Source of the DNA: a phage
Length of the DNA stretch: 49,912 nucleotides
Direction: 5' to 3' (one strand)
Sequence record: OZ335956.1
Shown: piece after piece, positions 1-49,912 of the stretch
Numbering within the stretch: position 1 is the stretch's first letter
How the letters are laid out: each line of letters opens with the position of its first letter
Position numbers and translations under genes: made by a program
The notes under the pieces: model-generated
The model's database searches: none
Told to the model about the DNA's origin: nothing
The model's input: the letters and a program-made list of their open reading frames with translations, nothing else

Positions 1-1569
1 ATGATTCAATGGGAAGAACTCGACGCAACTCAGAAGTTGGCGATCAAGAAAATGAGCGAGGCCAATTTCGAAAAAATGATTCGGATCTGGTTCCAGCTTA
101 TGCAGGCTCAGCAGTTCCAGCCTAACTGGCATCACCTTTACCTATGTCACGAAGTGGAGGAAATTATTGCAGGCCGACGCGGGAACACTATCTTTAACGT
201 CACTCCAGGCTCCGGTAAAACTGAGGTATTCTCAATTCACCTTCCTGTATACGCGATGCTCAAGTGTAAGAAGGTGCGAAACCTTAACGTGTCGTTTGCC
301 GACAGTCTGGTGAAGCGTAACAGTAAGCGCGTGCGTGAGATTATCAGCAGCAACGAGTTCCAGGAGCTATGGCCTTGCAAGTTTGGCACATCGAAAGACG
401 AAGAGATGCAAGTGCTTAATGACGATGGAAAGGTTTGGTTTGAGTTAATCTCCGCTGCGGCTGGCGGTCGTATTACTGGTTCGCGTGGTGGCTACATGAT
501 GCCGGGATTTTCCGGGATGGTAATGCTCGACGATATCGACAAGCCTGATGATATGTTCTCAAAGGTTAAGCGTGAGCGTACGCATATGCTATTGAAGAAC
601 ACCATTCGATCCCGTCGTATGCATAACGAAACTCCAATTATCGCAATACAGCAGCGACTACACGCACAAGATTCGACGTGGTTCATGATGAATGGCGGCA
701 TGGGTATTGAGTTCGATCAGATCTCAATTCCGGCACTAGTAACTGAAGAGTACGGCAAGACGCTTCCTGACTGGTTACAGCCTTACTTTGAGCGCGACGT
801 TTTGTCGTCTGAATATGTAGAGTTGGATGGAGTTAAGCATTACTCATTCTGGCCCAGCAAGGAAAGCGTTCACGACCTGTTAGCGCTTCGAGAAGCGGAC
901 CAGTATACCTTTGACTCTCAGTATCAGCAGAAGCCGATCGCGCTTGGTGGCTCCGTGTTTAACTCTGAGTGGTGGACTTATTACGGTAGCAGCCTTGACG
1001 CTGACGAGCCAGATCCGGGTAAATATGATTACCGTTTTATCACTGCCGATACCGCTCAGAAGACAGGCGAGCTAAACGACTACACGGTCTTTTGTTTGTG
1101 GGGCAAGAAAAACGATAAGGTTTACTTTATTGACGGCATTCGCGGTAAGTGGGAAGCGCCTGATATGGAGAAACAATTTACCGCATTCGTTAATCAGGCG
1201 TGGAGACACAATAAATCAATGGGTGTGCTTCGCAAAATTTACGTGGAAGATAAAGCGAGCGGTACGGGGCTGATCCAGAATCTCAGGAAAAAGACCCCGA
1301 TCTCTATCACTCCATTGCAGCGTAACAAAGACAAAGTTACCCGCGCGATGGATGCTCAGCCAGTCATCAAGGCTGGGCGCGTAGTTCTTCCAGAAGAGCA
1401 CCCTATGCTCGCGGAAATTATCGCAGAACATAGCGCGTTCACTTACGATGACACGCATCCGCACGACGATATTGTCGATAACTTCATGGACGCTGCAAAC
1501 ATTGAGCTACTGACAATTGACGATCCTATCGAGCGAATGAAGCGACTCGCCGGGATGGTTAAGCGGTAA
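1..1569 (+). CDS. terminase large subunit
   Basis: 522-aa ORF starting at window base 1 with RBS GGAGA at window end (49901-49905); ATPase-like N-terminal region (GSGKTEV) and nuclease-like C-terminal half; directly downstream of putative small terminase when window is circularised. Confidence 0.8.
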   Translation: MIQWEELDATQKLAIKKMSEANFEKMIRIWFQLMQAQQFQPNWHHLYLCHEVEEIIAGRRGNTIFNVTPGSGKTEVFSIHLPVYAMLKCKKVRNLNVSFADSLVKRNSKRVREIISSNEFQELWPCKFGTSKDEEMQVLNDDGKVWFELISAAAGGRITGSRGGYMMPGFSGMVMLDDIDKPDDMFSKVKRERTHMLLKNTIRSRRMHNETPIIAIQQRLHAQDSTWFMMNGGMGIEFDQISIPALVTEEYGKTLPDWLQPYFERDVLSSEYVELDGVKHYSFWPSKESVHDLLALREADQYTFDSQYQQKPIALGGSVFNSEWWTYYGSSLDADEPDPGKYDYRFITADTAQKTGELNDYTVFCLWGKKNDKVYFIDGIRGKWEAPDMEKQFTAFVNQAWRHNKSMGVLRKIYVEDKASGTGLIQNLRKKTPISITPLQRNKDKVTRAMDAQPVIKAGRVVLPEEHPMLAEIIAEHSAFTYDDTHPHDDIVDNFMDAANIELLTIDDPIERMKRLAGMVKR

Positions 1570-1587
1570 TAAATGAGATATAATCAA

Positions 1588-1612
1588 GGCTGTCAATTGA
1601 CGGCCTTTTTTA
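1588..1612 (+). terminator. hairpin (GGCTGTCAA/TTGACGGCC) plus T-run between terminase and portal; possible attenuator
   Basis: inverted repeat followed by TTTTTTATT seen directly in sequence. Confidence 0.3.
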
Positions 1613-1623
1613 TTGGAGGAAAC

Positions 1624-2907
1624 ATGAAAATTGTTAAGCATGATGGATATAACGATATCTTTAACGGCGGTGCGGACGGTTCACCTAAGCCATTTTTTAT
1701 GTCAGATGCATCATATCACGTAGGATCTTTCTACAATGACAATGCCACGGCAAAGCGTATTGTAGATGTGATTCCTGAAGAGATGGTGACGGCTGGGTTT
1801 AAAATATCAGGCGTTAAGGATGAGAAAGAATTCAAATCTCTGTGGGATAGTTACAAAATTGATCCTAGCTTGGTTGACGTTCTTTGCTGGGCGCGCCTAT
1901 ACGGTGGAGCGGCTATTGTAGCGATCATTAATGACAACAGAATGCTAACCAGTCCAGTTAAGCCTGGAGCTAAACTTGAAGGTGTGCGTGTTTACGATAG
2001 GTTCGCAATTACAATCGAAAAAAGAGTAACCAATGCGCGATCGCCTCGCTATGGTGAGCCTGAGATCTATAAGGTGTCTCCTGGTGACAATATTCAACCT
2101 TACTTAATCCACCACACGAGAATTTTCATTACTGATGGTGAGAGAGTTACCCCTCAGATGCGGAAGCAGAATCAGGGGTGGGGCGCTTCAGTTTTGAATA
2201 AGTCACTGATTGATGCAATCTGCGACTACGACTATTGCGAATCACTTGCGACTCAGATCCTGCGGCGTAAGCAACAGGCGGTATGGAAGGTCAAAGGTCT
2301 TGCCGAAATGTGCGATGATGACGATGCTCAGTATGCGGCGCGTCTGCGACTTGCTCAGGTTGATGATAACTCAGGCGTAGGCCGCGCGATCGGTATCGAT
2401 GCTGAGACGGAAGAATACGATGTTCTAAACTCTGATATCAGCGGAGTACCTGAGTTCTTGTCAAGCAAGATGGATCGTATTGTTTCCCTTTCCGGGATTC
2501 ATGAGATTATCATCAAAAATAAGAACGTAGGCGGCGTATCAGCGAGCCAAAACACAGCGCTTGAGACTTTCTATAAGTTGGTAGATCGTAAGCGTGAGGA
2601 AGATTATAGACCGCTTCTTGAGTTCTTGTTGCCGTTCATTGTTGACGAGGAAGAGTGGTCGATCGAGTTCGAGCCGTTGTCGGTCCCGAGCAAGAAAGAA
2701 GAATCCGAGATTACGAAGAACAATGTTGAGTCTGTGACGAAAGCTATCACTGAGCAAATCATCGATCTGGAAGAGGCTCGCGATACGTTGCGCTCTATCG
2801 CTCCTGAGTTTAAACTCAAGGACGGTAATAACATTAACATTCGCGAACCAGAAGAAACAACCGAGCCGGAACCGGGATTAGGGGAGAAGTTAGAAGATGA
2901 AAATTAA
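1624..2907 (+). CDS. portal protein
   Basis: ATG at 1624 preceded by GGAGGA; ~427 aa; position after large terminase; acidic C-terminus typical of portals. Confidence 0.75.
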   Translation: MKIVKHDGYNDIFNGGADGSPKPFFMSDASYHVGSFYNDNATAKRIVDVIPEEMVTAGFKISGVKDEKEFKSLWDSYKIDPSLVDVLCWARLYGGAAIVAIINDNRMLTSPVKPGAKLEGVRVYDRFAITIEKRVTNARSPRYGEPEIYKVSPGDNIQPYLIHHTRIFITDGERVTPQMRKQNQGWGASVLNKSLIDAICDYDYCESLATQILRRKQQAVWKVKGLAEMCDDDDAQYAARLRLAQVDDNSGVGRAIGIDAETEEYDVLNSDISGVPEFLSSKMDRIVSLSGIHEIIIKNKNVGGVSASQNTALETFYKLVDRKREEDYRPLLEFLLPFIVDEEEWSIEFEPLSVPSKKEESEITKNNVESVTKAITEQIIDLEEARDTLRSIAPEFKLKDGNNINIREPEETTEPEPGLGEKLEDEN

Positions 2908-3658
2908 TGGCGTTGCTACTCAGTGGCGCTATCCTGAAATGAGTGAGCGTGCAATGTCGCGCTCCCTACAGGATGTAGCAGCCAAACTAACTGAAAAAAT
3001 GCGTAACGAATTAAAGCCGATGAAATTTGATGCTACCGACGAAGAGATAGATCAGGCAGAAAGGTCATTGCTTGATTACGTTGAATCGCTCATCGCGCCG
3101 ATTATCGGATCTCTATCATCCGTTGCGCTCACGATCTATAAATTCAACTCTAAGCAGTGGCTGCGCATCGCTCGCAATGCTGGAGGTAAGAAGAATCAAG
3201 CTGTTATGCTACTTGCCCTGATTGGTCCCACCGCTGCCGAAAGCTGGTACTCAGGACAATATAATCTGTGGCGATCGCAGGTGACTACTTCTATCAGGAA
3301 ATTTGCTGCCAACATGGTTACTGATTTCACTGATAAACTTCGTGCAGCATCCGGTCAGGGTAAAAGCAAGGATTTCGTGGCTGAACTGGTTAAGGAGCGA
3401 TTTGGCATTTACCGAAATTGGGCCAAAAACAGAGCGTCGGGAATCGTCGGAACGTGGAACAGTAGACTGATGCGGCAACGCATAAAAGACGCTGGAGTAT
3501 CTTGCTACTTCTGGCGCGGGGTGATGGATTTACGCGAACGTGAAAAACATGTAAGATGGGAAGGTAAGCGCATAGCGGTAGATTCTGATCATGTATTCCC
3601 TGGTGAAGAATACAATTGCCGTTGTTGGGCTGTTCCAGACTTTTCTACAGGAGATTAA
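2897..3658 (+). CDS. head morphogenesis / minor capsid protein (putative)
   Basis: 253-aa ORF overlapping portal stop; position between portal and scaffold-like gene. Confidence 0.5.
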   Translation: MKINGVATQWRYPEMSERAMSRSLQDVAAKLTEKMRNELKPMKFDATDEEIDQAERSLLDYVESLIAPIIGSLSSVALTIYKFNSKQWLRIARNAGGKKNQAVMLLALIGPTAAESWYSGQYNLWRSQVTTSIRKFAANMVTDFTDKLRAASGQGKSKDFVAELVKERFGIYRNWAKNRASGIVGTWNSRLMRQRIKDAGVSCYFWRGVMDLREREKHVRWEGKRIAVDSDHVFPGEEYNCRCWAVPDFSTGD

Positions 3659-3660
3659 AA

Positions 3661-4773
3661 ATGAAGGCAAAGCAAAGATTCGATTCGGTAAAAATCAAGG
3701 CGCATTTTGATGATAATGGTTTTTTGGTTGACCGTCCCATCGTAGCGCGAATCGGTGCTCAGGTTTACAAAACGCCACACGGAGATCGCGTTGAGTTTCG
3801 TCCTGCGTCCGAAGTGTTCAAACAAGACTCATTGCAAAGTTTTGCAGGCAAGCCGATTACAGTCGGGCACGTAACGGTGACGCCAAAAAATGCTAAGGAT
3901 GTTGTTGTCGGATCGTGTGCTGGTGCTGGTATTGCTTCAGGGGTTGGTGTTGAAGTTCCTTTGAGTATTTACAGTGAATACGCGATCGGTAAGGCAAAAG
4001 CGAAGGAGGCCGGGGAATTGTCAGTTGGCTACACGTCAGTTGATATTGATAAACCTGGTTGGGGTTCAAACGAAACTGGAGAATATATCTTCGAAGAGGA
4101 TATGAAACAGGATGAAGCGCCGCCTGAAGGATGGGTGAAGTTCGACGCGGTACAGACCAATATTAAGGTCAATCATATCGCCCTGGTCTTCAAAGGTCGT
4201 GCGGGAATTGCTAAATTAAACCTTGATGCCGAACAGGAATTTCCGTATGATAATAACGTTCAATCAACCAACGAGGACAAGCAAATGAAAAAAATTAAGA
4301 TCGATTCAGTTGATGTGGAAGTAACCGAAGACGTTGCGAACCATATCGAAAAGTTAACCGCACAGATCGCTACCATTCAGGGCAAAGCTGATGGTTTCGA
4401 AGCAGAACGCGACGCGCTCAAGGTCAAGGTTGACTCTCTACCGGAACTGGTAAAAGCAGAAGTGGAGAAGCAGAAAGCTGACGCAGCCGCACGCGCAGAA
4501 GTCACGGCAGTAGCAGAAACCGCAGGCGTTAAGCATGACGGCCTTGAAATCAAAGACGTTAAGGTGGCGGTTGTGAAAGCAATGCTGAACAAAGACGTTA
4601 GCGAAAAATCTGATGCATACATCGACGCCATGTTTGATGTTGCTAAGGATTCTGATATTATGGCTATTCAGCGTAAAGCGGTAAAAGGCGACTCTATCGA
4701 AGACGGCAAGCCGGAAGAGAAAAACGACGCCGCGCCTGTTACGCCAAATTCACGTTTAAGTAAAGTAATGTAA
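3661..4773 (+). CDS. prohead scaffolding / protease-like protein (putative)
   Basis: ATG 3661 with RBS CAGGAG; C-terminal A/E/K-rich coiled-coil-like region (KAEVEKQKADAAARAE); position upstream of capsid genes. Confidence 0.45.
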   Translation: MKAKQRFDSVKIKAHFDDNGFLVDRPIVARIGAQVYKTPHGDRVEFRPASEVFKQDSLQSFAGKPITVGHVTVTPKNAKDVVVGSCAGAGIASGVGVEVPLSIYSEYAIGKAKAKEAGELSVGYTSVDIDKPGWGSNETGEYIFEEDMKQDEAPPEGWVKFDAVQTNIKVNHIALVFKGRAGIAKLNLDAEQEFPYDNNVQSTNEDKQMKKIKIDSVDVEVTEDVANHIEKLTAQIATIQGKADGFEAERDALKVKVDSLPELVKAEVEKQKADAAARAEVTAVAETAGVKHDGLEIKDVKVAVVKAMLNKDVSEKSDAYIDAMFDVAKDSDIMAIQRKAVKGDSIEDGKPEEKNDAAPVTPNSRLSKVM

Positions 4774-4784
4774 GGAGAAAAATT

Positions 4785-5261
4785 ATGGCACAGATTAACG
4801 CATCTTATCAGCGCGACATGGCGATCGCCCTTCCGGGTATGGTTGCTGACACTTCCAAATACAACATCGACGGCGCTTGTGTCGTTAACGAAGGTGATGT
4901 TTTTGTTGGTGCTGCTGTTCAGGTTGTCCAAGCTCAGGCTGTTGATGGTCATAAACTGGTTAAGGCTATGGAAGCGTCTAAAGTACCGTACGGCGTAGCG
5001 ATTCGTTCTCACTGGCAGACTGTCAACGCTCAAAACCAGATGGTTTATGAAGAAGGTGGCGCAATCAACGTAATGACCTCCGGGCGAGTCTGGATGCTTT
5101 CAAAATCAGAAGAAGCACCAACTTTCGGAACTGCTGTTAAGTTAGATGTTGATGGTCAGGAAAAATCTGATGGCACGATCGAAACTACCTGGACTTACGC
5201 TGGCGGCTGGACTAAATACAAAGACATTCAGCTTGTAGAAGTTCAGTTGCATCAACTGTAA
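4785..5261 (+). CDS. capsid decoration-like protein (paralog A)
   Basis: strong RBS AAGGAGAAA; N-terminus (SKYNIDGACVVNEGD) paralogous to next ORF. Confidence 0.45.
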   Translation: MAQINASYQRDMAIALPGMVADTSKYNIDGACVVNEGDVFVGAAVQVVQAQAVDGHKLVKAMEASKVPYGVAIRSHWQTVNAQNQMVYEEGGAINVMTSGRVWMLSKSEEAPTFGTAVKLDVDGQEKSDGTIETTWTYAGGWTKYKDIQLVEVQLHQL

Positions 5262-5321
5262 TTAGCGTTTAATATGGGGACTATCCTTTTTGGATGGTCC
5301 TTTTTTTATGGAGAAATAATT

Positions 5322-6086
5322 ATGGCTTACGAAAATTTAATGTTGCGCCCGGCGTGTCCTGGAAATCTTTCCGATACTTCAACCTACAATATTGATGGTG
5401 CTTGCGTTGCGCAGGGTGATATTGAGTTCGGCTCGGCGGTACAGGTTATCGGGATCGTTGATGGTGTTAAAGTCGTTACGGCGCTTACTGATGGTGGAAC
5501 TCCTTACGGTATAGCTTTCCGTTCCCAATATGAACACCTGAGCGGTAAAATCTTAGACGGCGAAGTGTGCAACGTAGTTTCTTACGGTCGAATGTGGACG
5601 CTTACTTCTCTTGATGAGGCTCCCGGCTTATTCTCAAAGTTGCAATTTGGATCTGGTGGCGTTGTTACTGGTGGATCTGGTTCCGTAGGTTGGACCTTCG
5701 CGGGTGGATTTGTTAAGCATGAAGACGGCTACATCATTGAGGTTCAGGTGAAACAAAATGCTTTCATCGTCCCACCGCCGCCTCCAGTTGTTCTTGTTGA
5801 ATCAGCTACGATCACTACCGACAAGGAAAGTCCTCAGCCTAACAACGTTACGATTCAGTGCGTAGCTAATGTTCTTCCTGTGAACGCTGATGATAAAACT
5901 GGCAAGTGGTCAATTGACGCCACCAACATTGCTACTGTGGATCCGGACTCAGGTTTGGTTACTCCTGTAGGTGGAGAAGTCGTCGGTAACTTCAATATCA
6001 CATGGACGGCTAACGACGCCAGCAAGACGAAGGCAACTATTGCCTATCGCGTAGAAGCGGCTCCAACTCCAGAAGGTGAGTCATAA
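5322..6086 (+). CDS. capsid decoration-like protein with Ig-like C-terminal domain (paralog B)
   Basis: ATG 5322 with RBS GGAGAAA; N-terminus (STYNIDGACVAQGD) paralogous to 4785..5261; PPPPP linker then beta-rich Ig-like region. Confidence 0.45.
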   Translation: MAYENLMLRPACPGNLSDTSTYNIDGACVAQGDIEFGSAVQVIGIVDGVKVVTALTDGGTPYGIAFRSQYEHLSGKILDGEVCNVVSYGRMWTLTSLDEAPGLFSKLQFGSGGVVTGGSGSVGWTFAGGFVKHEDGYIIEVQVKQNAFIVPPPPPVVLVESATITTDKESPQPNNVTIQCVANVLPVNADDKTGKWSIDATNIATVDPDSGLVTPVGGEVVGNFNITWTANDASKTKATIAYRVEAAPTPEGES

Positions 6087-6107
6087 CACAAAAATGCTTT
6101 GACGCTT

Positions 6108-6122
6108 TAACAAAAAGTGCTA
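6108..6122. promoter_or_regulatory. palindromic motif site TAACA-N5-TGCTA
   Basis: ttaacaaaaagtgcta; a weaker copy lies at 6084-6098. Confidence 0.5.
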
Positions 6123-6130
6123 TTATTGAA

Positions 6131-6157
6131 GCCGTGAACATAATCACGGCTTTTTTA
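6131..6157 (+). terminator. rho-independent terminator
   Basis: GCCGTGAACATAATCACGGC hairpin followed by TTTTTT. Confidence 0.6.
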
Positions 6158-6177
6158 TTAACTAAGGAGAAATAATT

Positions 6178-7137
6178 ATGGCTACTAAAAAATTTGATGA
6201 AGCAGACAAAAGCAATGTCGAAATGTATCTGATCCAGGCTGGCGTAAAGCAGGATGCAGCAGCAACTATGGGTATCTGGACCGCTCAGGAACTACACCGC
6301 ATCAAAAACCAGTCTTACGAAGAAGATTACCCTGTCGGCTCCGCGCTGCGAGTATTCCCGGTTACTACCGATCTTTCTCCGACTGACAAGACTTTCGAAT
6401 ACATGACCTTTGATAAGGTTGGCACGGCTCAGATTATCGCGGACTACACCGACGACCTGCCGCTTGTTGATGCCCTGGGCACTTCTGAGTTCGGTAAAGT
6501 GTTCCGTTTGGGTAACGCGTATCTGATCTCAATCGACGAAATCAAAGCGGGTCAGGCAACTGGTCGCCCACTGTCAACTCGTAAGGCAAGTGCATGTCAG
6601 TTAGCGCATGACCAACTGGTTAACCGTCTGGTGTTCAAAGGTTCCGTGCCGCACAAGATCGTGTCCGTGTTCAATCATCCGAACATCACCAAAATTACCT
6701 CCGGTAAGTGGATGGATGGCGCAACTCAGAAACCGGAAACAGCAGAAGCTGAATTGACTCAGGCAATCGAAACCATCGAGACGATTACTCGCGGTCAGCA
6801 TCGTGCAACCAACATTCTGATCCCGCCGTCCATGCGTAAGGTATTGGCTATTCGTATGCCTGAGACTACCATGTCTTATCTGGACTACTTCAAGTCTCAG
6901 AATGCTGGTATCGAGATCGACTCTATCGCAGAGCTTGAAGATATCGACGGCGCGGGTACTAAAGGTGTGCTGGTTTACGAAAAGAATCCGATGAACATGT
7001 CCATCGAGATCCCGGAAGCATTCAACATGCTGCCAGCACAGCCGAAAGACTTGCACTTTAAAGTGCCTTGCACCTCTAAGTGTACTGGTCTTACAATTTA
7101 TCGCCCGATGACTATTGTCTTAATCACTGGCGTGTAA
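6178..7137 (+). CDS. major capsid protein (putative)
   Basis: 319-aa ORF with strong RBS AAGGAGAAA, flanked by terminators on both sides; position in head module. Confidence 0.6.
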   Translation: MATKKFDEADKSNVEMYLIQAGVKQDAAATMGIWTAQELHRIKNQSYEEDYPVGSALRVFPVTTDLSPTDKTFEYMTFDKVGTAQIIADYTDDLPLVDALGTSEFGKVFRLGNAYLISIDEIKAGQATGRPLSTRKASACQLAHDQLVNRLVFKGSVPHKIVSVFNHPNITKITSGKWMDGATQKPETAEAELTQAIETIETITRGQHRATNILIPPSMRKVLAIRMPETTMSYLDYFKSQNAGIEIDSIAELEDIDGAGTKGVLVYEKNPMNMSIEIPEAFNMLPAQPKDLHFKVPCTSKCTGLTIYRPMTIVLITGV

Positions 7138-7144
7138 TATCATA

Positions 7145-7175
7145 GGGGCTAACTTAGTTAGTCCCTTTTTTTTTA
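7145..7175 (+). terminator. rho-independent terminator
   Basis: GGGGCTAAC..GTTAGTCCC hairpin followed by T10. Confidence 0.65.
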
Positions 7176-7189
7176 TTGGAGAAATCAAA

Positions 7190-7477
7190 ATGGCTAAAGA
7201 AAAAACTGTTGTTATCGTAAACGTTGGTGTAGCTCTTCAAATGTTCCGTCTTGAAGATGGTTCATTTGCTAAAGTTCTTCCAGATGAAGAGGTCACGCTT
7301 CCGGCGTCCGTTCTTGATTTACCTGGCCTGCGTTGCTTAATTGCTCGCGAAGAAATCGAAGTTAAAGACGATAGTGCAACCAACCGCAAAATCCGCGATG
7401 AAATGGCAAAGATCACGAAGCCAGATCCGTGGGATAGCAAAAGCGTTAAAGAGCTTGAGGACGGCGGCGAATATTAA
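7190..7477 (+). CDS. hypothetical protein
   Basis: 95-aa ORF with RBS GGAGAAA between two terminators. Confidence 0.5.
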   Translation: MAKEKTVVIVNVGVALQMFRLEDGSFAKVLPDEEVTLPASVLDLPGLRCLIAREEIEVKDDSATNRKIRDEMAKITKPDPWDSKSVKELEDGGEY

Positions 7478-7483
7478 TCATCA

Positions 7484-7509
7484 AGGCGCTCATGTAGCGC
7501 CTTTTTTTA
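7484..7509 (+). terminator. rho-independent terminator
   Basis: AGGCGC..GCGCCT hairpin followed by T7. Confidence 0.6.
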
Positions 7510-7521
7510 TGGAGGTAAATT

Positions 7522-7932
7522 ATGAATCAAGAAACTTTAATTGCAGTTGTTGAGCAGATGCGAAAGCTGGTTCCGGCACTTCGTAAGGTTCCAGATGAAA
7601 CGCTTTATGCATGGGTAGAAATGGCTGAGCTATTCGTCTGCCATAAGACCTTCAAAGATGCATACGTCAAAGCGCTTGCTCTTTATGCATTGCATCTTGC
7701 CTTCCTTGATGGCGCGCTAAAAGGTGAAGATGAAGATCTGGAGTCTTACTCACGACGCGTTACGTCATTCTCCCTGAGTGGTGAATTTAGCCAGACTTTC
7801 GGAGAGGTTACGAAGAACCAGTCAGGGAACGTGATGCTTTCAACGCCGTGGGGTAAGATGTTTGAACAGCTTAAAGCGCGCCGCCGTGGTCGATTTGCAT
7901 TAATGACCGGACTCCGTGGAGGATGCCACTAA
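7522..7932 (+). CDS. head-tail connector / head completion protein (putative)
   Basis: 136-aa ORF with RBS GGAGGT; gene order. Confidence 0.4.
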   Translation: MNQETLIAVVEQMRKLVPALRKVPDETLYAWVEMAELFVCHKTFKDAYVKALALYALHLAFLDGALKGEDEDLESYSRRVTSFSLSGEFSQTFGEVTKNQSGNVMLSTPWGKMFEQLKARRRGRFALMTGLRGGCH

Positions 7933-8303
7933 TGAACTACTCACAAATTGAACGAATGGCCCGGAAGGGTGTAGCTTTCTTCACCGACCCATCCAGGCCA
8001 ATGAACCTGATAAAAAAAGGTGAATATGGTTACGACGAGAACGGATTCGAGATCCCACCGATGGAACAGGTTATTCCAATATCTGGAGCAACTCGCAGGC
8101 CAAAGGCTCGGGAGATTGACGGGGAAACAATCCGTGCCTCAGACCTTTTGGGGATCTTCAATAATGACCATGAGATAAAAGAAGGCGACTATATAGAAAT
8201 TGATGGTGTGCGTCATGTTGTCGTTGACGCTCGTCCGGTGCAGGCATCATTAGAGCCTGTTGCCTATCGTCCAGTATTGCGGAGGATATCAGTCGGTGGC
8301 TAA
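7932..8303 (+). CDS. head-tail adaptor-like structural protein (putative)
   Basis: ATG 7932 preceded by GGAGGA at good spacing; track start 7923 lacks RBS spacing. Confidence 0.4.
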   Translation: MNYSQIERMARKGVAFFTDPSRPMNLIKKGEYGYDENGFEIPPMEQVIPISGATRRPKAREIDGETIRASDLLGIFNNDHEIKEGDYIEIDGVRHVVVDARPVQASLEPVAYRPVLRRISVGG

Positions 8304-8739
8304 CTATCAGATTCGCAGGTTTCAAGGTGAGATTGATGCGTGGATTAAGGCTGCTGAGAGCACACTAGAGCACGCCATAGAGATATTCGTCAGAGATGTG
8401 CATAGCGCTCTCGTTAGCCGCTCTCCGGTCGATACGGGTCGCTTTAAGGGTAACTGGCAGATAACTTTTAACGAAATCCCCAACTACGCATTAAACCGAT
8501 ACGATAAAACTGGCGGCGTCGTCCGTTGGGAAGAGCAAGCCAAAACTTATGGCATGTTCAGCCGTGGCGGCGCTATAACATCCGTTCACTTCTCAAACAT
8601 GTTGATTTATGCAAACGCACTTGAATACGGTCACTCGCAACAAGCACCAAGCGGCGTCGTAGGTCTGGTGGCGCTAAGGCTGAGATCGTATATGGCAGAC
8701 GCAATCAAACAAGCAAGGAGACAACAAAATGCACTATGA
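8296..8739 (+). CDS. tail completion / neck protein (HK97 gp10-like, putative)
   Basis: GTG 8296 preceded by GGAGGA; motif SPVDTGRFKGNWQ resembles the gp10 family. Confidence 0.45.
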   Translation: MANYQIRRFQGEIDAWIKAAESTLEHAIEIFVRDVHSALVSRSPVDTGRFKGNWQITFNEIPNYALNRYDKTGGVVRWEEQAKTYGMFSRGGAITSVHFSNMLIYANALEYGHSQQAPSGVVGLVALRLRSYMADAIKQARRQQNAL

Positions 8740-9127
8740 GTTATCAGCGGCGGCACGCGCCGCCTTTCTTTCAAAATACAGGGACTTTCCTCACTACATG
8801 GAAAACCGTAACTTTACACCTCCGAAGGACGGCGGTGTGTGGCTGAGGTTCAACTACATTGAAGGCGACACGCTTTATCTATCCATTGATAGAAAATGCA
8901 AGTCTTACATTGCGATCGTGCAAGTCGGTGTAGTGTTTCCACCAGGCTCCGGCGTTGATGAAGCAAGATTGAAAGCAAAAGAGATTGCCGATTTTTTCAA
9001 AGATGGTAAAATGCTTAACGTTGGTTATATTTTCGAGGGTGCAATCGTGCATCAAATTGTTAAACACGAAAGCGGTTGGGTGATTCCAGTTCGCTTTACA
9101 GTACGAGTAGACACAAAGGAGACTTAA
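8729..9127 (+). CDS. tail structural protein (putative)
   Basis: 132-aa ORF with RBS AAGGAGA; gene order. Confidence 0.4.
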   Translation: MHYELSAAARAAFLSKYRDFPHYMENRNFTPPKDGGVWLRFNYIEGDTLYLSIDRKCKSYIAIVQVGVVFPPGSGVDEARLKAKEIADFFKDGKMLNVGYIFEGAIVHQIVKHESGWVIPVRFTVRVDTKET

Positions 9128-9129
9128 TT

Positions 9130-9798
9130 ATGCACTTACCAAATGGCGCACAAATTTTCGTAGAAACCTCTCGCGGCGATGAGATTGATGCTTCTGCGGT
9201 TAGCAATGCTGAGCGACCCGTTGCAACGGTAGCATCTAAGGGTGATTTAGCTAAAGGTGATTACGTTATTGTAACTCAGTCAACTTGGGCTAAAATTGTT
9301 AGCCGAGTCCTTATTGTGACCGACGCTCAAGAAACAGAAATTACACTGGCTGGAATTGACACATCTGATACTCTTGTTTTCCCGTCTGGCGGCACAATGA
9401 GTTTTGCAAAAATTACTGGTTGGACTGAGATTCCATGCGTGCAGGAGATTGGTCAGGACGGTGGCGAGCAGCAGTATTACACGTATCAGTGTTTGTCTGA
9501 CGACAAAGAGCAGCAGATCCCGACTTTTAAATCTGCGATCTCGCTAACTTATACTTTTGCTCACGAATTTGATAACCCGATCTACCCGATTCTGCGCAAG
9601 CTGGATGCATCTGGTCAGGTAACTGCGGTTCGAATGTATGTACCTAAAGCAAGTGAGATGCGTATGTGGGCTGGCATCTTATCGTTTAACGACATTCCAT
9701 CCACGCAGGTTAACGAGATGGAAACGGTTGAATTATCCGTATCCCTGAAAGGTGACTTTACTTTCGTATCTTCCACTCTAGCATCGCCTGGTGCTTAA
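9130..9798 (+). CDS. major tail protein (putative)
   Basis: ATG 9130 with RBS AAGGAGA; 222 aa; immediately upstream of chaperone frameshift pair. Confidence 0.55.
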   Translation: MHLPNGAQIFVETSRGDEIDASAVSNAERPVATVASKGDLAKGDYVIVTQSTWAKIVSRVLIVTDAQETEITLAGIDTSDTLVFPSGGTMSFAKITGWTEIPCVQEIGQDGGEQQYYTYQCLSDDKEQQIPTFKSAISLTYTFAHEFDNPIYPILRKLDASGQVTAVRMYVPKASEMRMWAGILSFNDIPSTQVNEMETVELSVSLKGDFTFVSSTLASPGA

Positions 9799-9810
9799 AT
9801 CATATCCACA

Positions 9811-9838
9811 GGGGGCTTGCGCCCCCTTCTTCATTTCT
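9811..9838 (+). terminator. terminator-like hairpin
   Basis: GGGGGCTTGCGCCCCC followed by TTCTTCATTTCTG. Confidence 0.45.
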
Positions 9839-9874
9839 GTAAAATCATCGTATCAACTTTATTCACTTCGTTTT

Positions 9875-9889
9875 TAACAAAAAGTGCTA
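9875..9889. promoter_or_regulatory. palindromic motif site TAACA-N5-TGCTA
   Basis: taacaaaaagtgcta followed by aaccaatcaggagaaatatcATG. Confidence 0.5.
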
Positions 9890-9911
9890 TTAACCAATCA
9901 GGAGAAATATC

Positions 9912-10229
9912 ATGGCTAAATTCAATTTTGTGCTGGGCCAACTTCCAGACTTCAAACTTCCGGTAACTTTCACCATGCCAAACGGTGAAGATGCGACGAT
10001 TATTTTTACCGTTCGCCACCTTTCCAGCAAAGAAGTACAGGATATGTACGCAAAACAGGGTGAAATGAATGATAGCGATTTCATCACTAAGATCGCGTCA
10101 GGCTGGAACGTTGAAGAAGAATTTAACGAAGATAACGCACGCAAACTGGTACAGTATTACCCATCCGCAGCGTACAATCTTACAGCCACTTACATTAAGG
10201 CTCTTGCCGGACACCGCGCAAAAAACTAA
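9912..10229 (+). CDS. tail assembly chaperone (lambda G analogue)
   Basis: 105-aa ORF between major tail and tape measure genes; slippery heptamer at its 3' end. Confidence 0.6.
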   Translation: MAKFNFVLGQLPDFKLPVTFTMPNGEDATIIFTVRHLSSKEVQDMYAKQGEMNDSDFITKIASGWNVEEEFNEDNARKLVQYYPSAAYNLTATYIKALAGHRAKN

Positions 10230-10546
10230 AAAGGGCGGTCTATCTGTTATATCAGAAGCCGCCAACAGAAGAGCAACTACGATCGGTCGGCCTTAGTCTT
10301 TCTGACTATGAGGACGAAGAACCGGAGACGATAATCGGTGACGCTGAGATGGTGAAGGCGTGGAATGTTTTTACGTCAATGCTCACTCAGTGGAGAAGTT
10401 CAGGCGCTGGCGCTTATGGTCTTGACTATAATGTTTTGCCTATGTTGTTTAAAATCTATAAAATAGAAGATGAAGAACTGGCATTGCAGGACGTTAGAAT
10501 CATGGAAGCGAAAGCGCTTGAAATGATTGCTAAACAGAACAACTAA
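10220..10546 (+). CDS. -1 frameshift extension of tail assembly chaperone (GT-like product 9912..10546)
   Basis: slippery A_AAA_AAC at 10220-10226 three nt before the zero-frame stop; -1 frame open from 10220 to 10546. Confidence 0.5.
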
Positions 10547-10547
10547 G

Positions 10548-10567
10548 CCGCCGTTTGGCGGTTTTTT
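10548..10567 (+). terminator. terminator-like hairpin
   Basis: CCGCC gttt GGCGG followed by TTTTTT. Confidence 0.4.
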
Positions 10568-10584
10568 CGTATATAGGGGGTTAT

Positions 10585-13458
10585 ATGGTTGATAAGGTAG
10601 CAGGTCTTTCTCTTGACGTTGATGTGTCAACAGTACAGCGCGCCGTAAAGTCACTGAAAGAGTTTTCAAAGGCAAACGACCAAGCCGCTGACTCTATGGG
10701 GTCTTTAATCAATGAGGCAGAGGTTGCAAAGCAGAAGGCTAAGGAACACTCTGAACAACTCAAGCGACAGCGCAAAGAGTACGAAGCAGTAGAGAAAGCA
10801 ATCGATCCTACAGTCGCAAAAATGGAGAAGTTAAGGGTTGCATCTCAGCAACTTGATAAGCTCTGGCAGCAAGGCGTTGTTCCAGATGACACATTTTTCC
10901 GTTTGGGTGAAATGCTGGATCTGCAAAACTCAAAACTTGCTCGCAGCCGCGCTATGCTGACGGAAGAAGGCCAGGCGGCATTACAGGAAGCAAAAGCAAA
11001 AGAGCAGGCAGCAGCGCGAAACAAAGCATTCATGGATGCTCTGAACGGTCAAGTTAACGCGATCGGCAAGACTCATGCTGAATTGATGGAACTGAAAGCG
11101 GCTGAGCTTGGTTTATCGAAAGAAGCGGCGCCACTAATCGCAAAACTGAAAGATCAGGGTCGTGCAATGAATGCCGCAGGCATTAGCGCTGGGGAATATA
11201 AGCAGGCAATGAGGATGCTTCCGGCACAGATTACCGATGTTGTAACCTCTCTTGCTTCCGGTATGCCTGTGTGGATGGTTGCCATCCAGCAGGGGGGTCA
11301 GATCAAGGACTCGTTTGGCGGGATTGGCAATACGTTTAAGGTATTGCTCAGCTATATTAATCCAGTCACAGCAGGTGTTGGCGTTCTCGTGGGCTCATTA
11401 GGTCTTCTGGCGAAAGCTGGATATGACTCTTACAAGTCAATCACTGATATGCAAAACGCTCTCATTGAGACTGGCGGTTATGCAGGCGTTACGGCTGATG
11501 ACCTTGATTCAGTTGCTAAAAAGATTGCGCAGACGAGTAACTCAACCGTTGGAAGCATTCGTGATATTGTGACGGGGTTAGCAAGTTCTGGTAAGTACAC
11601 CCGCGATCAGATCAAGAGCATCACTAAAGCTACTGCGGAGTGGTCCGCAGCAACCGGAAAATCAGCAAGCCAAATCATTGCTGAGTTCGACAAAATCGCA
11701 AGCGATCCGGTAAAAGGCTTGGAGAAGTTAAACGAACAATACAACTTCCTTGAAAAAGGACAGCTTACCTATATCGACACGTTAAGCCGGACAAAGGGCG
11801 AAACTGAGGCCGTATCTGAAGCCACAAAATTATTCGCTGATGTGATGGAGCAGAGAATGAAGTCGATCGCGGATAATGCCACCCCACTTGAAAAGATGTG
11901 GAGCGATATTAAGCAATGGGCTTCTGACGCGTGGGGATGGGTTGGGGATCATACACTTGGTGCGCTGAACCTGATTATCGACGTTGTTCAGGGTACAGTG
12001 ATTCAGGTAAAAATGATTCTTGCGAAAGGTGACGAATACATCTCAAACTTTATCGCCTCCGCAATCAAGGCTACGCAGTCGCTGCCAGGTATGAGTAATT
12101 TTGGTGCTGATGTACTGAAGGAGCAGGAGAACATTGTAAAAAGCTCCCGAGACAACTACGACCAGTTGGCCTCCGAACTTGACGCTATCAATGCTCGTGT
12201 AGAAAAAGGTGAGATGGGCTACGTTGAAGCAATGAAGCAGCGACGCACTCTTGAAAAGCAGTACAGTGAGGAAACTAAGGAAGCAATAAGGAAAGAAGCG
12301 GAGGAAATCGAGAAGCGAAACCGAGAAAGAAATAAGCAGTCGAAAATTGTGCGCTCACCTACAGAGCAATTCGACAAGGAGTTAATTTCACTCAAAGCGC
12401 AGCTTAAGGTATTGCAGGAGCATAAGGAGATTGGTCAAAAACTTTCCGCACAGAGGAAGGCGTTGTTTACAACTGAGGCCACGATCGCTGTTCTTCGAGA
12501 GGCTAGTTCTAAACGTCAGTTATCTGCGGAAGAAAAAGCATTGCTGGCAAGTCAGGAGAAAGTTGTCGAACTTGCAAAACAGAAGGCTGAGATTGGCGAT
12601 CAGATTGTTAAGCAGCAGCAGTTAAACGAACTTACCGACAAGTCACTGAAGTTTGTCAATGAGATGACGGCGGCGACGGAGCAGCTAAACGCATCTCGCG
12701 GTATGAGTACCCGCGAAATGGAACGACAAGCGGAACTGGCTAAGATCACCACTGATTATATTAATGCAGGTGGCAGCGAAGGAGATGAAAAACTCCAGAA
12801 CATGATCAAGGCACAAAATGATTACTATGCTGCGGAAGATGCCAAGCGTGCTGACTGGTTAGCAGGTGCTGAAAGTGCATTTGCAGATTACGGCGATTCT
12901 GCAATGGATATGTACGGTAACGTGTATGATGTTGCGTCAAGTTCACTTAACGGAATGAGTGATATGATGACCCAATTTCTGACTACAGGTAAGGCAAACT
13001 TTGCTGATTTTGCGAAAAACATTATCAGCATGATTATCAAGATGATTGCTCAGATGGTTATATTCAATACGATCTCTGGCATGATGGGCGGTAAGACATG
13101 GAGTTTTGCAGGTGGATTGACTTCTGGCGCTTCTGTGGCACCACAGGCAACTCCTACGCCTGCCGCCTCTGGTTTTAGGTCTTTATCTTCAGGTGTCGCT
13201 GTTACCTCGCTTGCTGCCGCTGCGGGTAGTGTGGCAACATCTGGATTTAACGCATCTAAATCAGCGCCGAAGGCAGTAAACCAATCAGCAGGTGGGACGG
13301 TCGTTGACGTTAGGGGCATGGAGGTTAAAGTTGACAACGGTTCAGATCCGAAAGGCATTTCTCAGGGCGTAGAAATGATGTTCAAAAAAATGATTCGTGA
13401 ATCTTGTTCTCAAGGCGGCGAGGTTTACAATTACATTCAGGAAAAAACGGGAGGCTAA
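10585..13458 (+). CDS. tail tape measure protein
   Basis: ~957 aa, long coiled-coil-rich N-terminal half, hydrophobic segments, Gly/Ala-rich C-terminus; RBS GGGGG before ATG 10585. Confidence 0.85.
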
Positions 13459-13460
13459 TA

Positions 13461-13814
13461 ATGGCGACACTTGACACTTTCAGTTGGTGTACGCAGGTTC
13501 AAGGGGGCGGTGGCTCCCTTACCACTACCAACAATGACCGCTCCATACAGTTTGGTAACGGATACATGCAGCTTTCATCATCTGGATTTAACACCACGAG
13601 ACGAGAGTATTCAGTTGTCTATGCCGGGGAAGATTTCATGTCTGTTTACGACTTCTGCGATTCTCACCGCATTAAACCTTTCGCATGGACGCCGCCGGAC
13701 GGGAAGATCGGGATATGGGTTGTGAAGCCTAACAGCTTGGGCGCGAAGCCAGTATCACGCGACGTGATGGAAATTAACGTAACGTTTATGGAGCAGTTCA
13801 CATCTATGGAATAG
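13461..13814 (+). CDS. minor tail protein (lambda M-like)
   Basis: ATG 13461 with RBS GGAGG; ~117 aa immediately after tape measure. Confidence 0.5.
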   Translation: MATLDTFSWCTQVQGGGGSLTTTNNDRSIQFGNGYMQLSSSGFNTTRREYSVVYAGEDFMSVYDFCDSHRIKPFAWTPPDGKIGIWVVKPNSLGAKPVSRDVMEINVTFMEQFTSME

Positions 13815-13830
13815 CACCACATGACAAAAG

Positions 13831-13852
13831 CCCGCCTTGCGCGGGTTTTTTT
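13831..13852 (+). terminator. rho-independent terminator, followed by TGTAGAATGG -10-like element
   Basis: CCCGCCTTGCGCGGG hairpin followed by T7; same hairpin recurs at 16010. Confidence 0.6.
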
Positions 13853-13893
13853 GTGGCTGTAGAATGGTATCAACTAAACGAGAGGAAAAAGCA

Positions 13894-14676
13894 ATGAGTG
13901 AAAACAAAAAACTTTATGATGAAGAAAGCGGAAAGAGCCTGTTCCATAACTGTCTTCAATCACTGTATCCTGGAGAAATCATTACACTGATTGAGGTTGA
14001 CGGAAGCAAGTTCGGCGCTCAGGTGTACAGATTCCACGGAGAGAATATACAGTACACTCCAGAAGAAATCATGCAGGCACAGCAAACCGGAACGCTGCCG
14101 CCGAAAGAAATTACCTTCCGTGGTGAGCAGTACGGAGCGCGACCGTTCGGTATATCCGGGATCTCGTTCGACAGTTCCGGCAGAGCTACAAAGCCACAGT
14201 TGACAGTGGCAAACATTGATAGTCGCGTGTCTGCTATGATTCGTGCATATAACGGATTGATGCAGGCTAAGGTGACAATCTGGATAACTCAGCGTGAGCT
14301 TATCAATTCTGATGGTTCAATCGCTGATGGTGCTTATCGTAAGCTGGTATACTATATCGAACGCCCGAGCTATGTAGATAAGAGCGTAGCTCGGTTCGAT
14401 CTCACGTCGCCGTATGATATGGATGGCATCATGATCCCGTCCCGACTCACTCAAAGCGTTTGCTATTGGGCGCAGCGTGGCTGGTATAAAACCGGAAAAG
14501 GTTGCGGATACAACGGGCAAAATGGTTACTTTGACAAAGACAATAATCCGGTAGACGATCCCGCCCTGGATTTCTGCCCGGGAACGGTAACTGCCTGTCG
14601 CCTTCGGTTCGGTGCAAACAATGAATTGGATTTTGGCGGTTGCGCGGTTGCTTCACTACAGAGGAAAAATCAATGA
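13894..14676 (+). CDS. minor tail protein (lambda L-like)
   Basis: ATG 13894 with RBS GAGAGGAAAAA; ~260 aa with C-terminal Cys cluster; gene order. Confidence 0.5.
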   Translation: MSENKKLYDEESGKSLFHNCLQSLYPGEIITLIEVDGSKFGAQVYRFHGENIQYTPEEIMQAQQTGTLPPKEITFRGEQYGARPFGISGISFDSSGRATKPQLTVANIDSRVSAMIRAYNGLMQAKVTIWITQRELINSDGSIADGAYRKLVYYIERPSYVDKSVARFDLTSPYDMDGIMIPSRLTQSVCYWAQRGWYKTGKGCGYNGQNGYFDKDNNPVDDPALDFCPGTVTACRLRFGANNELDFGGCAVASLQRKNQ

Positions 14677-15407
14677 TTAGTGCAAAAATTAAACTTGAAA
14701 TTATGACTCACGCACAAGAAGAATACCCCCGCGAATGCTGCGGGATAGTTACCCAAAAGGGGCGAGTGCAAAAATACCACAGAGTCGATAATGTTCATCG
14801 TGATCCTGAAAATCATTTCATGATGGATGCTGTACAGTACGCCTGCATTGAGGATGACGCGGAATCAACCACGATCGCAATTGTTCATAGTCACACAGGT
14901 GATGGGGCTACAACTCTCCCCAGCGCGCACGACACGTGCATGTGCAACGAAATGGAGGTTACATGGATTATTGTTAGCGTACCGGAAGGGGATATGCGAT
15001 TCGTGAAGCCTGAGAAATTACCTCTGATTGGTCGTCCGTGGTCGTTAGGTTCATTCGACTGTTACGGCCTGGTGATGGCATGGCACAAAGAGCACGGAGT
15101 AGAGTTACGAGATCGCCGATTGAATTTTGAATGGTGGAAACCTGAGTACGGAATTAATCTCTATCAGGACTATTACAAGCAAGATGGATTTGTTGAGATT
15201 CCAGATCAGAACAATCCTTCATTTGGTGATATGGTAATCATGCAGATAGGGCAAAACGTTACTGTATGGAATCACGCAGGGATTTACTTGGGCGATAATC
15301 AGATCTTGCATCACGCCTTCGGTAAGTTGTCGCGACGTGATATCTATTCCGGCTGGTATCAGGAACACACAGTTTTAATTGTTCGCCATAAGGATCTAAA
15401 GCTATGA
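14673..15407 (+). CDS. tail assembly protein (lambda K-like; MPN/JAMM plus NlpC/P60-like domains)
   Basis: JAMM-like HSHTGDGATTLPSAHD motif and downstream Cys/His pair; gene order between L-like and I-like. Confidence 0.65.
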   Translation: MISAKIKLEIMTHAQEEYPRECCGIVTQKGRVQKYHRVDNVHRDPENHFMMDAVQYACIEDDAESTTIAIVHSHTGDGATTLPSAHDTCMCNEMEVTWIIVSVPEGDMRFVKPEKLPLIGRPWSLGSFDCYGLVMAWHKEHGVELRDRRLNFEWWKPEYGINLYQDYYKQDGFVEIPDQNNPSFGDMVIMQIGQNVTVWNHAGIYLGDNQILHHAFGKLSRRDIYSGWYQEHTVLIVRHKDLKL

Positions 15408-16003
15408 ATGATGTGAAAGTAATCAAATTATCCGGTTCACTTGGAAGACGCTTCGGTGTCTTTCACAGATTCGCTGTTGACTCTTACCCGGAAGCTATCC
15501 GGGCGCTATCCAGTCAGGTAGATGGATTTAAAGAATACATGCAAAGCGAGGTGGGATCTCGTAGCAAGTTTGCAATATTCGTGGACGGCGTTAACGTTGG
15601 TCACCACGAAGAGGAAAAATTCAAATGCGCTAAAGAGATAAGAATAATCCCGATCCCGACTGGCTCTAAGTCTGGAGGTCTATTCCAGGTCGTATTGGGC
15701 GCGGCAATAATGGTTGCTGCATTCTATACCGGGGGCGCATCTCTGGCGTTAATGGGAACAATGTCCTCGTCTCTGTTTATGATGGGCGGCGCTATGGTGC
15801 TGGGAGGTGTGATGCAGATGATCTCACCGCAGCCGGGAGGTGCAAACTTCGAAGTTCAATCAAGCAAGAATAAGCCTTCATACGCGTTCGGCGGCGCTGT
15901 TAATACAACGGCGGCGGGATATCCACTTCCGGTCCCGTATGGCTATCGCGCCGGAGGTGGCGCAACGTTCTCAGCAGGTTCTTACGCTGAGGATATGAGT
16001 TAA
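15404..16003 (+). CDS. tail assembly protein (lambda I-like)
   Basis: 199 aa with Gly/Ala/Met-rich hydrophobic C-terminal half; immediately before J-like gene. Confidence 0.5.
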   Translation: MNDVKVIKLSGSLGRRFGVFHRFAVDSYPEAIRALSSQVDGFKEYMQSEVGSRSKFAIFVDGVNVGHHEEEKFKCAKEIRIIPIPTGSKSGGLFQVVLGAAIMVAAFYTGGASLALMGTMSSSLFMMGGAMVLGGVMQMISPQPGGANFEVQSSKNKPSYAFGGAVNTTAAGYPLPVPYGYRAGGGATFSAGSYAEDMS

Positions 16004-16009
16004 AACCAA

Positions 16010-16032
16010 CCCGCCTTGCGCGGGTTTTTTTT
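16010..16032 (+). terminator. rho-independent terminator, followed by TGTATAATGG -10-like element
   Basis: CCCGCCTTGCGCGGG hairpin followed by T8. Confidence 0.6.
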
Positions 16033-16080
16033 CGCCTGTATAATGGGTTCACCGATAAATAGCACAAAAAGGTAAACATC

Positions 16081-19000
16081 ATGATTCAAAAAGTGATAAG
16101 CGGATCTAAGGGCGGCTCGTCTAAGCCTCATAATCCAGTTGAAATGGAAGATAACCTGATCTCAATTAACAAGATCAAGATCCTGTTAGCTATATCTGAC
16201 GGCGAGATTGACGAAACATTCAGCCTCAAGCAACTGATGTTTAACTCGGTCCCGGTGCAAAACGAGGATGGATCATTCAACTTCGAAGGGGTAAAGGCAG
16301 AGTTCAGGCCGGGCACGCAGACTCAGGAATACATCAAAGGCATGGAAGATAGCGCCAGTGAGGTAACTGTAAACCGTGAGGTTACGACCGATAATCCGTA
16401 CACGATCGCAGTAACCAATAAAACTCTGTCGGCAATCCGTATAAAAATGTTCATGCCTCGCGGAGTACGCATTGAAAACAATGGCGATAAAAACGGCGTT
16501 AGAGTTGAGTACGAAGTGCAGCAAGCGGTTGATGGGGGTTCGTTTGAGACGGTGCTCACTGACGTAATCGAAGGCAAAACAATGTCAGGTTACGACAGAA
16601 GTCGTCGCGTAAACCTGCCGAACTTCAATAATCAGGTGATATTCAGAGTCGTTCGCAAAACTCCAGACTCTAACGATTCGAACGTTGTCGATGCAATCCA
16701 GGTGAGAAGCTATGCCGAGGTAATTGATGCCAAATTCCGTTACCCTCTGACTGGTCTTCTTTTTGTTGAGTTTGATTCGAAGATGTTCCCGAGCCAGTTA
16801 CCTACGATCTCAATTCGTAAGCGATGGAAGATTGTAAACGTTCCGTCTAACTATGATCCAGAATCACGAACCTATAACGGGAATTGGGATGGAACTTTTA
16901 AGAAGGCGTGGACGAATAACCCTGCCTGGGTGCTTTATGACCTGATGATTAATCAGCGCTATGGACTGGATCAGAAAGAGCTTGGAATCTCCGTAGATAA
17001 ATGGGCGCTATATGAGGCCGCGCAATATTGCGATCAGATGGTCCCTGACGGGAAAGGCGGTACTGAGCCTCGGTATCTTTGCGACGTGATAATCCAGTCA
17101 CAGACTGATGCTTACAAAGTTATTCGAGATATTTGCTCAATCTTCCGTGGCATGAGTTTTTGGAATGGTGAGAGCATTTCTGTAATCATCGACAGACCGC
17201 GTGAGCCTGCGTACATCTTCACGAACGACAACGTTGTTAATGGTGACTTCTCCTATACTTTCGCAAGCGAAAAGAGTATGTACACGACGTGTAACGTGAT
17301 GTTTGATGACGAACAAAACATGTATCAACAGGATGTTGAGCCAGTATTCGATCGTGAGGCGACTCTACGGTTCGGTAACAACGTAACGAGCATTACAGCG
17401 ATCGGATGCACTCGACGCAGTGAGGCTAACCGTCGCGGTAGGTGGATTCTGAAAACCAACCTACGCAGCACCACGGTAAACTTCGCTACCGGGCTGGAGG
17501 GAATGATTCCGACCATCGGGGATGTTGTAGCAATAGCTGACAACTTCTGGTCAAGTAACTTGACTATGAACCTATCAGGGCGATTGCTCGAAGTGTCTGG
17601 AAGTCAGATTTTCTTGCCGTTCCGTGTGGATGCTCGCGCAGGTGACTTTATTATCGTAAATAAGCCTGATGGCAAGCCCGTGAAGCGCACAATCTCAAGT
17701 GTTAGTGCGGATGGAAAGACCATAGAGATTAACATCGGCTTCGGCTTTCCTGTGAAGCCTAACACGGTGTTTGCAATTGACCGTACCGACCTTGCGTTAC
17801 AGCAGTACGTCGTGACTAAAATCGACAAGGGTGATGACGATGAGGAATTTACCTACAAAATCACTGCGGTCGAGTACGATCCTAACAAGTACGATGAGAT
17901 TGATTATGGCGTGAACATCGATGATAGACCTACAAGCATCGTTGAGCCTGACCAGATACCTAAACCGGAAAACGTGCAGGTGTCCTCAGAGTCGAGAATC
18001 GTCCAGGGGATGAGCGTAGAAACGATGATTGTTAGCTGGGATAAAGTGCCGTACGCAGTTTTCTATGACGTCCAGTGGCGAAAGGATAACGGCAACTGGC
18101 AGAACGTTCCGCAGACGGCAAACAAAGAGGTTTACGTTGAAGGGATTTACGCTGGTAACTATCAGGTTCGCGTTCGATCTGTGGCTGGCTCCGGTACGAC
18201 TTCAGGTTGGTCAAATATCGTAGCGGCGACGTTGACAGGTAAGCAAGGTGAACCGGGTCGACCGATTAACCTTACGGCTACGGATGATGTTGTTTTTGGT
18301 ATCCGTACAAAATGGGGGTTCTCTGAAGGTTCAGGCGATACTGCCTATACAGAGTTGCAACAGTCACCGGATGGAACGGTTGACAATGCAAGTTTACTCT
18401 CTCTGGTTCCGTATCCGCAGCATGAGTATTATCACTCACCAATGCCGGGCGGGAATATCGTGTGGTATCGGGTAAGGACGGTTGACAGGATCGGTAACGT
18501 GTCGCAGTGGACTGATTTTGTCAGAGGCATGGCATCAACGAACGTAGACGATATTATCGGTGATATTTCTGTTGATATCGAAAACTCGCCAGGTTACGAA
18601 TGGCTTGTTGATAATGCAACCGACAACGCAGCGCAGAACGCAGCGAACGCTGAAGCATCAATTGAAAACGCACTCGCTAACGATAGAGACGCGATCCACA
18701 TGAAGAAGGAGAACGGTAAACGAAAAGCCGAGTACACCAAATCTCTTAAACTGATTGCTGACGAGACAGAGGCGCGCGTGACGGCTGTTGAGCAATTGAA
18801 AGCTAGTTTTGGAGATCAGATTAGCGCGAGCAATAGCGAATTGCGTGAGGTTATCGCAACTGAGACAGGTGCGCTATCTCGCGAGATTGACCAACTCAAG
18901 GCAGAGATTGGTGATGATATTCAGGCAAGTTTGACCGATATCCGTGAAGCCATCGCGAACGAGACTGAGGCAAGAACGCAAGCTGACTTAACGTTAAGCG

Positions 19001-19530
19001 CGCGACTTGGGGATAATGAGGCGGCACTTTCTCAAAAACTTGACTCGTGGAGTAACGCGGATTCGACTGGCGCAATGTACGGCGTCAAGCTGGGACTTAA
19101 GTATAATGGTCAGGAATACAGCGCAGGCATGGCTATGTCTCTGATTGGTTCTGGCGCGGTTGTTAAGGCTCAGATTCTTTTTGAGGCGTCACGATTTGCC
19201 ATCATGACAGGAATGAATGGTCAGACTCAGTATCCTTTCGTGGTTGAGAATGGTCAAGTTATCCTGAGTAGCGCAATCATCAAGGATGGATTTATTACTA
19301 ACGCAATGATTGGTAACGCAATTCAGTCTAACAATTGGGATGGATATCAAGGGTGGCATATTAACAAGAATGGTGCAGCTTACTTTATGAACGCAACAGT
19401 AAGGGGTGCTTTGTATGCAGATAACGGATCGTTTGCATTCAACGGAACAAACAACACGGTTCAGATAAACAATAACGGGATCACGGTTAACCTACCTAAC
19501 GGGGGCCGAGTGGTTGTTGGTGTCTGGTAA
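16081..19530 (+). CDS. central tail fiber / host specificity protein (lambda J-like)
   Basis: 1149 aa, largest ORF after tape measure; fibronectin-III-like and coiled-coil segments; gene order. Confidence 0.8.
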   Translation: MIQKVISGSKGGSSKPHNPVEMEDNLISINKIKILLAISDGEIDETFSLKQLMFNSVPVQNEDGSFNFEGVKAEFRPGTQTQEYIKGMEDSASEVTVNREVTTDNPYTIAVTNKTLSAIRIKMFMPRGVRIENNGDKNGVRVEYEVQQAVDGGSFETVLTDVIEGKTMSGYDRSRRVNLPNFNNQVIFRVVRKTPDSNDSNVVDAIQVRSYAEVIDAKFRYPLTGLLFVEFDSKMFPSQLPTISIRKRWKIVNVPSNYDPESRTYNGNWDGTFKKAWTNNPAWVLYDLMINQRYGLDQKELGISVDKWALYEAAQYCDQMVPDGKGGTEPRYLCDVIIQSQTDAYKVIRDICSIFRGMSFWNGESISVIIDRPREPAYIFTNDNVVNGDFSYTFASEKSMYTTCNVMFDDEQNMYQQDVEPVFDREATLRFGNNVTSITAIGCTRRSEANRRGRWILKTNLRSTTVNFATGLEGMIPTIGDVVAIADNFWSSNLTMNLSGRLLEVSGSQIFLPFRVDARAGDFIIVNKPDGKPVKRTISSVSADGKTIEINIGFGFPVKPNTVFAIDRTDLALQQYVVTKIDKGDDDEEFTYKITAVEYDPNKYDEIDYGVNIDDRPTSIVEPDQIPKPENVQVSSESRIVQGMSVETMIVSWDKVPYAVFYDVQWRKDNGNWQNVPQTANKEVYVEGIYAGNYQVRVRSVAGSGTTSGWSNIVAATLTGKQGEPGRPINLTATDDVVFGIRTKWGFSEGSGDTAYTELQQSPDGTVDNASLLSLVPYPQHEYYHSPMPGGNIVWYRVRTVDRIGNVSQWTDFVRGMASTNVDDIIGDISVDIENSPGYEWLVDNATDNAAQNAANAEASIENALANDRDAIHMKKENGKRKAEYTKSLKLIADETEARVTAVEQLKASFGDQISASNSELREVIATETGALSREIDQLKAEIGDDIQASLTDIREAIANETEARTQADLTLSARLGDNEAALSQKLDSWSNADSTGAMYGVKLGLKYNGQEYSAGMAMSLIGSGAVVKAQILFEASRFAIMTGMNGQTQYPFVVENGQVILSSAIIKDGFITNAMIGNAIQSNNWDGYQGWHINKNGAAYFMNATVRGALYADNGSFAFNGTNNTVQINNNGITVNLPNGGRVVVGVW

Positions 19531-19536
19531 CAGAAA

Positions 19537-19559
19537 GGGGCCGATTGGCCCCTTTTTTT
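19537..19559. terminator. bidirectional terminator
   Basis: GGGGCCGATTGGCCCC flanked by A-run upstream and T7 downstream; lies between convergent genes. Confidence 0.6.
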
Positions 19560-20591
19560 AATACATGTTTGGAGTGAAAGGAATTGGCATTGAAATGTTT
19601 ATGTTGAATGGGAATTGAGCGCCGCTCTGAGTAGAATAGTTACCTACCATCGTTCCTGGTGCGCTTCTAACGTTACCTCCGCTCATGCACACGCCCTTGT
19701 ATCGGATGTTATTATATCCACCTGTAACCCTGCATATTGTGCCAGTTCTCAGTATTGGGAAAAATCCACCGCACCACTGCCAGCCGTCATTTATCGCCAT
19801 AGTCCCGCCGAGAACGAAGGGGCGTCTAACGCTTGAGAAAACGATCTGACCAGCGGGATTGCTCATAGTAATTCCCGGTCCTGGAGGTGGTGGAGTGTTA
19901 TTAAATATTACGAGTTGCACGTATACGCTCGCGCCAACGTCATCAATCCCGTTATAGTTTGCATCCCTACACCATATAGTATTTCCGTCAGATTCAAGTG
20001 TTACGTTTGGGTTATCCCACATACCGAAAGGAACGCCCTGGACTGGCAATTGAGCCTGACCGTTAACCTGGATGCCTCCAACAAATGCGGCACTCATCAA
20101 CCTTGCGTTATTCGGTATCGCTGCGAAGTTGGTTGAATCGTTGACAAGTATCCCCTGATTTCCTGCCTGAGCGGGGAGAATTTCGTAACAGTTGCCATAA
20201 AATCTCATCCTTCTTCCACCGTGACCGTTAAAATTCCCTACCGTTATTCGCCCGGTTGAATCATTAACCTTCTGAAAGCTGGTTAAATAATACACCTCAG
20301 GAATATAATATTCCCTACCGTTATTCGCCCGGTTGAATCATTAACCTTCTGAAAGCTGGTTAAATAATACACCTCAGGAATATAATTCATGTCGTCTATG
20401 TAGATGGACTGAGATGGAAGGCAAAAAGCAGTAGATCCAGGACTCATTTGCAGACCAAAATCAAAAACCGATCCCGATGAGTCAACGCCGTCCGCTTGTA
20501 TTGGTCCGCACCATGACGGTGCGCGAAGCCCCGAGGTTATCTCCATTGCCGGACGACCGTCATTTAAGTTTATGTATATTCCTTGTCCCAT
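19558..20591 (-). pseudogene. putative receptor-binding protein gene, frameshifted by a 77-bp tandem duplication
   Basis: two - strand ORFs (20283..20600 and 19558..20295) both contain YYLTSFQKVNDSTGRITVGN; removing one 77-bp copy restores a single 966-nt (321-aa) Gly/Asn-rich ORF. Confidence 0.55.
20233..20386. repeat. perfect tandem duplication, 2 x 77 bp
   Basis: 20233-20309 and 20310-20386 are identical on direct comparison; 77 is not a multiple of 3. Confidence 0.9.
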
Positions 20592-20593
20592 AA

Positions 20594-20824
20594 TTACCAC
20601 TCTTTAGTTTTGATTGACACCTTGCCGCTAAAGTTTCCCTGGTCGTCGTCTGATGACAGACCTTTGAATCGCATGTCGATTTCTCCAGCGGGAACATTCT
20701 GCCCGTCAACGAATCGCATCATGCAAGAACCGTACGCGTAAGTAACACAGTCGCCATTTTTAAGATTCTGAGCGCAACCAGTCAGGATGAATGCAGAAGC
20801 GATAATGGTGATTAATTTTTTCAT
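20594..20824 (-). CDS. small lipoprotein, superinfection-exclusion-like (Llp/Cor-type candidate)
   Basis: 76 aa; signal peptide with lipobox ILTGC; sits directly upstream of the putative receptor-binding protein gene on the same strand. Confidence 0.55.
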   Translation of the reverse strand: MKKLITIIASAFILTGCAQNLKNGDCVTYAYGSCMMRFVDGQNVPAGEIDMRFKGLSSDDDQGNFSGKVSIKTKEW

Positions 20825-20879
20825 TTGTATGTCCTCGTCGTTAGTGTGATTGCATTGTATGTCGCATTTACTTTTATTG

Positions 20880-21290
20880 CAATAGCTCGATTACAATTTT
20901 TTCGTGTAACAGGTGTCTATTTTTGTAACCGGAATAGGTGTTACAAAATCGACCCCATCCGACCGCAGGGAGATATGATAAAAACTCTATATAATATATA
21001 TAGATAGATAATATTTAATTTTAGCTTTATATATATAATTATTGTTGTGTAACAGTTGTCTATCGTGTAACAGGTGATTTGATTGATTCGTCAAATTTCT
21101 ATCATATATGTTCAAAATTTAATCAATAGGGATTCCATTTATGGATATCTATGTATTTCTAAGAAAAAGCGGTTACAAGTGTTACGCAATAGACAGCACA
21201 CAAAAACTGACTCAAGTTATTGATTCAGTTGATGCTGGTTGTAACTTGAGCAATATAGACACGCAATTACACACCAATTACATGTATTCG
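20880..21290. promoter_or_regulatory. AT-rich divergent control region with repeated words
   Basis: non-coding; GTGTAACAG(G/T)TGTCTAT at 20904 and 21048, inverted copy near 21169-21195, AT-rich tract 20980-21050. Confidence 0.45.
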
Positions 21291-21291
21291 A

Positions 21292-21319
21292 TTGACTAAA
21301 TGCTGTTAATGGCTATAAT
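21292..21319 (+). promoter_or_regulatory. sigma70-like promoter for recombination operon
   Basis: TTGACT, 16-nt spacer, TATAAT, about 30 nt upstream of ATG 21351. Confidence 0.55.
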
Positions 21320-21350
21320 GGATTCATCGTAAACGAAGGAGATAAACGCA

Positions 21351-22415
21351 ATGTTTAAAGTATTCACATCAAGCCAGCTTTCTAATGACGAGTATCATAG
21401 CAATGAAGGTTGGGCGGCAGAGTATGTAAGCGGATCTAGCCTTGCTGAAATCTATCAGACTTGTCCGGCTAACTGGAGATTCAAGAAGAACGAAACGACT
21501 AAAGCGCTGGAGTTCGGTACTCAGTCGCATACAAACTTTGAGAGTAGCGATCTGTTTACTGCAACGTATGCGCGTTGTCCGTCTCCGGCAGAGTTCAAAG
21601 ATCTGATTACGTCACAAGCCGCGCTGGCTGCAAAATTAAAATCTTTCGGCCTGAAAGGTACATCCGGTAAGCAGTACCCGGACCTCATCAAAATGATGGT
21701 TGATTGCGGTGAAGATCTCAATGTTCAATATCTGATTGAACTGATTGCTGAAGCTGAGGCGCGTGCTGAAGGAAAGCAACTGGTTGACGCTGATAAATAT
21801 GATGCCTGTATGAAGATGAGAGCCATCCTTGAGCAAAATCCCGATCATGAAGCGTGCATCAATAGCGAGACGGCCCAGCGTGAGATCTCAATCTTCGGTG
21901 AGATATCCGGCGTAAAGGTTAAAGTTCGACTTGACCATTTGGACTATAAAGAGAATGTTCCAGGTCGTGTGCTGACTGGTTACGATGAGAATGGCGATCC
22001 GGTATTCGAAGACGTGATTTTTCCTGAAGCACTGATTATCACCGACTTCAAAACAACTATGAGCGCTAACCCGTTAGAGTTCCCGAGACTGGCATACAAT
22101 CACGGCTATTACCTGAAAATGGCATTGCAGCACGACCTGCTGCGACGTGCAATCCAGGCTGGCGCTTTTGAGGGTAACTTCCCGGAAGATATCCCGATCG
22201 TAGTTCGATTACTGGCGCAGGAGAAAAAAGAGCCTTACATCGCCCTTGCTTACCGCATGACTATGGAGCAAATCAGGATCGGGCGTAGTCAGTATGTTAG
22301 CGTTGTCCACACCTACAAGGCTTGTTCTGAGATGGACGTTTGGCCCGGATACGCTGGCGACGCAAGCGAGATCGAACTTGAAACGCCGTCATGGGTACGC
22401 TATCAAAACAAGTAA
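21351..22415 (+). CDS. PD-(D/E)XK-type recombination exonuclease (putative)
   Basis: 354 aa; motifs VRLDHLD ... ITDFKT ... YYLKMALQ consistent with a D/ExK nuclease core; followed by annealing protein and SSB. Confidence 0.55.
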   Translation: MFKVFTSSQLSNDEYHSNEGWAAEYVSGSSLAEIYQTCPANWRFKKNETTKALEFGTQSHTNFESSDLFTATYARCPSPAEFKDLITSQAALAAKLKSFGLKGTSGKQYPDLIKMMVDCGEDLNVQYLIELIAEAEARAEGKQLVDADKYDACMKMRAILEQNPDHEACINSETAQREISIFGEISGVKVKVRLDHLDYKENVPGRVLTGYDENGDPVFEDVIFPEALIITDFKTTMSANPLEFPRLAYNHGYYLKMALQHDLLRRAIQAGAFEGNFPEDIPIVVRLLAQEKKEPYIALAYRMTMEQIRIGRSQYVSVVHTYKACSEMDVWPGYAGDASEIELETPSWVRYQNK

Positions 22416-22489
22416 ACGGCACAAATAGCTAAACAAGTAATTAATGAGGTGTTATAATGCACCTCGTACACCAATCAGGAGAAGTTAAG

Positions 22490-23137
22490 ATGCAATTATC
22501 ACCAGAAACCAACGAAATCCTTCCTGCACTGTTTAACGCTCGCAACAAATTCGCTAAAGCAAAGAAGGATGCTAAAAACAATCACCTGAAAAATTCATAC
22601 GCAACGCTTGATGCAATGATGGCGGCAGTAAGTCCTGCGTTAACCGACAACGATATCATGATTCTGCAATCAATGCTGGACACCAGTACAGAAACGACAT
22701 TCCATCTTGAGACTATGCTGATTCACAAATCAGGGCAGTGGGCCAAATTCTTCATGATGATGCCGATTGCAAAACGAGATCCGCAAGGCGTAGGTTCTGC
22801 AATGACGTATGCGCGACGTTACTCTCTCGCGGCGGCGCTTGGAATTAGCCAGAGTGATGACGACGCGCAGCTTGCGGTGAAATCTGTCAAGGATTGGAAA
22901 AAAGAACTTGATTCGTGTGAAGATATCGAATCACTGAAAGAGGTATGGGCTAACGCTTACCGCCAGACGGACACGGCAAGCAAGTCAATCATTCAGGATC
23001 ACTACAACGCACTGAAGGCTAAGTTTGAGATCGGAAAGGCTCGCGGCATTCGCCCGGCGCAACCGGAACAGAAAAAACAGGTTGAAGCAACAAGCGCGAA
23101 ACCTGTACAATCTCAATCAATCACCAATTTCGAATAA
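22490..23137 (+). CDS. single-strand annealing protein, ERF family (putative)
   Basis: ATG 22490 with RBS CAGGAG; segment TYARRYSLAAALGISQSDDDA resembles the conserved ERF core. Confidence 0.65.
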   Translation: MQLSPETNEILPALFNARNKFAKAKKDAKNNHLKNSYATLDAMMAAVSPALTDNDIMILQSMLDTSTETTFHLETMLIHKSGQWAKFFMMMPIAKRDPQGVGSAMTYARRYSLAAALGISQSDDDAQLAVKSVKDWKKELDSCEDIESLKEVWANAYRQTDTASKSIIQDHYNALKAKFEIGKARGIRPAQPEQKKQVEATSAKPVQSQSITNFE

Positions 23138-23184
23138 TCATTCCGGGCGGCTTCGGTCGCCCATAAATTTTAGGAGAGAAAATC

Positions 23185-23598
23185 ATGCATATTATCACTG
23201 GCGAGATCCGAAAAGAACCTAAGATTCTTGAACGTAACGGAGGCAATACTTATATTATTGAACTGGCAGAGAGTTACAAGCCGCGTGATGGCGATCGAGA
23301 ATACACCAACTATACATTCTTTTTCAGCGATGGTGGGAAGCCCGGACTTGCTGATTGGTATCGTGAAGCGTTCCAGGTTGGTCGCGTCGTATCAGTATCG
23401 TGCGAGACGTTGAAGATCTCATCCCGCGAGCACAACGGAACGGTTTACAATTCATTGCAGGCGGCTGATTTTCCTAAGTTGATATTCAGCCAACGAGGAC
23501 AAAGCAACCAACAACGAGCGCCACAGCAACAACAGCGAACGCAATCACATCAACAGCCAAATCCTCAATCAACTTTCGACGATGATATCCCGTTCTAA
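23185..23598 (+). CDS. ssb: single-stranded DNA-binding protein
   Basis: 137 aa; Q/P-rich linker and C-terminal DDDIPF, the hallmark acidic SSB tail. Confidence 0.8.
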   Translation: MHIITGEIRKEPKILERNGGNTYIIELAESYKPRDGDREYTNYTFFFSDGGKPGLADWYREAFQVGRVVSVSCETLKISSREHNGTVYNSLQAADFPKLIFSQRGQSNQQRAPQQQQRTQSHQQPNPQSTFDDDIPF

Positions 23599-23605
23599 CA
23601 AAAAT

Positions 23606-23627
23606 CCCCGCATTGCGGGGATTTTAT
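23606..23627. terminator. bidirectional terminator
   Basis: CCCCGCATTGCGGGG flanked by A-run and ATTTTAT, between convergent genes. Confidence 0.55.
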
Positions 23628-25411
23628 CATTTGGACTTCAATGTTTTTATCTCTTCTTGTAACTCTTCAACTTTCTTCATTGTATCCTGCAAAGCTCTCA
23701 TAGTGTCAAGCAATAAAGGAGTTGTATCAAGCTCAAGCCTTTCAACTTTTGGCCCGTTTAGCTCGTGGCTCTCATAAACCCTTCTCTTAACATATAGATT
23801 GTCGATCTCTTCTATCTCCTGAGCTATAACACCTCGCCTTACCCTTTCTTGCTCATCATCGTTAAATATAAAGTTCCTAAATCTCATTGATTTTATGTTG
23901 TTGTATGCAATGCTTGATTCATCATCCTTTATGCTGTGCTTTATATTTCTGTCAGATGCCGGAATCTGTTGGAAACTTCCAGCCCCTTGCGGTCCAGCGT
24001 AAGATATTTGCCCTGAAGCCATAAACCTGAAATGCATTTGCAGACCAATATTGCCTGCTCCATCCCTATCTTGAGCGCCTACTGATATTTGTGCCCTGGG
24101 CCATTCAGGATTACCCGTAGTCATCATGCCAAATGCTACGCCGCCAACGTATCCCTGACCTCTGGTGTCGCACGATCCAGCAATAAGTGATTGATAGTTT
24201 TCAGCGCCACTATCGGCGGTGTAAGCACCAGCCTGAAAACACGTCTCAGACCACATCTGGTTGTAACCCATATTTCCTTTATTACATAAAAGCTGAGAAG
24301 CCCTGAATCTATTATTAGTCTCGAAGTAGTTTGAACCCTCATAAAACAATAAAGTTCCAGCATAACCATCACTTCCATTACCTTTTCTGACGTAAAGCCC
24401 TGGCACAGAAAGTCCATCCGGTGAAATAATCATAAGTGATGAAAGTATGGACTGACTACCCCAGCTAGAACCGTCCCACGAGTTCCTTCCTGCACCTATA
24501 GGACCCGTGGTGTTAATAGTAAGAAAGTTAACAGCATCATTTTCACCTAACCCAATATTTTTTCTTGACTCTTTTTTATCCTCAAGGCCAGCTAGATTGC
24601 CATCCTTAGTTAAAAGATTTTCAGCATTGATGCTATTGGCTGCGTCTTTCGCTTCTTGAGCGCTCACCGCTGCCGCATCTTTTGAGCTAACAGCATCGTC
24701 ACGCGCTGCCTGAGCGTCGTTTTTTGCAGAGGTCGCCGTTTGTGCTGCCGTTTGAGCGTCATTAACGTAACCTGACAGATCGCCTTTTGCGTCATTAATT
24801 GCCTGAATCGCCGCCGCTTCTTCTGAGTCAATGTGAGAAATGACAGATGATTCCTTTGATCCTATATCAGTTATGGCCTGATCCTTCGCCGCATTGATGC
24901 TACCGACAGCACCGTCAACAATCTGCTGTGTCTGATTCTTGATTGAGTTAGTTTCATCACGTGCGGCGTTAGCTGCGTCACGAGCTAATTCAGCCTGGTT
25001 TTGTGCGGCTTGAGAGTCTGATTTAGCCTGGTTCACCTCAGCAACTATTTGCTCAAGTTTATTCATATCAAGCTGATTTATCAGGTCTATAGCTGCTGCG
25101 ATCTCAGTCTCCTTGCTTTGATAGTATCTAAGCGTCTCAGCAACGTTTTGAGCCAAGCCGTTAACAGTCAACGAATCGTTAAGCAGGATCACATACTTAC
25201 CGTCAGCGGCAGTCTGACCATCTGTAGAGATAGCCTTTAACTCAGTATCGCTCACGATATCGCTAATTACAGCCAGCTTAATCGGTTGCTCCAGAAATAC
25301 GATGGTTGCACCGACTCGAATAAGAGCAAGCTGGTCTTTCCATTTTGTATCGGTTCCGCGAACCGTACCGTCTGCATCCATTGATGCTGTGCCGCGTCTA
25401 TATAAAGCCAT
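23627..25411 (-). CDS. lateral tail fiber with C-terminal intramolecular chaperone domain
   Basis: 594 aa; A/Q/D-rich coiled-coil shaft; C-terminal NIKHSIKDDES...DDEQERVRRGVIAQEIEEI...LQEEIKTLKSK resembles the self-cleaving chaperone of fibers and tailspikes; RBS AAGGAG. Confidence 0.7.
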   Translation of the reverse strand: MALYRRGTASMDADGTVRGTDTKWKDQLALIRVGATIVFLEQPIKLAVISDIVSDTELKAISTDGQTAADGKYVILLNDSLTVNGLAQNVAETLRYYQSKETEIAAAIDLINQLDMNKLEQIVAEVNQAKSDSQAAQNQAELARDAANAARDETNSIKNQTQQIVDGAVGSINAAKDQAITDIGSKESSVISHIDSEEAAAIQAINDAKGDLSGYVNDAQTAAQTATSAKNDAQAARDDAVSSKDAAAVSAQEAKDAANSINAENLLTKDGNLAGLEDKKESRKNIGLGENDAVNFLTINTTGPIGAGRNSWDGSSWGSQSILSSLMIISPDGLSVPGLYVRKGNGSDGYAGTLLFYEGSNYFETNNRFRASQLLCNKGNMGYNQMWSETCFQAGAYTADSGAENYQSLIAGSCDTRGQGYVGGVAFGMMTTGNPEWPRAQISVGAQDRDGAGNIGLQMHFRFMASGQISYAGPQGAGSFQQIPASDRNIKHSIKDDESSIAYNNIKSMRFRNFIFNDDEQERVRRGVIAQEIEEIDNLYVKRRVYESHELNGPKVERLELDTTPLLLDTMRALQDTMKKVEELQEEIKTLKSK

Positions 25412-25432
25412 AGTATAAACTCCTTAAGTAAA

Positions 25433-25447
25433 TAGCATGAATTGCTA
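25433..25447. promoter_or_regulatory. palindromic motif site TAGCA-N5-TGCTA, beside a - strand sigma70-like promoter
   Basis: tagcatgaattgcta; on the - strand TTGCAA, 17-nt spacer, TAAAAT lies at about 25450-25478 upstream of the fiber gene. Confidence 0.5.
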
Positions 25448-25491
25448 AACACTGATTTTATCATTGCGCTAATGGTCTTGCAACGGGCAAT

Positions 25492-25511
25492 AAAAAACCG
25501 CCCGAAGGCGG
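25492..25511 (-). terminator. rho-independent terminator for primase transcript
   Basis: on the - strand CCGCCTTCGGGCGG followed by TTTTTT. Confidence 0.5.
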
Positions 25512-26447
25512 TTAGAGTAGGTCACTTGCTGAGAATAATTTGGCTTGCATTCCTGAACGGTATCCTCCAGGGTTAGGGATGATTATTTTTAACTGCCTGT
25601 CGTCTGCCATATACAAAGTTTCTTTGTCAGATGGTTCGCACGCCACCCTTACCTCCCGATCCCCTTTGTATCTGTACGCAACCATTTCTAGGTTTTCAGG
25701 AGTAAAGCAGGCCCATACCTCTTGCTTTGTATGAAATGCAATATGTTGAGCATCAATCCAGTTTAGACACAAGTAGATCGCCTTCTCAGTTTTACCAGTC
25801 ACGGCAACCGAGCAACTTGTGTATTTCTTCGCGTAAAATGATTCCCTTCCCTCTTCATCAATAATCAAAATATTGCAAAACTCGTCATCAAGCCCATCGT
25901 CATGCACAAGTTGACACGGGATAGTGTGAAATACTGACTCACCGCCATCCTCGCGACGTTTTACGCCTACGTCGAATGATTCAGTGGGTAGTGACTCAAA
26001 CATACTTAGAGGCGTGTTTACGCGCTTCTCTGTGCGCTCCATAACTTTCATCACTGCATCATGGTCTGCCATCATAACATTTACGCCAGCTACCGGAGTG
26101 CGGCGTGCTTTTTTGTTTGCCTTGACAATGTACTCCTGCGGAACCTTACCGAGAAATCTCCCCAGGATGTTTATGCATTCACTGTACGGCATACCAGTTA
26201 ATTTCATCAACCAGCCGATCCCGGAGTCGTTGCCGCATGAGTTGCAGATCGCGCCGCCGTCGCCCGGAGTATTCAAGTTATCAGTCCAACGAAAACGGTC
26301 CTTGCCGCCGCAGTTAGGGCAAGGTTGGTGCTTCTTGTTGAAAACCTCGTTAGGCAATCCGCAAACAGACTGGAATGCATCACGCCATAACCCCTTCATA
26401 TACGGCAATACGTCCTCTTTCTGAAACATCATAAATTCTTCGTTCAC
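25512..26447 (-). CDS. DNA primase (zinc-ribbon type, putative)
   Basis: CPNCGG...CNSCG zinc-binding motif near the N-terminus; adjacent to helicase. Confidence 0.55.
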   Translation of the reverse strand: MNEEFMMFQKEDVLPYMKGLWRDAFQSVCGLPNEVFNKKHQPCPNCGGKDRFRWTDNLNTPGDGGAICNSCGNDSGIGWLMKLTGMPYSECINILGRFLGKVPQEYIVKANKKARRTPVAGVNVMMADHDAVMKVMERTEKRVNTPLSMFESLPTESFDVGVKRREDGGESVFHTIPCQLVHDDGLDDEFCNILIIDEEGRESFYAKKYTSCSVAVTGKTEKAIYLCLNWIDAQHIAFHTKQEVWACFTPENLEMVAYRYKGDREVRVACEPSDKETLYMADDRQLKIIIPNPGGYRSGMQAKLFSASDLL

Positions 26448-26506
26448 TTCCAGATCTCCAAATAAAAACGCGTAGAAGGATGTTACCCCGCTACGCGTCG
26501 TTTGTT

Positions 26507-26959
26507 TTAACTAAAAATGCTATTGGTCGTTCCGATATCTTCCTTCTTCACCACTCGCATAAACTTCTTGTTCTTGCATCGCTTCTCAAGGCACTTGCCG
26601 TTACCGTCAAACTTGAGGTCGAATCGCAACCATGCCGCGCGGTATCCTTTACACCCCTGGCGACGGTAAGCGCGATGTGCAGCTTCAGCACCTTGCCACG
26701 AAATCATATTGCGCTCTTTCCAGCCTTGCACGGTCTGATTACTAACTTTCAGAGCCTTTGCGCAGGCCGCCGGGCCACCATAATATTCGATAAGAGCATC
26801 AAGTCGCGCTCGCAGTCCGGCGCGTGTTTCTTCTTTATGGATATAGAATCCGCAGCGTTGGCGAGGCTTTTTATCTTTACCGCGTCGGGTTCCATTGTTA
26901 CCATTGATGTGACGTTTATCGATTTCACCAGTTGACTCGGCAATTCGTTGCATATTCAT
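26507..26959 (-). CDS. HTH-containing DNA-binding protein (putative)
   Basis: 150 aa; segment GGPAACAKALKVSNQTVQGWK resembles a Cro/YdaS-type helix-turn-helix; basic, Cys-containing flanks. Confidence 0.45.
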   Translation of the reverse strand: MNMQRIAESTGEIDKRHINGNNGTRRGKDKKPRQRCGFYIHKEETRAGLRARLDALIEYYGGPAACAKALKVSNQTVQGWKERNMISWQGAEAAHRAYRRQGCKGYRAAWLRFDLKFDGNGKCLEKRCKNKKFMRVVKKEDIGTTNSIFS

Positions 26960-26972
26960 CTTGATTCTCCTG

Positions 26973-26987
26973 TAGCACTTTTTGCTA
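26973..26987. promoter_or_regulatory. palindromic motif site TAGCA-N5-TGCTA
   Basis: tagcactttttgcta upstream of helicase gene. Confidence 0.55.
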
Positions 26988-27058
26988 AAAACGTTTACTG
27001 TATGCCGTGTATTATAGCGTAAACGTTACAACGATTCAAAGGATTAATAGCCGTGACA

Positions 27059-29071
27059 ATGAACATCAAAAAGCAGATTGCATTACTTGGCGAGGACTAC
27101 ATAAAACGCACTCAGGAGCGATTCACTGTTGGTGAGGTCGTTCCGTATCCGTATCAGGTTGTTGCTTATGCTGAGATAGCGAAGCGCCTGTCAAATTATG
27201 ATCATCCATTCTTCGTTAAAGCGTCAGTATCTGCGGGTAAGACAATCATTTTTGCTATGGTTGCAAAACAGTGTCAGAAAATGGGGTTAAAAATGCTTGT
27301 GCTGGCACGCCAGGGTGAGATTGTCGATCAGGATAGCGAAGAGATCGACAACTTCGGTGTGACTAACTCTATCTTCTCAGCGTCACTTGGAATAAAATCT
27401 TGCTACTTCCCGATCGTGGTTGGCTCTGAGGGTACTGTTGCAAACGGCCTCAATAATGAGTTGGCTGATTTTGTCCCGCATGTAATAGGGATCGACGAAT
27501 GTCACCAGGTGGATTGGGAAGACCTCGCGCAAGCAATCGAAGGAAAGGAAACGATTGAGCAGATGAGGGGGGAGAAAGGGAAAGTTATCATGGAAGGGGA
27601 GATTCCTCTGATTGGTAATGATGGTAAGCCTCTTCTCGGAACTAAGCGAAGCCAGTACACGATCGTTATCATGGAGATGATGCGTCGCTGTAAAGAGGTT
27701 CACGGGCATGACCTAAGAATATTTGGTATGACGGGATCTGAATTTCGCGGCGTTGTTCCTATTCTTGTTGAGAACCCAAAGGCGTTAGGATTCTGGCGTG
27801 AGCGCGTTACTGATATTGACACAAACTACCTCATTGAGTTTGGTTCTGTCGTTCCGACGATATTCGGTTCAACTGACGGGGTTCATTACGATCTGGATAA
27901 GTTCAAGGCGTCGAGCGAGGACGGCGTGCAGGACTTTACAGAGAAAGATATGAAGGCGATGGAAGATGAAATCCTTCATGACAAATCTCTGACTCAGCGA
28001 ATCATGCAAATGGTCGCCAAAAAGGCTGAAGAACGCAACGCTGTTTTGATTACATGTGCCGGGGTTCGTCACTGTAAAGAGGCGGCGGCGGCACTTCCTC
28101 CGGGAAGCACCTATGCAATCATCACTGGAGATACAGACACCAAAACTCGCAAGAAGATTCTGGACGATGTGAGGGCCGGGAAGATTAAATACACCTTTCA
28201 GGTAATGGCTCTCACGACTGGCGTTAACGTTCCAAATTGGGATTTCAGCGTCATACTTCGTAAGATAGGATCACTCACGCTGTTGATTCAACTTTTGGGT
28301 AGGGGTATGCGACTGCTTAAATCATGGCAGGTAGCTGAAGGAATGGTCAAGCAAGATCATCTTGTATGGGATTTCGCTGGCACCATGGATGAGTTAGGCC
28401 AACTTTATTTCGATCCGATACTTGAGCAGGCTCAATTCCAGAAGCGTTTTGAAAACGGCAAAGACCCGAAAACGTGTCCGAAGTGTGGTTGCGTAAATAG
28501 CTTCTACGCTCGCCGATGCGTTAACGTTATCGACGGTGAGCGTTGTGATCATTTCTGGACTTCTCAGATTTGCGAGGACCAGGTGGATGAGCGTACCGGG
28601 AAAATCATTGTTAAAGGATGTGGTGCAGAGAATGACGTTGTTGCTCGCGTCTGCCGTTGCTGCGATGTTTCGCTTGTCGATCCTAACCTGAAGTTGTCAG
28701 GTAAAGCGTACACCAAGAATGACTGGTACGAGGTCAAGAATTTTGAGGTAACTCTAACCAAAAACCAAAAGGGCGTTATATACAAATACACACTGATTAA
28801 CGATGATGGCGATGAGTTCAAGGCGTATGAAAAATTCTTCCCTGAGTCCGACTCTAAGATTTGCGGTACGCTATGGAAAACGAAGGGTGTATTGCCTCAT
28901 GTGTCAGATCCTAAAATGCGTCGCTACTTTATCGGAATGAAGAACGCCATCAAGATCGTGCAGTACTCGCATCATATCGCTCATCCGGTACGTGTCACAC
29001 ACCGACGCAACCAGAAGAAGGAAGATATTATTTCACGTAAAGATTTCGGTATGGAGGATATCCCACAATGA
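27059..29071 (+). CDS. ATP-dependent helicase (superfamily 2)
   Basis: Walker A SAGKT, DEAH-like GIDECH, C-terminal Cys-rich zinc ribbons. Confidence 0.75.
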   Translation: MNIKKQIALLGEDYIKRTQERFTVGEVVPYPYQVVAYAEIAKRLSNYDHPFFVKASVSAGKTIIFAMVAKQCQKMGLKMLVLARQGEIVDQDSEEIDNFGVTNSIFSASLGIKSCYFPIVVGSEGTVANGLNNELADFVPHVIGIDECHQVDWEDLAQAIEGKETIEQMRGEKGKVIMEGEIPLIGNDGKPLLGTKRSQYTIVIMEMMRRCKEVHGHDLRIFGMTGSEFRGVVPILVENPKALGFWRERVTDIDTNYLIEFGSVVPTIFGSTDGVHYDLDKFKASSEDGVQDFTEKDMKAMEDEILHDKSLTQRIMQMVAKKAEERNAVLITCAGVRHCKEAAAALPPGSTYAIITGDTDTKTRKKILDDVRAGKIKYTFQVMALTTGVNVPNWDFSVILRKIGSLTLLIQLLGRGMRLLKSWQVAEGMVKQDHLVWDFAGTMDELGQLYFDPILEQAQFQKRFENGKDPKTCPKCGCVNSFYARRCVNVIDGERCDHFWTSQICEDQVDERTGKIIVKGCGAENDVVARVCRCCDVSLVDPNLKLSGKAYTKNDWYEVKNFEVTLTKNQKGVIYKYTLINDDGDEFKAYEKFFPESDSKICGTLWKTKGVLPHVSDPKMRRYFIGMKNAIKIVQYSHHIAHPVRVTHRRNQKKEDIISRKDFGMEDIPQ

Positions 29072-29484
29072 TTACAGACAAAGGTGATTATTTAGAGTTT
29101 TACGAACGAGATCCCAGCGACACACGAAAGGAGGACGCGCACCAGGTAGATTGCGTGTCCTGGCTGAAATACAATTTCCCACATCTTCTATTTTGGCACA
29201 CTGTAAATGAAGGTGAAAAAACAATCACCTCGGCGCTCAGGGATGAGCAGGCTGGGTTACTTAAAGGAGTGTCAGACTTCGTTATCCTGATTGGTGTAAA
29301 CTCACGCTACCCGTTCGCAGCTATCGAACTCAAGCGGGTTAATAAGTCCGGCAAGGGAAAGGCGTCACCAGTCAGCGATAAGCAAAAGGAATTTCTCCGC
29401 AATGTTCGTCAACGAGGTGGATTTGCTGCGGTTGCATATGGATTGGAGCAATTCAAGATCGCAATTTACGAAATGATGAAATAG
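29068..29484 (+). CDS. VRR-NUC domain nuclease (putative)
   Basis: 138 aa; GVSDFVIL...AIELKR matches the D..ExK core of VRR-NUC; RBS GGAGGA. Confidence 0.65.
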   Translation: MITDKGDYLEFYERDPSDTRKEDAHQVDCVSWLKYNFPHLLFWHTVNEGEKTITSALRDEQAGLLKGVSDFVILIGVNSRYPFAAIELKRVNKSGKGKASPVSDKQKEFLRNVRQRGGFAAVAYGLEQFKIAIYEMMK

Positions 29485-29496
29485 CACTTTTTGTTA
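29482..29496. promoter_or_regulatory. palindromic motif site TAGCA-N5-TGTTA
   Basis: tagcactttttgtta; includes stop codon of preceding gene. Confidence 0.55.
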
Positions 29497-29551
29497 AAAC
29501 TGCCGGAATGGAATCTGGCATTATTACCTCACCGAAACGAGAGGACTAAAA

Positions 29552-30265
29552 ATGAAAGACTTTAATGACATTGAAACTATCGACTTTGCAGAAACTGGTT
29601 GCTCATTCACTCGCGAAGCAATAGCATCAGGCGGTTATTATCAGGCATTGAAAACGCCAACCTGTAAAGAAATCTCCGGTCGTCGATATAAGGGAACAAA
29701 TACGCCTGACGCAGTTCGTGATTTATGGTCTACCCCACGAGAGGTTATTGCATACCTTGAGGGTCGTTACGGAAAATACGATCTCGATGCTGCGGCAAGC
29801 GAAGAAAATAAAGTTTGCGAGAAGTTTTATTCTCAGGAAACAAACTGCTTAAAACGTTGGTGGGGTAAGAGCAAGCACGTTTGGTTAAATCCTCCTTACA
29901 GCCGCCCTGATATATTCGTCAAAAAGGCGATTGAGCAAATGGAGCACAACAATCAGATCGATATGTTGTTACCTGCCGATAATTCGACGGCGTGGTTTAC
30001 TGAGGCTCGACAGCACGCGGCTGAAATTATCTGGATTGAAGCGGATTTGACTGAAGATATCGACGGTAACGAGTATGCTCGATCCGGTCGCCTGGCCTTC
30101 ATATCCGGTGAAACTGGAAAGGCGGTTGACGGTAATAACAAAGGTTCGGTAATTTTCATTATGCGCGAACTGAAAGAAGGTGAGGTTCAACAGACCCACT
30201 ACATTCCAATCACAAGCATTTGCCCTTCGGTGAAGAACAAACGAGCAAAAGTGAGGAAAGTATGA
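29552..30265 (+). CDS. dam: DNA N6-adenine methyltransferase (Dam-like)
   Basis: catalytic NPPY motif in WLNPPYS; size and layout of phage Dam-type enzymes. Confidence 0.75.
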   Translation: MKDFNDIETIDFAETGCSFTREAIASGGYYQALKTPTCKEISGRRYKGTNTPDAVRDLWSTPREVIAYLEGRYGKYDLDAAASEENKVCEKFYSQETNCLKRWWGKSKHVWLNPPYSRPDIFVKKAIEQMEHNNQIDMLLPADNSTAWFTEARQHAAEIIWIEADLTEDIDGNEYARSGRLAFISGETGKAVDGNNKGSVIFIMRELKEGEVQQTHYIPITSICPSVKNKRAKVRKV

Positions 30266-30513
30266 TGAACGAAAAAATGATTCCGGTTAAGTTAACTGAG
30301 CAAGGCTTATGGCTTCTTTATCGCGCTACGTGCTGCGAAATCATGGAACAAAACGGATTGACGAAAGATGTTATTGGTTGCGACTTATGGGAGTTTACCA
30401 GTTCTCTTGATATGTCATTCGACGAGATAAAGAATGAACACATTGATTATTGGCCTTCGCTCATACAAAGAGACGTAGAAGAATTTAAATCTGATACGAT
30501 CGCACAGCACTAA
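30262..30513 (+). CDS. hypothetical protein
   Basis: ATG 30262 with RBS GAGGAAAG; ends at motif site. Confidence 0.5.
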   Translation: MMNEKMIPVKLTEQGLWLLYRATCCEIMEQNGLTKDVIGCDLWEFTSSLDMSFDEIKNEHIDYWPSLIQRDVEEFKSDTIAQH

Positions 30514-30519
30514 TTGCTA
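30505..30519. promoter_or_regulatory. palindromic motif site CAGCA-N5-TGCTA
   Basis: cagcactaattgcta followed by hairpin CCCGGC..GTCGGG and TATAGT. Confidence 0.5.
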
Positions 30520-30579
30520 AAACTACCCGGCGAAAGTCGGGTATAGTTATTTCATCGAAACGAAATGAGGAATCAGAAG

Positions 30580-30789
30580 ATGGCACGCATTAACGCAAAC
30601 TTTTTCAATATCGCCCAGCAGTCTGCAAAAATGGCCGTTCATATTACGAGTAAGCAAGGTGGCAACTTCGATTGGGATATTGCTATGAACTTCCTTAAAA
30701 TGTCTTATTACCGTTGCTCGGTTGAAGAAGTCGAATGCTTCATCTCTGACGTGGAGAAATTAACTAATGCTGATAAAAAAGCAAGGTAA
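30580..30789 (+). CDS. hypothetical protein
   Basis: ATG 30580 with RBS GAGGAA; 69 aa. Confidence 0.5.
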   Translation: MARINANFFNIAQQSAKMAVHITSKQGGNFDWDIAMNFLKMSYYRCSVEEVECFISDVEKLTNADKKAR

Positions 30790-31039
30790 GCGCGAAGTGT
30801 GGGAGCATGCAAAGGAATGCGGGATCTCAGGCGATATAGCACTAATCGCTAAATACTTCGATATAAAGGATGTTAGCATTATTTCAAACGGCAAGATTTC
30901 ATTTATGGAAGATATGCCGAGAAAAATGCATAGAGTACCAGCTACTCCATCGCTTGAGTTTTACCGTGAAGAAGGAAAGAGAATTGAACGAGAACGAAAA
31001 GCAGCAAAAAACATCAAGTCTTCCCGGCTTAAATATTAA
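30767..31039 (+). CDS. hypothetical protein (one of two overlapping frames)
   Basis: 90-aa ORF; overlaps 30870..31271 by 170 nt in another frame. Confidence 0.3.
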   Translation: MLIKKQGKREVWEHAKECGISGDIALIAKYFDIKDVSIISNGKISFMEDMPRKMHRVPATPSLEFYREEGKRIERERKAAKNIKSSRLKY

Positions 31040-31271
31040 TGCTGACGACTACCAGACAATATGGATCGGGAAAAAGCAGGTCAAGCAAATCCCCTTCTCT
31101 GATTGGTTGCCTCCTGACTTCGTTAACGTGCTTTGCACTATCGGGAACGATCAGGAATTGCACATTGGATATTATTCGCCAGGAAGAAACAGAATGATGC
31201 TTGAGGTTGACGGAAAGCTGGTTGAGTTCAAATCATCAGATCTAGGTTTCTGGTTAAAGGCTGTAGCGTGA
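30870..31271 (+). CDS. hypothetical protein (one of two overlapping frames)
   Basis: 133-aa ORF with AAGGA before ATG 30870. Confidence 0.35.
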   Translation: MLALFQTARFHLWKICREKCIEYQLLHRLSFTVKKERELNENEKQQKTSSLPGLNINADDYQTIWIGKKQVKQIPFSDWLPPDFVNVLCTIGNDQELHIGYYSPGRNRMMLEVDGKLVEFKSSDLGFWLKAVA

Positions 31272-31349
31272 AACTTTATTTTGCTGTAGTATTAACACCG
31301 CTAATTTCATTTTCAGTAATGTATTTCATTATCATGTAAGGGTTAAAAT

Positions 31350-32501
31350 ATGTCACAAGCTAAAATCACTACCGAGCAACTAATCGAAGAGCGCATGAAC
31401 GGCCTAACGCTTCGCGAGATCGCGGAAAAGTACGGTATGCATATCCGCACGGTTGAAGCGCGTCACGCCAAACTTGCAAAAGAAGGCCACTTTCACGGTA
31501 ACGAGCATGTTGCTAAAAACGTTCCAGAAGGCTTCATGGTTAAAGGTACATCAACGATGATTCGAGGTGATGGGACCGAAGTGGTCCGCTGGGTTAAGAC
31601 AGATCAGGATCGTGAGAAGATTGCCGCAATGATGGAAGCGGCTCGTATTGCATTCTGCGAAGACCTGCCGCGAGCAAAGCCAACCGAGCTACTCACCTCG
31701 CAAGGACTTACAACCGCGATCGGTAAGCTGGCGCTCTATCCGGTATTCGACCTTCACATCGGCGCGCTTGCTCACAAGCATGAGTGCGGAGAGAACTACT
31801 CTACCGACGTAGCTGAAAAAGTGCTGGGCGACTTCTTCAATTATGCGATCGATATCGCGCCAAATGCAGAGAAAGCCGTTCTGTTAATCGGCGGTGACTT
31901 CCTTCACTCTGACGGCCTTGACGCTGTAACCCCGGCAAGCGGTCACGTTCTGGATCAGGATTCACGATACGCTAAGTTGGTGCATGTAGCGATTCGATCG
32001 GTGCGACGAGCTATCGACAAAATGCTGACGAAACACAAAGAAGTCGAAGTCCAGGTCATTGAAGGAAACCACGACCAATCAGGAATGATTTGGCTGCGCG
32101 CTGCAATGGCTGCATACTATGAAGACGAGCCGCGAGTATTCGTTGACGTGAGTCCTATGATTCTGCATAAGACTCGCTGGGGCAATACCTTGCTGGGATA
32201 CACTCACGGTCACACGATGAAAAAGGCCGACATTCGACTTGCAGCAATGGCGGCAGACTTCCGCGCAGACTTCGGTGAAAGCAAATACGTGTACACGCAC
32301 AGCGGACACTGGCATCATCAGACAATCACTGAACACTCGTTAGGAATTGATGAGGTTCACGGGCAGTTAGGAGCGAAGGATGCATACGCCGCGCGAGGCG
32401 GGTGGCGCTCATATCGCCAAGCGGCGGTAATCGTTTACGACAAGCAATTTGGTGAGATAGGTCGATTCATCTATCGTCCAGAAATGACAGGATCGCACTA
32501 A
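31350..32501 (+). CDS. metallophosphoesterase with N-terminal HTH
   Basis: calcineurin-like motifs DLHIG, GGDFLH, GNHD, GHTH, GHWH; N-terminal LTLREIAEKYGMHIRTV resembles an HTH. Confidence 0.65.
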   Translation: MSQAKITTEQLIEERMNGLTLREIAEKYGMHIRTVEARHAKLAKEGHFHGNEHVAKNVPEGFMVKGTSTMIRGDGTEVVRWVKTDQDREKIAAMMEAARIAFCEDLPRAKPTELLTSQGLTTAIGKLALYPVFDLHIGALAHKHECGENYSTDVAEKVLGDFFNYAIDIAPNAEKAVLLIGGDFLHSDGLDAVTPASGHVLDQDSRYAKLVHVAIRSVRRAIDKMLTKHKEVEVQVIEGNHDQSGMIWLRAAMAAYYEDEPRVFVDVSPMILHKTRWGNTLLGYTHGHTMKKADIRLAAMAADFRADFGESKYVYTHSGHWHHQTITEHSLGIDEVHGQLGAKDAYAARGGWRSYRQAAVIVYDKQFGEIGRFIYRPEMTGSH

Positions 32502-32507
32502 TTGCTA
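32493..32507. promoter_or_regulatory. palindromic motif site (degenerate left half) TCGCA-N5-TGCTA
   Basis: tcgcactaattgcta followed by hairpin CCCGAA..TTCGGG and CATAGT. Confidence 0.45.
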
Positions 32508-32565
32508 AAAACGCCCGAAGGGATTCGGGCATAGTAACCACATCGAAAACAAATAGGTAATATCA

Positions 32566-32742
32566 TGAAACGTGTTAAATGCATCCGAAATGATTCCAAA
32601 ACTCTTCCATTCCGCGTAAATCAGATCTATAGTGTGGGTTATGATTTCGGTGGTGGATTATTTGAGATTTACGACGGTCGAGGCTCTTCAATCCAAGCAC
32701 CTCTGAACGGTCACTACCTGGAATTTATTGCAATAGATTAAC
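32566..32742 (+). CDS. small hypothetical protein (58 aa, below track cutoff)
   Basis: ATG 32566 downstream of a complete motif-hairpin module; open to TAA 32740-32742. Confidence 0.45.
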
Positions 32743-32763
32743 AATATCATTCATCAACTTACT

Positions 32764-32795
32764 GGCTGGCATGGTTTACATGCTGGCCTTTTGTC
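32764..32795 (+). terminator. terminator-like hairpin
   Basis: GGCUGGCAUG..CAUGCUGGCC with two G-U pairs, followed by TTTTG. Confidence 0.3.
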
Positions 32796-32859
32796 GTTGT
32801 ATCAAATAAATTTGAAGGTTAAAATCGACTCACTTGTTCAAAAAATATATGGTGAGATT

Positions 32860-33075
32860 ATGAAAGAATTTTTAACCGCAGCGACGTCAAGCACGGGCGG
32901 CGCTTCTCTTGTCGGGGCAGCTACCGGGCAACTTTACATTGCTGGCGCTACATTCATTTGCTTTCTGCTTTTTGGTGTGTGGGGAGCGTACTGGAAGTAT
33001 CGTGATAGCAAGGCGATTCAGGAAGCGTTAAACGATGGCGATCTAAATAAGGCACTTAAGATCAGGGGGAGATAA
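32860..33075 (+). CDS. holin (putative, 71 aa)
   Basis: ATG 32860 with RBS GGTGAG; hydrophobic core with charged C-terminus; immediately upstream of and overlapping endolysin start. Confidence 0.6.
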
Positions 33076-33563
33076 TGAGCTTAAAAAATAACGTTATAGG
33101 CGCATCGATCGGGGCTGCTTTGACGTTGACGCCTACCCTGCTGGAACGAATCGAAGGGATAGAATACGAGGTGTATTACGATATCGCCGGAGTCCCTACC
33201 GTATGCAGCGGAATAACCGGGCCGGACGTCATACCTGGTAAGAAATACACTAAGCGAGAATGCGATGCATTACTGATAAAACATATCGGCGTCGCTCAGC
33301 GATACGTTGACAAAAAGGTGAATGTTGATATTCCGGTAACGATGCGCGCGTCACTGTACAGCTTCACTTTCAACGTTGGTACTGGCGCGTTCGGATCTTC
33401 TACAATGCTTAAGCTAATAAATCAGAGTAAGCACAAGGAAGCGTGCAATCAGTTATGGCGATGGGTATACTACCACAACCCAAAAACAAAAAAGCGAGAA
33501 GTGTCTAGAGGACTTAAGAACCGACGCGCTGAAGAATACGCGTATTGCGTTAAGGAATTATGA
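33075..33563 (+). CDS. endolysin (lysozyme-like)
   Basis: 162 aa; N-terminal E...D...T-type catalytic region ([23 protein letters not shown]) typical of phage lysozymes. Confidence 0.75.
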
Positions 33564-33964
33564 TGAAACTGAAGAAAACGTGCATTGCGATTGCATTGGC
33601 TTTTGGTGTTATTTCCCTATCCGGTTGCTCGACGGCATCTGCCCTGAGCGGTTTAATCGGATCTAAACCGGAAGTTACAGCACAAATCGGAGAGGAGAAC
33701 ACAAAGCAATTAGCAGGAGTAACCGCAAAATCCGAAGATAAGCGAGATGTTAAAGTTGATAAGTCCAATGTAGGAAAGATTGACTCTTCCTTGAAGAAGT
33801 CAATTGAAGTGTCAACCATTAAGGCTAACACGGTTAACGCTGAAAGCATCACAGTAACAAAACCGGAAAACTGGTACGATGCTATCGTTGGCTGGATTCT
33901 CGTTTTTATCGGTCTATTGCTGGTTTATTTTTCACTTCGTAAGGACGAAAAAAAGGAGGCTTAG
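33560..33964 (+). CDS. unimolecular spanin (lipoprotein with C-terminal transmembrane anchor)
   Basis: signal peptide with lipobox LSGC plus C-terminal transmembrane helix ([13 protein letters not shown]); same architecture and position as the T1 gp11 u-spanin. Confidence 0.65.
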
Positions 33965-33976
33965 CCTCCTTTGTTA
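33953..33976. terminator. bidirectional terminator between convergent lysis and leftward early genes
   Basis: GGAGGCTTAGCCTCC flanked by A-run and TTTGTTATTTG. Confidence 0.5.
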
Positions 33977-34085
33977 TTTGTACCTTTTGACGTGGAGTAG
34001 CAACTCACCTTCCTGATCGCAAAGATTGTGCTCACTGTCGTTGTTGGCCCTCATTGAAGTGAGCAACAGACTCAACAACCCTTGC

Positions 34086-34493
34086 TCAAATTCTTCTTTC
34101 GTAAGCTGGAGCCTTGCGCACAATTCGACGTTCCGATCTATCAACGTTTCTACGTTCGCTAAACAAGTCTTCATCACTCATTTCTCCAATGTGCATCATT
34201 TCCCATGTATATCGATTGTTGTAGCCATCAATACACATCAGCTTCATCATTACCGGGCGCTTAATCTTTCCCTTGCACCAGTAAAATCCATCTTTGCAAT
34301 CAAGATAACCCTCAGTTACACAGCGTGAGCAAAACTCCTTAGATAGCGCGCTTGTAAATTCACGGCGAGTCATCCCGGCGGCCTTAGCGAATCGCTCACT
34401 TTCCTTGTGGGCGTATATAAATTTCGCTATGTGCTGTCGGGTGTATTTGTCGTATCCTTCGCAGAACCGGAACAGATCTAAAAGAAGAAGCAT
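34086..34493 (-). CDS. hypothetical Cys-rich protein
   Basis: 135-aa ORF translationally coupled to upstream gene. Confidence 0.5.
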   Translation of the reverse strand: MLLLLDLFRFCEGYDKYTRQHIAKFIYAHKESERFAKAAGMTRREFTSALSKEFCSRCVTEGYLDCKDGFYWCKGKIKRPVMMKLMCIDGYNNRYTWEMMHIGEMSDEDLFSERRNVDRSERRIVRKAPAYERRI

Positions 34494-34497
34494 ATAA

Positions 34498-36066
34498 TTA
34501 ACCCATCAGTCGAGGATTGATGAAAACAATATCATCAATGCGGCAAGTGTAGTTCATCTCTTCGAGCGTGATCAGCAGACTGTCGATTCGCTCAGCTACC
34601 TTCTGCTGACCGTTGAACGGAGTAACGTTCCGACACTTCGCTACAATGCTATGAATCGGTGCGCGGCCTTTGTTCTTCTTCGCGATCTCAGTGATAACAT
34701 CAATCAGTTTACGGGATTCAGCCTCATCACCAGCATATCCGGCAGCACTGGCAGAAGAAAGATAAGTCCTGGAAAGCTCATTGAAAATCATAATCGCTTC
34801 CTGCATTGTTTCGAGATCAATCTCACGATTAGCTCGGTTCGGTGATTCACCCTCCCAATTCTTGATCGTGTGAAGAACTGAGGCGATACGCAGAGCGTGC
34901 TTATCGAACTTTCCGAGATGACCGCGCAGCATTGAGTGAGAGTATTTCCCCCCGGCGGCGAAATCCGGTTCCATAGCCTGACGCGCCAGGTTTAATTCAC
35001 GCATAGCATTACGGCTTACAGAGAGAACAACGTTTTCCTCCTTCATGATGTTATGCACGAGTCGATAATATTTGCTAACCAGTCCGCGATCGACTTCCTT
35101 ATACAGTGCATCACCATTTTCATCGCACAGAATACGAGTACCTAAAAGCGGTTCCTCACGAACTAACAAGAAGCGCTCAGATACACCGATACCTCGTTGG
35201 CCTGCGTCCATGATACCCTTGATTGTTTCATCCTGAGCAATTACGCAGATCGAACCTACCGGGCACAGGGACAAGTTATTGTCCTGGTTGGATCGAGCGA
35301 CCTCCATGTGGTTTTTATCCCACGCCTTAAGGATAAGTTCACTGTTGGATTTCTTATCTGAACCTCCATACGTCAGTCCAAGCAATGTATTGATTGCCGT
35401 TGCTTCATCAGAGATTACGGAGAAGTGACCTTGAACAGCCGCCACTTTCGCCAGACCTTCGGGTGTAGGATCTGATACCGCGAAAACAATATCAGCCATC
35501 TTCTTGATCTTCTCTTCCAGTTTCTCTTTGTCTTCGTACAGAGCCGCAGTCGTGTTACCCTTCTGGTCGTTCTTGATTTCCTTCTCAACCTGACGTAGCT
35601 GACTGGTTAAACGGATACGCTCCTTTTTGCGTTCTTCATTCAGTCGCTGAATCTCCGCGCGCATAGGAGTAATTGCCGCTGAGTTAATCGCTGATTTACC
35701 CGTTGACGGCGGCTGACTGATTACCATATAAAGCGCGGTCGGTTGTTCTTCGCCGTGATATTGCACCCAAAACTTCCCGAGCATCGCGGCTGAGATGCAA
35801 CCGATGAAATGAGCGTACGCAGACGAAACCGGGAACTGAACTGACTCAGCCTTCGCCTTTGCATATTCGAATACCAGGTTATCGCCACCTAACGAAATCA
35901 GCGGGAACTTATCGTTGCCGCTATTGATATCGATCGGGTCTTGCCAAAACGAAACTGAATCCCCATAACTGTTTTCACGAATTGCGATCGCCACCGGATT
36001 AACTCCAGTGCTATTGGCGATCTCAATAATCTGTTGGTAATTAAGTTTTGGCTTAATATTAAACAT
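34498..36066 (-). CDS. P-loop NTPase-like protein (putative replication or recombination ATPase)
   Basis: start MFNIKPK with RBS AAGGAG; Walker-A-like QPPSTGKSA; ~522 aa. Confidence 0.5.
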   Translation of the reverse strand: MFNIKPKLNYQQIIEIANSTGVNPVAIAIRENSYGDSVSFWQDPIDINSGNDKFPLISLGGDNLVFEYAKAKAESVQFPVSSAYAHFIGCISAAMLGKFWVQYHGEEQPTALYMVISQPPSTGKSAINSAAITPMRAEIQRLNEERKKERIRLTSQLRQVEKEIKNDQKGNTTAALYEDKEKLEEKIKKMADIVFAVSDPTPEGLAKVAAVQGHFSVISDEATAINTLLGLTYGGSDKKSNSELILKAWDKNHMEVARSNQDNNLSLCPVGSICVIAQDETIKGIMDAGQRGIGVSERFLLVREEPLLGTRILCDENGDALYKEVDRGLVSKYYRLVHNIMKEENVVLSVSRNAMRELNLARQAMEPDFAAGGKYSHSMLRGHLGKFDKHALRIASVLHTIKNWEGESPNRANREIDLETMQEAIMIFNELSRTYLSSASAAGYAGDEAESRKLIDVITEIAKKNKGRAPIHSIVAKCRNVTPFNGQQKVAERIDSLLITLEEMNYTCRIDDIVFINPRLMG

Positions 36067-36123
36067 CACAATGAACTCCTTAGTTGACGGTGTAAATGAT
36101 ACACCGCCAATGGTACACGCGTT

Positions 36124-36138
36124 TTGCAAAAAGTGCTA
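36124..36138. promoter_or_regulatory. palindromic motif site
   Basis: ttgcaaaaagtgcta (- strand reads atagcactttttgcaa). Confidence 0.5.
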
Positions 36139-36142
36139 TTAG

Positions 36143-36559
36143 TTATAAGTATTTGGCCTCAAAGGTTGTGCCGTCCGCGATGCTGAATCCAACCTCTTCG
36201 CGAAACAGCGTCCAGCGATATCCATCCTCATCAAAGATGTAGCCAGCCACTCCACCAAGCGCACGACCGCTTTCCACCTGGTAGCGCTTTCCAACCTTGA
36301 ATGATTTTTTCATGGGGTTGCGATGTTCAAGCCCGGTGCACTTTAGCGTCTTGGTTTTAAGTTCAGTGAACTTCGCGAAGTAGATTTCATCAGATCCGTG
36401 AATCTGTAATTCATCGTGTTTCTCAAGTTTTAAATACTTTCCGCATTTTAATTTAATTTCGCGAGTTCCGTCGTAACGCTCACGACCTTTATACAGATTG
36501 TTTACTTCGAAGCCTGTGATTTTTTCTGCGGAAGTGCATTTCAGTTTGATGGATTTCAT
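36143..36559 (-). CDS. hypothetical protein
   Basis: start MKSIKLK with leader accaatcaggag; 138 aa. Confidence 0.5.
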   Translation of the reverse strand: MKSIKLKCTSAEKITGFEVNNLYKGRERYDGTREIKLKCGKYLKLEKHDELQIHGSDEIYFAKFTELKTKTLKCTGLEHRNPMKKSFKVGKRYQVESGRALGGVAGYIFDEDGYRWTLFREEVGFSIADGTTFEAKYL

Positions 36560-36623
36560 TGCGCTCACTCCTGATTGGTTTTCTTGAATAAGGCCACTTT
36601 ATCAAATGACCTTACGGCAATAT

Positions 36624-36638
36624 TAACAAATCGTGCTA
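36624..36638. promoter_or_regulatory. palindromic motif site
   Basis: taacaaatcgtgcta; - strand module homologous to the one at 44093. Confidence 0.55.
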
Positions 36639-36639
36639 T

Positions 36640-36849
36640 TTACCAGGGAATATAATCTTCGTCGTCCTCATGAGTATCATCACCAGGTAACTCAAAATTG
36701 GGATCGTATTCGCTTTCGGCATCCATATCCATATTTCCCAAAGCCTCGTCAAGCGTAATTTCTTTATATGCAACCTTGATACACCATTCAGCACCAAGCC
36801 CGGCATCAAGAGCGGCAAAATAACGAGTCCAGAAATTATCCTGTTCCAT
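36640..36849 (-). CDS. small acidic protein with SSB-tail-like C-terminus
   Basis: 69 aa; ends GDDTHEDDEDYIPW. Confidence 0.5.
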   Translation of the reverse strand: MEQDNFWTRYFAALDAGLGAEWCIKVAYKEITLDEALGNMDMDAESEYDPNFELPGDDTHEDDEDYIPW

Positions 36850-36853
36850 TAAA

Positions 36854-37078
36854 TTAACTCCATGAATTAATGTAAATTGAGTTAGCCTCAAGCGTTGCGC
36901 GGACGTCGGCATCTGTTGCATTTACTAAGCGCGAGCCTGGCGTGCTGCCAATAACGTTATTACCGTTGCGAGTTTTAGTTACCGTCATTGAAATAAAACC
37001 GGAAGACTTATCCATTTTAATAACTACACGACCTTTAGCGTTCAGGTGCTTGATGATATTCTCAACTTTAATGCTCAT
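36854..37078 (-). CDS. hypothetical protein
   Basis: start MSIKVEN with RBS AAGGAA; 74 aa. Confidence 0.5.
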   Translation of the reverse strand: MSIKVENIIKHLNAKGRVVIKMDKSSGFISMTVTKTRNGNNVIGSTPGSRLVNATDADVRATLEANSIYINSWS

Positions 37079-37140
37079 TTCTAATTCCTTTGTTTCGTTT
37101 GGTGTGGGAGTAATATATATCACTCCCGATTGTATGTCTT

Positions 37141-37155
37141 TAGCAATTCGTGCTA
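37141..37155. promoter_or_regulatory. palindromic motif site, perfect TAGCA-N5-TGCTA
   Basis: tagcaattcgtgcta. Confidence 0.55.
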
Positions 37156-37295
37156 TCAGTACTCAGAAATTACTTTGCACTCTTTGATTGTTCCACCCAA
37201 AACTACTTTCTGCATCATTGCTTTTTGGTGGCTATCGTAAACGCGAACATTTTTTACGCTATTAAATTTACCCGTATAGAAGGTGTGAATATAAA

Positions 37296-37616
37296 TCATT
37301 TTTTACCGTCCCACGTTTGATATGCTGTAACCAGGTTGATGCTATGGTCGAACTCGTCAATGCTCAGCGATCCGATTCGAACCAGTTCTTTGTCATGCTT
37401 AATATCAATCATCCGGCTATATGGATGACCTGGCACATATTTAAATAGTCTCTTGCTGTCGGCAATATCAGCGTTGATTCCATAGAATCGGCCTACTGCC
37501 GCCTTCACGCGTTCCATGATGTTTTTTTCGTGGATTGCAGCCGCGTTATTCAATGCCGCGACAGTGCTCCCGTTAATCTTCGGTGACTTGGTTGTGATCT
37601 TGTAAGTGTGGTTCAT
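37296..37616 (-). CDS. hypothetical protein
   Basis: start MNHTYKI with RBS AGGGGG; 106 aa. Confidence 0.5.
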   Translation of the reverse strand: MNHTYKITTKSPKINGSTVAALNNAAAIHEKNIMERVKAAVGRFYGINADIADSKRLFKYVPGHPYSRMIDIKHDKELVRIGSLSIDEFDHSINLVTAYQTWDGKK

Positions 37617-37632
37617 TATTCCCCCTAACCGT

Positions 37633-37833
37633 TCAGGATAGCTTTTGTGCTTCGTAAATGATAACAGGTTCAAGACGTTCAAGTCGAACGCGGAACGTGT
37701 TCATGAATCCTTCGTTGTTCTTCAGCGATTCGAAGGCGTCTGTAGCTTCGATTGCGCTATCCCCCATGTAGGCAACTACGCTCTTTTGCGTCTCTCGCGA
37801 GATCGCAACAACTCGGTAGATATAATCACTCAT
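37633..37833 (-). CDS. hypothetical protein
   Basis: start MSDYIYR with RBS AAGGAGG; 66 aa. Confidence 0.5.
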   Translation of the reverse strand: MSDYIYRVVAISRETQKSVVAYMGDSAIEATDAFESLKNNEGFMNTFRVRLERLEPVIIYEAQKLS

Positions 37834-38197
37834 ACAATGCCTCCTTAACACGATCCGCAATGCAGGAGTTTACGGTGATTGAGTAGTTCGCCACTCCCCA
37901 CAGTGCAATATTTCCTAACTCAGTGCGCATAGATGGATTGTTAAGCTGAATGATTGTTTCTCCAGTATCGTTATCGACGAAGCGAGATACTCCTAAATGG
38001 TCCACCACGCGCGTTACTCTGTTCACACACTCCATTGCATCACTTACACCATAATAGGCGCTCAGAGCGGCTCTCACAGCCTTCTCTTGCTTGTTGTAAA
38101 TCTTGCGCGCGATGTTATCGATCGCTACGTGCTCTTTCTCGTCAGTCTGGATTGCCGTGCTTGCTGTGAAGTCCAGGTCAGTGAACTGCTTAAACAT
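37826..38197 (-). CDS. hypothetical protein
   Basis: start MFKQFTD with RBS GAGGAAA; 123 aa. Confidence 0.5.
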   Translation of the reverse strand: MFKQFTDLDFTASTAIQTDEKEHVAIDNIARKIYNKQEKAVRAALSAYYGVSDAMECVNRVTRVVDHLGVSRFVDNDTGETIIQLNNPSMRTELGNIALWGVANYSITVNSCIADRVKEALYE

Positions 38198-38255
38198 GAT
38201 TCTTTCCTCATTTGCTGTTGATGGGATGACTATACCAGCCATCCCGGATGCGCGT

Positions 38256-38270
38256 TTAGCAATTCGTGCT
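38256..38270. promoter_or_regulatory. palindromic motif site, perfect TAGCA-N5-TGCTA
   Basis: tagcaattcgtgcta. Confidence 0.55.
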
Positions 38271-38271
38271 A

Positions 38272-38607
38272 TTAAGCAATATCGAACTCAGCGGCATATG
38301 CTTCCTTGAAGCCAGCTTCACGCATGGTGCGCTTGCTGATTTTGCGCTGGAATTTGTACTGGCTGTTAGGCATAACCCACCAGAAGCAGGCAGTTTCACG
38401 AACGATTTCATATTTACCGTAACGGGTGAAGGTGTCGCGTTCCATATCCGGCTGATTTACACAGGTCAGGAATTTAGCTGCCTTGTCTTCAGTTTTGATT
38501 TCTTCCCACACGAAGGAATCCATACCGTTAACCTTGCAAGCTACCATGATGTACTCAACGCCGTTTTCGATTTTGATGATTTCGTTACCGCGATTTTCGT
38601 ATTTCAT
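38272..38607 (-). CDS. hypothetical protein
   Basis: 111 aa with leader caggaacaggaaaATG. Confidence 0.5.
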   Translation of the reverse strand: MKYENRGNEIIKIENGVEYIMVACKVNGMDSFVWEEIKTEDKAAKFLTCVNQPDMERDTFTRYGKYEIVRETACFWWVMPNSQYKFQRKISKRTMREAGFKEAYAAEFDIA

Positions 38608-38672
38608 TTTCCTGTTCCTGATGTGTATCTCGTTTCGATGAGGTAATTATGCCAAATCACACCGATCGAGTT

Positions 38673-39377
38673 TTAACAAAAAGTGCTATTTGCGATCGCT
38701 TTGAAAAATCCCCTGGGTGATAGCGATCGTATCAGCTTGGTCTTTGCAGACTTGCCGCCCAGCTTGTTCTGCTGCGCAGAGTACCCGTCAGGCAGATTTA
38801 CTGGTTTTCTCTCCGGCATGACAAAGTCATCCGAGGTCCACAGGCACGTCTTCTTCGGGTAAGCATCGCGCGGCGCAATATACATCGGGAACCAGGGGTG
38901 TACGTCATTCTCCGGTAGATAGCCGCCATACTCCCAGGGGTCGAAAGTGTGGTCAGCTTTACGCCAGGCAGATGAAAGAACGCTCACCGGATTCTCAATG
39001 ATGTAAGTCACGCCCAGGCTATCGCCAATGTTCGCAGCAATCCGGGCGGTGGCAACAGCTTTCTCCTGGAATAGCGGATCACGTTCACGCTTGCTGGCAA
39101 AATGACGAGCGCCGCTAACAGCCAGGTCAGTGCACGGCGGGAATGCCATAATGAAATCCGGCTTGCCATACACACCCGCGATCGCATCTCGCTCGAACTT
39201 CTCACCAATGAAGACGTTCACATACTCAATATTCGGATGCTCCACCCGGGCATTGTGCTTTGCATAATCTCCGTGATCGGCTCCGTCAAAGTTGAAGCAC
39301 ATCACCTTATAGCCTTGCTTTGCCAGTTCATGACCAGCCAGGCCGGAACCGTCGAATAGTGACCAGATTAATTTCAT
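38673..39377 (-). CDS. compact DNA (cytosine-5)-methyltransferase-like protein (putative)
   Basis: 234 aa; motif I-like LFDGSGLAG, motif IV-like FPPCTDLAVSG, motif VI-like IENPVS. Confidence 0.45.
   Translation of the reverse strand: MKLIWSLFDGSGLAGHELAKQGYKVMCFNFDGADHGDYAKHNARVEHPNIEYVNVFIGEKFERDAIAGVYGKPDFIMAFPPCTDLAVSGARHFASKRERDPLFQEKAVATARIAANIGDSLGVTYIIENPVSVLSSAWRKADHTFDPWEYGGYLPENDVHPWFPMYIAPRDAYPKKTCLWTSDDFVMPERKPVNLPDGYSAQQNKLGGKSAKTKLIRSLSPRGFFKAIANSTFC
38674..38688. promoter_or_regulatory. palindromic motif site
   Basis: taacaaaaagtgcta. Confidence 0.55.
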
Positions 39378-39413
39378 TTGTTGCATTCTCCTGATTAACC
39401 TTATCGCTTACCC

Positions 39414-39539
39414 TTATCGCTTACCCTGACCGTTGCAAGCCGGACACGTGATTCGCTGCATTGTCCAGACTCCAGTGAATAAAGGAACCAGGGTAAATCC
39501 ACGACCAGCGCACTGACTACAAACCTGTTTAACTTTCAT
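39414..39539 (-). CDS. zinc-ribbon mini-protein (41 aa)
   Basis: CSQC...CPAC pairs; leader caaccaatcagaagaggaag matches the module leader. Confidence 0.4.
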   Translation of the reverse strand: MKVKQVCSQCAGRGFTLVPLFTGVWTMQRITCPACNGQGKR

Positions 39540-39602
39540 TGCTGCTTCCTCTTCTGATTGGTTGATGTGATGAATCATACCCTGCCAACCTGGTCCAGTC
39601 GT

Positions 39603-39617
39603 TAGCAAAAAATGCTA
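39603..39617. promoter_or_regulatory. palindromic motif site, perfect TAGCA-N5-TGCTA
   Basis: tagcaaaaaatgcta. Confidence 0.55.
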
Positions 39618-40226
39618 TTCCAATAATTGCTTATTATTCCATCAATGCTGGAATAGGTGGAATAATTTTGATTCCGATTGATTGCAAATGATGAAACATG
39701 ATTATTGCATGGTGTGCAACAGTTGGTTGATTTATTGCTGAGATTACAATGATTGTGAGAGGGAGGATCTAGTGTTACCCGGTTCGCCTGGTAGTCATCT
39801 CCATTTTTAGCAAAAAGTGCTACCGATTACACTTTAACTTGTCACTGCTGTAATATTTGTCTAGAATCACACTTGTGACAAAATTACGCACTGTGACACC
39901 TCACAATATACATATAGATATATGTATCTATATAATATATATAGTATTTTTTTTATTTATATATATAGATAATTATATTGTAATAATTGTGTATAGTTGT
40001 CTTACATTGTCTAGCGTACTGTTGGCATATTTCTATCTGCATGTTTATATATACAGTACTTTTTTGAGAGCTATATATTTCTATATGGACTCTAGACAGC
40101 TAGACAAATGTTACACGGCTTAAAATCGGCTTGCAGGCATTGACAACTCTACGTCGCGCTGTCACAATGGCAATTGTTGACACGTTATGACGCCATTTAC
40201 ACGCAAATAGACAAAGAGGATATATT
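39618..40226. promoter_or_regulatory. AT-rich divergent control region (candidate origin or early promoter cluster)
   Basis: non-coding; five GGAAT/ATTCC repeats at 39617-39675; sigma70-like TTGTCA-17-TAGAAT at 39839-39867; palindrome ATAGATA-tatg-TATCTAT; imperfect palindrome TGTCACAAT..ATTGTTGACA near 40160-40185. Confidence 0.5.
39808..39822. promoter_or_regulatory. palindromic motif site, perfect TAGCA-N5-TGCTA
   Basis: tagcaaaaagtgcta. Confidence 0.55.
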
Positions 40227-40742
40227 ATGAGCAATACCAATCAGGAATTAAAAATCACCGATATGATTCGCCTAACCTGCGATGCAATGTACCGCGACAA
40301 AGGCATGAAAGAGTTCTCTTTCGTGGCTGATGATATGGCGAGAGAGGCGGTAAAATTTTACTTCCGAGATCAGGATATTTCAGATGATGAGGTGGAGCGC
40401 GGAGCTACCGGGTGGGTGAACCAGAACCAGGGCGAGGTGGAGAAGCGATTCAAGTCGGCTTTCATCACCCCGATCATTACCCGACACTTCTGCAAGTATG
40501 GCAAGGTGGCAAAGGTTAAGGTAGGCAGGAATGACGCAGCAATCACTATGATAACCGTTACCGTTACCGACGAAGAGGCTCCGGTGAAGAAGCGCCGCAG
40601 CCGGAAGAAAGTTAGCCTGGCTGATTGCCTGGACTCGTTTGTGGTGGATGTGCGTAAGTTGGCTGATAGCGAGCTAATGACACGTGATGTGAATGAGATC
40701 GTGCGCCAGATGAAAGAGCATATTGAAAAGTGTGGACTGTAA
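40227..40742 (+). CDS. hypothetical early protein
   Basis: 171-aa ORF, first gene of rightward early block; RBS AAGAGGA. Confidence 0.55.
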   Translation: MSNTNQELKITDMIRLTCDAMYRDKGMKEFSFVADDMAREAVKFYFRDQDISDDEVERGATGWVNQNQGEVEKRFKSAFITPIITRHFCKYGKVAKVKVGRNDAAITMITVTVTDEEAPVKKRRSRKKVSLADCLDSFVVDVRKLADSELMTRDVNEIVRQMKEHIEKCGL

Positions 40743-40754
40743 GGAGAGATGACT

Positions 40755-41015
40755 ATGAGCAAGATTAAGCATGACGCCCTGAAAGGTATTTTGATGCGAC
40801 TGGAGCCGGGCGAGGCATTCCAGCTTAACCCCGAAACGTTCGGATTCGTAGGCTTCTATCGGCTTGGCCTACAGATGAGTTCTCCAGCCGATGAGCTTGT
40901 CCGGTATGTGCGCAAGCAATTCGGTGTCGAGATGATTAGTCTGGGCAAAGTGCAAGGCATCCAGCTATTTATCTTCAAGCCAAATAAGATTCGTTGCTTC
41001 ACCCTGATGAAATAG
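40755..41015 (+). CDS. hypothetical early protein
   Basis: ATG 40755 with RBS AAGGAGAG; ends in motif site. Confidence 0.5.
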   Translation: MSKIKHDALKGILMRLEPGEAFQLNPETFGFVGFYRLGLQMSSPADELVRYVRKQFGVEMISLGKVQGIQLFIFKPNKIRCFTLMK

Positions 41016-41027
41016 CACTTTTTGTTA
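41013..41027. promoter_or_regulatory. palindromic motif site heading an early module
   Basis: tagcactttttgtta then hairpin GGGATAAC..GTTATCCC enclosing TGGTATAGT. Confidence 0.55.
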
Positions 41028-41086
41028 AAACCGGATCGGGATAACCTGGTATAGTTATCCCATCAACAACGAATGAGGAAGCGAAT

Positions 41087-41281
41087 ATGGAAACGCAAAT
41101 TGACGTAGTGGTTGTTCAGCGTGACTCTACTCATGAAAAGGGTCTGTTCAAGAAGGGAGTCGAAATCACGATAGATCTTGAGGATATGGTTGCATATCAC
41201 TCGGGCCTCACCTGGAACGTGGTGCGCGTGGGTAGCGACTACAAACTCAAAGGATTTAACACTTACTTCGCGGAGGCTTAA
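41087..41281 (+). CDS. hypothetical early protein
   Basis: 64 aa, RBS GAGGAAG. Confidence 0.5.
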   Translation: METQIDVVVVQRDSTHEKGLFKKGVEITIDLEDMVAYHSGLTWNVVRVGSDYKLKGFNTYFAEA

Positions 41282-41283
41282 TC

Positions 41284-41754
41284 ATGACAACAATCACTGT
41301 ATTCTTGGCGAAAGACGAACTGGACGACGAAATGTCATTCTTCGCGTTTGAGCACAGAACCGGATCGCACTGGCACACTTACAGCCACTACACGGTTATC
41401 TCAATCGAAGCGTACGACGGGGATTTGCTCACTGACAAGCTGAGTGATTTTATTGAAACTGTTAAGACTAGCGAAGGTTGCGAGTGGAAAGAAGATCATG
41501 AAGTTATGCGAATGTACGAGATGATTAATCCGGTTCGCCTTGAGTCGTTCGAGCTTGATCCTGATGTGACTATTAAGGTGAGAAAGCCTGGTGAGTTGTT
41601 GCCAGGGATGCGTGTGCTGACTGGTTGCACAGGCCGTAAGGTGTGGCGCACGGTATCGAAGGTTCGCCAGCGTTCAGAAACATGCTATAGCTTATTCTTT
41701 GAAGATGGTTGGAATGAGATGGCTGGTAGCGAAGTGAAGTACCTCACCAAATAG
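41284..41754 (+). CDS. hypothetical early protein
   Basis: 156 aa, RBS GGAGG. Confidence 0.55.
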   Translation: MTTITVFLAKDELDDEMSFFAFEHRTGSHWHTYSHYTVISIEAYDGDLLTDKLSDFIETVKTSEGCEWKEDHEVMRMYEMINPVRLESFELDPDVTIKVRKPGELLPGMRVLTGCTGRKVWRTVSKVRQRSETCYSLFFEDGWNEMAGSEVKYLTK

Positions 41755-41766
41755 CACGAATTGTTA
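41752..41766. promoter_or_regulatory. palindromic motif site heading an early module
   Basis: tagcacgaattgtta then hairpin GGGGTA..TACCCC enclosing TGATATAGT. Confidence 0.55.
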
Positions 41767-41832
41767 AAACCGGATCGGGGTATCTTGATATAGTTACCCC
41801 ATCGAAACGAGATACCAATCAGAGGAATCACC

Positions 41833-42096
41833 ATGTCAATCGTCAAGAATCGCAAAGCAATCGAAGCTACCCGTCACAACAAGCAACACGCGATTTTCAT
41901 CTCTCGCTACTGCTCAAATATCAATGATGGCGCACAGTATCGACGCTATGCAGTTATTGAGCTTTCCCCGTACATTTACAAGGAGTATCTCGAGGATAAC
42001 GGCAAATGGATTGAGACTGAAGGCATGACGAGCTTCTTGATCTGGAATGGTGAATTTCAGGGTTATGACGATATCAGCACTTTAATTGAGGAATAA
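41833..42096 (+). CDS. hypothetical early protein
   Basis: 87 aa, leader ccaatcagaggaatcacc. Confidence 0.55.
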   Translation: MSIVKNRKAIEATRHNKQHAIFISRYCSNINDGAQYRRYAVIELSPYIYKEYLEDNGKWIETEGMTSFLIWNGEFQGYDDISTLIEE

Positions 42097-42102
42097 ATAA
42101 TT

Positions 42103-42330
42103 ATGCCGCGTTACAGCAATCTAACTCAACTAACCCGCGTCAACGGGCACATGATCCCGGCTAAATCTACTCACTGCGCGAAAGGCGCAAAGCACGGATT
42201 ATATTTCAAGTGGCGCGGTCAATGGAACTTCACGGCGGTGAGCAATTTTTACATGCGCGTTCCTGGTGATGACCCGCAATCGGTAGTAGAAAACTCAATC
42301 GGCGACAACAAGATCGAGGTACTAAAATGA
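42103..42330 (+). CDS. hypothetical early protein
   Basis: 75 aa, RBS GAGGAA. Confidence 0.5.
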   Translation: MPRYSNLTQLTRVNGHMIPAKSTHCAKGAKHGLYFKWRGQWNFTAVSNFYMRVPGDDPQSVVENSIGDNKIEVLK

Positions 42331-42437
42331 ACTTTAATACAGTAGCGCTATGGTCTGCCGTCTGGTTCTTCTGCATGGGTCACGTTATGGTCGGCATTGT
42401 GGTAATGCTTCTCCTGTGTGCGGGGGCGTTCGAATGA
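42327..42437 (+). CDS. small hydrophobic peptide (36 aa, below track cutoff)
   Basis: ATG 42327 overlapping upstream stop (ATGA), RBS GAGGT; single predicted transmembrane segment. Confidence 0.35.
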   Translation: MNFNTVALWSAVWFFCMGHVMVGIVVMLLLCAGAFE

Positions 42438-42607
42438 TGCGAATATTGATTTTCATGATGGCGGCGGTCGCCATGGCTATCCTGATAGTGTCAGGATGCG
42501 GAGAGGTCAGAGATAGCTGTCATAAGACCGGGAACCAGGTTACTACGTTTGTGATGGTTGGCAACGTTCTGCTACCAATCACATCAAATGAAATCACTTG
42601 CGAATAG
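42434..42607 (+). CDS. small lipoprotein (57 aa, putative)
   Basis: ATG 42434 overlapping upstream stop; signal peptide with lipobox IVSGC. Confidence 0.45.
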   Translation: MMRILIFMMAAVAMAILIVSGCGEVRDSCHKTGNQVTTFVMVGNVLLPITSNEITCE

Positions 42608-42616
42608 GATTTAACA

Positions 42617-42808
42617 ATGGCTGATTTTATGCACCAAATGATTGCAGTATTCAAAGGCAGCGATGACCAGGAAGTGAAAGAGTGCTTTACCGTTGACAAG
42701 CCTTATAGTGCGTCGCTTACCAGCTTCGGGAACATCTCATTGCTTGATGATAATGGAGATCCCTGGATATTCGACGAAGATACTGATTGCTTCGAAATTA
42801 AAGAATAG
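42617..42808 (+). CDS. hypothetical early protein
   Basis: 63 aa, acidic; ends in motif site. Confidence 0.5.
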   Translation: MADFMHQMIAVFKGSDDQEVKECFTVDKPYSASLTSFGNISLLDDNGDPWIFDEDTDCFEIKE

Positions 42809-42820
42809 CACTTTTTGTTA
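42806..42820. promoter_or_regulatory. palindromic motif site heading an early module
   Basis: tagcactttttgtta then hairpin GGGGTT..AACCCC enclosing GCGCTATAGT. Confidence 0.55.
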
Positions 42821-42879
42821 AAACTCAATATAGGGGTTGCGCTATAGTAACCCCATCGACAACGAGCGAGGACGATAGC

Positions 42880-43368
42880 ATGAAAATCAAATTACTTTGC
42901 ACTGGCGGTTATAAAGGCTTTACCCGAGATCTGGAAGCAGACCCTATCGTGGTTGATGCGGTGAAGTGTGATGATAGCCTCGGCGGCTACCGCGTGAAGT
43001 TTGACGACCTGGTTAAAGCTGGTGTGTACGATCTGGATTATGGACTTTCGGTTAGCCCGGTAGTCGGCCCGGCAGATTTCAACGAGAAGGACGGAACGAT
43101 GTTCTTTTTTGAATGGGAAGTGCAATCAAACATCAAGCCGCGCAAGGTTCGTCTTCTCAGCAATGGCGGCTACCCTATGCGCCCAGGTTATGAGAATCGC
43201 ACGTTCCCGGTTATCGTTGACTTTGAAGAAATCACCGCACACTTAGCTTATATCAACGGTGAACAGCTTAATGCTGTTGGATTCGTGGGAGGTATGAATC
43301 AAGAGGCGCTATGCTTCTTCCATTGTAAAGCCGAGCCGTTCGATATTGAGTGCGAATTGGTTTACTAA
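42880..43368 (+). CDS. hypothetical early protein
   Basis: 162 aa, RBS GAGGA. Confidence 0.55.
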   Translation: MKIKLLCTGGYKGFTRDLEADPIVVDAVKCDDSLGGYRVKFDDLVKAGVYDLDYGLSVSPVVGPADFNEKDGTMFFFEWEVQSNIKPRKVRLLSNGGYPMRPGYENRTFPVIVDFEEITAHLAYINGEQLNAVGFVGGMNQEALCFFHCKAEPFDIECELVY

Positions 43369-43381
43369 GCACGAATTGTTA
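43367..43381. promoter_or_regulatory. palindromic motif site heading an early module
   Basis: aagcacgaattgtta followed by extended -10 TGGTATAAT. Confidence 0.55.
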
Positions 43382-43439
43382 AAAGTGGATTTGGCCTGAC
43401 TGGTATAATCCCCACATCAACCACTAAGAGGAAATCATT

Positions 43440-43946
43440 ATGTTGAAATTAGAAGATGTTAAATTCCCGATCAAATTTATCAGCATTGGCTGCGGTGAAA
43501 TTACGTTCACCAATGAAGATAAGGGCACCTGGGCCACTGAGGAAGTGTCTCAGCTTAAGTTGGAGTGGTTTATTGCACGGCATAACGAAGTAAACAAGGA
43601 AAATTCACCAAATAAGGACTACCACTACATTATGAGTGACGCTCAGGATTCGTACAGCGTGTATGATAATTGGAAGTTGGAAGGTTCCATATTCAACGGT
43701 GTAAAACCAGAAATCAAGCCGACGCTACAATGCACTCAGATCGAGAACATGCCATTGAGCGCCACACTAAAAGGTGTCCAGCTTGATAGCAAATCCTGGA
43801 TTGAAATTACCGCCACACCGAAAACCATTGAGGTGCACAACGATATCATCACGCTGTTGCTGCATCACGGTGGATTCAAGCATAAGACGGTATCGGGTGA
43901 AATCAGCATCAAGCGCGGAACGCTTGTCCGCTACGAGGTGAAATAA
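43440..43946 (+). CDS. hypothetical early protein
   Basis: 168 aa, RBS AAGAGGAAA. Confidence 0.55.
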   Translation: MLKLEDVKFPIKFISIGCGEITFTNEDKGTWATEEVSQLKLEWFIARHNEVNKENSPNKDYHYIMSDAQDSYSVYDNWKLEGSIFNGVKPEIKPTLQCTQIENMPLSATLKGVQLDSKSWIEITATPKTIEVHNDIITLLLHHGGFKHKTVSGEISIKRGTLVRYEVK

Positions 43947-44095
43947 TGGTTACCTGGGTTTTGATTATCCTGATGAGCAATGGACCGGATCACGTATATA
44001 TGAACAGCCAGCATTCATGCAATGAGGCTCGGGCAGTCATTGCAGATAACAAGCCGTTCGGATACGAAGTAAAAACTATGTGCGTTAAACGATAG
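43946..44095 (+). CDS. small hypothetical protein (49 aa, below track cutoff)
   Basis: ATG overlapping upstream stop (TAATG); hydrophobic N-terminus; its stop TAG is the first triplet of motif site 44093. Confidence 0.4.
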   Translation: MVTWVLIILMSNGPDHVYMNSQHSCNEARAVIADNKPFGYEVKTMCVKR

Positions 44096-44107
44096 CACGA
44101 ATTGCTA
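44093..44107. promoter_or_regulatory. palindromic motif site, perfect, heading an early module
   Basis: tagcacgaattgcta then hairpin GGCCA..TGGCC enclosing TGATATAGT. Confidence 0.55.
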
Positions 44108-44175
44108 AACCTTCCGCAAGGCCATTTGATATAGTGGCCTTATTGAAGCAGGGCAACCAATCAGAGGAATCAGCT

Positions 44176-44382
44176 ATGGCTACACGACTCACTCAGTGGC
44201 AGATTTACGACAAGGCATCACGCCTACGTGAATCACTTCGCGGACTGACACCGAACGACCGCATGGAGATTATCGGGCACGCATTGCACGAACTCACGCC
44301 GCCGGACGTAACCTATCATTCATGCGGCAATAAATTCTGGAACGTAACATTCGAGGTGAAGAAACATGAGCAAGCGTCATAA
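44176..44382 (+). CDS. hypothetical early protein
   Basis: 68 aa, leader caaccaatcagaggaatcagct. Confidence 0.5.
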   Translation: MATRLTQWQIYDKASRLRESLRGLTPNDRMEIIGHALHELTPPDVTYHSCGNKFWNVTFEVKKHEQAS

Positions 44383-44653
44383 GTTAAAAATCGCTCCGGT
44401 ACATTTCATCGGGGTAATGAACGGAACCAAAACGGCTGAGTTCCGAGTCAATGACCGCAACTTCCAGCCCGGCGATATCCTGGAGCTATGCGAGTTCGAG
44501 CGCGATGAGTTTACCGGGTGGGAGGTTCACGCCAGGGTATCCGATGTTACCGATGTGACGCCATACATCAATCGCGGGTATGACGAGCAAGAATGCGACT
44601 TCACGCAATACGTGATGTTATCAATCAAGCCTTACAGGAAGATTAGGCCATGA
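44366..44653 (+). CDS. ASCH/PUA-like small protein (DUF3850-like, putative)
   Basis: 95 aa; N-terminal HKLKIAPVHFIGVMNGTKTAEFRVNDRNFQPGDILEL resembles the DUF3850/ASCH pattern. Confidence 0.45.
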   Translation: MSKRHKLKIAPVHFIGVMNGTKTAEFRVNDRNFQPGDILELCEFERDEFTGWEVHARVSDVTDVTPYINRGYDEQECDFTQYVMLSIKPYRKIRP

Positions 44654-45306
44654 AATTTGAATGCGTATCTAGTAGCGGATCTGGTTTCAAGTATGGAAAA
44701 ACTTACGAAGGTGTTCGCGTAAATGATGACAGTTTTATCATTACAGCTGAGAACGGTTGCAATGTGAACGTTGTTCGACGTAACGAATACCAGGAAATTT
44801 TCCTGCCGTATGGCGGTAGCTCAAAATATATCTTCCATCGAATCGTAGATGGTGTTAAATTTAAAGACGTAATTGAAGCAATCAACCAACTACATAATAA
44901 AGAGGTAAAAACTATGAAATTCGAATGTATCAGCGATAACACCAAAAAATTTACCGTTGGCAAAATCTACGACGCGCCGACTGAGAACGCAAAGCACACT
45001 GTAGCGCTAACCGATGACACGGGCCGCCACCGCATTGCAACCGTGACGCATAATGGCGAAGGTCTTCGCTGGAATAGCGGCGGCACTAAGTTTGCAACGT
45101 TCGGCAAGAAGAAGCGGAAATTTAATACCAGTCGAATCAAGGGCGATTTCCGCATCGAACATGGTAAGATTCACAGCGTTAAGCCAAGCGAAGTTGATGG
45201 TAAAGTCAAGCCTAAGCTGACCAACAAGGACATTGATAATCTGGCGAATCTGGCTATGGCTACCGTGCTTCTTATTTCTCTTATCGTGCTGTTTTTCGTA
45301 GTTTAA
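44650..45306 (+). CDS. tandem-repeat membrane-anchored protein
   Basis: 218 aa; two homologous domains each starting MKFEC(V/I)S, second preceded by internal RBS AAAGAGG; C-terminal hydrophobic anchor. Confidence 0.55.
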   Translation: MKFECVSSSGSGFKYGKTYEGVRVNDDSFIITAENGCNVNVVRRNEYQEIFLPYGGSSKYIFHRIVDGVKFKDVIEAINQLHNKEVKTMKFECISDNTKKFTVGKIYDAPTENAKHTVALTDDTGRHRIATVTHNGEGLRWNSGGTKFATFGKKKRKFNTSRIKGDFRIEHGKIHSVKPSEVDGKVKPKLTNKDIDNLANLAMATVLLISLIVLFFVV

Positions 45307-45312
45307 CTTAAA

Positions 45313-45350
45313 ATGGGAATCGTTCCTGAGCGGTTCCCTATTTTTATGAG
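45313..45350 (+). terminator. terminator-like hairpin
   Basis: GGGAATCG..CGGTTCCC followed by TATTTTTAT. Confidence 0.4.
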
Positions 45351-45356
45351 GTGAAT

Positions 45357-45479
45357 ATGAATAGCTTTATGCCTGATTTTAAGAACTGGAAAAACGAACC
45401 TCCATCATTTCATGAGTTGTTATTCTGCCTCCTGTTTCTGACTCTATCTCTTAAGGGTGTTTTATGGCTACTATCATGA
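45357..45479 (+). CDS. small hydrophobic peptide (40 aa, below track cutoff)
   Basis: ATG 45357 with RBS GAGGTG; predicted transmembrane segment. Confidence 0.3.
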   Translation: MNSFMPDFKNWKNEPPSFHELLFCLLFLTLSLKGVLWLLS

Positions 45480-45682
45480 CAGCAGAAGATGCAGCACGCG
45501 ACGCAGTGGAAGGAATGCGCCCAAATAGCTCCAGAATCGCCCACTACTACAAATCTGAGGTGTCGGCAGTGCAATTGACCCACGAAATTTTAAGGCTCCC
45601 ACAGGTCGATTCAGCGCGCGTAGTGACGTGCTTAAAAAATTATTTTTGCATTGCTATTAAAACGAATAGCACGAATTGCTAA
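45464..45682 (+). CDS. hypothetical early protein
   Basis: 72-aa ORF ending in motif site 45667. Confidence 0.4.
   Translation: MATIMTAEDAARDAVEGMRPNSSRIAHYYKSEVSAVQLTHEILRLPQVDSARVVTCLKNYFCIAIKTNSTNC
45667..45681. promoter_or_regulatory. palindromic motif site, perfect, heading an early module
   Basis: tagcacgaattgcta then hairpin GGGGAAT..ATTCCCC enclosing GCGCTATGAT. Confidence 0.55.
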
Positions 45683-45739
45683 AACCTATCAAGGGGAATG
45701 CGCTATGATTCCCCTACACCAACAAGCGAGGAAACACAC

Positions 45740-46186
45740 ATGAAACACTTAATCTGTATTGAAGCACCTAACGATGAATACACTCTTCACGGCATTGGTA
45801 TGTTCAAAGGTCACTATATGACCGCAAGCATTTACGACGCGCATCGAGGTGACGGCGATCTAATGATTAAGTCAAAAGAGGTTAATCCGTACATCATGCA
45901 GAATCTTGGTAATAACGAATATATGGCCTACGGATGCAATGCGGTTTACAAGCACATCAAGATCCGCAAGCGTGTAGTGCGTGCATTCAAGAAAATTGCA
46001 ATGAAGCACTGGAAGATGAGCAAGAAGGACGCCGGACGCTGGGCGCGCAATGTTGCTGACTCATACTTCTACCGTAACGGTGAGTCCTGCTACTTCCTTA
46101 TCGATGAACTTATGGAAAACTGCGGAGGCGACTTCAGCCAGATTAGCTTTGACGATTGGGCTAACTATGAGATTAGTTGCTGGTAA
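45740..46186 (+). CDS. hypothetical early protein
   Basis: 148 aa, RBS GAGGAAA. Confidence 0.55.
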   Translation: MKHLICIEAPNDEYTLHGIGMFKGHYMTASIYDAHRGDGDLMIKSKEVNPYIMQNLGNNEYMAYGCNAVYKHIKIRKRVVRAFKKIAMKHWKMSKKDAGRWARNVADSYFYRNGESCYFLIDELMENCGGDFSQISFDDWANYEISCW

Positions 46187-46201
46187 TGGCACGAATTGCT
46201 A
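46187..46201. promoter_or_regulatory. palindromic motif site heading an early module
   Basis: tggcacgaattgcta then hairpin AAGGGTA..TGCCCTT enclosing TGATAGAAT. Confidence 0.5.
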
Positions 46202-46269
46202 AAACTTGCTCAAGGGTATTTGATAGAATGCCCTTCGTTGAGTTAAGCAACCAATCAGAGGAATAAATC

Positions 46270-46803
46270 ATGGATAAAATTACAATTTGGGGTCAGACTA
46301 TCAACCTGTTTCTCGGCACGCGTCGAGTTGCAATCTTTGACTTCGACGGAACACTGAGCGACGGATCTGGTAGACTTCACCTGCTACCGACAAAGGATTT
46401 GCACTTGACTGAAAGCTGGTCCGAGTTTAACCGCGCGGCAATATTTGACAACCCTATCCAAAGCACGATCGATGTGATGAACTCTATGTTTGCAGCTGGT
46501 TATCATGTGATCATTTTAACCGGGCGAAGCGATGAGGTGCGTTACGCATCTGAGTTATGGCTTAAGCATCACGGCGCTCGATATGATTACTTAGTCATGC
46601 GACCGCACACTGACAACCGCAAAGACACGGTAATGAAAGAAGAGGCGGTGCGCGCGATCGGTATTGATAATATTCTGGCGGCCTGGGATGACTCACCTCA
46701 AATTATTCCATTACTCCGTTCGCTTGGAATAACCACTTACGCTGTAGTTGATTATGGCGATAAAGTTCACGATCATTTAAAATCTCACGGGGTAGATGAA
46801 TGA
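46270..46803 (+). CDS. HAD-family phosphatase (polynucleotide 3'-phosphatase-like)
   Basis: N-terminal DxDGT motif in FDFDGTLSDG; leader caaccaatcagaggaataaatc. Confidence 0.6.
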   Translation: MDKITIWGQTINLFLGTRRVAIFDFDGTLSDGSGRLHLLPTKDLHLTESWSEFNRAAIFDNPIQSTIDVMNSMFAAGYHVIILTGRSDEVRYASELWLKHHGARYDYLVMRPHTDNRKDTVMKEEAVRAIGIDNILAAWDDSPQIIPLLRSLGITTYAVVDYGDKVHDHLKSHGVDE

Positions 46804-46910
46804 ACCTATACGAATTTATTGCAGCACATCCGGTATTGACGGTTATCATCCTGTTAATCATCAATCACACTATCATCAATGTGGCAAAATTATTTTTAGG
46901 GAGATACTAG
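46800..46910 (+). CDS. small hydrophobic peptide (36 aa, below track cutoff)
   Basis: ATG 46800 overlapping phosphatase stop; predicted transmembrane segment. Confidence 0.25.
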   Translation: MNLYEFIAAHPVLTVIILLIINHTIINVAKLFLGRY

Positions 46911-46911
46911 C

Positions 46912-47484
46912 ATGAAAACAGCTATCATTTTAAACGGCGCGCCGGGCGCTGGTAAGGACACTATCGGCGCAATCCTGGCTGACATTTACGATCACGTAGC
47001 TTTGCGCAGCTTCAAAGAGCCGATGTTTGAGATTGCTCGGGCAATACTTGGTGAAACTAACTACGAGTATTTCATGTTCTTGTATGAGGACCGTCGATAC
47101 AAAGAAGAGCCAGCATCTATCCTGAACGGTAAAAGCCCACGCCAGTTTATGATCTGGATTAGCGAAGAGGTAATCAAGCCACAGTTCGGCAATCGCTTCT
47201 TCGGTATGCGAGCGGAAAGTAAGGTGAAAGAGTCGTACTCCCTTTCGGTATTTACTGACGGTGGATTCAAAGATGAGATCTTGCAAATGATTGAAGGCGA
47301 TATCCAGGTAAAGCTATGTCGAATCCATCGCAACGGTTGCAACTTCGATAATGACAGTCGCGATTATATCTACCTGGATGATATGATCGGGGTCAACGGT
47401 TATCAGGAATGTGATTTCTTCTCTGTTGAGGGTCATCCTGAAATTACCGCTCAGCACATAGCCGCCACATTCATCAATAAATAG
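46912..47484 (+). CDS. P-loop nucleotide or polynucleotide kinase (putative)
   Basis: Walker A GAPGAGKDT near the N-terminus; RBS GGGAG. Confidence 0.6.
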   Translation: MKTAIILNGAPGAGKDTIGAILADIYDHVALRSFKEPMFEIARAILGETNYEYFMFLYEDRRYKEEPASILNGKSPRQFMIWISEEVIKPQFGNRFFGMRAESKVKESYSLSVFTDGGFKDEILQMIEGDIQVKLCRIHRNGCNFDNDSRDYIYLDDMIGVNGYQECDFFSVEGHPEITAQHIAATFINK

Positions 47485-47496
47485 CACGAATTGCTA
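47482..47496. promoter_or_regulatory. palindromic motif site, perfect, heading an early module
   Basis: tagcacgaattgcta followed by TGATATAGT. Confidence 0.55.
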
Positions 47497-47556
47497 AAGC
47501 GTCGGTGGGGTGATTTGATATAGTTACCTCATCGACAACGAAGAGAGAAAATCGAA

Positions 47557-47766
47557 ATGATGGTATCAACTGATAAGCTTTTCACTTGCACTAAAACTTC
47601 TGAAGTATTCGAACTTATCCATACTGATGATGGCGATTTCATGTATGACGGTTGCGACGCTTTCATTGAAGTGAAAGAAAGTGACTATGACGAAGGCGTT
47701 TATTATAATCCGGCAGTGAGCACTCAGTTTTTTACACCGATCGAAGAAGAAGGAGAAGGGGCATGA
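47557..47766 (+). CDS. hypothetical early protein
   Basis: 69 aa, acidic. Confidence 0.5.
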   Translation: MMVSTDKLFTCTKTSEVFELIHTDDGDFMYDGCDAFIEVKESDYDEGVYYNPAVSTQFFTPIEEEGEGA

Positions 47767-48110
47767 TTACGATTAACCTGTCAGAGAAGCAAGCTCGTGA
47801 AATACTTGATGCTATTGGCGATCAATTACACGTAAAGGGTGCTGCGGCTGAATTGCTAAACCAGATCGACAAACAACTAACTCCAATATCGACGAATCAA
47901 GCTGAGTTTGCAGTCTGGAAAAGTGAGCGAATCTTGCCAAATATTATCAAGGCGTGGAAGCGCAAGCATAAAAAGCAGGTTAACGTAGAGGAATTATTTA
48001 CCGATGAATTAAGTCCTGCTAAGGTTGCTCAGTACCAGTTGCGATACATGGAGTCGGTTTGTAATCAGGTTTTAGGTTTGGATATAAAAATGGTAAAAGG
48101 TGATAAATAA
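47763..48110 (+). CDS. hypothetical early protein
   Basis: 115 aa, RBS GAAGGAGAAGG. Confidence 0.5.
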   Translation: MITINLSEKQAREILDAIGDQLHVKGAAAELLNQIDKQLTPISTNQAEFAVWKSERILPNIIKAWKRKHKKQVNVEELFTDELSPAKVAQYQLRYMESVCNQVLGLDIKMVKGDK

Positions 48111-48340
48111 TGTTCGGTTTAAGTGAAGCGGAATGGAATGTAGTAAAGCGTGCGGCTAAAGAACTAAATAAATTCGTCAGTGGCATGAAGAAAGAAGACC
48201 GTAAAAACGACAAGATCATGATTGACGTGATTTCTACTCATCACAAAAAGGTCGAGCTACTAATTGACCGTTACAAGTTTGTATGGACCGCCGGGTATAT
48301 TGCCGGGCGCGTAGGCAACAAAGAAGGGGATTACGAGTAA
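48110..48340 (+). CDS. hypothetical early protein
   Basis: 76 aa, RBS AAGGTGA. Confidence 0.5.
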   Translation: MFGLSEAEWNVVKRAAKELNKFVSGMKKEDRKNDKIMIDVISTHHKKVELLIDRYKFVWTAGYIAGRVGNKEGDYE

Positions 48341-48543
48341 TGGATAATTTACCAAAGAAAGGCAATCAGGTTCGATGCATCACTTCACGCAATGGTGATG
48401 CTTTCTCGGCGGGATGTTTGTACGACGTTGAAAAAGTCAGTAAAGCTAAGAGACTCGTATATGTGTACGGAGATGATGGAAACATGCATGAGATTGATTA
48501 CCCGCAGGATATGAGTAAGGGTCAGTTTGAAATTAATGATTGA
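48340..48543 (+). CDS. hypothetical early protein
   Basis: ATG 48340 with RBS GAAGGGGA; 67 aa. Confidence 0.5.
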   Translation: MDNLPKKGNQVRCITSRNGDAFSAGCLYDVEKVSKAKRLVYVYGDDGNMHEIDYPQDMSKGQFEIND

Positions 48544-48569
48544 CCTACATCCCTGAGCGGTGATAGTAT
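48540..48569 (+). promoter_or_regulatory. sigma70-like promoter
   Basis: TTGACC, 18-nt spacer, TAGTAT; -35 overlaps the stop of the preceding ORF. Confidence 0.45.
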
Positions 48570-48707
48570 TAATCCCGTAGACAGACGAGGCGCAACGAAG
48601 CGCAACGCGTGAGACGATTCTCACTCTTCCAGCTAACAAGCTCGGTTGCATAGTGGTTAAGCAACGCCGCAGACCCGTAAGCGGCAACAATTCAAGAGGA
48701 TTGCATA

Positions 48708-48869
48708 ATGCAAAACACTAAAGACGAATCAGTCAAAATTGAAATTAAAGTAACTCGCAACGGCAAAACCACTCGTTATAAGAAACGTTTGAATCCGGGC
48801 GAGGCTGTTATTGGTCGCATTTCTGGCGTTATGATTAAGGCGCAGGAAGATGAAGCGATTCAAAGTTAA
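48708..48869 (+). CDS. small hypothetical protein (53 aa, below track cutoff)
   Basis: ATG 48708 with RBS AAGAGGA downstream of a structured ~140-nt leader. Confidence 0.4.
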   Translation: MQNTKDESVKIEIKVTRNGKTTRYKKRLNPGEAVIGRISGVMIKAQEDEAIQS

Positions 48870-49035
48870 ATTAATCATTCGAAAGATGGGGATGTTTTGC
48901 CAGTCGTGCAAGCAATCTTTCGAAACTGAATTATCAGCAACCAGTCAGGAAGAGGCCATCACGAAAGCTAAGAAACTTTCTGGAGCCAATCTTGACACTC
49001 ACAAAATAAACATTGAATTAATAAAGGAGATTTAA
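48850..49035 (+). CDS. hypothetical protein (start uncertain)
   Basis: 61-aa ORF overlapping previous small ORF; contains CxxC pair; alternative ATG at 48886. Confidence 0.35.
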   Translation: MKRFKVKLIIRKMGMFCQSCKQSFETELSATSQEEAITKAKKLSGANLDTHKINIELIKEI

Positions 49036-49036
49036 T

Positions 49037-49264
49037 ATGACCATTTTTTTATCGATTCTTGCTGGTGTCGTTATTTTTGGTGCTGGTTTGTTTGCTGGCT
49101 TCGCACTTGTTGCGGCCGCAATTGCGATGGACGCGAAGGATAAGACTGGCGTATGGCTGACCTACTCACCTAAGAAGGACCAATGGGAAATGTTTGGCGA
49201 CTTTGCTCACTGCTACTCTAAAGCTCAGACCCACCCTAAAGGAATTAAGCGACGATTGTCGTGA
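49037..49264 (+). CDS. small membrane protein
   Basis: RBS AAGGAGA; N-terminal transmembrane helix (IFLSILAGVVIFGAGLFAGFALVAAAIA). Confidence 0.5.
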   Translation: MTIFLSILAGVVIFGAGLFAGFALVAAAIAMDAKDKTGVWLTYSPKKDQWEMFGDFAHCYSKAQTHPKGIKRRLS

Positions 49265-49271
49265 TAAACAC

Positions 49272-49297
49272 TAACCCGCTTCGGCGGGTTTTTTTAT
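49272..49297 (+). terminator. rho-independent terminator
   Basis: CCCGCTTCGGCGGG hairpin followed by T8. Confidence 0.65.
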
Positions 49298-49315
49298 GCC
49301 TGCAATATGGTAAAA

Positions 49316-49330
49316 TAGCACTAAATGTTA
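49316..49330. promoter_or_regulatory. palindromic motif site
   Basis: tagcactaaatgtta directly upstream of terminase small subunit RBS. Confidence 0.5.
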
Positions 49331-49348
49331 AACAAAGAGGATGTATTT

Positions 49349-49873
49349 ATGAGTGAACCTAAGAATGCTCCCGTAGTCCAGGGAGGTAATTTCAAAGAGC
49401 TATACAAGAAAAAGTTCGGCACTGTTCTTGCGAAGAACCGGGCAATGACGCCTGAGCAATTATTCGATCTATCAGTGAAGTACTTTGAATGGGCCGAAGA
49501 TAATGCGATTAAGGCGTCTGAGTCTGCCAGCTTCCAGGGTGGCGTTTACGAGTCACTTGTTCATAAACCTCGCGTCTTCACCTGGACCGGATACCGACTA
49601 TTCATCGGCGCAAGCGAGGCCGCGATCATTAAATGGAAGCGCGAGGAGGAATACAGTGAGGTTATGGAGTTCGTGGAATCCGTAATCAACGAGCAAAAAT
49701 TCCAACTTGCCGCCAACGGTGTTATTAACGCCTCCTTTATCGGTAAGGATTTAGGGATCGATAAGCCAGCTTCAATCAATATCGAAAACTCGGCAGCTTC
49801 CGCGTCGACCGCCGTCGCCACTACTGAGGACGCAATGAAAGAGGCAGTAAACAGCATTCTTGATATGCTTTAA
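49349..49873 (+). CDS. terminase small subunit (putative)
   Basis: ATG 49349 with RBS AAAGAGGA; 174 aa; immediately upstream of large terminase when the window is circularised. Confidence 0.55.
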   Translation: MSEPKNAPVVQGGNFKELYKKKFGTVLAKNRAMTPEQLFDLSVKYFEWAEDNAIKASESASFQGGVYESLVHKPRVFTWTGYRLFIGASEAAIIKWKREEEYSEVMEFVESVINEQKFQLAANGVINASFIGKDLGIDKPASINIENSAASASTAVATTEDAMKEAVNSILDML

Positions 49874-49912
49874 CGTTACGGGCGTGCAAGCGCCCATACA
49901 GGAGACTTGATT

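Follow-up and report, generated by a model that had tools for sequence, protein, structure and literature searches.

A Small Protein Family of T1-Like Phages With a Conserved C-Terminal Tip Resembling the Tail of Bacterial SSB

Identification of the Gene and Its Product

The window, by which we mean the whole stretch of 49,912 nucleotides that was analyzed (sequence record OZ335956.1), is a circular permutation of the genome of Escherichia phage UP30 (OX638287.1; Tunavirus, Drexlerviridae) with 99.99% identity. It contains a leftward gene block in which a gene for a Dcm-like methyltransferase is followed by eight small genes and then by the gene for a DUF3987 helicase. The gene studied here is one of the small genes and is accompanied by the following features:

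36640..36849, minus strand: coding sequence of the acidic protein, 69 amino acids, with its stop codon at 36640..36642; orthologue of ST6 of phage T1; phrog_9085
36854..37078, minus strand: upstream gene of 74 amino acids (phrog_4344), the syntenic neighbor in most genera and kept in Klebsiella phage KLPN1
36858..36861, minus strand: GGAG ribosome-binding site, 8 nt 5' of the ATG and within the last codons of the upstream gene

Translation of 36640..36849 (minus strand) gives a protein of 69 amino acids, MEQDNFWTRYFAALDAGLGAEWCIKVAYKEITLDEALGNMDMDAESEYDPNFELPGDDTHEDDEDYIPW. The preliminary description of this DNA had reported a strongly acidic protein of this length ending in HEDDEDYIPW, and these features are correct at the coordinates given: the C-terminus reads ...HEDDEDYIPW with W69 directly before the stop codon, and the composition of 20 D+E against 3 K+R amounts to a computed net charge of -17, of which -13 falls within the last 31 residues. 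A longer reading of 93 amino acids from an upstream ATG is not supported, as every homologue begins with MEQ or MxQD. Only 4 nt separate the stop codon of the upstream gene from the ATG of the acidic-protein gene, and from this arrangement the two genes look translationally coupled. A scan of positions 33800..39800 for promoter and terminator consensus sequences returned fewer promoter-like sites than were found in shuffled sequence.

The gene is annotated as a hypothetical CDS in the UP30 record (OX638287.1), and its orthologue in phage T1 is ST6 (YP_003939.1), which ends in ...NEDVDDYIPW. Proteins of this family, hereafter the ST6 family, are annotated as hypothetical throughout. The acidic protein matches phrog_9085 over residues 1-69 (E = 1.2e-44) and phrog_9323 over residues 1-47 (E = 6.9e-23), both of which consist of phage proteins without known function. 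A hit to SbcC_Walker_B in Pfam was dismissed as noise (15.9 bits against a cut-off of 27), NCBIfam gave no match, and no match to an SSB family was obtained in Pfam, PHROGs or NCBIfam.

The Terminal Tip Is Rare Within the Phage and Conserved Across the Family

The preliminary description had likened the C-terminus of the acidic protein to the SSB tail and had noted that the phage's own SSB carries the canonical form of that tail. Two features are needed for this comparison:

23185..23598, plus strand: phage SSB, ending in ...STFDDDIPF and matching the PHROG SSB family phrog_44 (E = 7.8e-23)
36643..36654, minus strand: SSB-Ct-like terminal tip YIPW-COOH, residues 66-69 of the acidic protein; family consensus D-x-I-P-[F/W]-COOH

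The canonical FDDDIPF was indeed read at the C-terminus of the phage SSB, and the likeness between the two endings is real. Like the C-terminal tail of E. coli SSB (SSB-Ct; MDFDDDIPF), the tip of the acidic protein stands at the extreme C-terminus after an acidic stretch that is predicted to be disordered, and it has an aromatic residue in the last position, Pro at -2, Ile at -3 and acidic residues upstream (D, E, D and D at -5 to -8). The Pro at -2 is the position mutated in E. coli ssb-113.

Such endings are rare in the phage itself. When all stop-to-stop open reading frames of at least 40 amino acids in the window were considered, 3 of the 540 ended in [ILMFV]P[FWY], namely the SSB, the acidic protein and a spurious frame of 41 amino acids inside a structural gene. 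The same was seen in Citrobacter phage Reinasaurus, which belongs to another genus and subfamily and in which only the SSB and the ST6-family homologue have endings of this kind.

Conservation of the tip was assessed at increasing evolutionary distance. Among 23 close homologues conservation reaches at least 90% at each of Y66, I67, P68 and W69, and residues 53-65 are variable. A profile search of 5.8 billion proteins was performed, and the endings of the 121 matches listed were tallied as YIPW (67), GIPF (31), CFPF (12), CIPF (4), IPFW (2), CIPW (1) and CMPF (1), with three exceptions among those listed, including one truncated mis-annotated fusion. More distant short members, with the endings ...DQLPF, ...NNHLPF, ...EHVPF, ...DEIPF, ...DEIPW and ...CIPFW, came from an exhaustive HMMER search of 1.8 billion cluster representatives. 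One match of another kind (P0132; 5423 amino acids, 45 matched stretches) is repetitive and rich in Thr, Ala, Gly and Asp; its match is most likely false and due to composition.

When the short family members were clustered at 70% identity, 29 of the 34 resulting clusters kept a terminal [ILMFV]P[FW](W), and two more ended in EPF or ISF. F or W closes the sequence in 31 of these clusters, Pro stands at -2 in 27 (but at -3 in three IPFW-type clusters), and position -3 is I in 23; D or E is at -5 in 23 and hence, as in SSB-Ct, in most of the family, with C, E, Y or G at -4. Counted from the C-terminus, column entropy is 1.3 bits at -1, 1.1 at -2 and 1.8 at -3 and rises above these values, to 2.1-3.7 bits, at -4 to -15. 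P68 is near-invariant across the family alignments, and in homologues no part of the C-terminal half is better conserved than the tip, the sequence before it being swapped wholesale. Across the sequences compared, the consensus ending of the family is D-x-I-P-[F/W]-COOH, and the terminal x-P-aromatic tip is under strong purifying selection. The preliminary description had left it to the homologues to decide whether the C-terminus is conserved, and the 29 clusters that keep the tip answer this in the affirmative.

The tips also depart from SSB-Ct in several ways. The UP30 protein has Trp as its last residue, and position -4, which is Asp in SSB, is Tyr in this protein and Gly or Cys in others. 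Where SSB has acidic residues, many relatives have a knuckle of four cysteines (Cys4), and Tlsvirus has the basic CKRCFPF, in which K-R-C stands before FPF. In relatives with IPFW endings the Phe is displaced from the free carboxylate that SSB-Ct pockets recognize. These departures would be explained if the tip were a genuine x-P-aromatic docking motif for a pocket outside the SSB interactome, with a merely convergent likeness to DDDIPF. Consistent with this explanation, the IPW, FPF and IPFW endings, the non-acidic -4 and the Cys4 or basic contexts deviate while the tails of the phage SSBs stay DDDIPF (...PMDFDDDIPF in Reinasaurus and GMDFDDDIPF in KLPN1), and the ST6-family tips look as if they had co-evolved with a partner that is not the same in every phage genus. 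However, the position at the extreme C-terminus, Pro at -2, an aliphatic residue at -3 and D or E at -5 together closely match SSB-Ct, and all identified hosts are enterobacteria. The SSB tips of enterobacteria are DDDIPF, and many enterobacterial proteins have matching pockets; we know of no other system of C-terminal-peptide recognition with such a consensus. A pocket outside the SSB interactome is thus improbable in our estimate, though it keeps a real share of the probability.

A second candidate for imitation is FtsZ, whose conserved C-terminal peptide in E. coli is ...DYLDIPAFLRKQAD. The D-Y-I-P-W of the acidic protein resembles D-Y-L-D-I-P-A-F of FtsZ, and a mimic of this peptide would block ZipA, FtsA or MinC and thereby stop host division. 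The FtsZ motif is, however, internal, has the spacing IPAF and needs a following Leu, whereas the ST6-family consensus is a strictly terminal I-P-F-COOH. Judged on motif spacing and position, FtsZ mimicry is unlikely, and we assign it the smallest chance of all the explanations considered here.

The ST6 Family Combines a Conserved N-Terminal Core With Exchangeable Tails

Alignments and structure prediction divide the part of the protein that precedes the tip into three segments:

36736..36849, minus strand: N-terminal helical core, residues 1-38, from alignments and an AF2 model with a pLDDT of only about 70 here
36712..36732, minus strand: MDMDAES acidic/Met segment, residues 40-46, present family-wide with M40, D41, M42 and E45 conserved
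36655..36711, minus strand: variable, strongly acidic linker, residues 47-65, predicted to be disordered

Conservation in the family is highest in the N-terminal core and the MDMD segment, which together follow the pattern A-x-x-AGL-N-x-E-W-x-x-KVA-(6)-L-x-x-ALG-x-MDMD-x-ES. In 85 diverse sequences G17, G38 and E45 are invariant and A13, L18, V26, A27, L33, A36, L37, M40 and D41 are at least 90% conserved. The linker is variable, and a motif SE[YF]DP[ND]F recurs in it across several subfamilies. AF2 predictions made with 28 or with 85 sequences agreed, both at low confidence (mean pLDDT 61 and 63, respectively), in placing helices at residues 6-16, 20-27 and 33-37 followed by coil to the C-terminus, and at both alignment depths the tail was a coil unpacked against the helical core. 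The carrier of the tip is unlike SSB in this respect, since the predicted three-helix core of the ST6 family comes without an SSB match and the OB fold is absent from the model, which consists of three short helices and coil. Profile searches against the PDB with the family, with the 74-amino-acid neighbor and with the neighbor of 141 amino acids gave nothing significant, the best match being a CBS-domain protein (E = 0.21) for a neighbor.

In other genera the N-terminal half remains recognizable and the C-terminal half is unrelated but ends alike. Three tail types were found to follow the MDMD-ES segment: an acidic linker with YIPW (Tunavirus), KFDDGIPF, and the Cys4 knuckle, which is the most diverse type and places CxC-x5-7-CxxC directly before IPF, FPF or IPFW. 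The second type is represented by Nouzillyvirus (...RLKFDDGIPF). The Cys4 knuckle is carried by Tlsvirus, Webervirus and many metagenomic members, with the endings ...CGCNFDPxCKRCFPF in Tlsvirus and a Klebsiella phage and ...CGCTGEEGCRECIPFW in Webervirus; the UP30 protein has a single Cys (C23) and no such knuckle. Two mosaic proteins (P0059 and P0060) join the N-terminal module of another genus to a Tunavirus tail at MDMDAES, which shows that the modules are exchangeable.

Vi01-like Ackermannviridae and certain other phages encode longer relatives of 133-309 amino acids, in which the core and the MDMD segment are kept, extra N-terminal sequence is present, and the C-terminus is a different conserved one without the IPF tip. 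As the core and MDMD are retained in these variants without the tip, the basic function of the family is independent of the tip. The N-terminal extension of the long variants was considered as a homologue of the 74-amino-acid neighbor and rejected (hhalign probability 0.4%).

The architecture bears on two further explanations. AF2 confidence is low throughout, and intramolecular packing or obligate oligomerization is conceivable; the tip might then have no intermolecular role and serve the protein's own fold, an oligomer interface, or a signal for stability or degradation. Against this, the two AF2 runs place the tail as a free coil, the tip is kept behind three unrelated linker types as well as in the mosaics, and the long variants fold without it. 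We therefore regard a purely internal role as very improbable.

The other explanation concerns the charge of the protein. The tails of SSB, T7 gp2.5 and T4 gp32 occupy their own OB-fold DNA cleft intramolecularly, and a disordered acidic tail might likewise mimic ssDNA or DNA by occupying the OB-fold cleft of the host or the phage SSB, or the DNA site of a restriction or defense protein. Ocr, ArdA, T7 gp5.9 and Ugi disable host DNA enzymes as folded acidic proteins that copy DNA in shape and charge, and the acidic protein is like them in being small and very acidic, in lying among small phage genes and in its presumed action by competition. The net charge of -17 and its concentration at the C-terminus would suit such a role, as would the location in a small-gene block headed by a cytosine methyltransferase; moreover, phage SSB or ssDNA is sensed by several defense systems, among them Hna, retron-Eco8, AbpAB and DARNA. 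However, acidity is not conserved in the family, a Tlsvirus member having a net charge of -8 and carrying a Cys4 knuckle as well as K/R ahead of the tip. Unlike Ocr, ArdA, gp5.9 and Ugi, the family conserves a terminal peptide that imitates a protein tail, and it is this terminal tripeptide, not the charge pattern, that is retained. No homology to these four proteins was found in sequence or fold searches, nor was there a sequence or fold match to known DNA-mimic families. The suggestion of DNA mimicry, which the preliminary description had also made, is thus a poor fit to a protein whose acidic part is predicted to be disordered and is swapped for a Cys4 knuckle in most branches; the chance that it is right is slim.

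The Gene Is Widespread in Drexlerviridae but Dispensable

In the window, the acidic-protein gene is followed by a gene of 141 amino acids (phrog_2684) and then by the DUF3987 helicase gene. A distant relative on a metagenomic contig keeps this order, with a 72-amino-acid gene, the ST6-family gene, a 143-amino-acid gene and a DUF3987 helicase. In Tlsvirus, Webervirus and Klebsiella phage vB_Kpl_K50 the next gene is a methyltransferase, not the helicase. A homologue search with the 74-amino-acid neighbor returned close relatives only. Among the 75 proteins of the phage are an SSB, an Erf-like annealing protein, a RecE-like exonuclease, a primase, a RadD-like helicase and the DUF3987 helicase. 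No DNA polymerase is annotated in its genome, and the phage presumably relies on the host polymerase.

The distribution of the family was compared with that of the helicase by tblastn. The DUF3987 helicase was detected in 901 phage records and the ST6-family protein in 461 or 503, with the UP30 and the Webervirus protein as query, respectively. That this difference is not merely an effect of sensitivity is indicated by Klebsiella phage KLPN1. No open reading frame of its genome contains the core motif, and an IPF-type ending is found on its SSB alone, but KLPN1 keeps the neighbor gene, the methyltransferase, the helicase and all annotated replication and recombination genes. The ST6-family gene thus neither depends on, nor is required by, the neighbor or the annotated replication and recombination genes of KLPN1. 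On this distribution the gene is widespread but dispensable, that is, accessory, a status more in keeping with a fitness factor directed at the host than with a core part of the replisome.

These observations are relevant to a role as an adaptor in the replisome or in recombination, in which the core would bind a phage protein or DNA (for example the DUF3987 helicase, the primase, Erf or the RecE-like exonuclease) and the tip would tether this partner to a host protein that reads the SSB tail, such as chi of the Pol III clamp loader. A phage with no annotated polymerase, yet with its own helicase, primase and host-type-tailed SSB, might use such a protein. The modular build of domain, flexible linker and tip is what an adaptor would have, the gene shares an operon with the DUF3987 helicase, and the synteny is kept in the distant metagenomic relative. 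An adaptor of this kind would parallel phage T7, whose helicase-primase gp4 and SSB gp2.5 have acidic Phe-ended tails for one and the same polymerase. The SSB tail of T7 contacts both the polymerase and the helicase/primase (bioRxiv 10.64898/2026.02.22.705581). However, the gene is absent from about half of the helicase-carrying Drexlerviridae records and from KLPN1, which argues that it is not an essential bridge, and in other genera a methyltransferase adjoins it in place of the helicase. We consider an adaptor role unlikely, if by no means negligible.

A Proposed Role in Docking to SSB-Tail Pockets

In bacteria, the C-terminal tip of SSB serves as the central signal by which enzymes of replication, repair, recombination and restart are recruited. 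The reading that we favor, tentatively and with somewhat less than an even chance of being correct, is that the ST6-family protein is a modular mimic of this tip that docks into SSB-tail pockets, either as a decoy or as a tether. The last residues, D-x-I-P-[F/W], and their free carboxylate would imitate the bacterial SSB tip and insert into the pocket by which SSB-interacting proteins recognize ...DDDIPF-COOH. These pockets would belong to genome-maintenance proteins of the host or the phage, and the conserved N-terminal module would supply specificity or a second activity.

The net effect that we favor is targeted competition, in which the protein would hold a single SSB-dependent host enzyme, or a small number of them, off SSB-coated ssDNA during infection. 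Candidate targets would be ExoI, RecJ, RecQ, PriA or a defense nuclease; the 3' and 5' ssDNA exonucleases and the helicases that destroy Erf/RecE-type intermediates are, speculatively, the attractive ones. Phage replication and recombination intermediates of the Erf/RecE type might be protected in this way. The preliminary description had suggested that a decoy tail could hijack or inhibit host repair and recombination factors, a suggestion that is partly supported here. A bipartite, target-selective competitor is favored since a free decoy would compete with the phage's own FDDDIPF and since the N-terminal module is conserved. The choice between inhibitor and tether is the weakest step of the proposal. 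A bolder version, in which the ST6 family, present in about 500 Drexlerviridae genomes, would be the first case of natural proteins that inhibit the bacterial SSB interactome, is doubtful in our judgment. In that version the terminal peptide would mimic the SSB tip, with Trp and Tyr perhaps out-binding SSB, and the N-terminal module would steer the protein to particular host repair, restart or defense enzymes.

A second tail-bearing protein besides SSB is known from phage T7, in which the gp4 helicase-primase and the gp2.5 SSB both have acidic Phe-ended tails that bind T7 DNA polymerase. The UP30-type phage is similar in that a second, non-SSB protein bears the acidic aromatic-ended type of tail of its SSB, and an arrangement like that of T7 lets two proteins address one docking site. 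It differs in that the T7 tails bind T7's own polymerase, whereas no polymerase is annotated in the UP30-type phage, and in that the tip is of the host type, IPF, and sits on an accessory protein of 69 amino acids and not on an essential enzyme.

No phage-encoded decoy or mimic of the SSB tail, and no functional work on an ST6-family gene, was found in the full-text literature, in which journal coverage is partial; the remark in the preliminary description that this is not a described function agrees with that search. Docking by an SSB-like tip would be a role in which no phage protein has so far been described, one in which the viral strategy of short-motif mimicry is applied to the SSB hub. 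If the proposal is true, it would reveal a new viral route to the rewiring or silencing of genome maintenance in the host, could account for the protection of recombination-dependent replication in T1-like phages, and would provide a natural high-affinity ligand for SSB-tail pockets. The signature D-x-I-P-[F/W]-stop on a protein without an OB fold could then be used to find further factors. Should the inhibitor version hold, the family would represent a new phage class of host-takeover or counter-defense factors acting by motif mimicry, as well as a natural lead for antibacterial peptides against the SSB hub. In either case, a testable hypothesis is offered for a phage T1 gene that has been left 'hypothetical' since the genome was sequenced.

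The pockets themselves have been described from the SSB side. The SSB tip DDDIPF is a conserved motif that engages many partner proteins (PMC5872125), the acidic tip of nine residues recruits at least 17 partners (PMC10018359), phage recombination proteins read the tip as well (PMC6393309), and SSB-Ct is an antibacterial drug target (PMC5872125, PMC10018359). SSB-Ct is anchored in its pocket on DnaG by the terminal Phe and the carboxylate of that residue, and indole-carboxylate fragments bind this pocket; one does so at about 1.1 mM, at the strong end of the 1-3 mM range of the hits, and N-acetyl-Phe was about two-fold weaker than two other hits in the same fragment screen (PMC5872125). As indole-carboxylates bind the DnaG pocket, a terminal Trp in an SSB-Ct pocket, as in the UP30 protein, is plausible. 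The proposed occupancy of SSB-Ct pockets would be shared with synthetic SSB-Ct peptides and small-molecule blockers, and among the blockers of the DnaG-SSB interaction the indole-carboxylate fragments resemble a C-terminal Trp (PMC5872125). Unlike these laboratory blockers, a protein of the ST6 type would be natural and phage-encoded, and would bring an added protein module to the pocket.

Conserved core and variable C-termini of the tail protein family

The tail protein, the 69-aa acidic protein orthologous to ST6 of phage T1, belongs to a family in which the N-terminal core (AGLN...ALGDMDMD-ES) occurs with different C-termini. The core is kept in long Ackermannviridae-type relatives (P0136, P0145, P0156, P0158-P0161), which have an extra beta-rich region at the N-terminus and a conserved C-terminus of their own (GGEDDxTPPLEVxMAGGxxxWxYQNEKNAWLDSR) without the terminal IPF tip. 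One such relative is found in Salmonella phage Vi01:

NC_015296.1, 143574..144121: long relative, core kept, IPF tip missing

In two further long relatives (P0148 and P0154), the C-terminus is a zinc-ribbon-like region of the form CxxC...CxxC. The metagenomic proteins P0100 and P0101 are exceptions among the short family members, as they lack the IPF tip and carry a distinct Cys-rich ending (CWLC...CDC, with GEVK or GYWEA as final residues). Two other metagenomic members, P0059 and P0060, are mosaics of a Webervirus-type or Nouzillyvirus-type N-terminal module and a Tunavirus-type acidic tail, which meet at the invariant MDMDAES segment. This composition suggests recombination within the tail protein gene.

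The neighbouring 74-aa gene

The gene directly upstream of the tail protein gene is conserved:

36854..37078, - strand: 74-aa neighbour (phrog_4344)
L012 (Citrobacter phage Reinasaurus), 38107..38328: homologue of the 74-aa neighbour
MK335533.1 (Shigella phage vB_SsoS_008), about 49229..49438: 98-aa annotated protein P0064
L013 (Klebsiella phage KLPN1, NC_028760.1), 46693..47615: neighbour gene and methyltransferase locus

No family assignment was found for the 74-aa neighbour; the sole hint came from a profile search, in which the CBS-domain protein 3fhm scored below significance (E = 0.21). The Reinasaurus copy is annotated as 'putative polyribonucleotide nucleotidyltransferase'. In P0064, the C-terminal two-thirds of the 74-aa protein are followed by the tail protein's N-terminal core, and the sequence ends at MDMD. 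A real fusion is improbable, because the DNA at this locus is 90% identical across the entire gene; P0064 is probably the product of an indel, of an error in sequencing or of faulty annotation.

KLPN1 retains the 74-aa neighbour (gp68) immediately upstream of a Dcm-like methyltransferase gene (gp67), and no tail protein homologue was found in its genome. KLPN1 represents a natural deletion or absence of the tail protein gene and is a possible comparison strain. In phage T1 (L015, NC_005833.1), an HNH endonuclease gene (ST8, 46085..46624) is inserted between the DUF3987 helicase and 141-aa genes; ST8 is missing in UP30 and in the window.

A candidate reader of the tip

The window also encodes a helicase:

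27059..29071, + strand: helicase annotated as RadD-like

Since the RadD protein of E. coli binds the SSB tail, this phage helicase is by analogy a candidate for recognising not only the SSB tail but also the tip of the tail protein.

Comparison of the window with the UP30 record

The UP30 record (OX638287.1) is circularly permuted in the window, which starts at record position 9687. Approximately 81 record bases (29915..29995), within an annotated 'membrane protein' gene, were matched twice in the window (20229..20390), giving a net gain of 77 bases relative to the record. The two sequences also differ by four SNPs, and the window has one base more at the record-end junction (40226).

Follow-up and report, generated by a model that had tools for sequence, protein, structure and literature searches.

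The 234-residue protein encoded on the minus strand at 38673..39377 of the window (the whole stretch of phage DNA analysed here, 49,912 nucleotides, record OZ335956.1) is very probably an active SAM-dependent DNA cytosine-C5 methyltransferase of the compact, Dcm-like family phrog_757, with Dcm-type CCWGG sites as its most likely targets. Its fold is that of C5-cytosine methyltransferases, and the catalytic cysteine, the ENx glutamate and the FxGxG motif are all retained. The family is widespread in Drexlerviridae and in many other enterobacterial phages; experiments back its assignment as a DNA C5-methyltransferase, and an ecological consequence is known. The activity of the protein studied here is predicted from a 57%-identical homologue, from its fold and motifs, and from its family membership.

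Results

Identity, start site and placement of the gene

Bases 38000-40200 of the window matched Escherichia phage UP30 (OX638287.1; Tunavirus, Tunavirinae, Drexlerviridae) at 100% identity, and many T1-like coliphages and Shigella phages at about 90%. The window was circularly permuted relative to the UP30 record, with window position 38000 corresponding to record position 47609, and exceeded that record by 78 bases. The first-pass annotation had placed a 234-aa ORF at 38673..39377 and had given no strand. The ORF was present and reads on the minus strand from an ATG at 39377 to a stop codon at 38673-38675. A second in-frame ATG, three codons upstream at 39386, would extend the product to 237 aa. 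A Shine-Dalgarno-like AGGAG read from the sequence (39388..39392, minus strand) precedes the ATG at 39377 by 10 nt and the one at 39386 by just 1 nt, a spacing that favours the 234-aa start. The same start is also used by GenBank annotations and homologues of the gene. The UP30 GenBank record already labels the gene "DNA methyltransferase", and the orthologues in the BASEL phages LeonhardEuler and KarlJaspers are labelled "Dcm-like C5 cytosine methyltransferase". The gene is already known and annotated in the UP30 genome itself, and its identification here holds nothing new.

The methyltransferase gene is the first of a leftward block and lies beside a divergent, AT-rich intergenic region of about 600 bp. 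This region (39610..40226) contained no genes, was very AT-rich with TATATA-type runs at about 39900-40090, and divided the leftward methyltransferase block from a rightward block beginning at 40227. The same region holds the ends of the UP30 GenBank record (record end at about window position 40225). A promoter scan of 38400..40400 returned 8 promoter-like matches against 5.2 +/- 2.4 in shuffled sequences, which was no excess, and a terminator scan of the same interval found none. Directly upstream of the methyltransferase gene and on the same strand, an unannotated 41-aa ORF, MKVKQVCSQCAGRGFTLVPLFTGVWTMQRITCPACNGQGKR, was observed at 39414..39539 (minus strand), with its own ribosome-binding site (GAGGAAG) and two CxxCxGxG motifs resembling a DnaJ-type zinc finger. 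This ORF was matched by tblastn in only five phage records (UP30, LHE71, S2_02, SA30RD and Enterobacter phage Phc), two of which carry an annotation for it. Just upstream of the methyltransferase start, a perfect 13-bp tandem duplication (TTATCGCTTACCC x2, 39401..39426) runs across the stop codon of this small ORF and copies its GKR-stop coding end.

A widespread family of compact proteins

The phrog_757 "DNA methyltransferase" HMM matched residues 1-231 of the protein at profile positions 14-217 of 247 (E=5.3e-83, 278.9 bits), and the signature blocks of phrog_757 (FDGSG, FPPCTD, ENP, YPKKT and RSLTPRG) were all found in this single-domain protein. Homologues were detected by tblastn in 1,522 phage records, including phages of Escherichia, Klebsiella, Salmonella, Shigella, Campylobacter and Vibrio, and were often annotated as C-5 cytosine methylase. 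A search of 5.8 billion proteins gave 4,864 relatives, and 958 clusters were matched when 50%-identity representatives were searched. The median length in the family was 234 aa, with the 5th to 95th percentile spanning 218-272. Since nearly all members measure about 220-270 aa, the compactness of the protein is a family trait and not a truncation.

Against PF00145 the protein remained below the gathering threshold (11.3 bits versus a cut-off of 22, E=0.22, residues 61-105 only). PF00145 was matched at E<=0.01 by 8 of 51 close relatives; three of these eight, scanned singly, reached 24.7-28.5 bits, exceeding the cut-off of 22, in an alignment that spans motifs I-IV (profile positions 4-94). NCBIfam had no model for the protein. 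A sequence search of the PDB with the single protein gave nothing meaningful, the pyruvate kinase matches it returned at E of about 0.2 being spurious, and the 51-sequence family profile had zero matches among PDB sequences. Because these sequence searches of the PDB found nothing, a comparison of folds was needed.

Catalytic motifs are conserved

Conservation was counted in an alignment of 233 family members. The three motifs quoted in the first-pass annotation were recovered exactly: FDGSGLAG (motif I, the SAM-binding FxGxG) at aa 8-15 (39333..39356), FPPCTDLAVSG (motif IV, with the catalytic Cys82) at aa 79-89 (39111..39143), and IENPVS (motif VI, with Glu128) at aa 127-132 (38982..38999), all on the minus strand. 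In motif I, F8, D9 and G12 were kept in 181-202 of the 233 relatives, and the PF00145 positions to which the relatives aligned include this region. In motif IV, C82 was found in 226/233 members and G89 in 232/233, and hhalign paired FPPCTDLAVSG with GFPCQPFSLAG of E. coli Dcm. In motif VI, E128, N129 and P130 were present in 228, 224 and 231 of the 233 sequences, respectively. As C82, G89, E128, N129 and P130 are near-invariant across the family, the quoted motifs are not chance matches. The FxGxG motif, the Pro-Cys nucleophile and the ENx glutamate of C5-methyltransferases were therefore all present and conserved (F8-D-G-S-G12, P81-C82 and E128-N-P). The UP30 enzyme differs from the classical motifs in having PCT instead of PCQ and ENP instead of ENV.

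The canonical motif VIII (QxRxR) and motif X (GNxVP) were absent from the protein. Two other conserved blocks, Y-P-K175-K176-T and R217-S-L-S/T-P-R-G, stood at the places expected from the order of the secondary-structure elements. The first, YPKKTCLWT (aa 173-181; 38835..38861, minus strand), contains K175/K176 and forms a beta-strand at residues 177-181 of the structural model; Y173 was conserved in 228/233 members, K175 in 223, T177 in 221 and W180 in 227. It is the probable counterpart of motif VIII. The second, IRSLSPRG (aa 216-223; 38709..38732, minus strand), runs into the last helix of the model (residues 222-232), and R217, P221 and G223 were kept in 224, 223 and 225 of the 233 members. 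This block is the probable counterpart of motifs IX/X.

Predicted fold and the missing target-recognition domain

An AlphaFold2 model of the protein was built from a 51-sequence alignment and was of high confidence, with a mean pLDDT of 91.4 and a pTM of 0.89. The protein has the class-I SAM-methyltransferase catalytic fold of the C5-methyltransferase type, and the catalytic domain takes up about 186 of the 234 residues. A Foldseek search with the model returned DNMT3A/B at E of about 1e-7, and the DNMT3 enzymes were its nearest structural neighbours. The first-pass annotation had judged the protein short for a complete C5-methyltransferase with a target-recognition domain, and this is correct: only about 31 residues connect the motif VIII-like YPKKTCLWT strand to the C-terminal helices (segment 181-211, family median 31 aa), and a sizeable target-recognition domain between motifs VIII and IX is absent throughout the family. 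The variable part of the segment, aa 182-210 (SDDFVMPERKPVNLPDGYSAQQNKLGGKS; 38748..38834, minus strand), is the sole candidate recognition element and would be the part of the protein that reads the target. Two variants of the segment were found in the family, G[YF]SxQ and NPGW. UP30 carries G-Y-S-A-Q, as most members do, and KarlJaspers carries NPGW. When the family profile was compared by hhalign with Dcm of MG1655, 22 columns around the PC motif aligned (E=0.072). No homology to the Dcm recognition domain was detected in this comparison, and motifs VI-X were left unmapped by the alignment. With the alignment to E. coli Dcm confined to the 22-residue PC motif, the recognition domain of Dcm/EcoRII was not inherited by this family.

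A homologue forms 5-methylcytosine

Wang et al. isolated mutants of phage K42 that escape retron Ec86 (bioRxiv 10.1101/2023.08.16.553469; Cell Rep 2024;43:114857). The K42 genome is 95.4% identical to that of KarlJaspers, and in all four escapers the lesions fell within a 711-bp dcm gene or a short way upstream of it; expression of the Dcm protein was toxic only with the retron present (bioRxiv 10.1101/2023.08.16.553469). By LC-MS, 5mC in the retron msDNA was raised by wild-type K42 Dcm and not by a C82A/E128A/K175A/K176A mutant, K175 and K176 being named there as substrate-binding residues (bioRxiv 10.1101/2023.08.16.553469). Changing the CCTGG of the msDNA to AATGG, ACTGG or CATGG abolished defence against K42, and msDNA of the empty-vector control in MG1655 contained little 5mC (bioRxiv 10.1101/2023.08.16.553469). 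MG1655, the assay strain, carries its own dcm. Because little 5mC was found in the control msDNA despite this gene, the K42 enzyme does something that host Dcm does not, and the two enzymes may prefer different sites or substrates.

The KarlJaspers gene bas06_0055 (Hanrivervirus, Drexlerviridae) is exactly 711 bp long, and its 236-aa product is 57% identical to the 234-aa UP30 protein over 229 aa, with C82, E128, K175 and K176 at the same positions in both. Together with the K42 data, this identity and the four matching residues give the family its experimental support as a DNA C5-methyltransferase. The first-pass annotation had also considered that the fold might have been repurposed. Such a protein could be an enzyme transferring a non-methyl group (for example carboxymethyl from Cx-SAM), an enzyme acting on RNA or tRNA like Dnmt2, or a non-catalytic DNA-binding protein. 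This reading is highly improbable. A literature search for direct methylome or restriction-digest data on C5 methylation in T1-like phages returned nothing beyond the study of retron Ec86 and the comment in the BASEL paper discussed below; a further retron paper rich in mentions of methyltransferases concerned an N6-adenine enzyme and was irrelevant.

Target sites in the genome

The genome contained 99 CCWGG sites, against a Markov expectation of 104 and 52 +/- 7 in dinucleotide shuffles, and CCWGG was thus not avoided. This would fit a phage that shields such sites instead of losing them from its genome. The CCWGG specificity of the K42 type is taken from the name "Dcm", with the mutation of CCTGG in the msDNA as its only support. 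It is possible, if doubtful, that the UP30 enzyme is an active C5-methyltransferase with a specificity other than CCWGG, reading a shorter or different motif, with loop variants that may differ in target. The variable segment is very short, has two variants, and is the place where UP30 differs from the tested KarlJaspers/K42 type; the similarity to E. coli Dcm is confined to the 22 columns of the PC motif; MG1655 Dcm did not produce the high msDNA 5mC that the phage enzyme did; and the nearest structures are those of the DNMT3 enzymes, which have a small TRD and are specific for CpG. On these grounds we tentatively consider a minimal C5-methyltransferase family that reads DNA without a conventional target-recognition domain, in which loop variants may set different or relaxed targets and the UP30 member is perhaps no CCWGG "Dcm". 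However, each of the three CCTGG substitutions in the msDNA abolished defence against K42, and the genome shows no avoidance of CCWGG. T1-like phages also form plaques efficiently on McrBC-positive K-12, which would argue against abundant RmC products. An enzyme acting on CCWGG is the reading we prefer.

Eight of the 99 CCWGG sites, located within 38712..39342, fell inside the 705-bp methyltransferase gene, where about 1.4 would be expected, and the gene was the densest 705-nt stretch of CCWGG in the window. A conserved role of this cluster in self-targeting or autoregulation was considered and rejected, as the LeonhardEuler orthologue has six such sites and that of KarlJaspers only two. All eight sites were found in ordinary codon pairs (x-Leu-Ala/Gly, Pro/Ala-Trp, Phe-Gln-Glu, Pro-Arg). 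The cluster is probably an effect of lineage and codon composition and not of self-regulation.

Other site counts were obtained for the whole window. GGCC (72 observed versus 113-121 expected) and GGWCC (28 versus 34-51) were under-represented, CCGG was over-represented (162 versus 118-135) as was CCSGG, and GATC (242) was near the dinucleotide-shuffle expectation and below the Markov expectation of 310. These biases may reflect avoidance of restriction sites that the two phage methyltransferases leave unprotected.

A second DNA-modifying enzyme

The first-pass annotation had proposed a Dam-like enzyme at 29552..30265. The 237-aa ORF at these positions on the plus strand encodes a bona fide phage Dam-type N6-adenine DNA methyltransferase, its product matching positions 2-165 of 169 of PF05869 (E=1.2e-69, 233.8 bits versus a cut-off of 28.1). 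Two DNA-modifying enzymes are thus encoded, as had been suggested, one supported by this Pfam match and the other by the C5-methyltransferase fold, the motifs and the active 57%-identical homologue.

Discussion

By analogy with the C5-methyltransferase family, Cys82 of the PC motif would attack C6 of a flipped-out cytosine, Glu128 of the ENP motif would contact N3/N4 and protonate N3, and SAM bound at the FDGSG motif would donate its methyl group to cytosine C5. The loop of about 31 residues would stand in for the large target-recognition domain. During infection, phage and host DNA would be methylated, most likely at CCWGG. Together with the phage Dam, the enzyme could blunt methylation-sensitive restriction, for example by EcoRII-type enzymes, and such an anti-restriction strategy, already raised in the first-pass annotation, is plausible.

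The BASEL study described N6-adenine and C5-cytosine methyltransferases as abundant in Drexlerviridae, and in its data methyltransferase genes bore no simple relation to the restriction resistance of these phages (PMC8594841). We therefore also considered an active enzyme whose selected function is not the evasion of restriction but the regulation of phage or host genes, replication or packaging, or the countering of another methylation-sensitive defence. Such a function appears unlikely. It would agree with the high sensitivity of most Drexlerviridae to restriction-modification, with the missing pattern between methyltransferase genes and resistance (PMC8594841), and with a small benefit in K-12, whose Dcm already methylates CCWGG. 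In contrast, no CCWGG-cutting system was reported among those that BASEL tested (PMC8594841), and the spread of the family over virulent phages of many genera (the 1,522 records) is what would be expected of generic protection. The methylating activity would also be a liability, as methylation of the msDNA of retron Ec86/Eco1 would lead to abortive infection. Triggering of this retron, as seen for the K42 homologue, is the sole demonstrated consequence of the enzyme.

For the annotation of UP30, our analysis confirms the GenBank label only. It predicts that UP30 DNA contains 5mC besides the 6mA formed by Dam, and that retron Ec86/Eco1, a native system of E. coli BL21, senses UP30; the latter is relevant to phage therapy and to studies of host range. 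What interest remains is in the family and not in the UP30 copy, as a very small C5-methyltransferase that lacks a target-recognition domain and has no sequence match to a solved structure.

Compared with known systems, the enzyme is distinct from its partner Dam, which has an unrelated fold and chemistry (N6-adenine) and whose gene lies about 8.4 kb away on the opposite strand and not adjacent. The annotation of KarlJaspers shows the same pair, Dam and a Dcm-like enzyme, in a similar context: the Dcm-like gene sits in a run of small leftward genes located downstream of the lysis genes, and Dam is encoded at a separate place. Within this run the Dcm-like gene has a middle position in KarlJaspers and comes first in UP30, and the variable loop of about 31 residues is of the NPGW type in KarlJaspers and G-Y-S-A-Q in UP30. 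The classical PF00145 enzymes (M.HhaI, M.HaeIII and E. coli Dcm / M.EcoRII) are 90-240 residues longer, contain a large target-recognition domain and have QxRxR where the UP30 protein has KK. With a loop of about 31 residues in place of the large domain, the phage enzyme most resembles the small-TRD DNMT3 enzymes. Its identity to the eukaryotic DNMT3A and DNMT3B catalytic domains is only 14-17%, and the DNMT3 enzymes recognize CpG and work as oligomers with regulatory domains.

Follow-up and report, generated by a model that had tools for sequence, protein, structure and literature searches.

In the T1-like phage TLS, the pac end was mapped by restriction digests, and a 21-nt intergenic repeat, aaATAGCACnnnTTGnTAAAA, was described and reported too for T1, Rtp, and Rogue1. 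The function of this repeat was left open as a stoperator, an enhancer, or an UP element, and only three conventional intergenic sigma70 promoters were counted in TLS (PMC11447400). In papers from 2020 and 2024, the replication origin and the nucleotide-level pac site of T1-like phages are not defined. In the accessible literature we found no nucleotide-level pac definition for these phages, and a literature search returned no paper mapping termini or transcription starts in a Tunavirus. Elsewhere, the pac site of P1 contains arrays of hexamers and that of SPP1 has a pacL/pacC/pacR layout; SPP1 is also a two-origin phage (oriL and oriR).

We analyzed a 49,912-nt stretch of phage DNA (record OZ335956.1; hereafter the window), which sequence matching assigns to a Tunavirus, or T1-like phage, essentially Escherichia phage UP30. 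A non-coding gap of 687 bp (39540 to 40226) separates the ATG of a minus-strand gene (39414 to 39539) from the ATG of a rightward gene at 40227. The original prediction, made from the letters alone, had described a gap of ∼620 bp; that gap is real, but its left edge had been set at 39603 because an upstream TTG start was taken for the minus-strand ORF. All the items that it listed in the gap are present, at coordinates that differ by 0 to 1 nt, but it missed that a genome end of T1 falls within the gap. Four modules follow one another, namely, a leftward promoter cassette, a core of ∼225 bp, an AT-core element, and a rightward sigma70-type promoter, and their order is the same in Tunavirus, in Klebsiella and Enterobacter relatives, and in TLS. 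We give about an even chance to the gap being a left-end control region common to T1-like phages (Drexlerviridae) and composed of four separable modules. The features are as follows:

39414 to 39539, minus strand: first gene of the leftward early block, encoding a 41-aa CxxCxGxG zinc-ribbon protein (ORF list and sequence reading).
39567 to 39617, minus strand: leftward promoter cassette P_L (architecture as in ∼20 other cassettes of the window).
39600 to 39825, no strand: conserved non-coding core between the two dyad-motif copies (alignment of 12 Tunavirus).
39616 to 39675, no strand: GGAATA block (TATTCC at 39616 and 39635, GGAATA at 39650 and 39659, ATTCC at 39671).
39704 to 39792, no strand: zone in which the records of relatives start or end; inferred first pac cut zone (record ends).
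39808 to 39822, minus strand: orphan dyad-motif copy, TAGCACTTTTTGCTA (invariant in all aligned Tunavirus).
39839 to 39867, plus strand: sigma70-like match TTGTCA-17-TAGAAT, reading into the AT core (consensus scan, 10/12).
39850 to 40114, no strand: AT-core element, copy 1 (words surrounding an AT core).
39903 to 39997, no strand: AT core of copy 1 (91% AT over 80 nt, the highest such value in the window).
40140 to 40168, plus strand: rightward early promoter P_R, TTGACA-17-CACAAT with an upstream TG (consensus scan, 10/12).
40227 to 40742, plus strand: first gene of the rightward early block, 171 aa (phrog_11083).
20854 to 21319, no strand: AT-core element, copy 2, with its flanking promoters (words, alignment, and promoter scan).

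The zinc-ribbon ORF matches Pfam DnaJ_CXXCXGXG with an E value of 2e-6, under the curated cutoff, and its counterpart is annotated as a small CDS in pSf-2, EF3-1, and LHE71. T1-like phages encode homologues of the 171-aa product (171 to 204 aa, with identities as low as 49%); we considered whether this product was an obvious DNA-binding protein and found no informative family, with weak DUF7174 matches on distant homologues. The ORF at 39857 to 40123, a low-complexity, I/Y-rich peptide judged probably non-coding in the original prediction, is not coding, since 1-nt indels within T-runs disrupt it in relatives whose sequences are otherwise nearly identical.

Two perfect motif sites had been announced in the gap, and we found them as TAGCAAAAAATGCTA (39603 to 39617) and TAGCAAAAAGTGCTA (39808 to 39822). 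Against the 21-nt consensus aaATAGCACnnnTTGnTAAAA, the second, TAGCACTTTTTGCTAAAAA, is a perfect match and the first, TAGCATTTTTTGCTAAC on the minus strand, has one departure. Across the window, the dyad TAGCA-N5-TGCTA has 24 matches at ≤1 mismatch, where 1.5 are expected; as with the published repeat of TLS and T1, these copies point with transcription, ∼75 nt upstream of start codons. Beyond the published description, the copy at 39603 sits within a full cassette, with a -10 element 23 nt downstream, whereas that at 39808, an orphan, lacks both a -10 at the cassette spacing and any gene for 270 nt. The complete cassette, P_L, consists of the dyad motif TAGCATTTTTTGCTA (39603 to 39617), which points with transcription 64 to 78 nt upstream of the ATG at 39539, the 23-nt spacer, the -10 TATGAT (39574 to 39579), and a leader, CATCAACCAATCAGAAGAGGAAG, that would run to this ATG from a probable transcription start near 39567. 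Some 20 others of like build occur in the window, and P_L itself is conserved across Tunavirus, Klebsiella and Enterobacter phages, and TLS. A dimeric activator may bind TAGCA-N5-TGCTA, which is centered ∼42 bp upstream of the putative start.

On the other side of the gap, the sigma70-like promoter named in the original prediction was found as TTGACA-17-CACAAT, with its upstream TG, at 40140 to 40168. Its -35 TTGAC is invariant in 12/12 aligned Tunavirus, the SA30RD and SA32RD records annotate a promoter at this site, and Klebsiella phages and TLS carry equivalents in the corresponding position (TTGACA/TTGACG-17-TATTAT/GATAAT). The imperfect palindrome TGTCACAATGGCAATTGTTGACA, recovered at 40160 to 40182, overlaps the -10 and start region. 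We predict P_R to be an early promoter of the sigma70 type, its -10 covered by an operator-like palindrome. The complete leftward cassette and the conserved rightward promoter support the idea of a master early control region, and we consider it very probable that the gap is a divergent early-promoter hub.

Between the two dyad-motif copies, 165 of the 226 alignment columns are invariant in 12 Tunavirus, compared with ∼30% in the right half of the gap. This core has no ORF, no codon periodicity, and no RNA-structure signal on either strand (fold z = -1.2), and Rfam gave no match in the gap, its lone sub-threshold match (twister-P3) falling outside; an RNA gene in the core was rejected on these grounds. 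Its most conspicuous component is a cluster of five GGAAT/ATTCC repeats within ∼60 bp, recovered as predicted at 39617, 39636, 39650, 39659, and 39671. Nowhere else in the window do at least four GGAAT/ATTCC fall within 80 nt, and five in 60 nt were reached in 0/300 Markov-1 simulations (maximum of 4, in 7/300). Four of the copies are the hexamer GGAATA/TATTCC and form two inverted pairs; the fifth (GATTCC, 39671) varies among relatives. Comparative alignment, which the original prediction had proposed as a check, showed that the repeats are kept in order and orientation across genera: they are arranged identically in T1 and in Klebsiella and Enterobacter phages (∼80% identity), the array being retained despite diverged flanks. 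In TLS, two copies of AGACCGATTGGTCT occupy the place of the block.

The ends of several genome records also fall in this core. Position 1 of T1, the start of its annotated 2,800-bp terminal repeat, corresponds to 39704 of the window, where a palindrome (TTGCA-TGGTG-TGCAA, 39705 to 39719) lies exactly at T1 position 1, and the end and start of the T1 record join collinearly over the core. The records of JMPW1, JMPW2, phi2457T, FCWL1, and Chapo break at 39704, as T1 does, and other records break at 39758 (Shfl1), 39771 (SH2), and 39791/2 (IME167 and Henu5_2), giving four distinct breakpoints inside 39704 to 39792; record ends are partly convention, and the KanT1 record is simply oriented after T1. 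The mapped pac end of TLS lies at a position equivalent to the core, ∼80 nt to the right of the TLS repeat block. It is probable that the genome end, or pac, lies inside the conserved core, which would then be the packaging-initiation region. The 2+2 inverted GGAATA hexamers may serve as the recognition array of the terminase, a role that we consider possible but short of an even chance. The terminase would make its first cut 40 to 130 bp to the right of the hexamers, at 39704 to 39792, and packaging would proceed rightward; for the UP30-like phage of the window, this cut site is an inferred one, placed by comparison with its relatives.

The gap would find its counterparts in the pac regions of headful-packaging phages, as the left end of T1 and the mapped pac end of TLS fall at homologous positions within it. 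The short repeated words beside the cut zone resemble the P1 pac hexamers and the pacL/pacC/pacR arrangement of SPP1; unlike in P1 pac, Dam sites are not clustered here, with one GATC in the gap. The terS gene lies 9 kb from the gap, in contrast to many pac phages, whose pac lies within or near terS.

The GGAATA block might alternatively regulate P_L from upstream, through a bound activator or shut-off repressor, and not be a packaging signal, in which case the genome end would be set by other core sequences, for example, the TGCA palindromes. We consider this rather unlikely. The block does adjoin the P_L dyad motif, at ∼-50 to -110 from the putative start, but the other ∼20 cassettes have no such block upstream. 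A separate palindrome, GTTGCA-N5-TGCAAC, coincides with T1 position 1, as this alternative would allow, yet the GGAATA block is the part of the gap best conserved across genera. The TerS proteins of the Klebsiella phages, in which GGAATA is retained, and of TLS, with its different repeat, are each ∼50% identical to that of the window; divergence is thus about equal in the two and does not track the repeat type, a point that fits regulation but is uninformative as a test. The lambda P-Q interval, in which T1 reportedly uses a pseudo-pac site, contains no GGAATA and shows no similarity to the core by nhmmer with the core profile or by local alignment; this result also fits regulation, but for a packaging signal it is uninformative to mildly negative. 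Nevertheless, TLS carries a different tandem palindrome in the place of the block, beside its mapped pac end, and a different repeat at the same place is the lineage-specific change expected of a recognition array.

The right half of the gap is dominated by the AT-core element. Composite words GTAATATTTGTCTA (39850, plus strand), GTAATAATTGTGTA (39980, plus), and GTAACATTTGTCTA (40101, minus) are accompanied by TGTGACAAAAT (39874) and by further TGTNACA and TGTCTA/TAGACA words. Within the AT core, we found the predicted palindrome ATAGATA-TATG-TATCTAT (39914 to 39931) and the 17-mer CTATATAATATATATAG, at 39928 (to 39944) and again at 20987; this 17-mer has only two copies in the window even when 2 mismatches are allowed (0 expected). 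As single-stranded DNA, copy 1 has a self-complementarity far above that of shuffled sequences (z = -4.6). The sigma70-like match at 39839, which overlaps the first composite word, is conserved only in the UP30-type module and is weak evidence for a promoter.

The 17-mer marks a larger likeness. The AT core of copy 1 aligns to 20986 to 21066 with a z of 10.4 against dinucleotide shuffles, and the two copies hold the top two 80-nt AT values of the window (91% and 88%), the next being 76%. Judged by this alignment, the AT-core elements of the gap and of the ∼21-kb region are genuine duplicates. Copy 2 has words at 20906 (plus), 21049 (plus), 21256 (minus), and 21268 (minus), TGTTACAAAAT at 20939, and an AT core from 20973 (88% AT). 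It is flanked by a leftward promoter, TTGCAA-17-TACAAT (20882 to 20854), and a rightward one, TTGACT-16-TATAAT (21292 to 21319), ahead of exonuclease VIII, and it is conserved at 92 to 94% in all Tunavirus. The words that bracket the cores follow the pattern GTAAY-N3/4-YGTNTA and face inward, on the plus strand to the left of each core and on the minus strand to the right. The two gaps hold 8/10 of the TGTNACA, 9/14 of the TGTCTA/TAGACA, and 5/5 of the strict 15-mer words of the window; for relaxed composite words the figure is 7/9, against 0.76 expected.

A Klebsiella phage, with GTAAGAT words, and TLS, with GAACA words, likewise have one copy at each of these two syntenic sites, so that three lineages have two copies each and the flanking word is lineage specific. 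We think it likely that the flanking words are bound by a lineage-specific protein, which would be phage encoded and site specific. Candidates are the Cro-like HTH protein (26507 to 26959, minus), a 135-aa protein (34086 to 34493, minus) whose gene adjoins that of the DUF3987 helicase, and the product of the first rightward gene. We rejected the idea that the 21-kb words covary with the module and first gene swapped at 40 kb, as the 21-kb gap is conserved at 92 to 94% whatever the module. Covariation of TGTCTA/TGTATA between the two sites within the genus looked promising in T1 and was rejected too: among 12 genomes paired by contig, T1 alone fits (1/3 variant carriers), and JMPW2 and DELF2 break the pattern.

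Genes for a primase and a DUF3987 helicase, and none for a polymerase, are present in T1-like phages. Of the features by which iteron origins are judged, both gaps hold clustered repeated words and adjoining AT-rich stretches (91% and 88%). A possible mechanism is that a phage protein binds the words and the AT core melts, helped by negative supercoiling behind the flanking promoters, which read outward. Melting would most likely serve replication initiation, with helicase and primase loading at the AT core, and replication of the phage would start from two places, 39.9 and 21.0 kb. That the AT-core elements are origins is a tentative proposal, and it is the most likely reading of them, control of transcription being its main rival. 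Several observations count against it: the strong flanking promoters read away from the AT core and not through it; some words overlap promoter parts in an operator-like manner (the 39839 promoter at 39850, the -10 of P_R at 40160); both covariation tests failed; and the marks of an oriC-like origin are missing. Such an origin was rejected, as the whole window has 0 DnaA boxes (TTWTNCACA), the gap has no IHF consensus, and GATC is depleted (1 in the gap against 3.3 expected, 0 in the 21-kb gap). The words contain GTC and were considered as T7-type primase recognition sites, which we dropped because the Klebsiella and TLS words lack GTC.

Several properties of the elements would also suit transcription-control arrays, in which a phage regulator on the words switches the adjacent sigma70 promoters (P_R, the exonuclease VIII promoter, and the divergent leftward promoters) and the TA-rich core is flexible or curved upstream DNA or an RNA polymerase trap. 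Every copy in every lineage examined lies 150 to 250 bp upstream of a near-consensus sigma70 promoter, and at least two of the conventional TLS promoters adjoin the TLS elements (TTGACG-17-GATAAT and TTGACT-17-TATAAT); most words, however, are 100 to 300 bp away from the promoters that they would control. Without its own RNA polymerase, the phage would have to time its early operons via DNA-binding factors, but the remaining ∼20 early-block promoters have another motif and none of these words. Some words do overlap promoter hexamers and start regions as operators would. Operators have no need, though, of a stretch of ∼80 bp at ∼90% AT, which is the best-conserved common feature of the elements, and inverted words around an easily melted core are standard origin anatomy, as in the annotated P4 ori. 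We regard control of transcription as the function of these elements as a doubtful but serious alternative to replication initiation.

The original prediction had placed an origin here on other grounds, taking the GGAAT repeats for the iterons of a single origin that unwinds at the AT-rich stretch. Both features are real and share one gap, yet the proposal is unsupported as stated and very improbable: ∼230 bp of conserved sequence lies between the hexamers and the AT core, the 21-kb copy of the AT core has no GGAAT cluster (one GGAATA occurs there), TLS retains the AT core with a different repeat block, and the AT core is bracketed by words of its own. Repeats and AT core are distinct modules that do not make up a single origin. 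Finally, AT-rich DNA readily yields palindromes and promoter-like matches, and the latter are only ∼2 standard deviations above shuffles in the gap, but a functionless, low-complexity spacer with chance repeats has a negligible probability, as the observed clustering was never reached in simulations and the conservation data (repeat order and orientation kept across genera, a core far more conserved than its surroundings) already contradict it.

With the AT-core elements read as candidate origins, the closest parallels are P4 and lambda. As at P4 ori and crr, two separated sites have one common short word (TGTTCACC in P4), and as at P4 ori, the words flank an AT-rich stretch, the orientation of those annotated in the P4 record being mixed. 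The word of the TLS lineage, GTGAACA/TGTTCAC, resembles the P4 octamer. In contrast to P4, both copies here carry a full AT core, neither TLS gap contains TGTTCACC, and the Tunavirus words differ. The P4 alpha protein has no detectable similarity to the phage DUF3987 helicase (E = 0.3). Homology to P4 ori/crr was thus rejected even though the repeats were confirmed in the P4 record: alpha is unrelated to the helicase, and the likeness is therefore an analogy only. The lambda ori, whose iterons are annotated in the lambda record, likewise has clustered binding-type words adjoining an easily melted AT-rich stretch; it lies inside the initiator gene and has tandem direct repeats, whereas the elements described here are intergenic and their words point inward from both sides.

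T1 belongs to the seven classical T phages, and T1-like phages are common laboratory and fermentation contaminants as well as candidates for phage therapy. For these phages, the region is now a dissected map, comprising a ∼90-bp candidate zone for the packaging cut, a conserved array of four hexamers as a candidate packaging recognition signal, and two elements of ∼270 bp as candidate origins. Should the origin reading fail, these elements would be a conserved two-site regulatory system for immediate-early operons that uses a lineage-specific protein. In its full form, the AT-core pair would be the replication origins of the Drexlerviridae, opened by supercoiling from outward early promoters, a proposal to which we attach low confidence; we hold no more firmly to the arrangement of paired origins, with one beside the start of packaging at the left end and the other upstream of the recE-erf-ssb operon. 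If true, early transcription, replication initiation, and packaging initiation would be tied together in one 700-bp region.

In the gap between the divergent gene blocks (39540-40226), a pair of divergent early promoters, the region where packaging probably starts, and an AT-core element with one paralogous copy elsewhere in the window together form a conserved composite. This region was 100% identical to that of Escherichia phage UP30, a Tunavirus of the Drexlerviridae (T1-like), and many relatives matched it at 87 to 94% identity. The gap measures 687 bp and is bounded by the ATG of a zinc-ribbon ORF (minus strand) and the ATG at 40227. According to the UP30 annotation, it is flanked by a leftward block containing small early genes, a DNA methyltransferase, and a helicase and by a rightward block of ∼23 small genes, with terS and terL 9 kb further on. 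The features of its left side are as follows.

39414-39539, minus strand: 41-amino-acid zinc-ribbon ORF, leftward border of the gap
39603, minus strand: dyad motif (TAGCA-N5-TGCTA) of a complete promoter cassette, with TATGAT at 39574-39579, feeding the leftward gene

The window exceeds the UP30 record (OX638287.1) by 78 nt; after rotation of that record to the window start, the two were identical over the first 19648 nt and first differed at 19649. A twister type-P3 ribozyme match in Rfam (39422-39495, plus strand), antisense within the zinc-ribbon ORF, was below threshold (27.5 bits versus a gathering score of 39.9; E = 0.0036) and is probably due to chance. Since homologues of the first rightward gene (40227-40742; 191 to 204 amino acids, 49 to 61% identity) occur in T1-type phages, e.g., JMPW2_001, the note "no homology to T1 YP_003867" in the SA32RD record is probably mistaken. 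Distant homologues of this gene weakly matched DUF7174.

The original prediction took a GGAAT/ATTCC cluster plus an AT-rich unwinding element to suggest an origin or a master early control region. The cluster is real, with more structure around it than was first seen: its five copies (39617-39675) form the densest such cluster of the window, and 300 simulations never attained five copies in 60 nt. A 17-mer shared with the other divergent region was recovered at 39928 and 20987 (chance expectation, 0), and both palindromes and the sigma70-like promoter were found where predicted. The ORF at 39857-40123, which encodes an I/Y-rich peptide, had been suspected to be noncoding; this was borne out, because 1-base indels in T-runs disrupt its frame among near-identical relatives. 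In contrast, the cluster had to be placed outside the AT-core element, since the second AT-core copy, at 21 kb, lacks a GGAAT cluster.

The dyad motif occurs 24 times in the window versus 1.5 expected. It is already known, as it matches the 21-nt TLS repeat aaATAGCACnnnTTGnTAAAA, a sequence reported in TLS and also mentioned for T1, with its function left open (PMC11447400). Alignment of all copies revealed a repeated cassette composed of the motif, 22 to 23 nt, a TATAGT-like -10 often preceded by TG, the leader CATCGAAACGA, a ribosome-binding site, and ATG; its TTGYTA is too distant from the -10 for a -35 role. The dyad is centred near -42, the usual position of a class II activator, and this spacing suggests an activator role for the motif. 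The other motif copy in the gap, at 39808, has neither a -10 at the cassette distance nor a gene behind it and is invariant in relatives.

Strong hairpins (-11 to -22 kcal/mol versus -4 to -8 for shuffles) were predicted in 16 of 20 repeated cassettes, with the -10 hexamer within the loop or the 3' arm and with stems whose pairing is maintained although their sequences differ among the copies. The ∼20 such sites of the window include 41013, 41752, 42806, 44093, 45667, and 47482 (plus strand) and 36124, 36624, 37141, 38257, and 38674 (minus strand); the two motif copies inside the gap showed no hairpin exceeding the shuffle level. The leader/ribosome-binding word ACCAATCAG(A)GGA(AT) was present upstream of genes in ∼13 copies (39553, 40236, 41814, 44156, 46250, and ∼8 others). 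As the copy at 40236 falls just within the first rightward ORF, the true start of this ORF might lie downstream of 40227. The motif at 26973-26987, between a divergent HTH-regulator/primase operon and a RadD-like helicase gene, is good in both directions (0 and 2 mismatches) and may serve both divergent promoters.

Among 12 diverse Tunavirus genomes, 165 of the 226 columns at 39600-39825 (the conserved core) were invariant. The sequence to the right of 39825 is mosaic (∼30% invariant columns) and exists in UP30-type, T1-type, and AV106-type versions; the TATATA core is retained in all three, as is the TTGAC of P_R (40140-40168), the rightward promoter. The conserved core contained no ORF and no codon periodicity (25/20/16), and it gave no Rfam match and no RNA-structure excess. 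The T1 RefSeq record has an annotated 2800-bp terminal repeat beginning at position 1, which aligned with 39704, at the palindrome TTGCA-TGGTG-TGCAA, and the end and start of this record join collinearly across the core. The records of JMPW1, JMPW2, phi2457T, FCWL1, and Chapo share this breakpoint, whereas that of Shfl1 breaks at 39758, that of SH2 at 39771, and those of IME167 and Henu5_2 at 39791/2; some of these ends reflect convention rather than measurement. In the more distant relative TLS, the pac end was mapped with restriction digests (PMC11447400); the approximate pac location was already known. TLS has the same layout of leftward cassette, repeat block, ∼80 nt, and record end, except that its block is AGACCGATTGGTCT x2 instead of GGAATA. 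From these record ends and the TLS layout, we infer that the core is probably where packaging is initiated.

The GGAATA array is a plausible candidate for the packaging recognition signal. In Klebsiella and Enterobacter phages, two TATTCC and two GGAATA copies were found in the same order and orientation (∼80% identity) within diverged intergenic DNA, the fifth GGAAT-type copy being variable among relatives; we found no published description of this cross-genus array. However, TerS identity does not follow the repeat type, and the lambda interval in which a T1 pseudo-pac site is said to lie showed no similarity. The 10-mer GGAATAGGTG is shared by the GGAATA block (39650-39659) and the 21-kb gap (20931-20940), where it directly precedes TGTTACAAAAT; this could reflect chance or an additional shared site.

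The AT-rich part of the gap is a separate element of which the window has two copies. Among 80-nt stretches of the window, those with the highest AT content are at 39907 (91% AT) and 20973 (88%), the next reaching 76%, and they align in the same orientation (local score of 59 versus 24 ± 3.4 for dinucleotide shuffles; z = 10.4). Each is surrounded by a cluster of short words, which lie on the plus strand to the left of the AT core and on the minus strand to its right.

TGTNACA: 10 in the window, 8 in the two gaps
TGTCTA/TAGACA: 14 in the window, 9 in the two gaps
TGTAAYANNTGTNTA (strict 15-mer): 5 in the window, 5 in the two gaps
GT(T)AAY-N3/4-YGTNTA (relaxed; 0.76 expected): 9 in the window, 7 in the two gaps

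Folded as single-stranded DNA, the element showed self-complementarity well above that of shuffles (z = -4.6). GATC occurs at 242 sites in the window, and the phage encodes methyltransferases; the 687-bp gap contains one site versus 3.3 expected, and the 21-kb gap (20826-21351) contains none.

The two-copy rule holds across the family. In a Klebsiella phage, a second AT core precedes the exonuclease VIII block and is almost identical in sequence to the left-end copy found in sister phages; the lineage word GTAAGAT/ATCTTAC surrounds both AT cores. The top two AT-rich stretches of TLS, in the left-end gap and upstream of recE, align over ∼140 nt and have GAACA/TGTTC as common words. The words are thus the same at both sites within a lineage and different between lineages, the pattern expected if a DNA-binding protein specific to the lineage acted at both. 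Tests for finer covariation of the words within Tunavirus failed. A near-consensus sigma70 promoter is situated 150 to 250 bp downstream of every copy and reads away from it. No published description of such paired elements with lineage-specific words was found.

Replication origins typically carry arrays of inverted protein-binding words around an AT-rich stretch, and the AT-core elements consist of inverted word arrays around an ∼80-bp, ∼90% AT stretch. As in the ori/crr of P4, two cis sites share one common word (P4 record annotation); the resemblance is one of analogy rather than of family membership, since P4 alpha is unrelated to the DUF3987 helicase of this phage. The genes of T1-like phages include those for a primase and a helicase but none for a polymerase, and we found no origin for them in the literature. 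On the basis of this anatomy, the P4 precedent, and the gene content, we tentatively favour replication origins, in which negative supercoiling from outward transcription would open the AT core. The main rival, a somewhat more doubtful one, is that the elements are control arrays for immediate-early promoters, in agreement with the overlap of some words with promoter hexamers and with the lack of DnaA sites, IHF sites, and GATC clustering. For a classical phage with an undefined origin and pac site, the AT-core elements and the GGAATA array provide concrete candidates that are open to testing.

Follow-up and report, generated by a model that had tools for sequence, protein, structure and literature searches.

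A linked phosphatase and kinase gene pair of a T1-like coliphage, with nucleotide salvage as its favoured role

The phosphatase and the kinase gene studied here are adjacent early genes of a T1-like coliphage, and they are clearly linked. We read the pair as a cassette for nucleotide salvage, encoded by a phage that breaks down the DNA of its host, and we put the probability of this reading at roughly one half. Both genes are members of known families and carry corresponding annotations in GenBank. What is added here is modest: the kinase is gp1-like by fold and profile, the phosphatase belongs to a subfamily with an insert at the cap position and with nucleotide-metabolism contexts, and the pair shows translational coupling in two phage families and occurs as a fusion in some uncultured phages.

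Source genome and layout of the pair

The window (the whole stretch of DNA that was analyzed, 49912 bases) is circularly permuted relative to the record of Escherichia phage UP30 (OX638287.1, 49834 bases; Drexlerviridae, Tunavirus, T1-like), with the large terminase gene at its start. It is 78 bases longer than that record, and the extra bases could reflect terminal redundancy or ends that overlap. OX638287.1 matches the region 45600-47800 with 100% identity, and many T1-like coliphages and Shigella phages match it with 91-92%. Within the annotation of OX638287.1 (75 genes), DNA polymerase, dNTP-synthesis genes, and a ligase are all absent. A preliminary description of this DNA had likewise seen no ligase, and this holds at the level of reading frames, as all window ORFs of at least 230 aa correspond to annotated genes of OX638287.1, leaving none to spare, and none of these is annotated as a ligase. 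No tRNA genes were found in the window. The features of the region are as follows:

46190 to 46232, plus strand: copy of a repeated, intergenic element upstream of the phosphatase gene, a CACGAATTGCTAAA box followed by a hairpin with a TAGAAT -10-like hexamer (-11.8 kcal/mol, z -3.1)
46270 to 46803, plus strand: stand-alone HAD (DxDxT) phosphatase of the Pnkp phosphatase-domain family, 177 aa
46336 to 46356, plus strand: HAD motif I FDFDGTL, residues 23-29, aligned to T4 Pnkp D165 and D167
46372 to 46440, plus strand: subfamily insert RLHLLPTKDLHLTESWSEFNRAA at the HAD cap position, residues 35-57, which T4 Pnkp lacks
46912 to 47484, plus strand: compact P-loop kinase of the T4 gp1/T5 Dnk dNMP-kinase-like family, 190 aa
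46936 to 46962, plus strand: Walker A motif GAPGAGKDT, residues 9-17, with the GKD(T) variant found in T4 gp1 and T5 Dnk (SGKDT)
47485 to 47530, plus strand: next copy of the repeated element, directly after the kinase stop codon (-16.4 kcal/mol, z -4.3)

Phosphatase and kinase are separate genes with a gap of 108 nt, each preceded by a GAGG/GGGAG ribosome-binding site 8 nt upstream. The repeated element occurs in 14 copies in the window, compared to 0.5 expected. Because copies of the element flank the pair and none stands between the two genes, phosphatase and kinase look like one expression unit, with the copy at 46190 probably representing its start signal and the copy at 47485 marking its end.

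The remaining copies lie at 4202, 22420, 25436, 30508, 30840, 32496, 37139(-), 38255(-), 41755, 43370, 44096, and 45670. In the layout, which is fixed, an upstream TAG stop codon is followed by the box and a hairpin of 7-13 bp that carries TGnTATAGT or TATAAT in its loop or 3' arm, and then by a CATCGAAAC-like stretch, a ribosome-binding site, and ATG. The stem sequence varies among copies while complementarity is kept, with z values of -2.8 to -5.1 in 10/14 copies. An assignment of the element as a sigma-70 promoter was rejected, since the TTGCTA-TATAGT spacing of 21-22 nt is non-canonical and a consensus scan made no call there. The element is promoter-like only; it could serve in RNA processing or represent a promoter with secondary structure.

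A stand-alone phosphatase of the Pnkp clade

The first gene had been described from the sequence as a HAD phosphatase with an FDFDGTL motif as in T4 Pnkp. Its ORF proved to be exact, and the T4 motif reads VIFDVDGTL. The protein matches Pfam PF25109 HAD_PNKP with 60.8 bits (cutoff 27.6) over 136 of the 143 profile positions, as well as phrog_415 (E 4e-66); like the phrog_139 match of the kinase described below, these matches are far beyond chance. Significant sequence matches in the PDB were limited to Capnocytophaga Pnkp1 and the phosphatase domain of T4 Pnkp, and the predicted fold is closest to solved Pnkp phosphatase domains. In the alignment with T4 Pnkp (29% identity), D24, D26, T84, K123, and D141 correspond to D165, D167, S211, K258, and D278, while R35, R86, D119, and D140 correspond to R176, R213, D254, and D277. 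For T4 Pnkp, D165 is the nucleophile, D167 the acid/base, S211 the motif II Ser/Thr, K258 the motif III Lys, and D278 a Mg ligand (PMC3592404), which by alignment makes D24 the predicted nucleophile and D26 the predicted acid/base of the window phosphatase. Since the HAD_PNKP threshold is passed, the PDB matches are Pnkp enzymes, and the catalytic residues are kept, the protein is predicted to be an active, stand-alone member of the Pnkp phosphatase clade.

In contrast to Capnocytophaga Pnkp1 and to T4 Pnkp (pseT), in which the 3'-phosphatase is C-terminal, the window phosphatase stands alone without a Pnk-type kinase domain: none was found fused to it, and its 177 aa cover the phosphatase domain only. 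Homologues among the matches listed have lengths of 162-264 aa. Compared to T4 Pnkp, it adds a nearly invariant insert of ~16 residues after motif I and a conserved tail, HLKSHGV. The insert, RLHLLPTKDLHLTESWSEFN at the cap position, is nearly invariant in 37 phosphatase homologues and is present in the 3'-phosphatase of phage W115, in P1 Pap, in the phosphatase of Aeromonas phage yong1, and in both fusion proteins described below, while it is absent from T4 Pnkp. Confidence of the structure model is low across the insert (residues 35-57). As HAD enzymes usually pair the two, a conserved cap-position insert would fit small substrates. The C-terminal tail (residues 163-177, ..HDHLKSHGVDE) is conserved across the subfamily, with Y162 and G174 invariant; it is predicted to be disordered (pLDDT < 50), runs on into the linker in the fusion proteins, and may serve to dock the kinase or another partner.

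The subfamily also holds P1 Pap and the '3'-phosphatase' of Escherichia phage W115 (Krischvirus). The latter is a stand-alone protein of 158 aa within the T1 subfamily (locus L087, 4998-5474), whose gene overlaps the 3' end of nrdB inside a cluster of thymidylate synthase and NDP reductase genes. As genes for a full-length Pnkp and for an RNA ligase are also present in W115, at a distance of 2-5 kb, its stand-alone phosphatase points away from RNA end healing as its role. From homology alone, a nucleic-acid end and a mononucleotide would both fit as substrate of the window phosphatase, and T4 Pnkp also hydrolyses 3'-dNMPs (PMC3592404).

A more distant member of the same PHROG is the 5'-deoxyribonucleotidase Dmp of phage T5 (locus L089, 124-858), which matches phrog_415 over the whole profile (E 4e-57) without a Pfam match. 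It carries large insertions. With the window phosphatase it shares 11 invariant columns in an alignment, and the BLASTP match between the two (E 0.055) is confined to motif I. In thousands of phage genomes, this phosphatase family bears the label "polynucleotide kinase" despite lacking a kinase domain. Because the subfamily stands alone and T5 Dmp belongs to the same PHROG, the phrog_415 label is a misnomer, and the stand-alone members examined cannot have kinase activity. With a 5'-deoxyribonucleotidase in the PHROG, anyone searching for RNA-repair or counter-defence genes is probably misled by the label.

A compact kinase of the gp1/Dnk family

The adjacent P-loop kinase with GAPGAGKDT that had been noted beforehand was also recovered exactly (ORF 46912-47484), and it matches phrog_139, "dNMP kinase", with an E-value of 4e-47. 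Over the same span of this profile (~82-265), matches were obtained for T4 gp1 (E 2e-65) and T5 Dnk (E 1e-51), but not for T4 Pnkp. The kinase gave no significant match to Pfam; in particular, it did not match DNMK PF21448 at E <= 1, compared to 357.9 bits for T4 gp1 and 43.4 bits for T5 Dnk. A search of NCBIfam returned nothing useful for either protein. Searches of PDB sequences with the kinase, both as a single sequence and as a 40-sequence profile, gave generic P-loop matches only, and a comparison of folds was needed. This identified 1DEK (T4 gp1) as the best structural match of the predicted fold, over its full length. A profile comparison with T4 Pnk domains and dNMP kinases, which had been proposed in the preliminary description, separated the two: the profile of 81 kinase homologues aligned with gp1 over 175 columns at 92% probability, skipping a 36-residue gp1 insert, and with T5 Dnk at 95.6% probability, whereas the alignment with T4 Pnkp comprised 25 P-loop columns only.

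At the level of single residues, we used the gp1 roles given in Table 2 of PMC10653934, where K37, R68, R132, and R177 are ligands of the dNMP phosphate and D175 and E181 are ligands of the base. Counterparts of gp1 K37, R68, R132, M135, D175, E181, and R197 are conserved in the kinase, with K35, R61, R77, D116, and E122 matching K37, R68, R132, D175, and E181. The position of Arg177 is taken by an almost invariant Gly118 within a DGGF motif. Relative to the Pnk P-loop GxxGxGK(S/T), the kinase has GAPGAGKD, in which the Lys is kept and position 16 is Asp rather than Ser. In T4 Pnk, essential residues follow strand 2, namely the general base Asp35 and the 3'-phosphate ligand Arg38 (PMC2831316). 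No counterparts of these were found in the kinase, where the segment reads S33-F34-K35-x-P and holds no conserved Asp or Arg in either 40 or 81 homologues. Beyond the P-loop, neither sequence nor fold similarity to a Pnk-type kinase domain was found. Because of the phrog_139 match, the profile alignments, the conserved gp1 residues, and the absence of Pnk Asp35/Arg38, the kinase is assigned to a compact subfamily of the gp1/Dnk family and is not Pnk-type; dNMP kinase activity is predicted.

With T4 gp1 (PDB 1DEK), the window kinase shares PHROG 139, the GKDT Walker A variant, and an identical LNGKSP segment. However, identity is only ~13%, the window kinase is 50 residues shorter, lacking gp1 residues about 96-131, and, besides the exchange of R177 for Gly, T140 is replaced by Glu and V144 by an invariant Lys. 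T1 DNA, moreover, is free of modified bases for which a special kinase would be required. With T5 Dnk, it has an SF-K/A-x-P...ILG segment after the P-loop in common. In contrast to mammalian PNKP and Clostridium thermocellum Pnkp, which are bifunctional or trifunctional enzymes of end healing, the kinase belongs to the gp1 and not to the Pnk family, and the window genes are separate. The 5-hmdU DNA kinase was considered as a precedent for action on DNA by an enzyme resembling nucleotide kinases and dropped, since the corresponding paper gives no family link and T1-like phages lack an hmU pathway. A functional analogue is the T7 nucleotide kinase gp1.7, an early-gene dNMP kinase of a phage that lives on host-DNA breakdown products; its fold is unrelated and has no P-loop, and no phosphatase is known to accompany it.

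The kinase family is large, comprising 4801 representatives at 50% clustering and 1429 phage records. Among its relatives, the gene of a Vequintavirus is found near thymidylate synthase and ribonucleotide reductase genes, whereas those of a Kuravirus and an Ahphunavirus have exonuclease genes as neighbors.

Linkage of the two genes and the role of the pair

In 74 of 80 kinase-encoding IMG/VR loci, a phosphatase gene lies upstream on the same strand, and the order is always phosphatase then kinase. Gaps range from a one-base overlap of the alignments up to 2.2 kb; in 21 of the 74 linked loci, the genes abut or overlap, often with overlapping stop and start codons, while in many Drexlerviridae other genes, up to 2.2 kb in all, stand between the two. 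One of the 6 unlinked loci is cut by the contig end, and for the other 5 no phosphatase was found within 4 kb. In Aeromonas phage yong1 (Autographiviridae), phosphatase and kinase are arranged likewise, with the genes overlapping by 4 nt, beside exonuclease and endonuclease VII genes. In other Drexlerviridae genera, the pair relocates together to a place after the DNA-repair exonuclease, which has been read as nucleotide supply (PMC13164509). Furthermore, the kinase family includes two metagenomic representatives, P0210 (403 aa) and P0220 (461 aa), in which an N-terminal HAD_PNKP domain is fused in frame to the kinase as C-terminal part. P0210 occurs on three contigs, of which two belong to the 50-200 kb length class.

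The fusion loci are L085, 6001-7212 (Logan contig ERR14657200_31590, 60.8 kb), and L086, 498-1883, and the linkers between phosphatase and kinase comprise roughly 50-100 residues. In the uncultured phage of ~60 kb from which P0210 stems, genes for RdgC, NinH, a Dam-type methylase, and a PAPS-reductase-like protein are present as well.

The weakest of the explanations that we weighed holds that a dNMP kinase and a DNA-repair 3'-phosphatase, the latter clearing blocked 3' ends for host polymerase and ligase, are two independent genes that are neighbors only as early DNA-metabolism genes. Its appeal lies in the cases in which one gene occurs without the other: the kinase is alone in Vequintavirus, Kuravirus, and the 5 loci mentioned above, the phosphatase is alone in P1 (pap) and W115 and has about 1000 more phage records (2391 versus 1429), and the intervening genes of many Drexlerviridae likewise fit independence. 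The fixed order and strand, the translational coupling, which recurs in two phage families that are unrelated, and the in-frame fusions, however, would be difficult to account for without a shared pathway or complex, and we consider this explanation very improbable.

The preliminary description had proposed that the two genes form a split polynucleotide kinase/phosphatase. One half of this is supported, as the phosphatase is of the Pnkp family and the genes are linked, while the kinase, being of the gp1/Dnk type without Pnk Asp35/Arg38, speaks against the other half. A version of the idea that accommodates this is a non-orthologous analogue of Pnkp, in which the HAD enzyme would remove a 3'-phosphate or 2',3'-cyclic phosphate and the gp1-like kinase would phosphorylate 5'-OH ends in broken RNA or DNA, or, as a variant, would turn 3'-dNMPs into 5'-dNMPs via pNp; healed ends would be sealed by host ligase or fed to exonucleases. 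This is consistent with a phosphatase that is most like end-healing enzymes and keeps nine T4 residues (D165 through D278), with the conserved order and strand and the abutting, overlapping, or, in the Autographiviridae phage, 4-nt overlapping genes, and with two natural fusions that have Pnkp domain content in the order of mammalian PNKP, whose phosphatase is N-terminal to its kinase. The gp1 family of the kinase and the absent Pnk catalytic residues argue against it, and we regard such an analogue as unlikely. Still somewhat more doubtful is its extension to a single bifunctional machine, an independently evolved Pnkp analogue for which a dNMP-kinase scaffold would have been recruited to 5'-OH termini or 3'-dNMPs. 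It would be made of co-translated separate proteins in T1-like phages and of fused ones in some uncultured phages, and would heal 3'-P/5'-OH breaks or move the 3'-phosphate of a nucleotide to the 5' position, for salvage or for undoing defence-nuclease damage. In contrast to the heal-and-seal RNA repair of phages, which combines Pnkp with an RNA ligase, the window genome encodes no RNA ligase partner; none was found among the 75 annotated genes of the identical record. The tRNA-cleaving defence retron Eco2 gives no protection against Drexlerviridae; we dropped this insensitivity as evidence for RNA repair, since the source paper ascribes the triggering to T-even DenB.

A different neighborhood was seen in a podophage-like group (locus L065, 2792-5520; also L067 and L082), in which the kinase has no HAD neighbor and is flanked instead by a ~377-aa protein with metallophosphoesterase-like motifs, for which Pfam gave no match at E <= 0.001, and by an ATP-dependent DNA ligase; the kinase stop and the ligase start overlap. 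In gene content, this neighborhood resembles Clostridium thermocellum Pnkp (kinase, phosphoesterase, ligase), and the order is suggestive in favor of a Pnkp analogue, but in T7 the nucleotide kinase likewise lies near the ligase. The T1 'DNA repair exonuclease' (31350-32501) showed no significant similarity to the metallophosphoesterase-like genes of the podophages, and a conserved three-gene set is therefore not claimed.

Among known systems, T5 Dnk and Dmp fall into the same PHROGs (139 and 415) as the window kinase and phosphatase, and T5, like T1, degrades host DNA. By analogy, the pair could balance pools, with a selective 5'-(deoxy)nucleotidase and a dNMP kinase forming a substrate cycle that sets pool composition: the phosphatase would be base- or sugar-selective, clearing, e.g., dUMP, rNMPs, or excess dNMPs, and the kinase would push the wanted dNMPs to dNTPs. 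Yet the similarity to T5 Dmp is remote, Dmp has no HAD_PNKP match, and the window phosphatase is nearer to the T4 Pnkp 3'-phosphatase. Furthermore, the T5 genes lie 21 kb apart and are expressed at different times (pre-early and early classes), whereas the window genes are adjacent, and opposing activities on one substrate that are co-expressed or even fused are hard to rationalize. We thus see pool balancing as a possible but doubtful role.

The reading that we favor remains nucleotide salvage, rather than repair of cut RNA, in agreement with the alternative of the preliminary description that the kinase is a dNMP kinase and the pair serves nucleotide metabolism; the phrog_139 match, the 1DEK fold, and the alignments with gp1 and Dnk all speak for it, as do the genomic neighborhoods of kinase and phosphatase relatives, the place of T5 Dmp in PHROG 415, the cap-position insert, and the lack of a ligase in the genome. 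Family membership, intact catalytic residues, fold, co-expression layout, conserved synteny, and fusions are what the analysis shows; the substrates and the salvage role are inferred. T1 and TLS are known to break down the host chromosome and to recycle its nucleotides (PMC11447400). Accommodated to this, a phage without DNA polymerase or dNTP-synthesis genes would feed on the degraded host chromosome, with both genes expressed together as one unit. The kinase, being of the T4 gp1/T5 Dnk type, would phosphorylate the dNMPs that host DNA releases to dNDPs, leaving the last step of dNTP supply to host NDP kinase. The phosphatase, a predicted Mg-dependent aspartyl-phosphate (DxDxT) phosphomonoesterase of the Pnkp phosphatase clade, would most likely strip phosphates from deoxynucleotides or short degradation products, e.g., 3'-phosphoryl ends and 3'-dNMPs, so that breakdown products could enter the 5'-dNMP pool or be balanced in it.

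Several observations weigh against salvage. The nearest characterized relatives of the phosphatase, in sequence and in fold, are polynucleotide end-healing enzymes, and its similarity to T5 Dmp is remote. The kinase falls below Pfam DNMK PF21448, and gp1 Arg177, a ligand of both phosphate and base of the dNMP, is replaced by an almost invariant Gly. Moreover, the need for a 3'-phosphatase and the fusion of a phosphatase to a dNMP kinase are hard to explain. Joining a 5'-dNMPase to a dNMP kinase would seem futile.

If the pair carries out ordinary dNMP salvage, this study amounts to routine annotation; if the kinase acts on 5'-OH ends, the pair would represent a second, independent invention of Pnkp. 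For the nucleotide end of the pathway by which T1 reuses host DNA, the conserved cassette offers itself as the obvious candidate.

Follow-up and report, generated by a model that had tools for sequence, protein, structure and literature searches.

The gap upstream of the small genes that precede terS in the T1-like phage genome of record OZ335956.1 (49,912 nucleotides; this whole stretch is called the window below, and all positions refer to it) holds a structured plus-strand leader RNA that is specific to the Drexlerviridae. Its universal core comprises a 14-nt single-stranded 5′ end, a first hairpin (HP1), the linker AACG and a second hairpin (HP2). Together with its sigma70-type promoter, this 5′ untranslated leader opens a short transcription unit that continues through three small open reading frames (ORFs) to a terminator at 49273-49297. 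Across the family, the universal part is the promoter and a core of about 50 nt, which is followed by a slot for a structured or stable RNA cargo and then by small ORFs. We regard it as a new RNA motif within a well-known general category, that of phage structured leaders or small RNAs. As for its function, our best explanation, which we hold tentatively, is that the element leads a short early transcription unit, acts in cis and is probably processed.

A blastn comparison of the 1-kb stretch around the element places the window in the genus Tunavirus, among the T1-like phages: this stretch is 99.9% identical to that of Escherichia phage UP30, and 92-93% identical to those of T1 and about 60 other Tunavirus genomes. 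The window begins at terL and ends just past terS, and it therefore represents a whole T1-like genome opened at terL. The leader occupies the 164-nt gap between an ORF at 48340-48543 (T1 orf58), whose TGA stop codon overlaps the -35 element of the promoter, and an ORF at 48708-48869 (T1 orf57). As the sequence-only reading had claimed, the first ATG with a ribosome-binding site (RBS) lies at 48708. The three small ORFs behind the leader, all on the + strand and all assigned to PHROGs of unknown function, are found at 48708-48869 (53 aa), 48850-49035 (61 aa, with a GMxCxxC motif) and 49037-49264 (75 aa, with one transmembrane segment). The unit is closed before terS by a strong intrinsic terminator on the + strand (49273-49297; a 7-bp stem with five G-C pairs, and a T run), which the T1 record also annotates, and a scan of the window found no terminator-like site between 48576 and 49273. 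The terS gene itself (49349-49873) begins some 640 bp downstream of the leader and is preceded by a repeat element of its own (21 nt, 49313-49333), so that read-through from the leader promoter may not be needed for the late genes. In the T1 record, the homologue of the leader lies at 7591-7754; this record is curated, with RBSs and terminators annotated across the region, and has nothing annotated in the homologous gap.

The element begins with a promoter at 48540-48569 on the + strand, consisting of a -35 hexamer TTGACC (48540-48545), an 18-nt spacer, a -10 hexamer TAGTAT (48564-48569) and an extended -10 TG at 48561-48562 (scan score 9/12 with the TG). Transcription is predicted to start on the first bases of a conserved single-stranded motif, CGUAGACAGACGAG (48576-48589), which occurs once in the window, is near-invariant across genera in a 19-sequence MAFFT alignment, and lies at a fixed distance from the -10 element in all loci. 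It is followed by HP1 (48590-48603), in which a GCGC/GCGC stem encloses the variable loop AACGAA; no sites of the element vary more than loop positions 48596-48600. A short linker, AACG(C) (48604-48608), of which the AA is invariant in the 19-sequence alignment, leads to HP2 (48609-48624), with the stem GUGAGA/UCUCAC and the loop CGAU. RNAalifold pairs the C of this linker with the G of GAG, which extends HP1. Beyond the core lies a variable spacer (48625-48644), which contains a small, non-conserved hairpin AGC..GCU (48631-48642) and a conserved UCG just before the third hairpin; between genera, both the sequence and the length of this spacer differ (19 to >140 nt). HP3 (48645-48665) has the stem GUUGC/GCAAC and a conserved, D-loop-like loop AUAGUGGUUAA, which reads AUAGUGGUAA or AUUGUGAAA across genera. 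HP4 (48666-48685) has the 5-bp stem GCCGC/GCGGC and a 10-nt loop, AGACCCGUAA, which ends in an invariant CGUAA. The leader closes with a linker, AACAAUUCA, and the Shine-Dalgarno (SD) sequence of orf57 (48686-48707), part of which is covered in the fold by a small hairpin CAAUUC/GGAUUG (48688-48703). All these parts lie on the + strand.

Taken by itself, the window offers little to distinguish these features from chance: the region contains 10 promoter-like sites, compared to 7.4 ± 2.8 in shuffled sequences, and the fold has a z-score of -1.5 to -1.9 against shuffled sequence, neither of which is above chance. That the features are real follows from comparative evidence, namely their in-register recurrence in relatives, the compensatory changes in their stems and their low diversity. 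We compared the regions upstream of terS in the window and in 25 further Drexlerviridae, giving 26 loci from at least 12 genera (Tunavirus, Badaguanvirus, Sertoctavirus, Vilniusvirus, Nouzillyvirus, Eclunavirus, Webervirus, Warwickvirus, Hanrivervirus, Tlsvirus, Rogunavirus and Veterinaerplatzvirus, along with other Braunvirinae and Kyungwonvirus). All 26 loci have an unannotated gap with the module at the same position, two to three small ORFs upstream of terS, and in each of them the order is the same: a sigma70 promoter, 5-6 nt, a single-stranded 5′ end resembling CGUAGACAGAAGAG, HP1, AACG and HP2. The near-consensus promoter TTGACC-18-TAGTAT that had been read from the window alone is thus present as described and in register throughout (26/26), taking the form TTGACn, 17-18 nt, TAnnnT in relatives, often with an extended -10 TG. 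The 5′ motif reads CGUUUACAUAAGAG in the Tempevirinae, as opposed to CGUAGACAGAAGAG elsewhere. HP3 and HP4 are added in most genera, with HP4 keeping its 5-bp stem and the CGUAA at its loop end. The Webervirus KP36 and K62PH164C2 have the core only, and CS01 likewise lacks HP3 and HP4. In one isolate, vB_SsoS_008 (L033), HP2 and HP4 are both disrupted, from which we conclude that the accessory module is not strictly essential.

Within Tunavirus, the gap is conserved more tightly than its surroundings. In sensitive blastn searches, which also returned weak homologues in other genera, gap identity was 95-99%, compared to 92-93% for the surrounding 1 kb. Among 14 distinct Tunavirus sequences, nucleotide diversity was 0.031 in the element and 0.15-0.27 at third codon positions of the flanking ORFs, i.e., five to nine times lower in the element. 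The sites that vary are confined to the promoter spacer (the hexamers are constant), one position of the 5′ motif, the HP1 loop and the base after HP2, while the stretch 48638-48687, which covers the end of the spacer, HP3, HP4 and the first two bases of the linker, is invariant in all 14. A homologue search with the 67-aa upstream ORF reached Tunavirus only.

The earlier reading had named three hairpins (GTGAGA/TCTCAC, GTTGC/GCAAC and GCCGC/GCGGC), which correspond to HP2 at 48609-48624, HP3 at 48645-48665 and HP4 at 48666-48685, and it had proposed that folding and covariation be analyzed across related phages. This analysis yielded four covarying hairpins, with compensatory changes in the stems of all three that had been named; what had been missed was the universal part, i.e., the single-stranded 5′ motif with HP1 and HP2. 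For HP1 and HP2, we used an unguided MAFFT alignment of 19 representatives, in which 83.5% of the cells were paired, compared to 21-46% with slid partners, and nine out of ten pairs were changed on both sides (covariation score 0.53, versus at most 0.12 in the controls). All four pairs of HP1 were changed on both sides, with 97% of cells paired, and HP2 showed compensatory changes in five of its six pairs. An unguided MAFFT alignment of the HP3/HP4 block was put aside, as it mis-registered the stems with unequal loop lengths, and these two hairpins were instead assessed in a hand alignment of 12 sequences with N padding. In this alignment, which was fitted to the structure, 100% of cells were paired and nine of 11 pairs were compensatory: five of six in HP3 and four of five in HP4, including changes from C-G to U.G and U-A. 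Both hairpins are invariant in Tunavirus. RNAalifold, run on an unguided alignment of five full leaders, predicted the same four hairpins, HP3 among them.

The direct repeat of GCGCAACG that had also been pointed out is indeed present, at 48590-48597 and 48600-48607, but it is not kept even in T1 (GCGCAACT..GCGCAACG); we consider it incidental, because GCGCAACG amounts to the palindromic 4-bp HP1 stem GCGC/GCGC and part of the freely varying loop. We also looked for interactions beyond the four hairpins. When the 5′ motif was matched against the remainder of the leader (RNAduplex), its long-range partners were weak and inconsistent across lineages, and inspection by eye found no covariation between the HP2 loop and the UCG before HP3, between the HP3 and HP4 loops (kissing), or between AACG and CGUAA.

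Strand assignment rests on wobble pairs. In at least seven sequences, the stems contain G.U wobbles on the + strand only (for example, HP1 in HazelMika, P818, CS01 and haarsle, and HP4 in NBD2 and L008), and no stem needs an A.C pair. Because the wobbles are always G.U on the + strand, and because the promoter is in register, a + strand transcript is indicated. To assess specificity, a covariance model of the core (5′ motif, HP1 and HP2), called R1, was used. R1 gave a single match in the window, at 48576-48624 with 57.6 bits (runner-up 8.5 bits); each Drexlerviridae locus, 26 in total with eight from outside the training set, likewise gave one match. It gave none in 0.46 Mb of unrelated metagenome loci (80 loci among the matches listed for the pattern GAGGCGCN{3,8}GCGCAACG), and in 0.76 Mb of pattern-selected viral loci only two Drexlerviridae contigs matched. 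A scan of the genome collection with GAGGCGCN{3,8}GCGCAACG gave titles of mostly high-GC organisms among the matches listed. Exact-pattern scans of IMG/VR (CCGYAGACCCGTAAGCGG, CGTAGACAGAAGAGGC and TTTACATAAGAGNGG) returned mostly known Tunavirus contigs or random matches, and added two informative loci, both near-identical to known Tempevirinae.

Comparison with known RNA classes gave no assignment. Rfam 15 has no match to the leader (48500-48760), either at the gathering threshold or at E<=10. When eight related loci were searched, only tRNA cargos scored at or above the gathering score; of the sub-threshold matches, one was of tmRNA type and fell on the CS01 cargo, and the others lay outside the leader. 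ARAGORN calls no tRNA or tmRNA gene in the window. A tRNA gene was rejected, given that neither ARAGORN nor Rfam finds a cloverleaf and that the annotated tRNA-Ser of NBD2 and LF82 lies 3′ of the element. Reading HP4 as part of a tmRNA with a tag peptide fails as well: there is a UAA in the loop, but the frame is broken by 1-2-nt indels and the resulting peptides (..AADP, ..RTP, ..TLEA) are unrelated; a conserved tag (ANDD..AA) is seen only in the CS01 cargo described below. A protein-coding gene on either strand was discarded in the same way: the HP1 loops of close relatives (TTAG, ATAGA, AACGAA) differ in length by 1-2 nt, and the stem substitutions are compensatory and lack codon periodicity, which bears out the earlier view of the stretch as non-coding. 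Several phage records place spurious coding sequences over the element, and the antisense coding sequence gp18 of ESCO41, which covers it, is probably one such case. The possibility that the 5′ AAGAGG mimics an SD sequence was dropped since the Tempevirinae and 12469I have GAGC at that position, and likenesses to RfaH ops, boxA, the LexA box and -10-like pause elements were too weak (6-7/12 by eye).

What follows the core differs between lineages. Behind HP4, T1-type phages, IME347, SRT8, P818, Ec_L1 and F61 have a conserved linker, AnnCAUUCA, and then the RBS of the ORF that comes next; the T1-type leader carries no cargo. In Vilniusvirus, Nouzillyvirus, Rogunavirus and the Braunvirinae, a tRNA starts 8-11 nt past HP4: tRNA-Ser(GCU) in Vilniusvirus, tRNA-Arg(UCU) in ESCO41, 12469I and OzMSK, and tRNA-Arg(CCU) in ES, IMM-001 and C119, with an extra hairpin between HP4 and the tRNA in ES and IMM-001. 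It follows that RNase P must cut the leader off in the tRNA-bearing genera. In Hanrivervirus and Warwickvirus, a 9-bp hairpin encloses the CCGUAAG motif; U5-7 comes after it, and the next RBS is immediately downstream. It is only in these versions that a terminator-like hairpin with U5-7 is seen.

Cronobacter phage CS01 has a tmRNA-like cargo in the same slot. This cargo, which encodes a tag-like ANDDLMLMAA with the ensuing stop codon in a hairpin loop, matches the Rfam permuted and alpha-proteobacterial tmRNA models weakly and below threshold (27.4 and 21.9 bits); ARAGORN makes no call on RNAs of this type. The core of the cargo, about 160 nt long, is 80-86% identical in 498 phage records from unrelated families, in which the tag remains a 10-residue ANDx...A(A) peptide despite nucleotide changes. 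A tmRNA census from 2014 listed phage ssrA only in mycobacteriophages and Bacillus phage G (PMC4131195). The leader core was not found beside the CS01-type cargo in other phage families, and this cargo is absent from the window.

The earlier reading had offered a regulatory leader for the genes before terS and a small RNA as alternatives. Both stay viable, each being backed by the conserved promoter, the covarying stems, the strand-specific G.U pairs and the strong purifying selection. On the first of these, the leader RNA would fold during synthesis and act in cis on its own transcript, so that a long, highly structured stretch, which is strongly transcribed and untranslated, would reach the downstream ORFs shielded from premature termination and decay. 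A processing boundary may lie at the AAUUCA linker after HP4, where cleavage would free a discrete RNA of about 115-130 nt, and a protein would most likely make contact with the HP3 and HP4 loops and the 5′ motif. In relatives, this combination of promoter and leader would drive a stable-RNA cargo (tRNA-Ser, tRNA-Arg or tmRNA-like RNA) or end in a terminator-like hairpin. The transcription start site, the 3′ end and the processing of the leader are all predictions, and in this window the release of a discrete RNA is unsupported because the T1-type leader has neither a terminator nor a tRNA.

Several known systems share parts of this arrangement; closest in how the leader might operate are antitermination RNAs near promoters, the lambda pR′ leader and the stable RNAs of T4. 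The put sites of HK022, the nut sites of lambda (boxA/boxB) and the rrn leader are promoter-proximal, cis-acting antitermination RNA signals located upstream of terminators and long operons. Like these, the T1-like leader has a short single-stranded box and small hairpins near a promoter; it is a promoter-proximal hairpin RNA with a terminator downstream at 49273-49297, read-through of which is hypothetical. In contrast to them, it has neither sequence nor structural homology (Rfam, E<=10), nor a boxA-like GCUCUUUA, and compared to put its stems are shorter and it occurs as one copy per genome at the exact predicted 5′ end of the transcript. We know of no N, Q or Nus dependence for T1. A second parallel is the lambda pR′ leader (“6S RNA”) upstream of the late operon, where a short untranslated leader separates a strong sigma70 promoter from a terminator, behind which lie the genes for packaging and morphogenesis. 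The order of the present locus is the same (promoter, untranslated leader, terminator, packaging genes), with conserved sequence at +1 to +16; its promoter spacer, which in lambda holds the Q-binding element, contains a conserved CTGAnnGG. Unlike in lambda, the +1 motif lacks a good -10-like pause element (TAGACA, with no T at position 6), three ORFs separate the leader from the terminator, and terS has its own upstream repeat element. To our knowledge, there is no Q homologue in T1-like phages.

The main rival to a cis-acting leader is a small RNA that acts in trans, or an RNA scaffold of a ribonucleoprotein, which we regard as possible, though on the unlikely side. The leader of about 115-130 nt would then itself be the product, with the 5′ end serving as a seed, and/or the HP3 and HP4 loops binding or sequestering a host or phage protein, and the ORFs would merely share its promoter. 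Indeed, a product that acts in trans, as an RNA or ribonucleoprotein, would account for the strong conservation of the loops and of the 5′-terminal single strand no less well than a cis leader: the position of the 5′ motif at the predicted +1 is constant, as it is in small RNAs with a 5′ seed, and the loop sequences are conserved beyond what folding needs. The element has its own promoter in the window, the unit in Hanrivervirus and Warwickvirus resembles a classical small RNA gene (promoter, about 105-125 nt, hairpin and U5-7), and discrete release by RNase P is required in the tRNA-bearing genera. However, the leaders of the T1 type, Vilniusvirus and Nouzillyvirus have no terminator or U-tract, no complementary target with at least 13/16 matches was found within the window, the would-be seed differs between subfamilies (CGUAGACAGAAGAG versus CGUUUACAUAAGAG), and HP3 and HP4 are missing altogether in Webervirus, K62PH164C2 and CS01.

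Two kinds of known small RNA serve for comparison. Enterobacterial Hfq-type small RNAs such as RybB and OmrA/B have their own sigma70 promoter, a conserved single-stranded 5′ seed and internal hairpins, and are about 100-130 nt long. The leader resembles them in its sigma70 promoter, its conserved single-stranded 5′ end and its hairpins, and in the Tempevirinae also in a hairpin with a U-tract; it differs in that the window and most genera have no Rho-independent terminator, in its purine-rich 5′ motif, which has no identified target, and in that the RNA runs on into ORFs. The stable RNAs C and D of T4 (species 1 and 2) are structured RNAs of about 120-140 nt that are co-transcribed with the T4 tRNA cluster and freed by tRNA-processing enzymes. 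The leaders of the relatives likewise are structured phage RNAs that share a unit with tRNA genes, a likeness by description only, whereas the T1-type leader has no adjoining tRNA and no CCA-like 3′ end.

A more far-reaching idea, which we consider doubtful, is that the leader represents a new class of promoter-proximal RNA element, one that works with a host or phage protein bound to its CGUARAC/CGUAA boxes and HP3 loop. Such binding would either reprogram the polymerase or transcript, in a protein-assisted, put- or rrn-like antitermination that makes the leader a dedicated platform for expressing stable-RNA cargo (for instance tRNAs and a tmRNA-like RNA), or build a ribonucleoprotein for host takeover or anti-defence.

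Leaders with a conserved 5′ part and a variable expression platform are typical of attenuators and riboswitches, and this is the arrangement seen here. On this account, which strikes us as rather improbable, the core would sense a protein (e.g., a product of the unit) or a small ligand and switch a lineage-specific platform, namely SD occlusion in T1 and an intrinsic terminator in the Tempevirinae. In T1 the SD sequence lies within the CAAUUC/GGAUUG hairpin, and in Ec_L1 a CAUUC...GAAUG pairing encloses the SD sequence and the AUG. The terminator-like hairpin of the Tempevirinae leaves no room for a promoter before the next ORF, and the minimum-free-energy fold of Henu8 pairs the 5′ motif with GUAAGACGU inside the terminator-like hairpin, forming a would-be antiterminator. 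This 5′-3′ pairing, however, is confined to Henu8-type sequences: no other lineage has it, and covariation lends it no support. One single strand and two plain hairpins, one with a freely varying loop, are also small for a ligand pocket, and in many genera tRNA insertions part the core from the ORF that it would regulate.

It is very unlikely that the leader is a decaying remnant of a tRNA or tmRNA gene cluster without a function of its own. The HP3 loop AUAGUGGUAA does resemble a tRNA D-loop, tRNAs or a tmRNA-like RNA occupy the slot in relatives, and the blastn match of the leader touches the edge of the annotated tRNA-Ser in the NBD2 and LF82 phages; yet the matched part in these two lies upstream of the real tRNA, the tRNA and tmRNA models of ARAGORN and Rfam are negative in the window, no tag-like ORF is conserved given that the loop indels shift the frame, and the very strong purifying selection is not expected of a pseudogene.

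Lastly, an element that acts as DNA, such as a pac or terminase recognition site, a replication origin or a primosome (single-strand initiation) site, is hardly credible: terS lies near (about 640 bp downstream), a CCGTAGAC-like word is found at the 5′ end and again in HP4, and some origins also have a promoter and hairpins, but compensatory stem changes with G.U pairs on the + strand only are unlike duplex protein-binding sites and point to RNA, and the site has no GC-skew feature. The earlier suggestion of a packaging recognition region is likewise not supported by the literature: the pac site of T1-like phages is placed some 7.6 kb upstream, in the untranslated region with which the genome record opens (PMC7718038, PMC11447400), and in TLS it was mapped by restriction analysis to a position unrelated to the leader gap (PMC11447400).

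Our literature searches on transcriptomes and small RNAs of T1-like phages found no description of the element. The TLS reannotation paper gives only three sigma70 promoters, none of them at the leader site, and names transcriptional control among the open questions for T1-like phages. The leader, whose cis-acting role in a short early unit remains the explanation we favour, offers a concrete and easily mutated handle on how transcription by the host polymerase is controlled in these phages. T1 is one of the seven classical T phages, and close to a thousand Drexlerviridae genomes have been sequenced. Where the early small-gene region meets the packaging genes, this family keeps a single-copy, covarying RNA that is conserved more tightly than the neighbouring proteins. 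It marks the slot in which Drexlerviridae acquire tRNAs and a tmRNA-like RNA, which makes it useful for annotation, and its strong native promoter-plus-leader cassette could be used in engineering. Should the RNA prove to bind a host factor or to modify RNA polymerase, a new mechanism would be added to those of phage gene control.

The stretch behind the leader core (the 5' motif, HP1, AACG and HP2), which we call the cargo slot, carries tRNA genes in some relatives, and in Cronobacter phage CS01 (L051, about 835-1060) it holds a tmRNA-like RNA, with sub-threshold matches to the Rfam models tmRNA_permuted and alpha_tmRNA. ARAGORN made no tmRNA call on this type of RNA. CS01-type RNAs retain a 10-aa SsrA-like tag ORF (ANDDLMLMAA, ANDDVVLMAA, ANDEQFLAVA, ANDDLMLAAA or ANDDLMMVAA), the stop codon of which lies within a hairpin loop, and an ..ACCA-like end is found 3' of this hairpin. 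About 160 nt of the CS01 RNA recur at 80-86% identity across 498 phage records from unrelated families, including N4-like, Vi1-like and Jersey-like phages (homologues in L469, L465, L504, L488, L507, L522, L453, L436 and L520), and in nearly all of these records the RNA is unannotated. In a 2014 census, phage ssrA was confined to mycobacteriophages and Bacillus phage G (PMC4131195).

Behind its tRNA-Arg, phage ESCO41 (L036, about 1945-2050) carries a second tRNA-like RNA with acceptor-like strands (CUCGGCG/CGCCGAG) some 115 nt apart and a T arm, GCAGGUUCGAUUCCUGC; it scores 26 bits against the Rfam tRNA model (threshold 29), and ARAGORN gave no call for it. In two further loci (L003, 1545-1650; L002, 1540-1645), a tRNA-Ser is preceded by ..AAAUUCA and followed, behind its CCA end, by ..CAAUCA; since these flanking words are alike, the sequence suggests that the tRNA was inserted at the junction of leader and RBS with a short duplication. 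In several public records, annotated CDSs overlap the leader or the cargo behind it, among them an antisense gp18 in ESCO41 (L036, 1667-1855, minus strand), a CDS starting within the leader in GJL01 (L049, 908-1117), small CDSs in IMM-001 (L174, 360-591) and a CDS overlapping tRNA-Ser in HazelMika (L039, 1892-2149); such CDSs probably arose as artefacts of annotation.

Of the Tunavirus copies of the leader element, just one is damaged, that of Shigella phage vB_SsoS_008 (L033, 1395-1520), where HP2 reads GUGCGA..UCUCAC, the HP3 loop is altered and AUAAC replaces the 3' strand GCGGC of HP4, reflecting either sequence errors or relaxed selection in that isolate. Among the neighbours of the leader, the most broadly conserved across genera is a downstream 61-aa ORF (48850-49035, plus strand), in which GMFCQSC fits GMxCxxC, the motif by which HMA (CopZ-like) domains bind metal; its match to Pfam HMA is sub-threshold (E 0.007).

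A 21-nt repeat reported earlier from phage TLS, AAATAGCACnnnTTGnTAAAA (PMC11447400), occurs 26 times in the window against 0.2 expected (for example at 29479-29499, 38671-38691 on the minus strand, 41010-41030, 41749-41769, 47479-47499 and 49313-49333), with one copy immediately before terS. The repeat looks like an extended -10 (TGnTAAAA) preceded by an ATAGCAC box, whereas the leader promoter is of the canonical -35/-10 type. Within the spacer of the leader promoter, the word CTGAnnGG (48553-48560; also in L037, L034, L048, L050 and other loci) is kept in most genera, and in Braunvirinae it is retained about 7 nt further upstream, adjoining the -35. Because promoter spacers ordinarily vary freely, this conserved word may be a protein-binding site.
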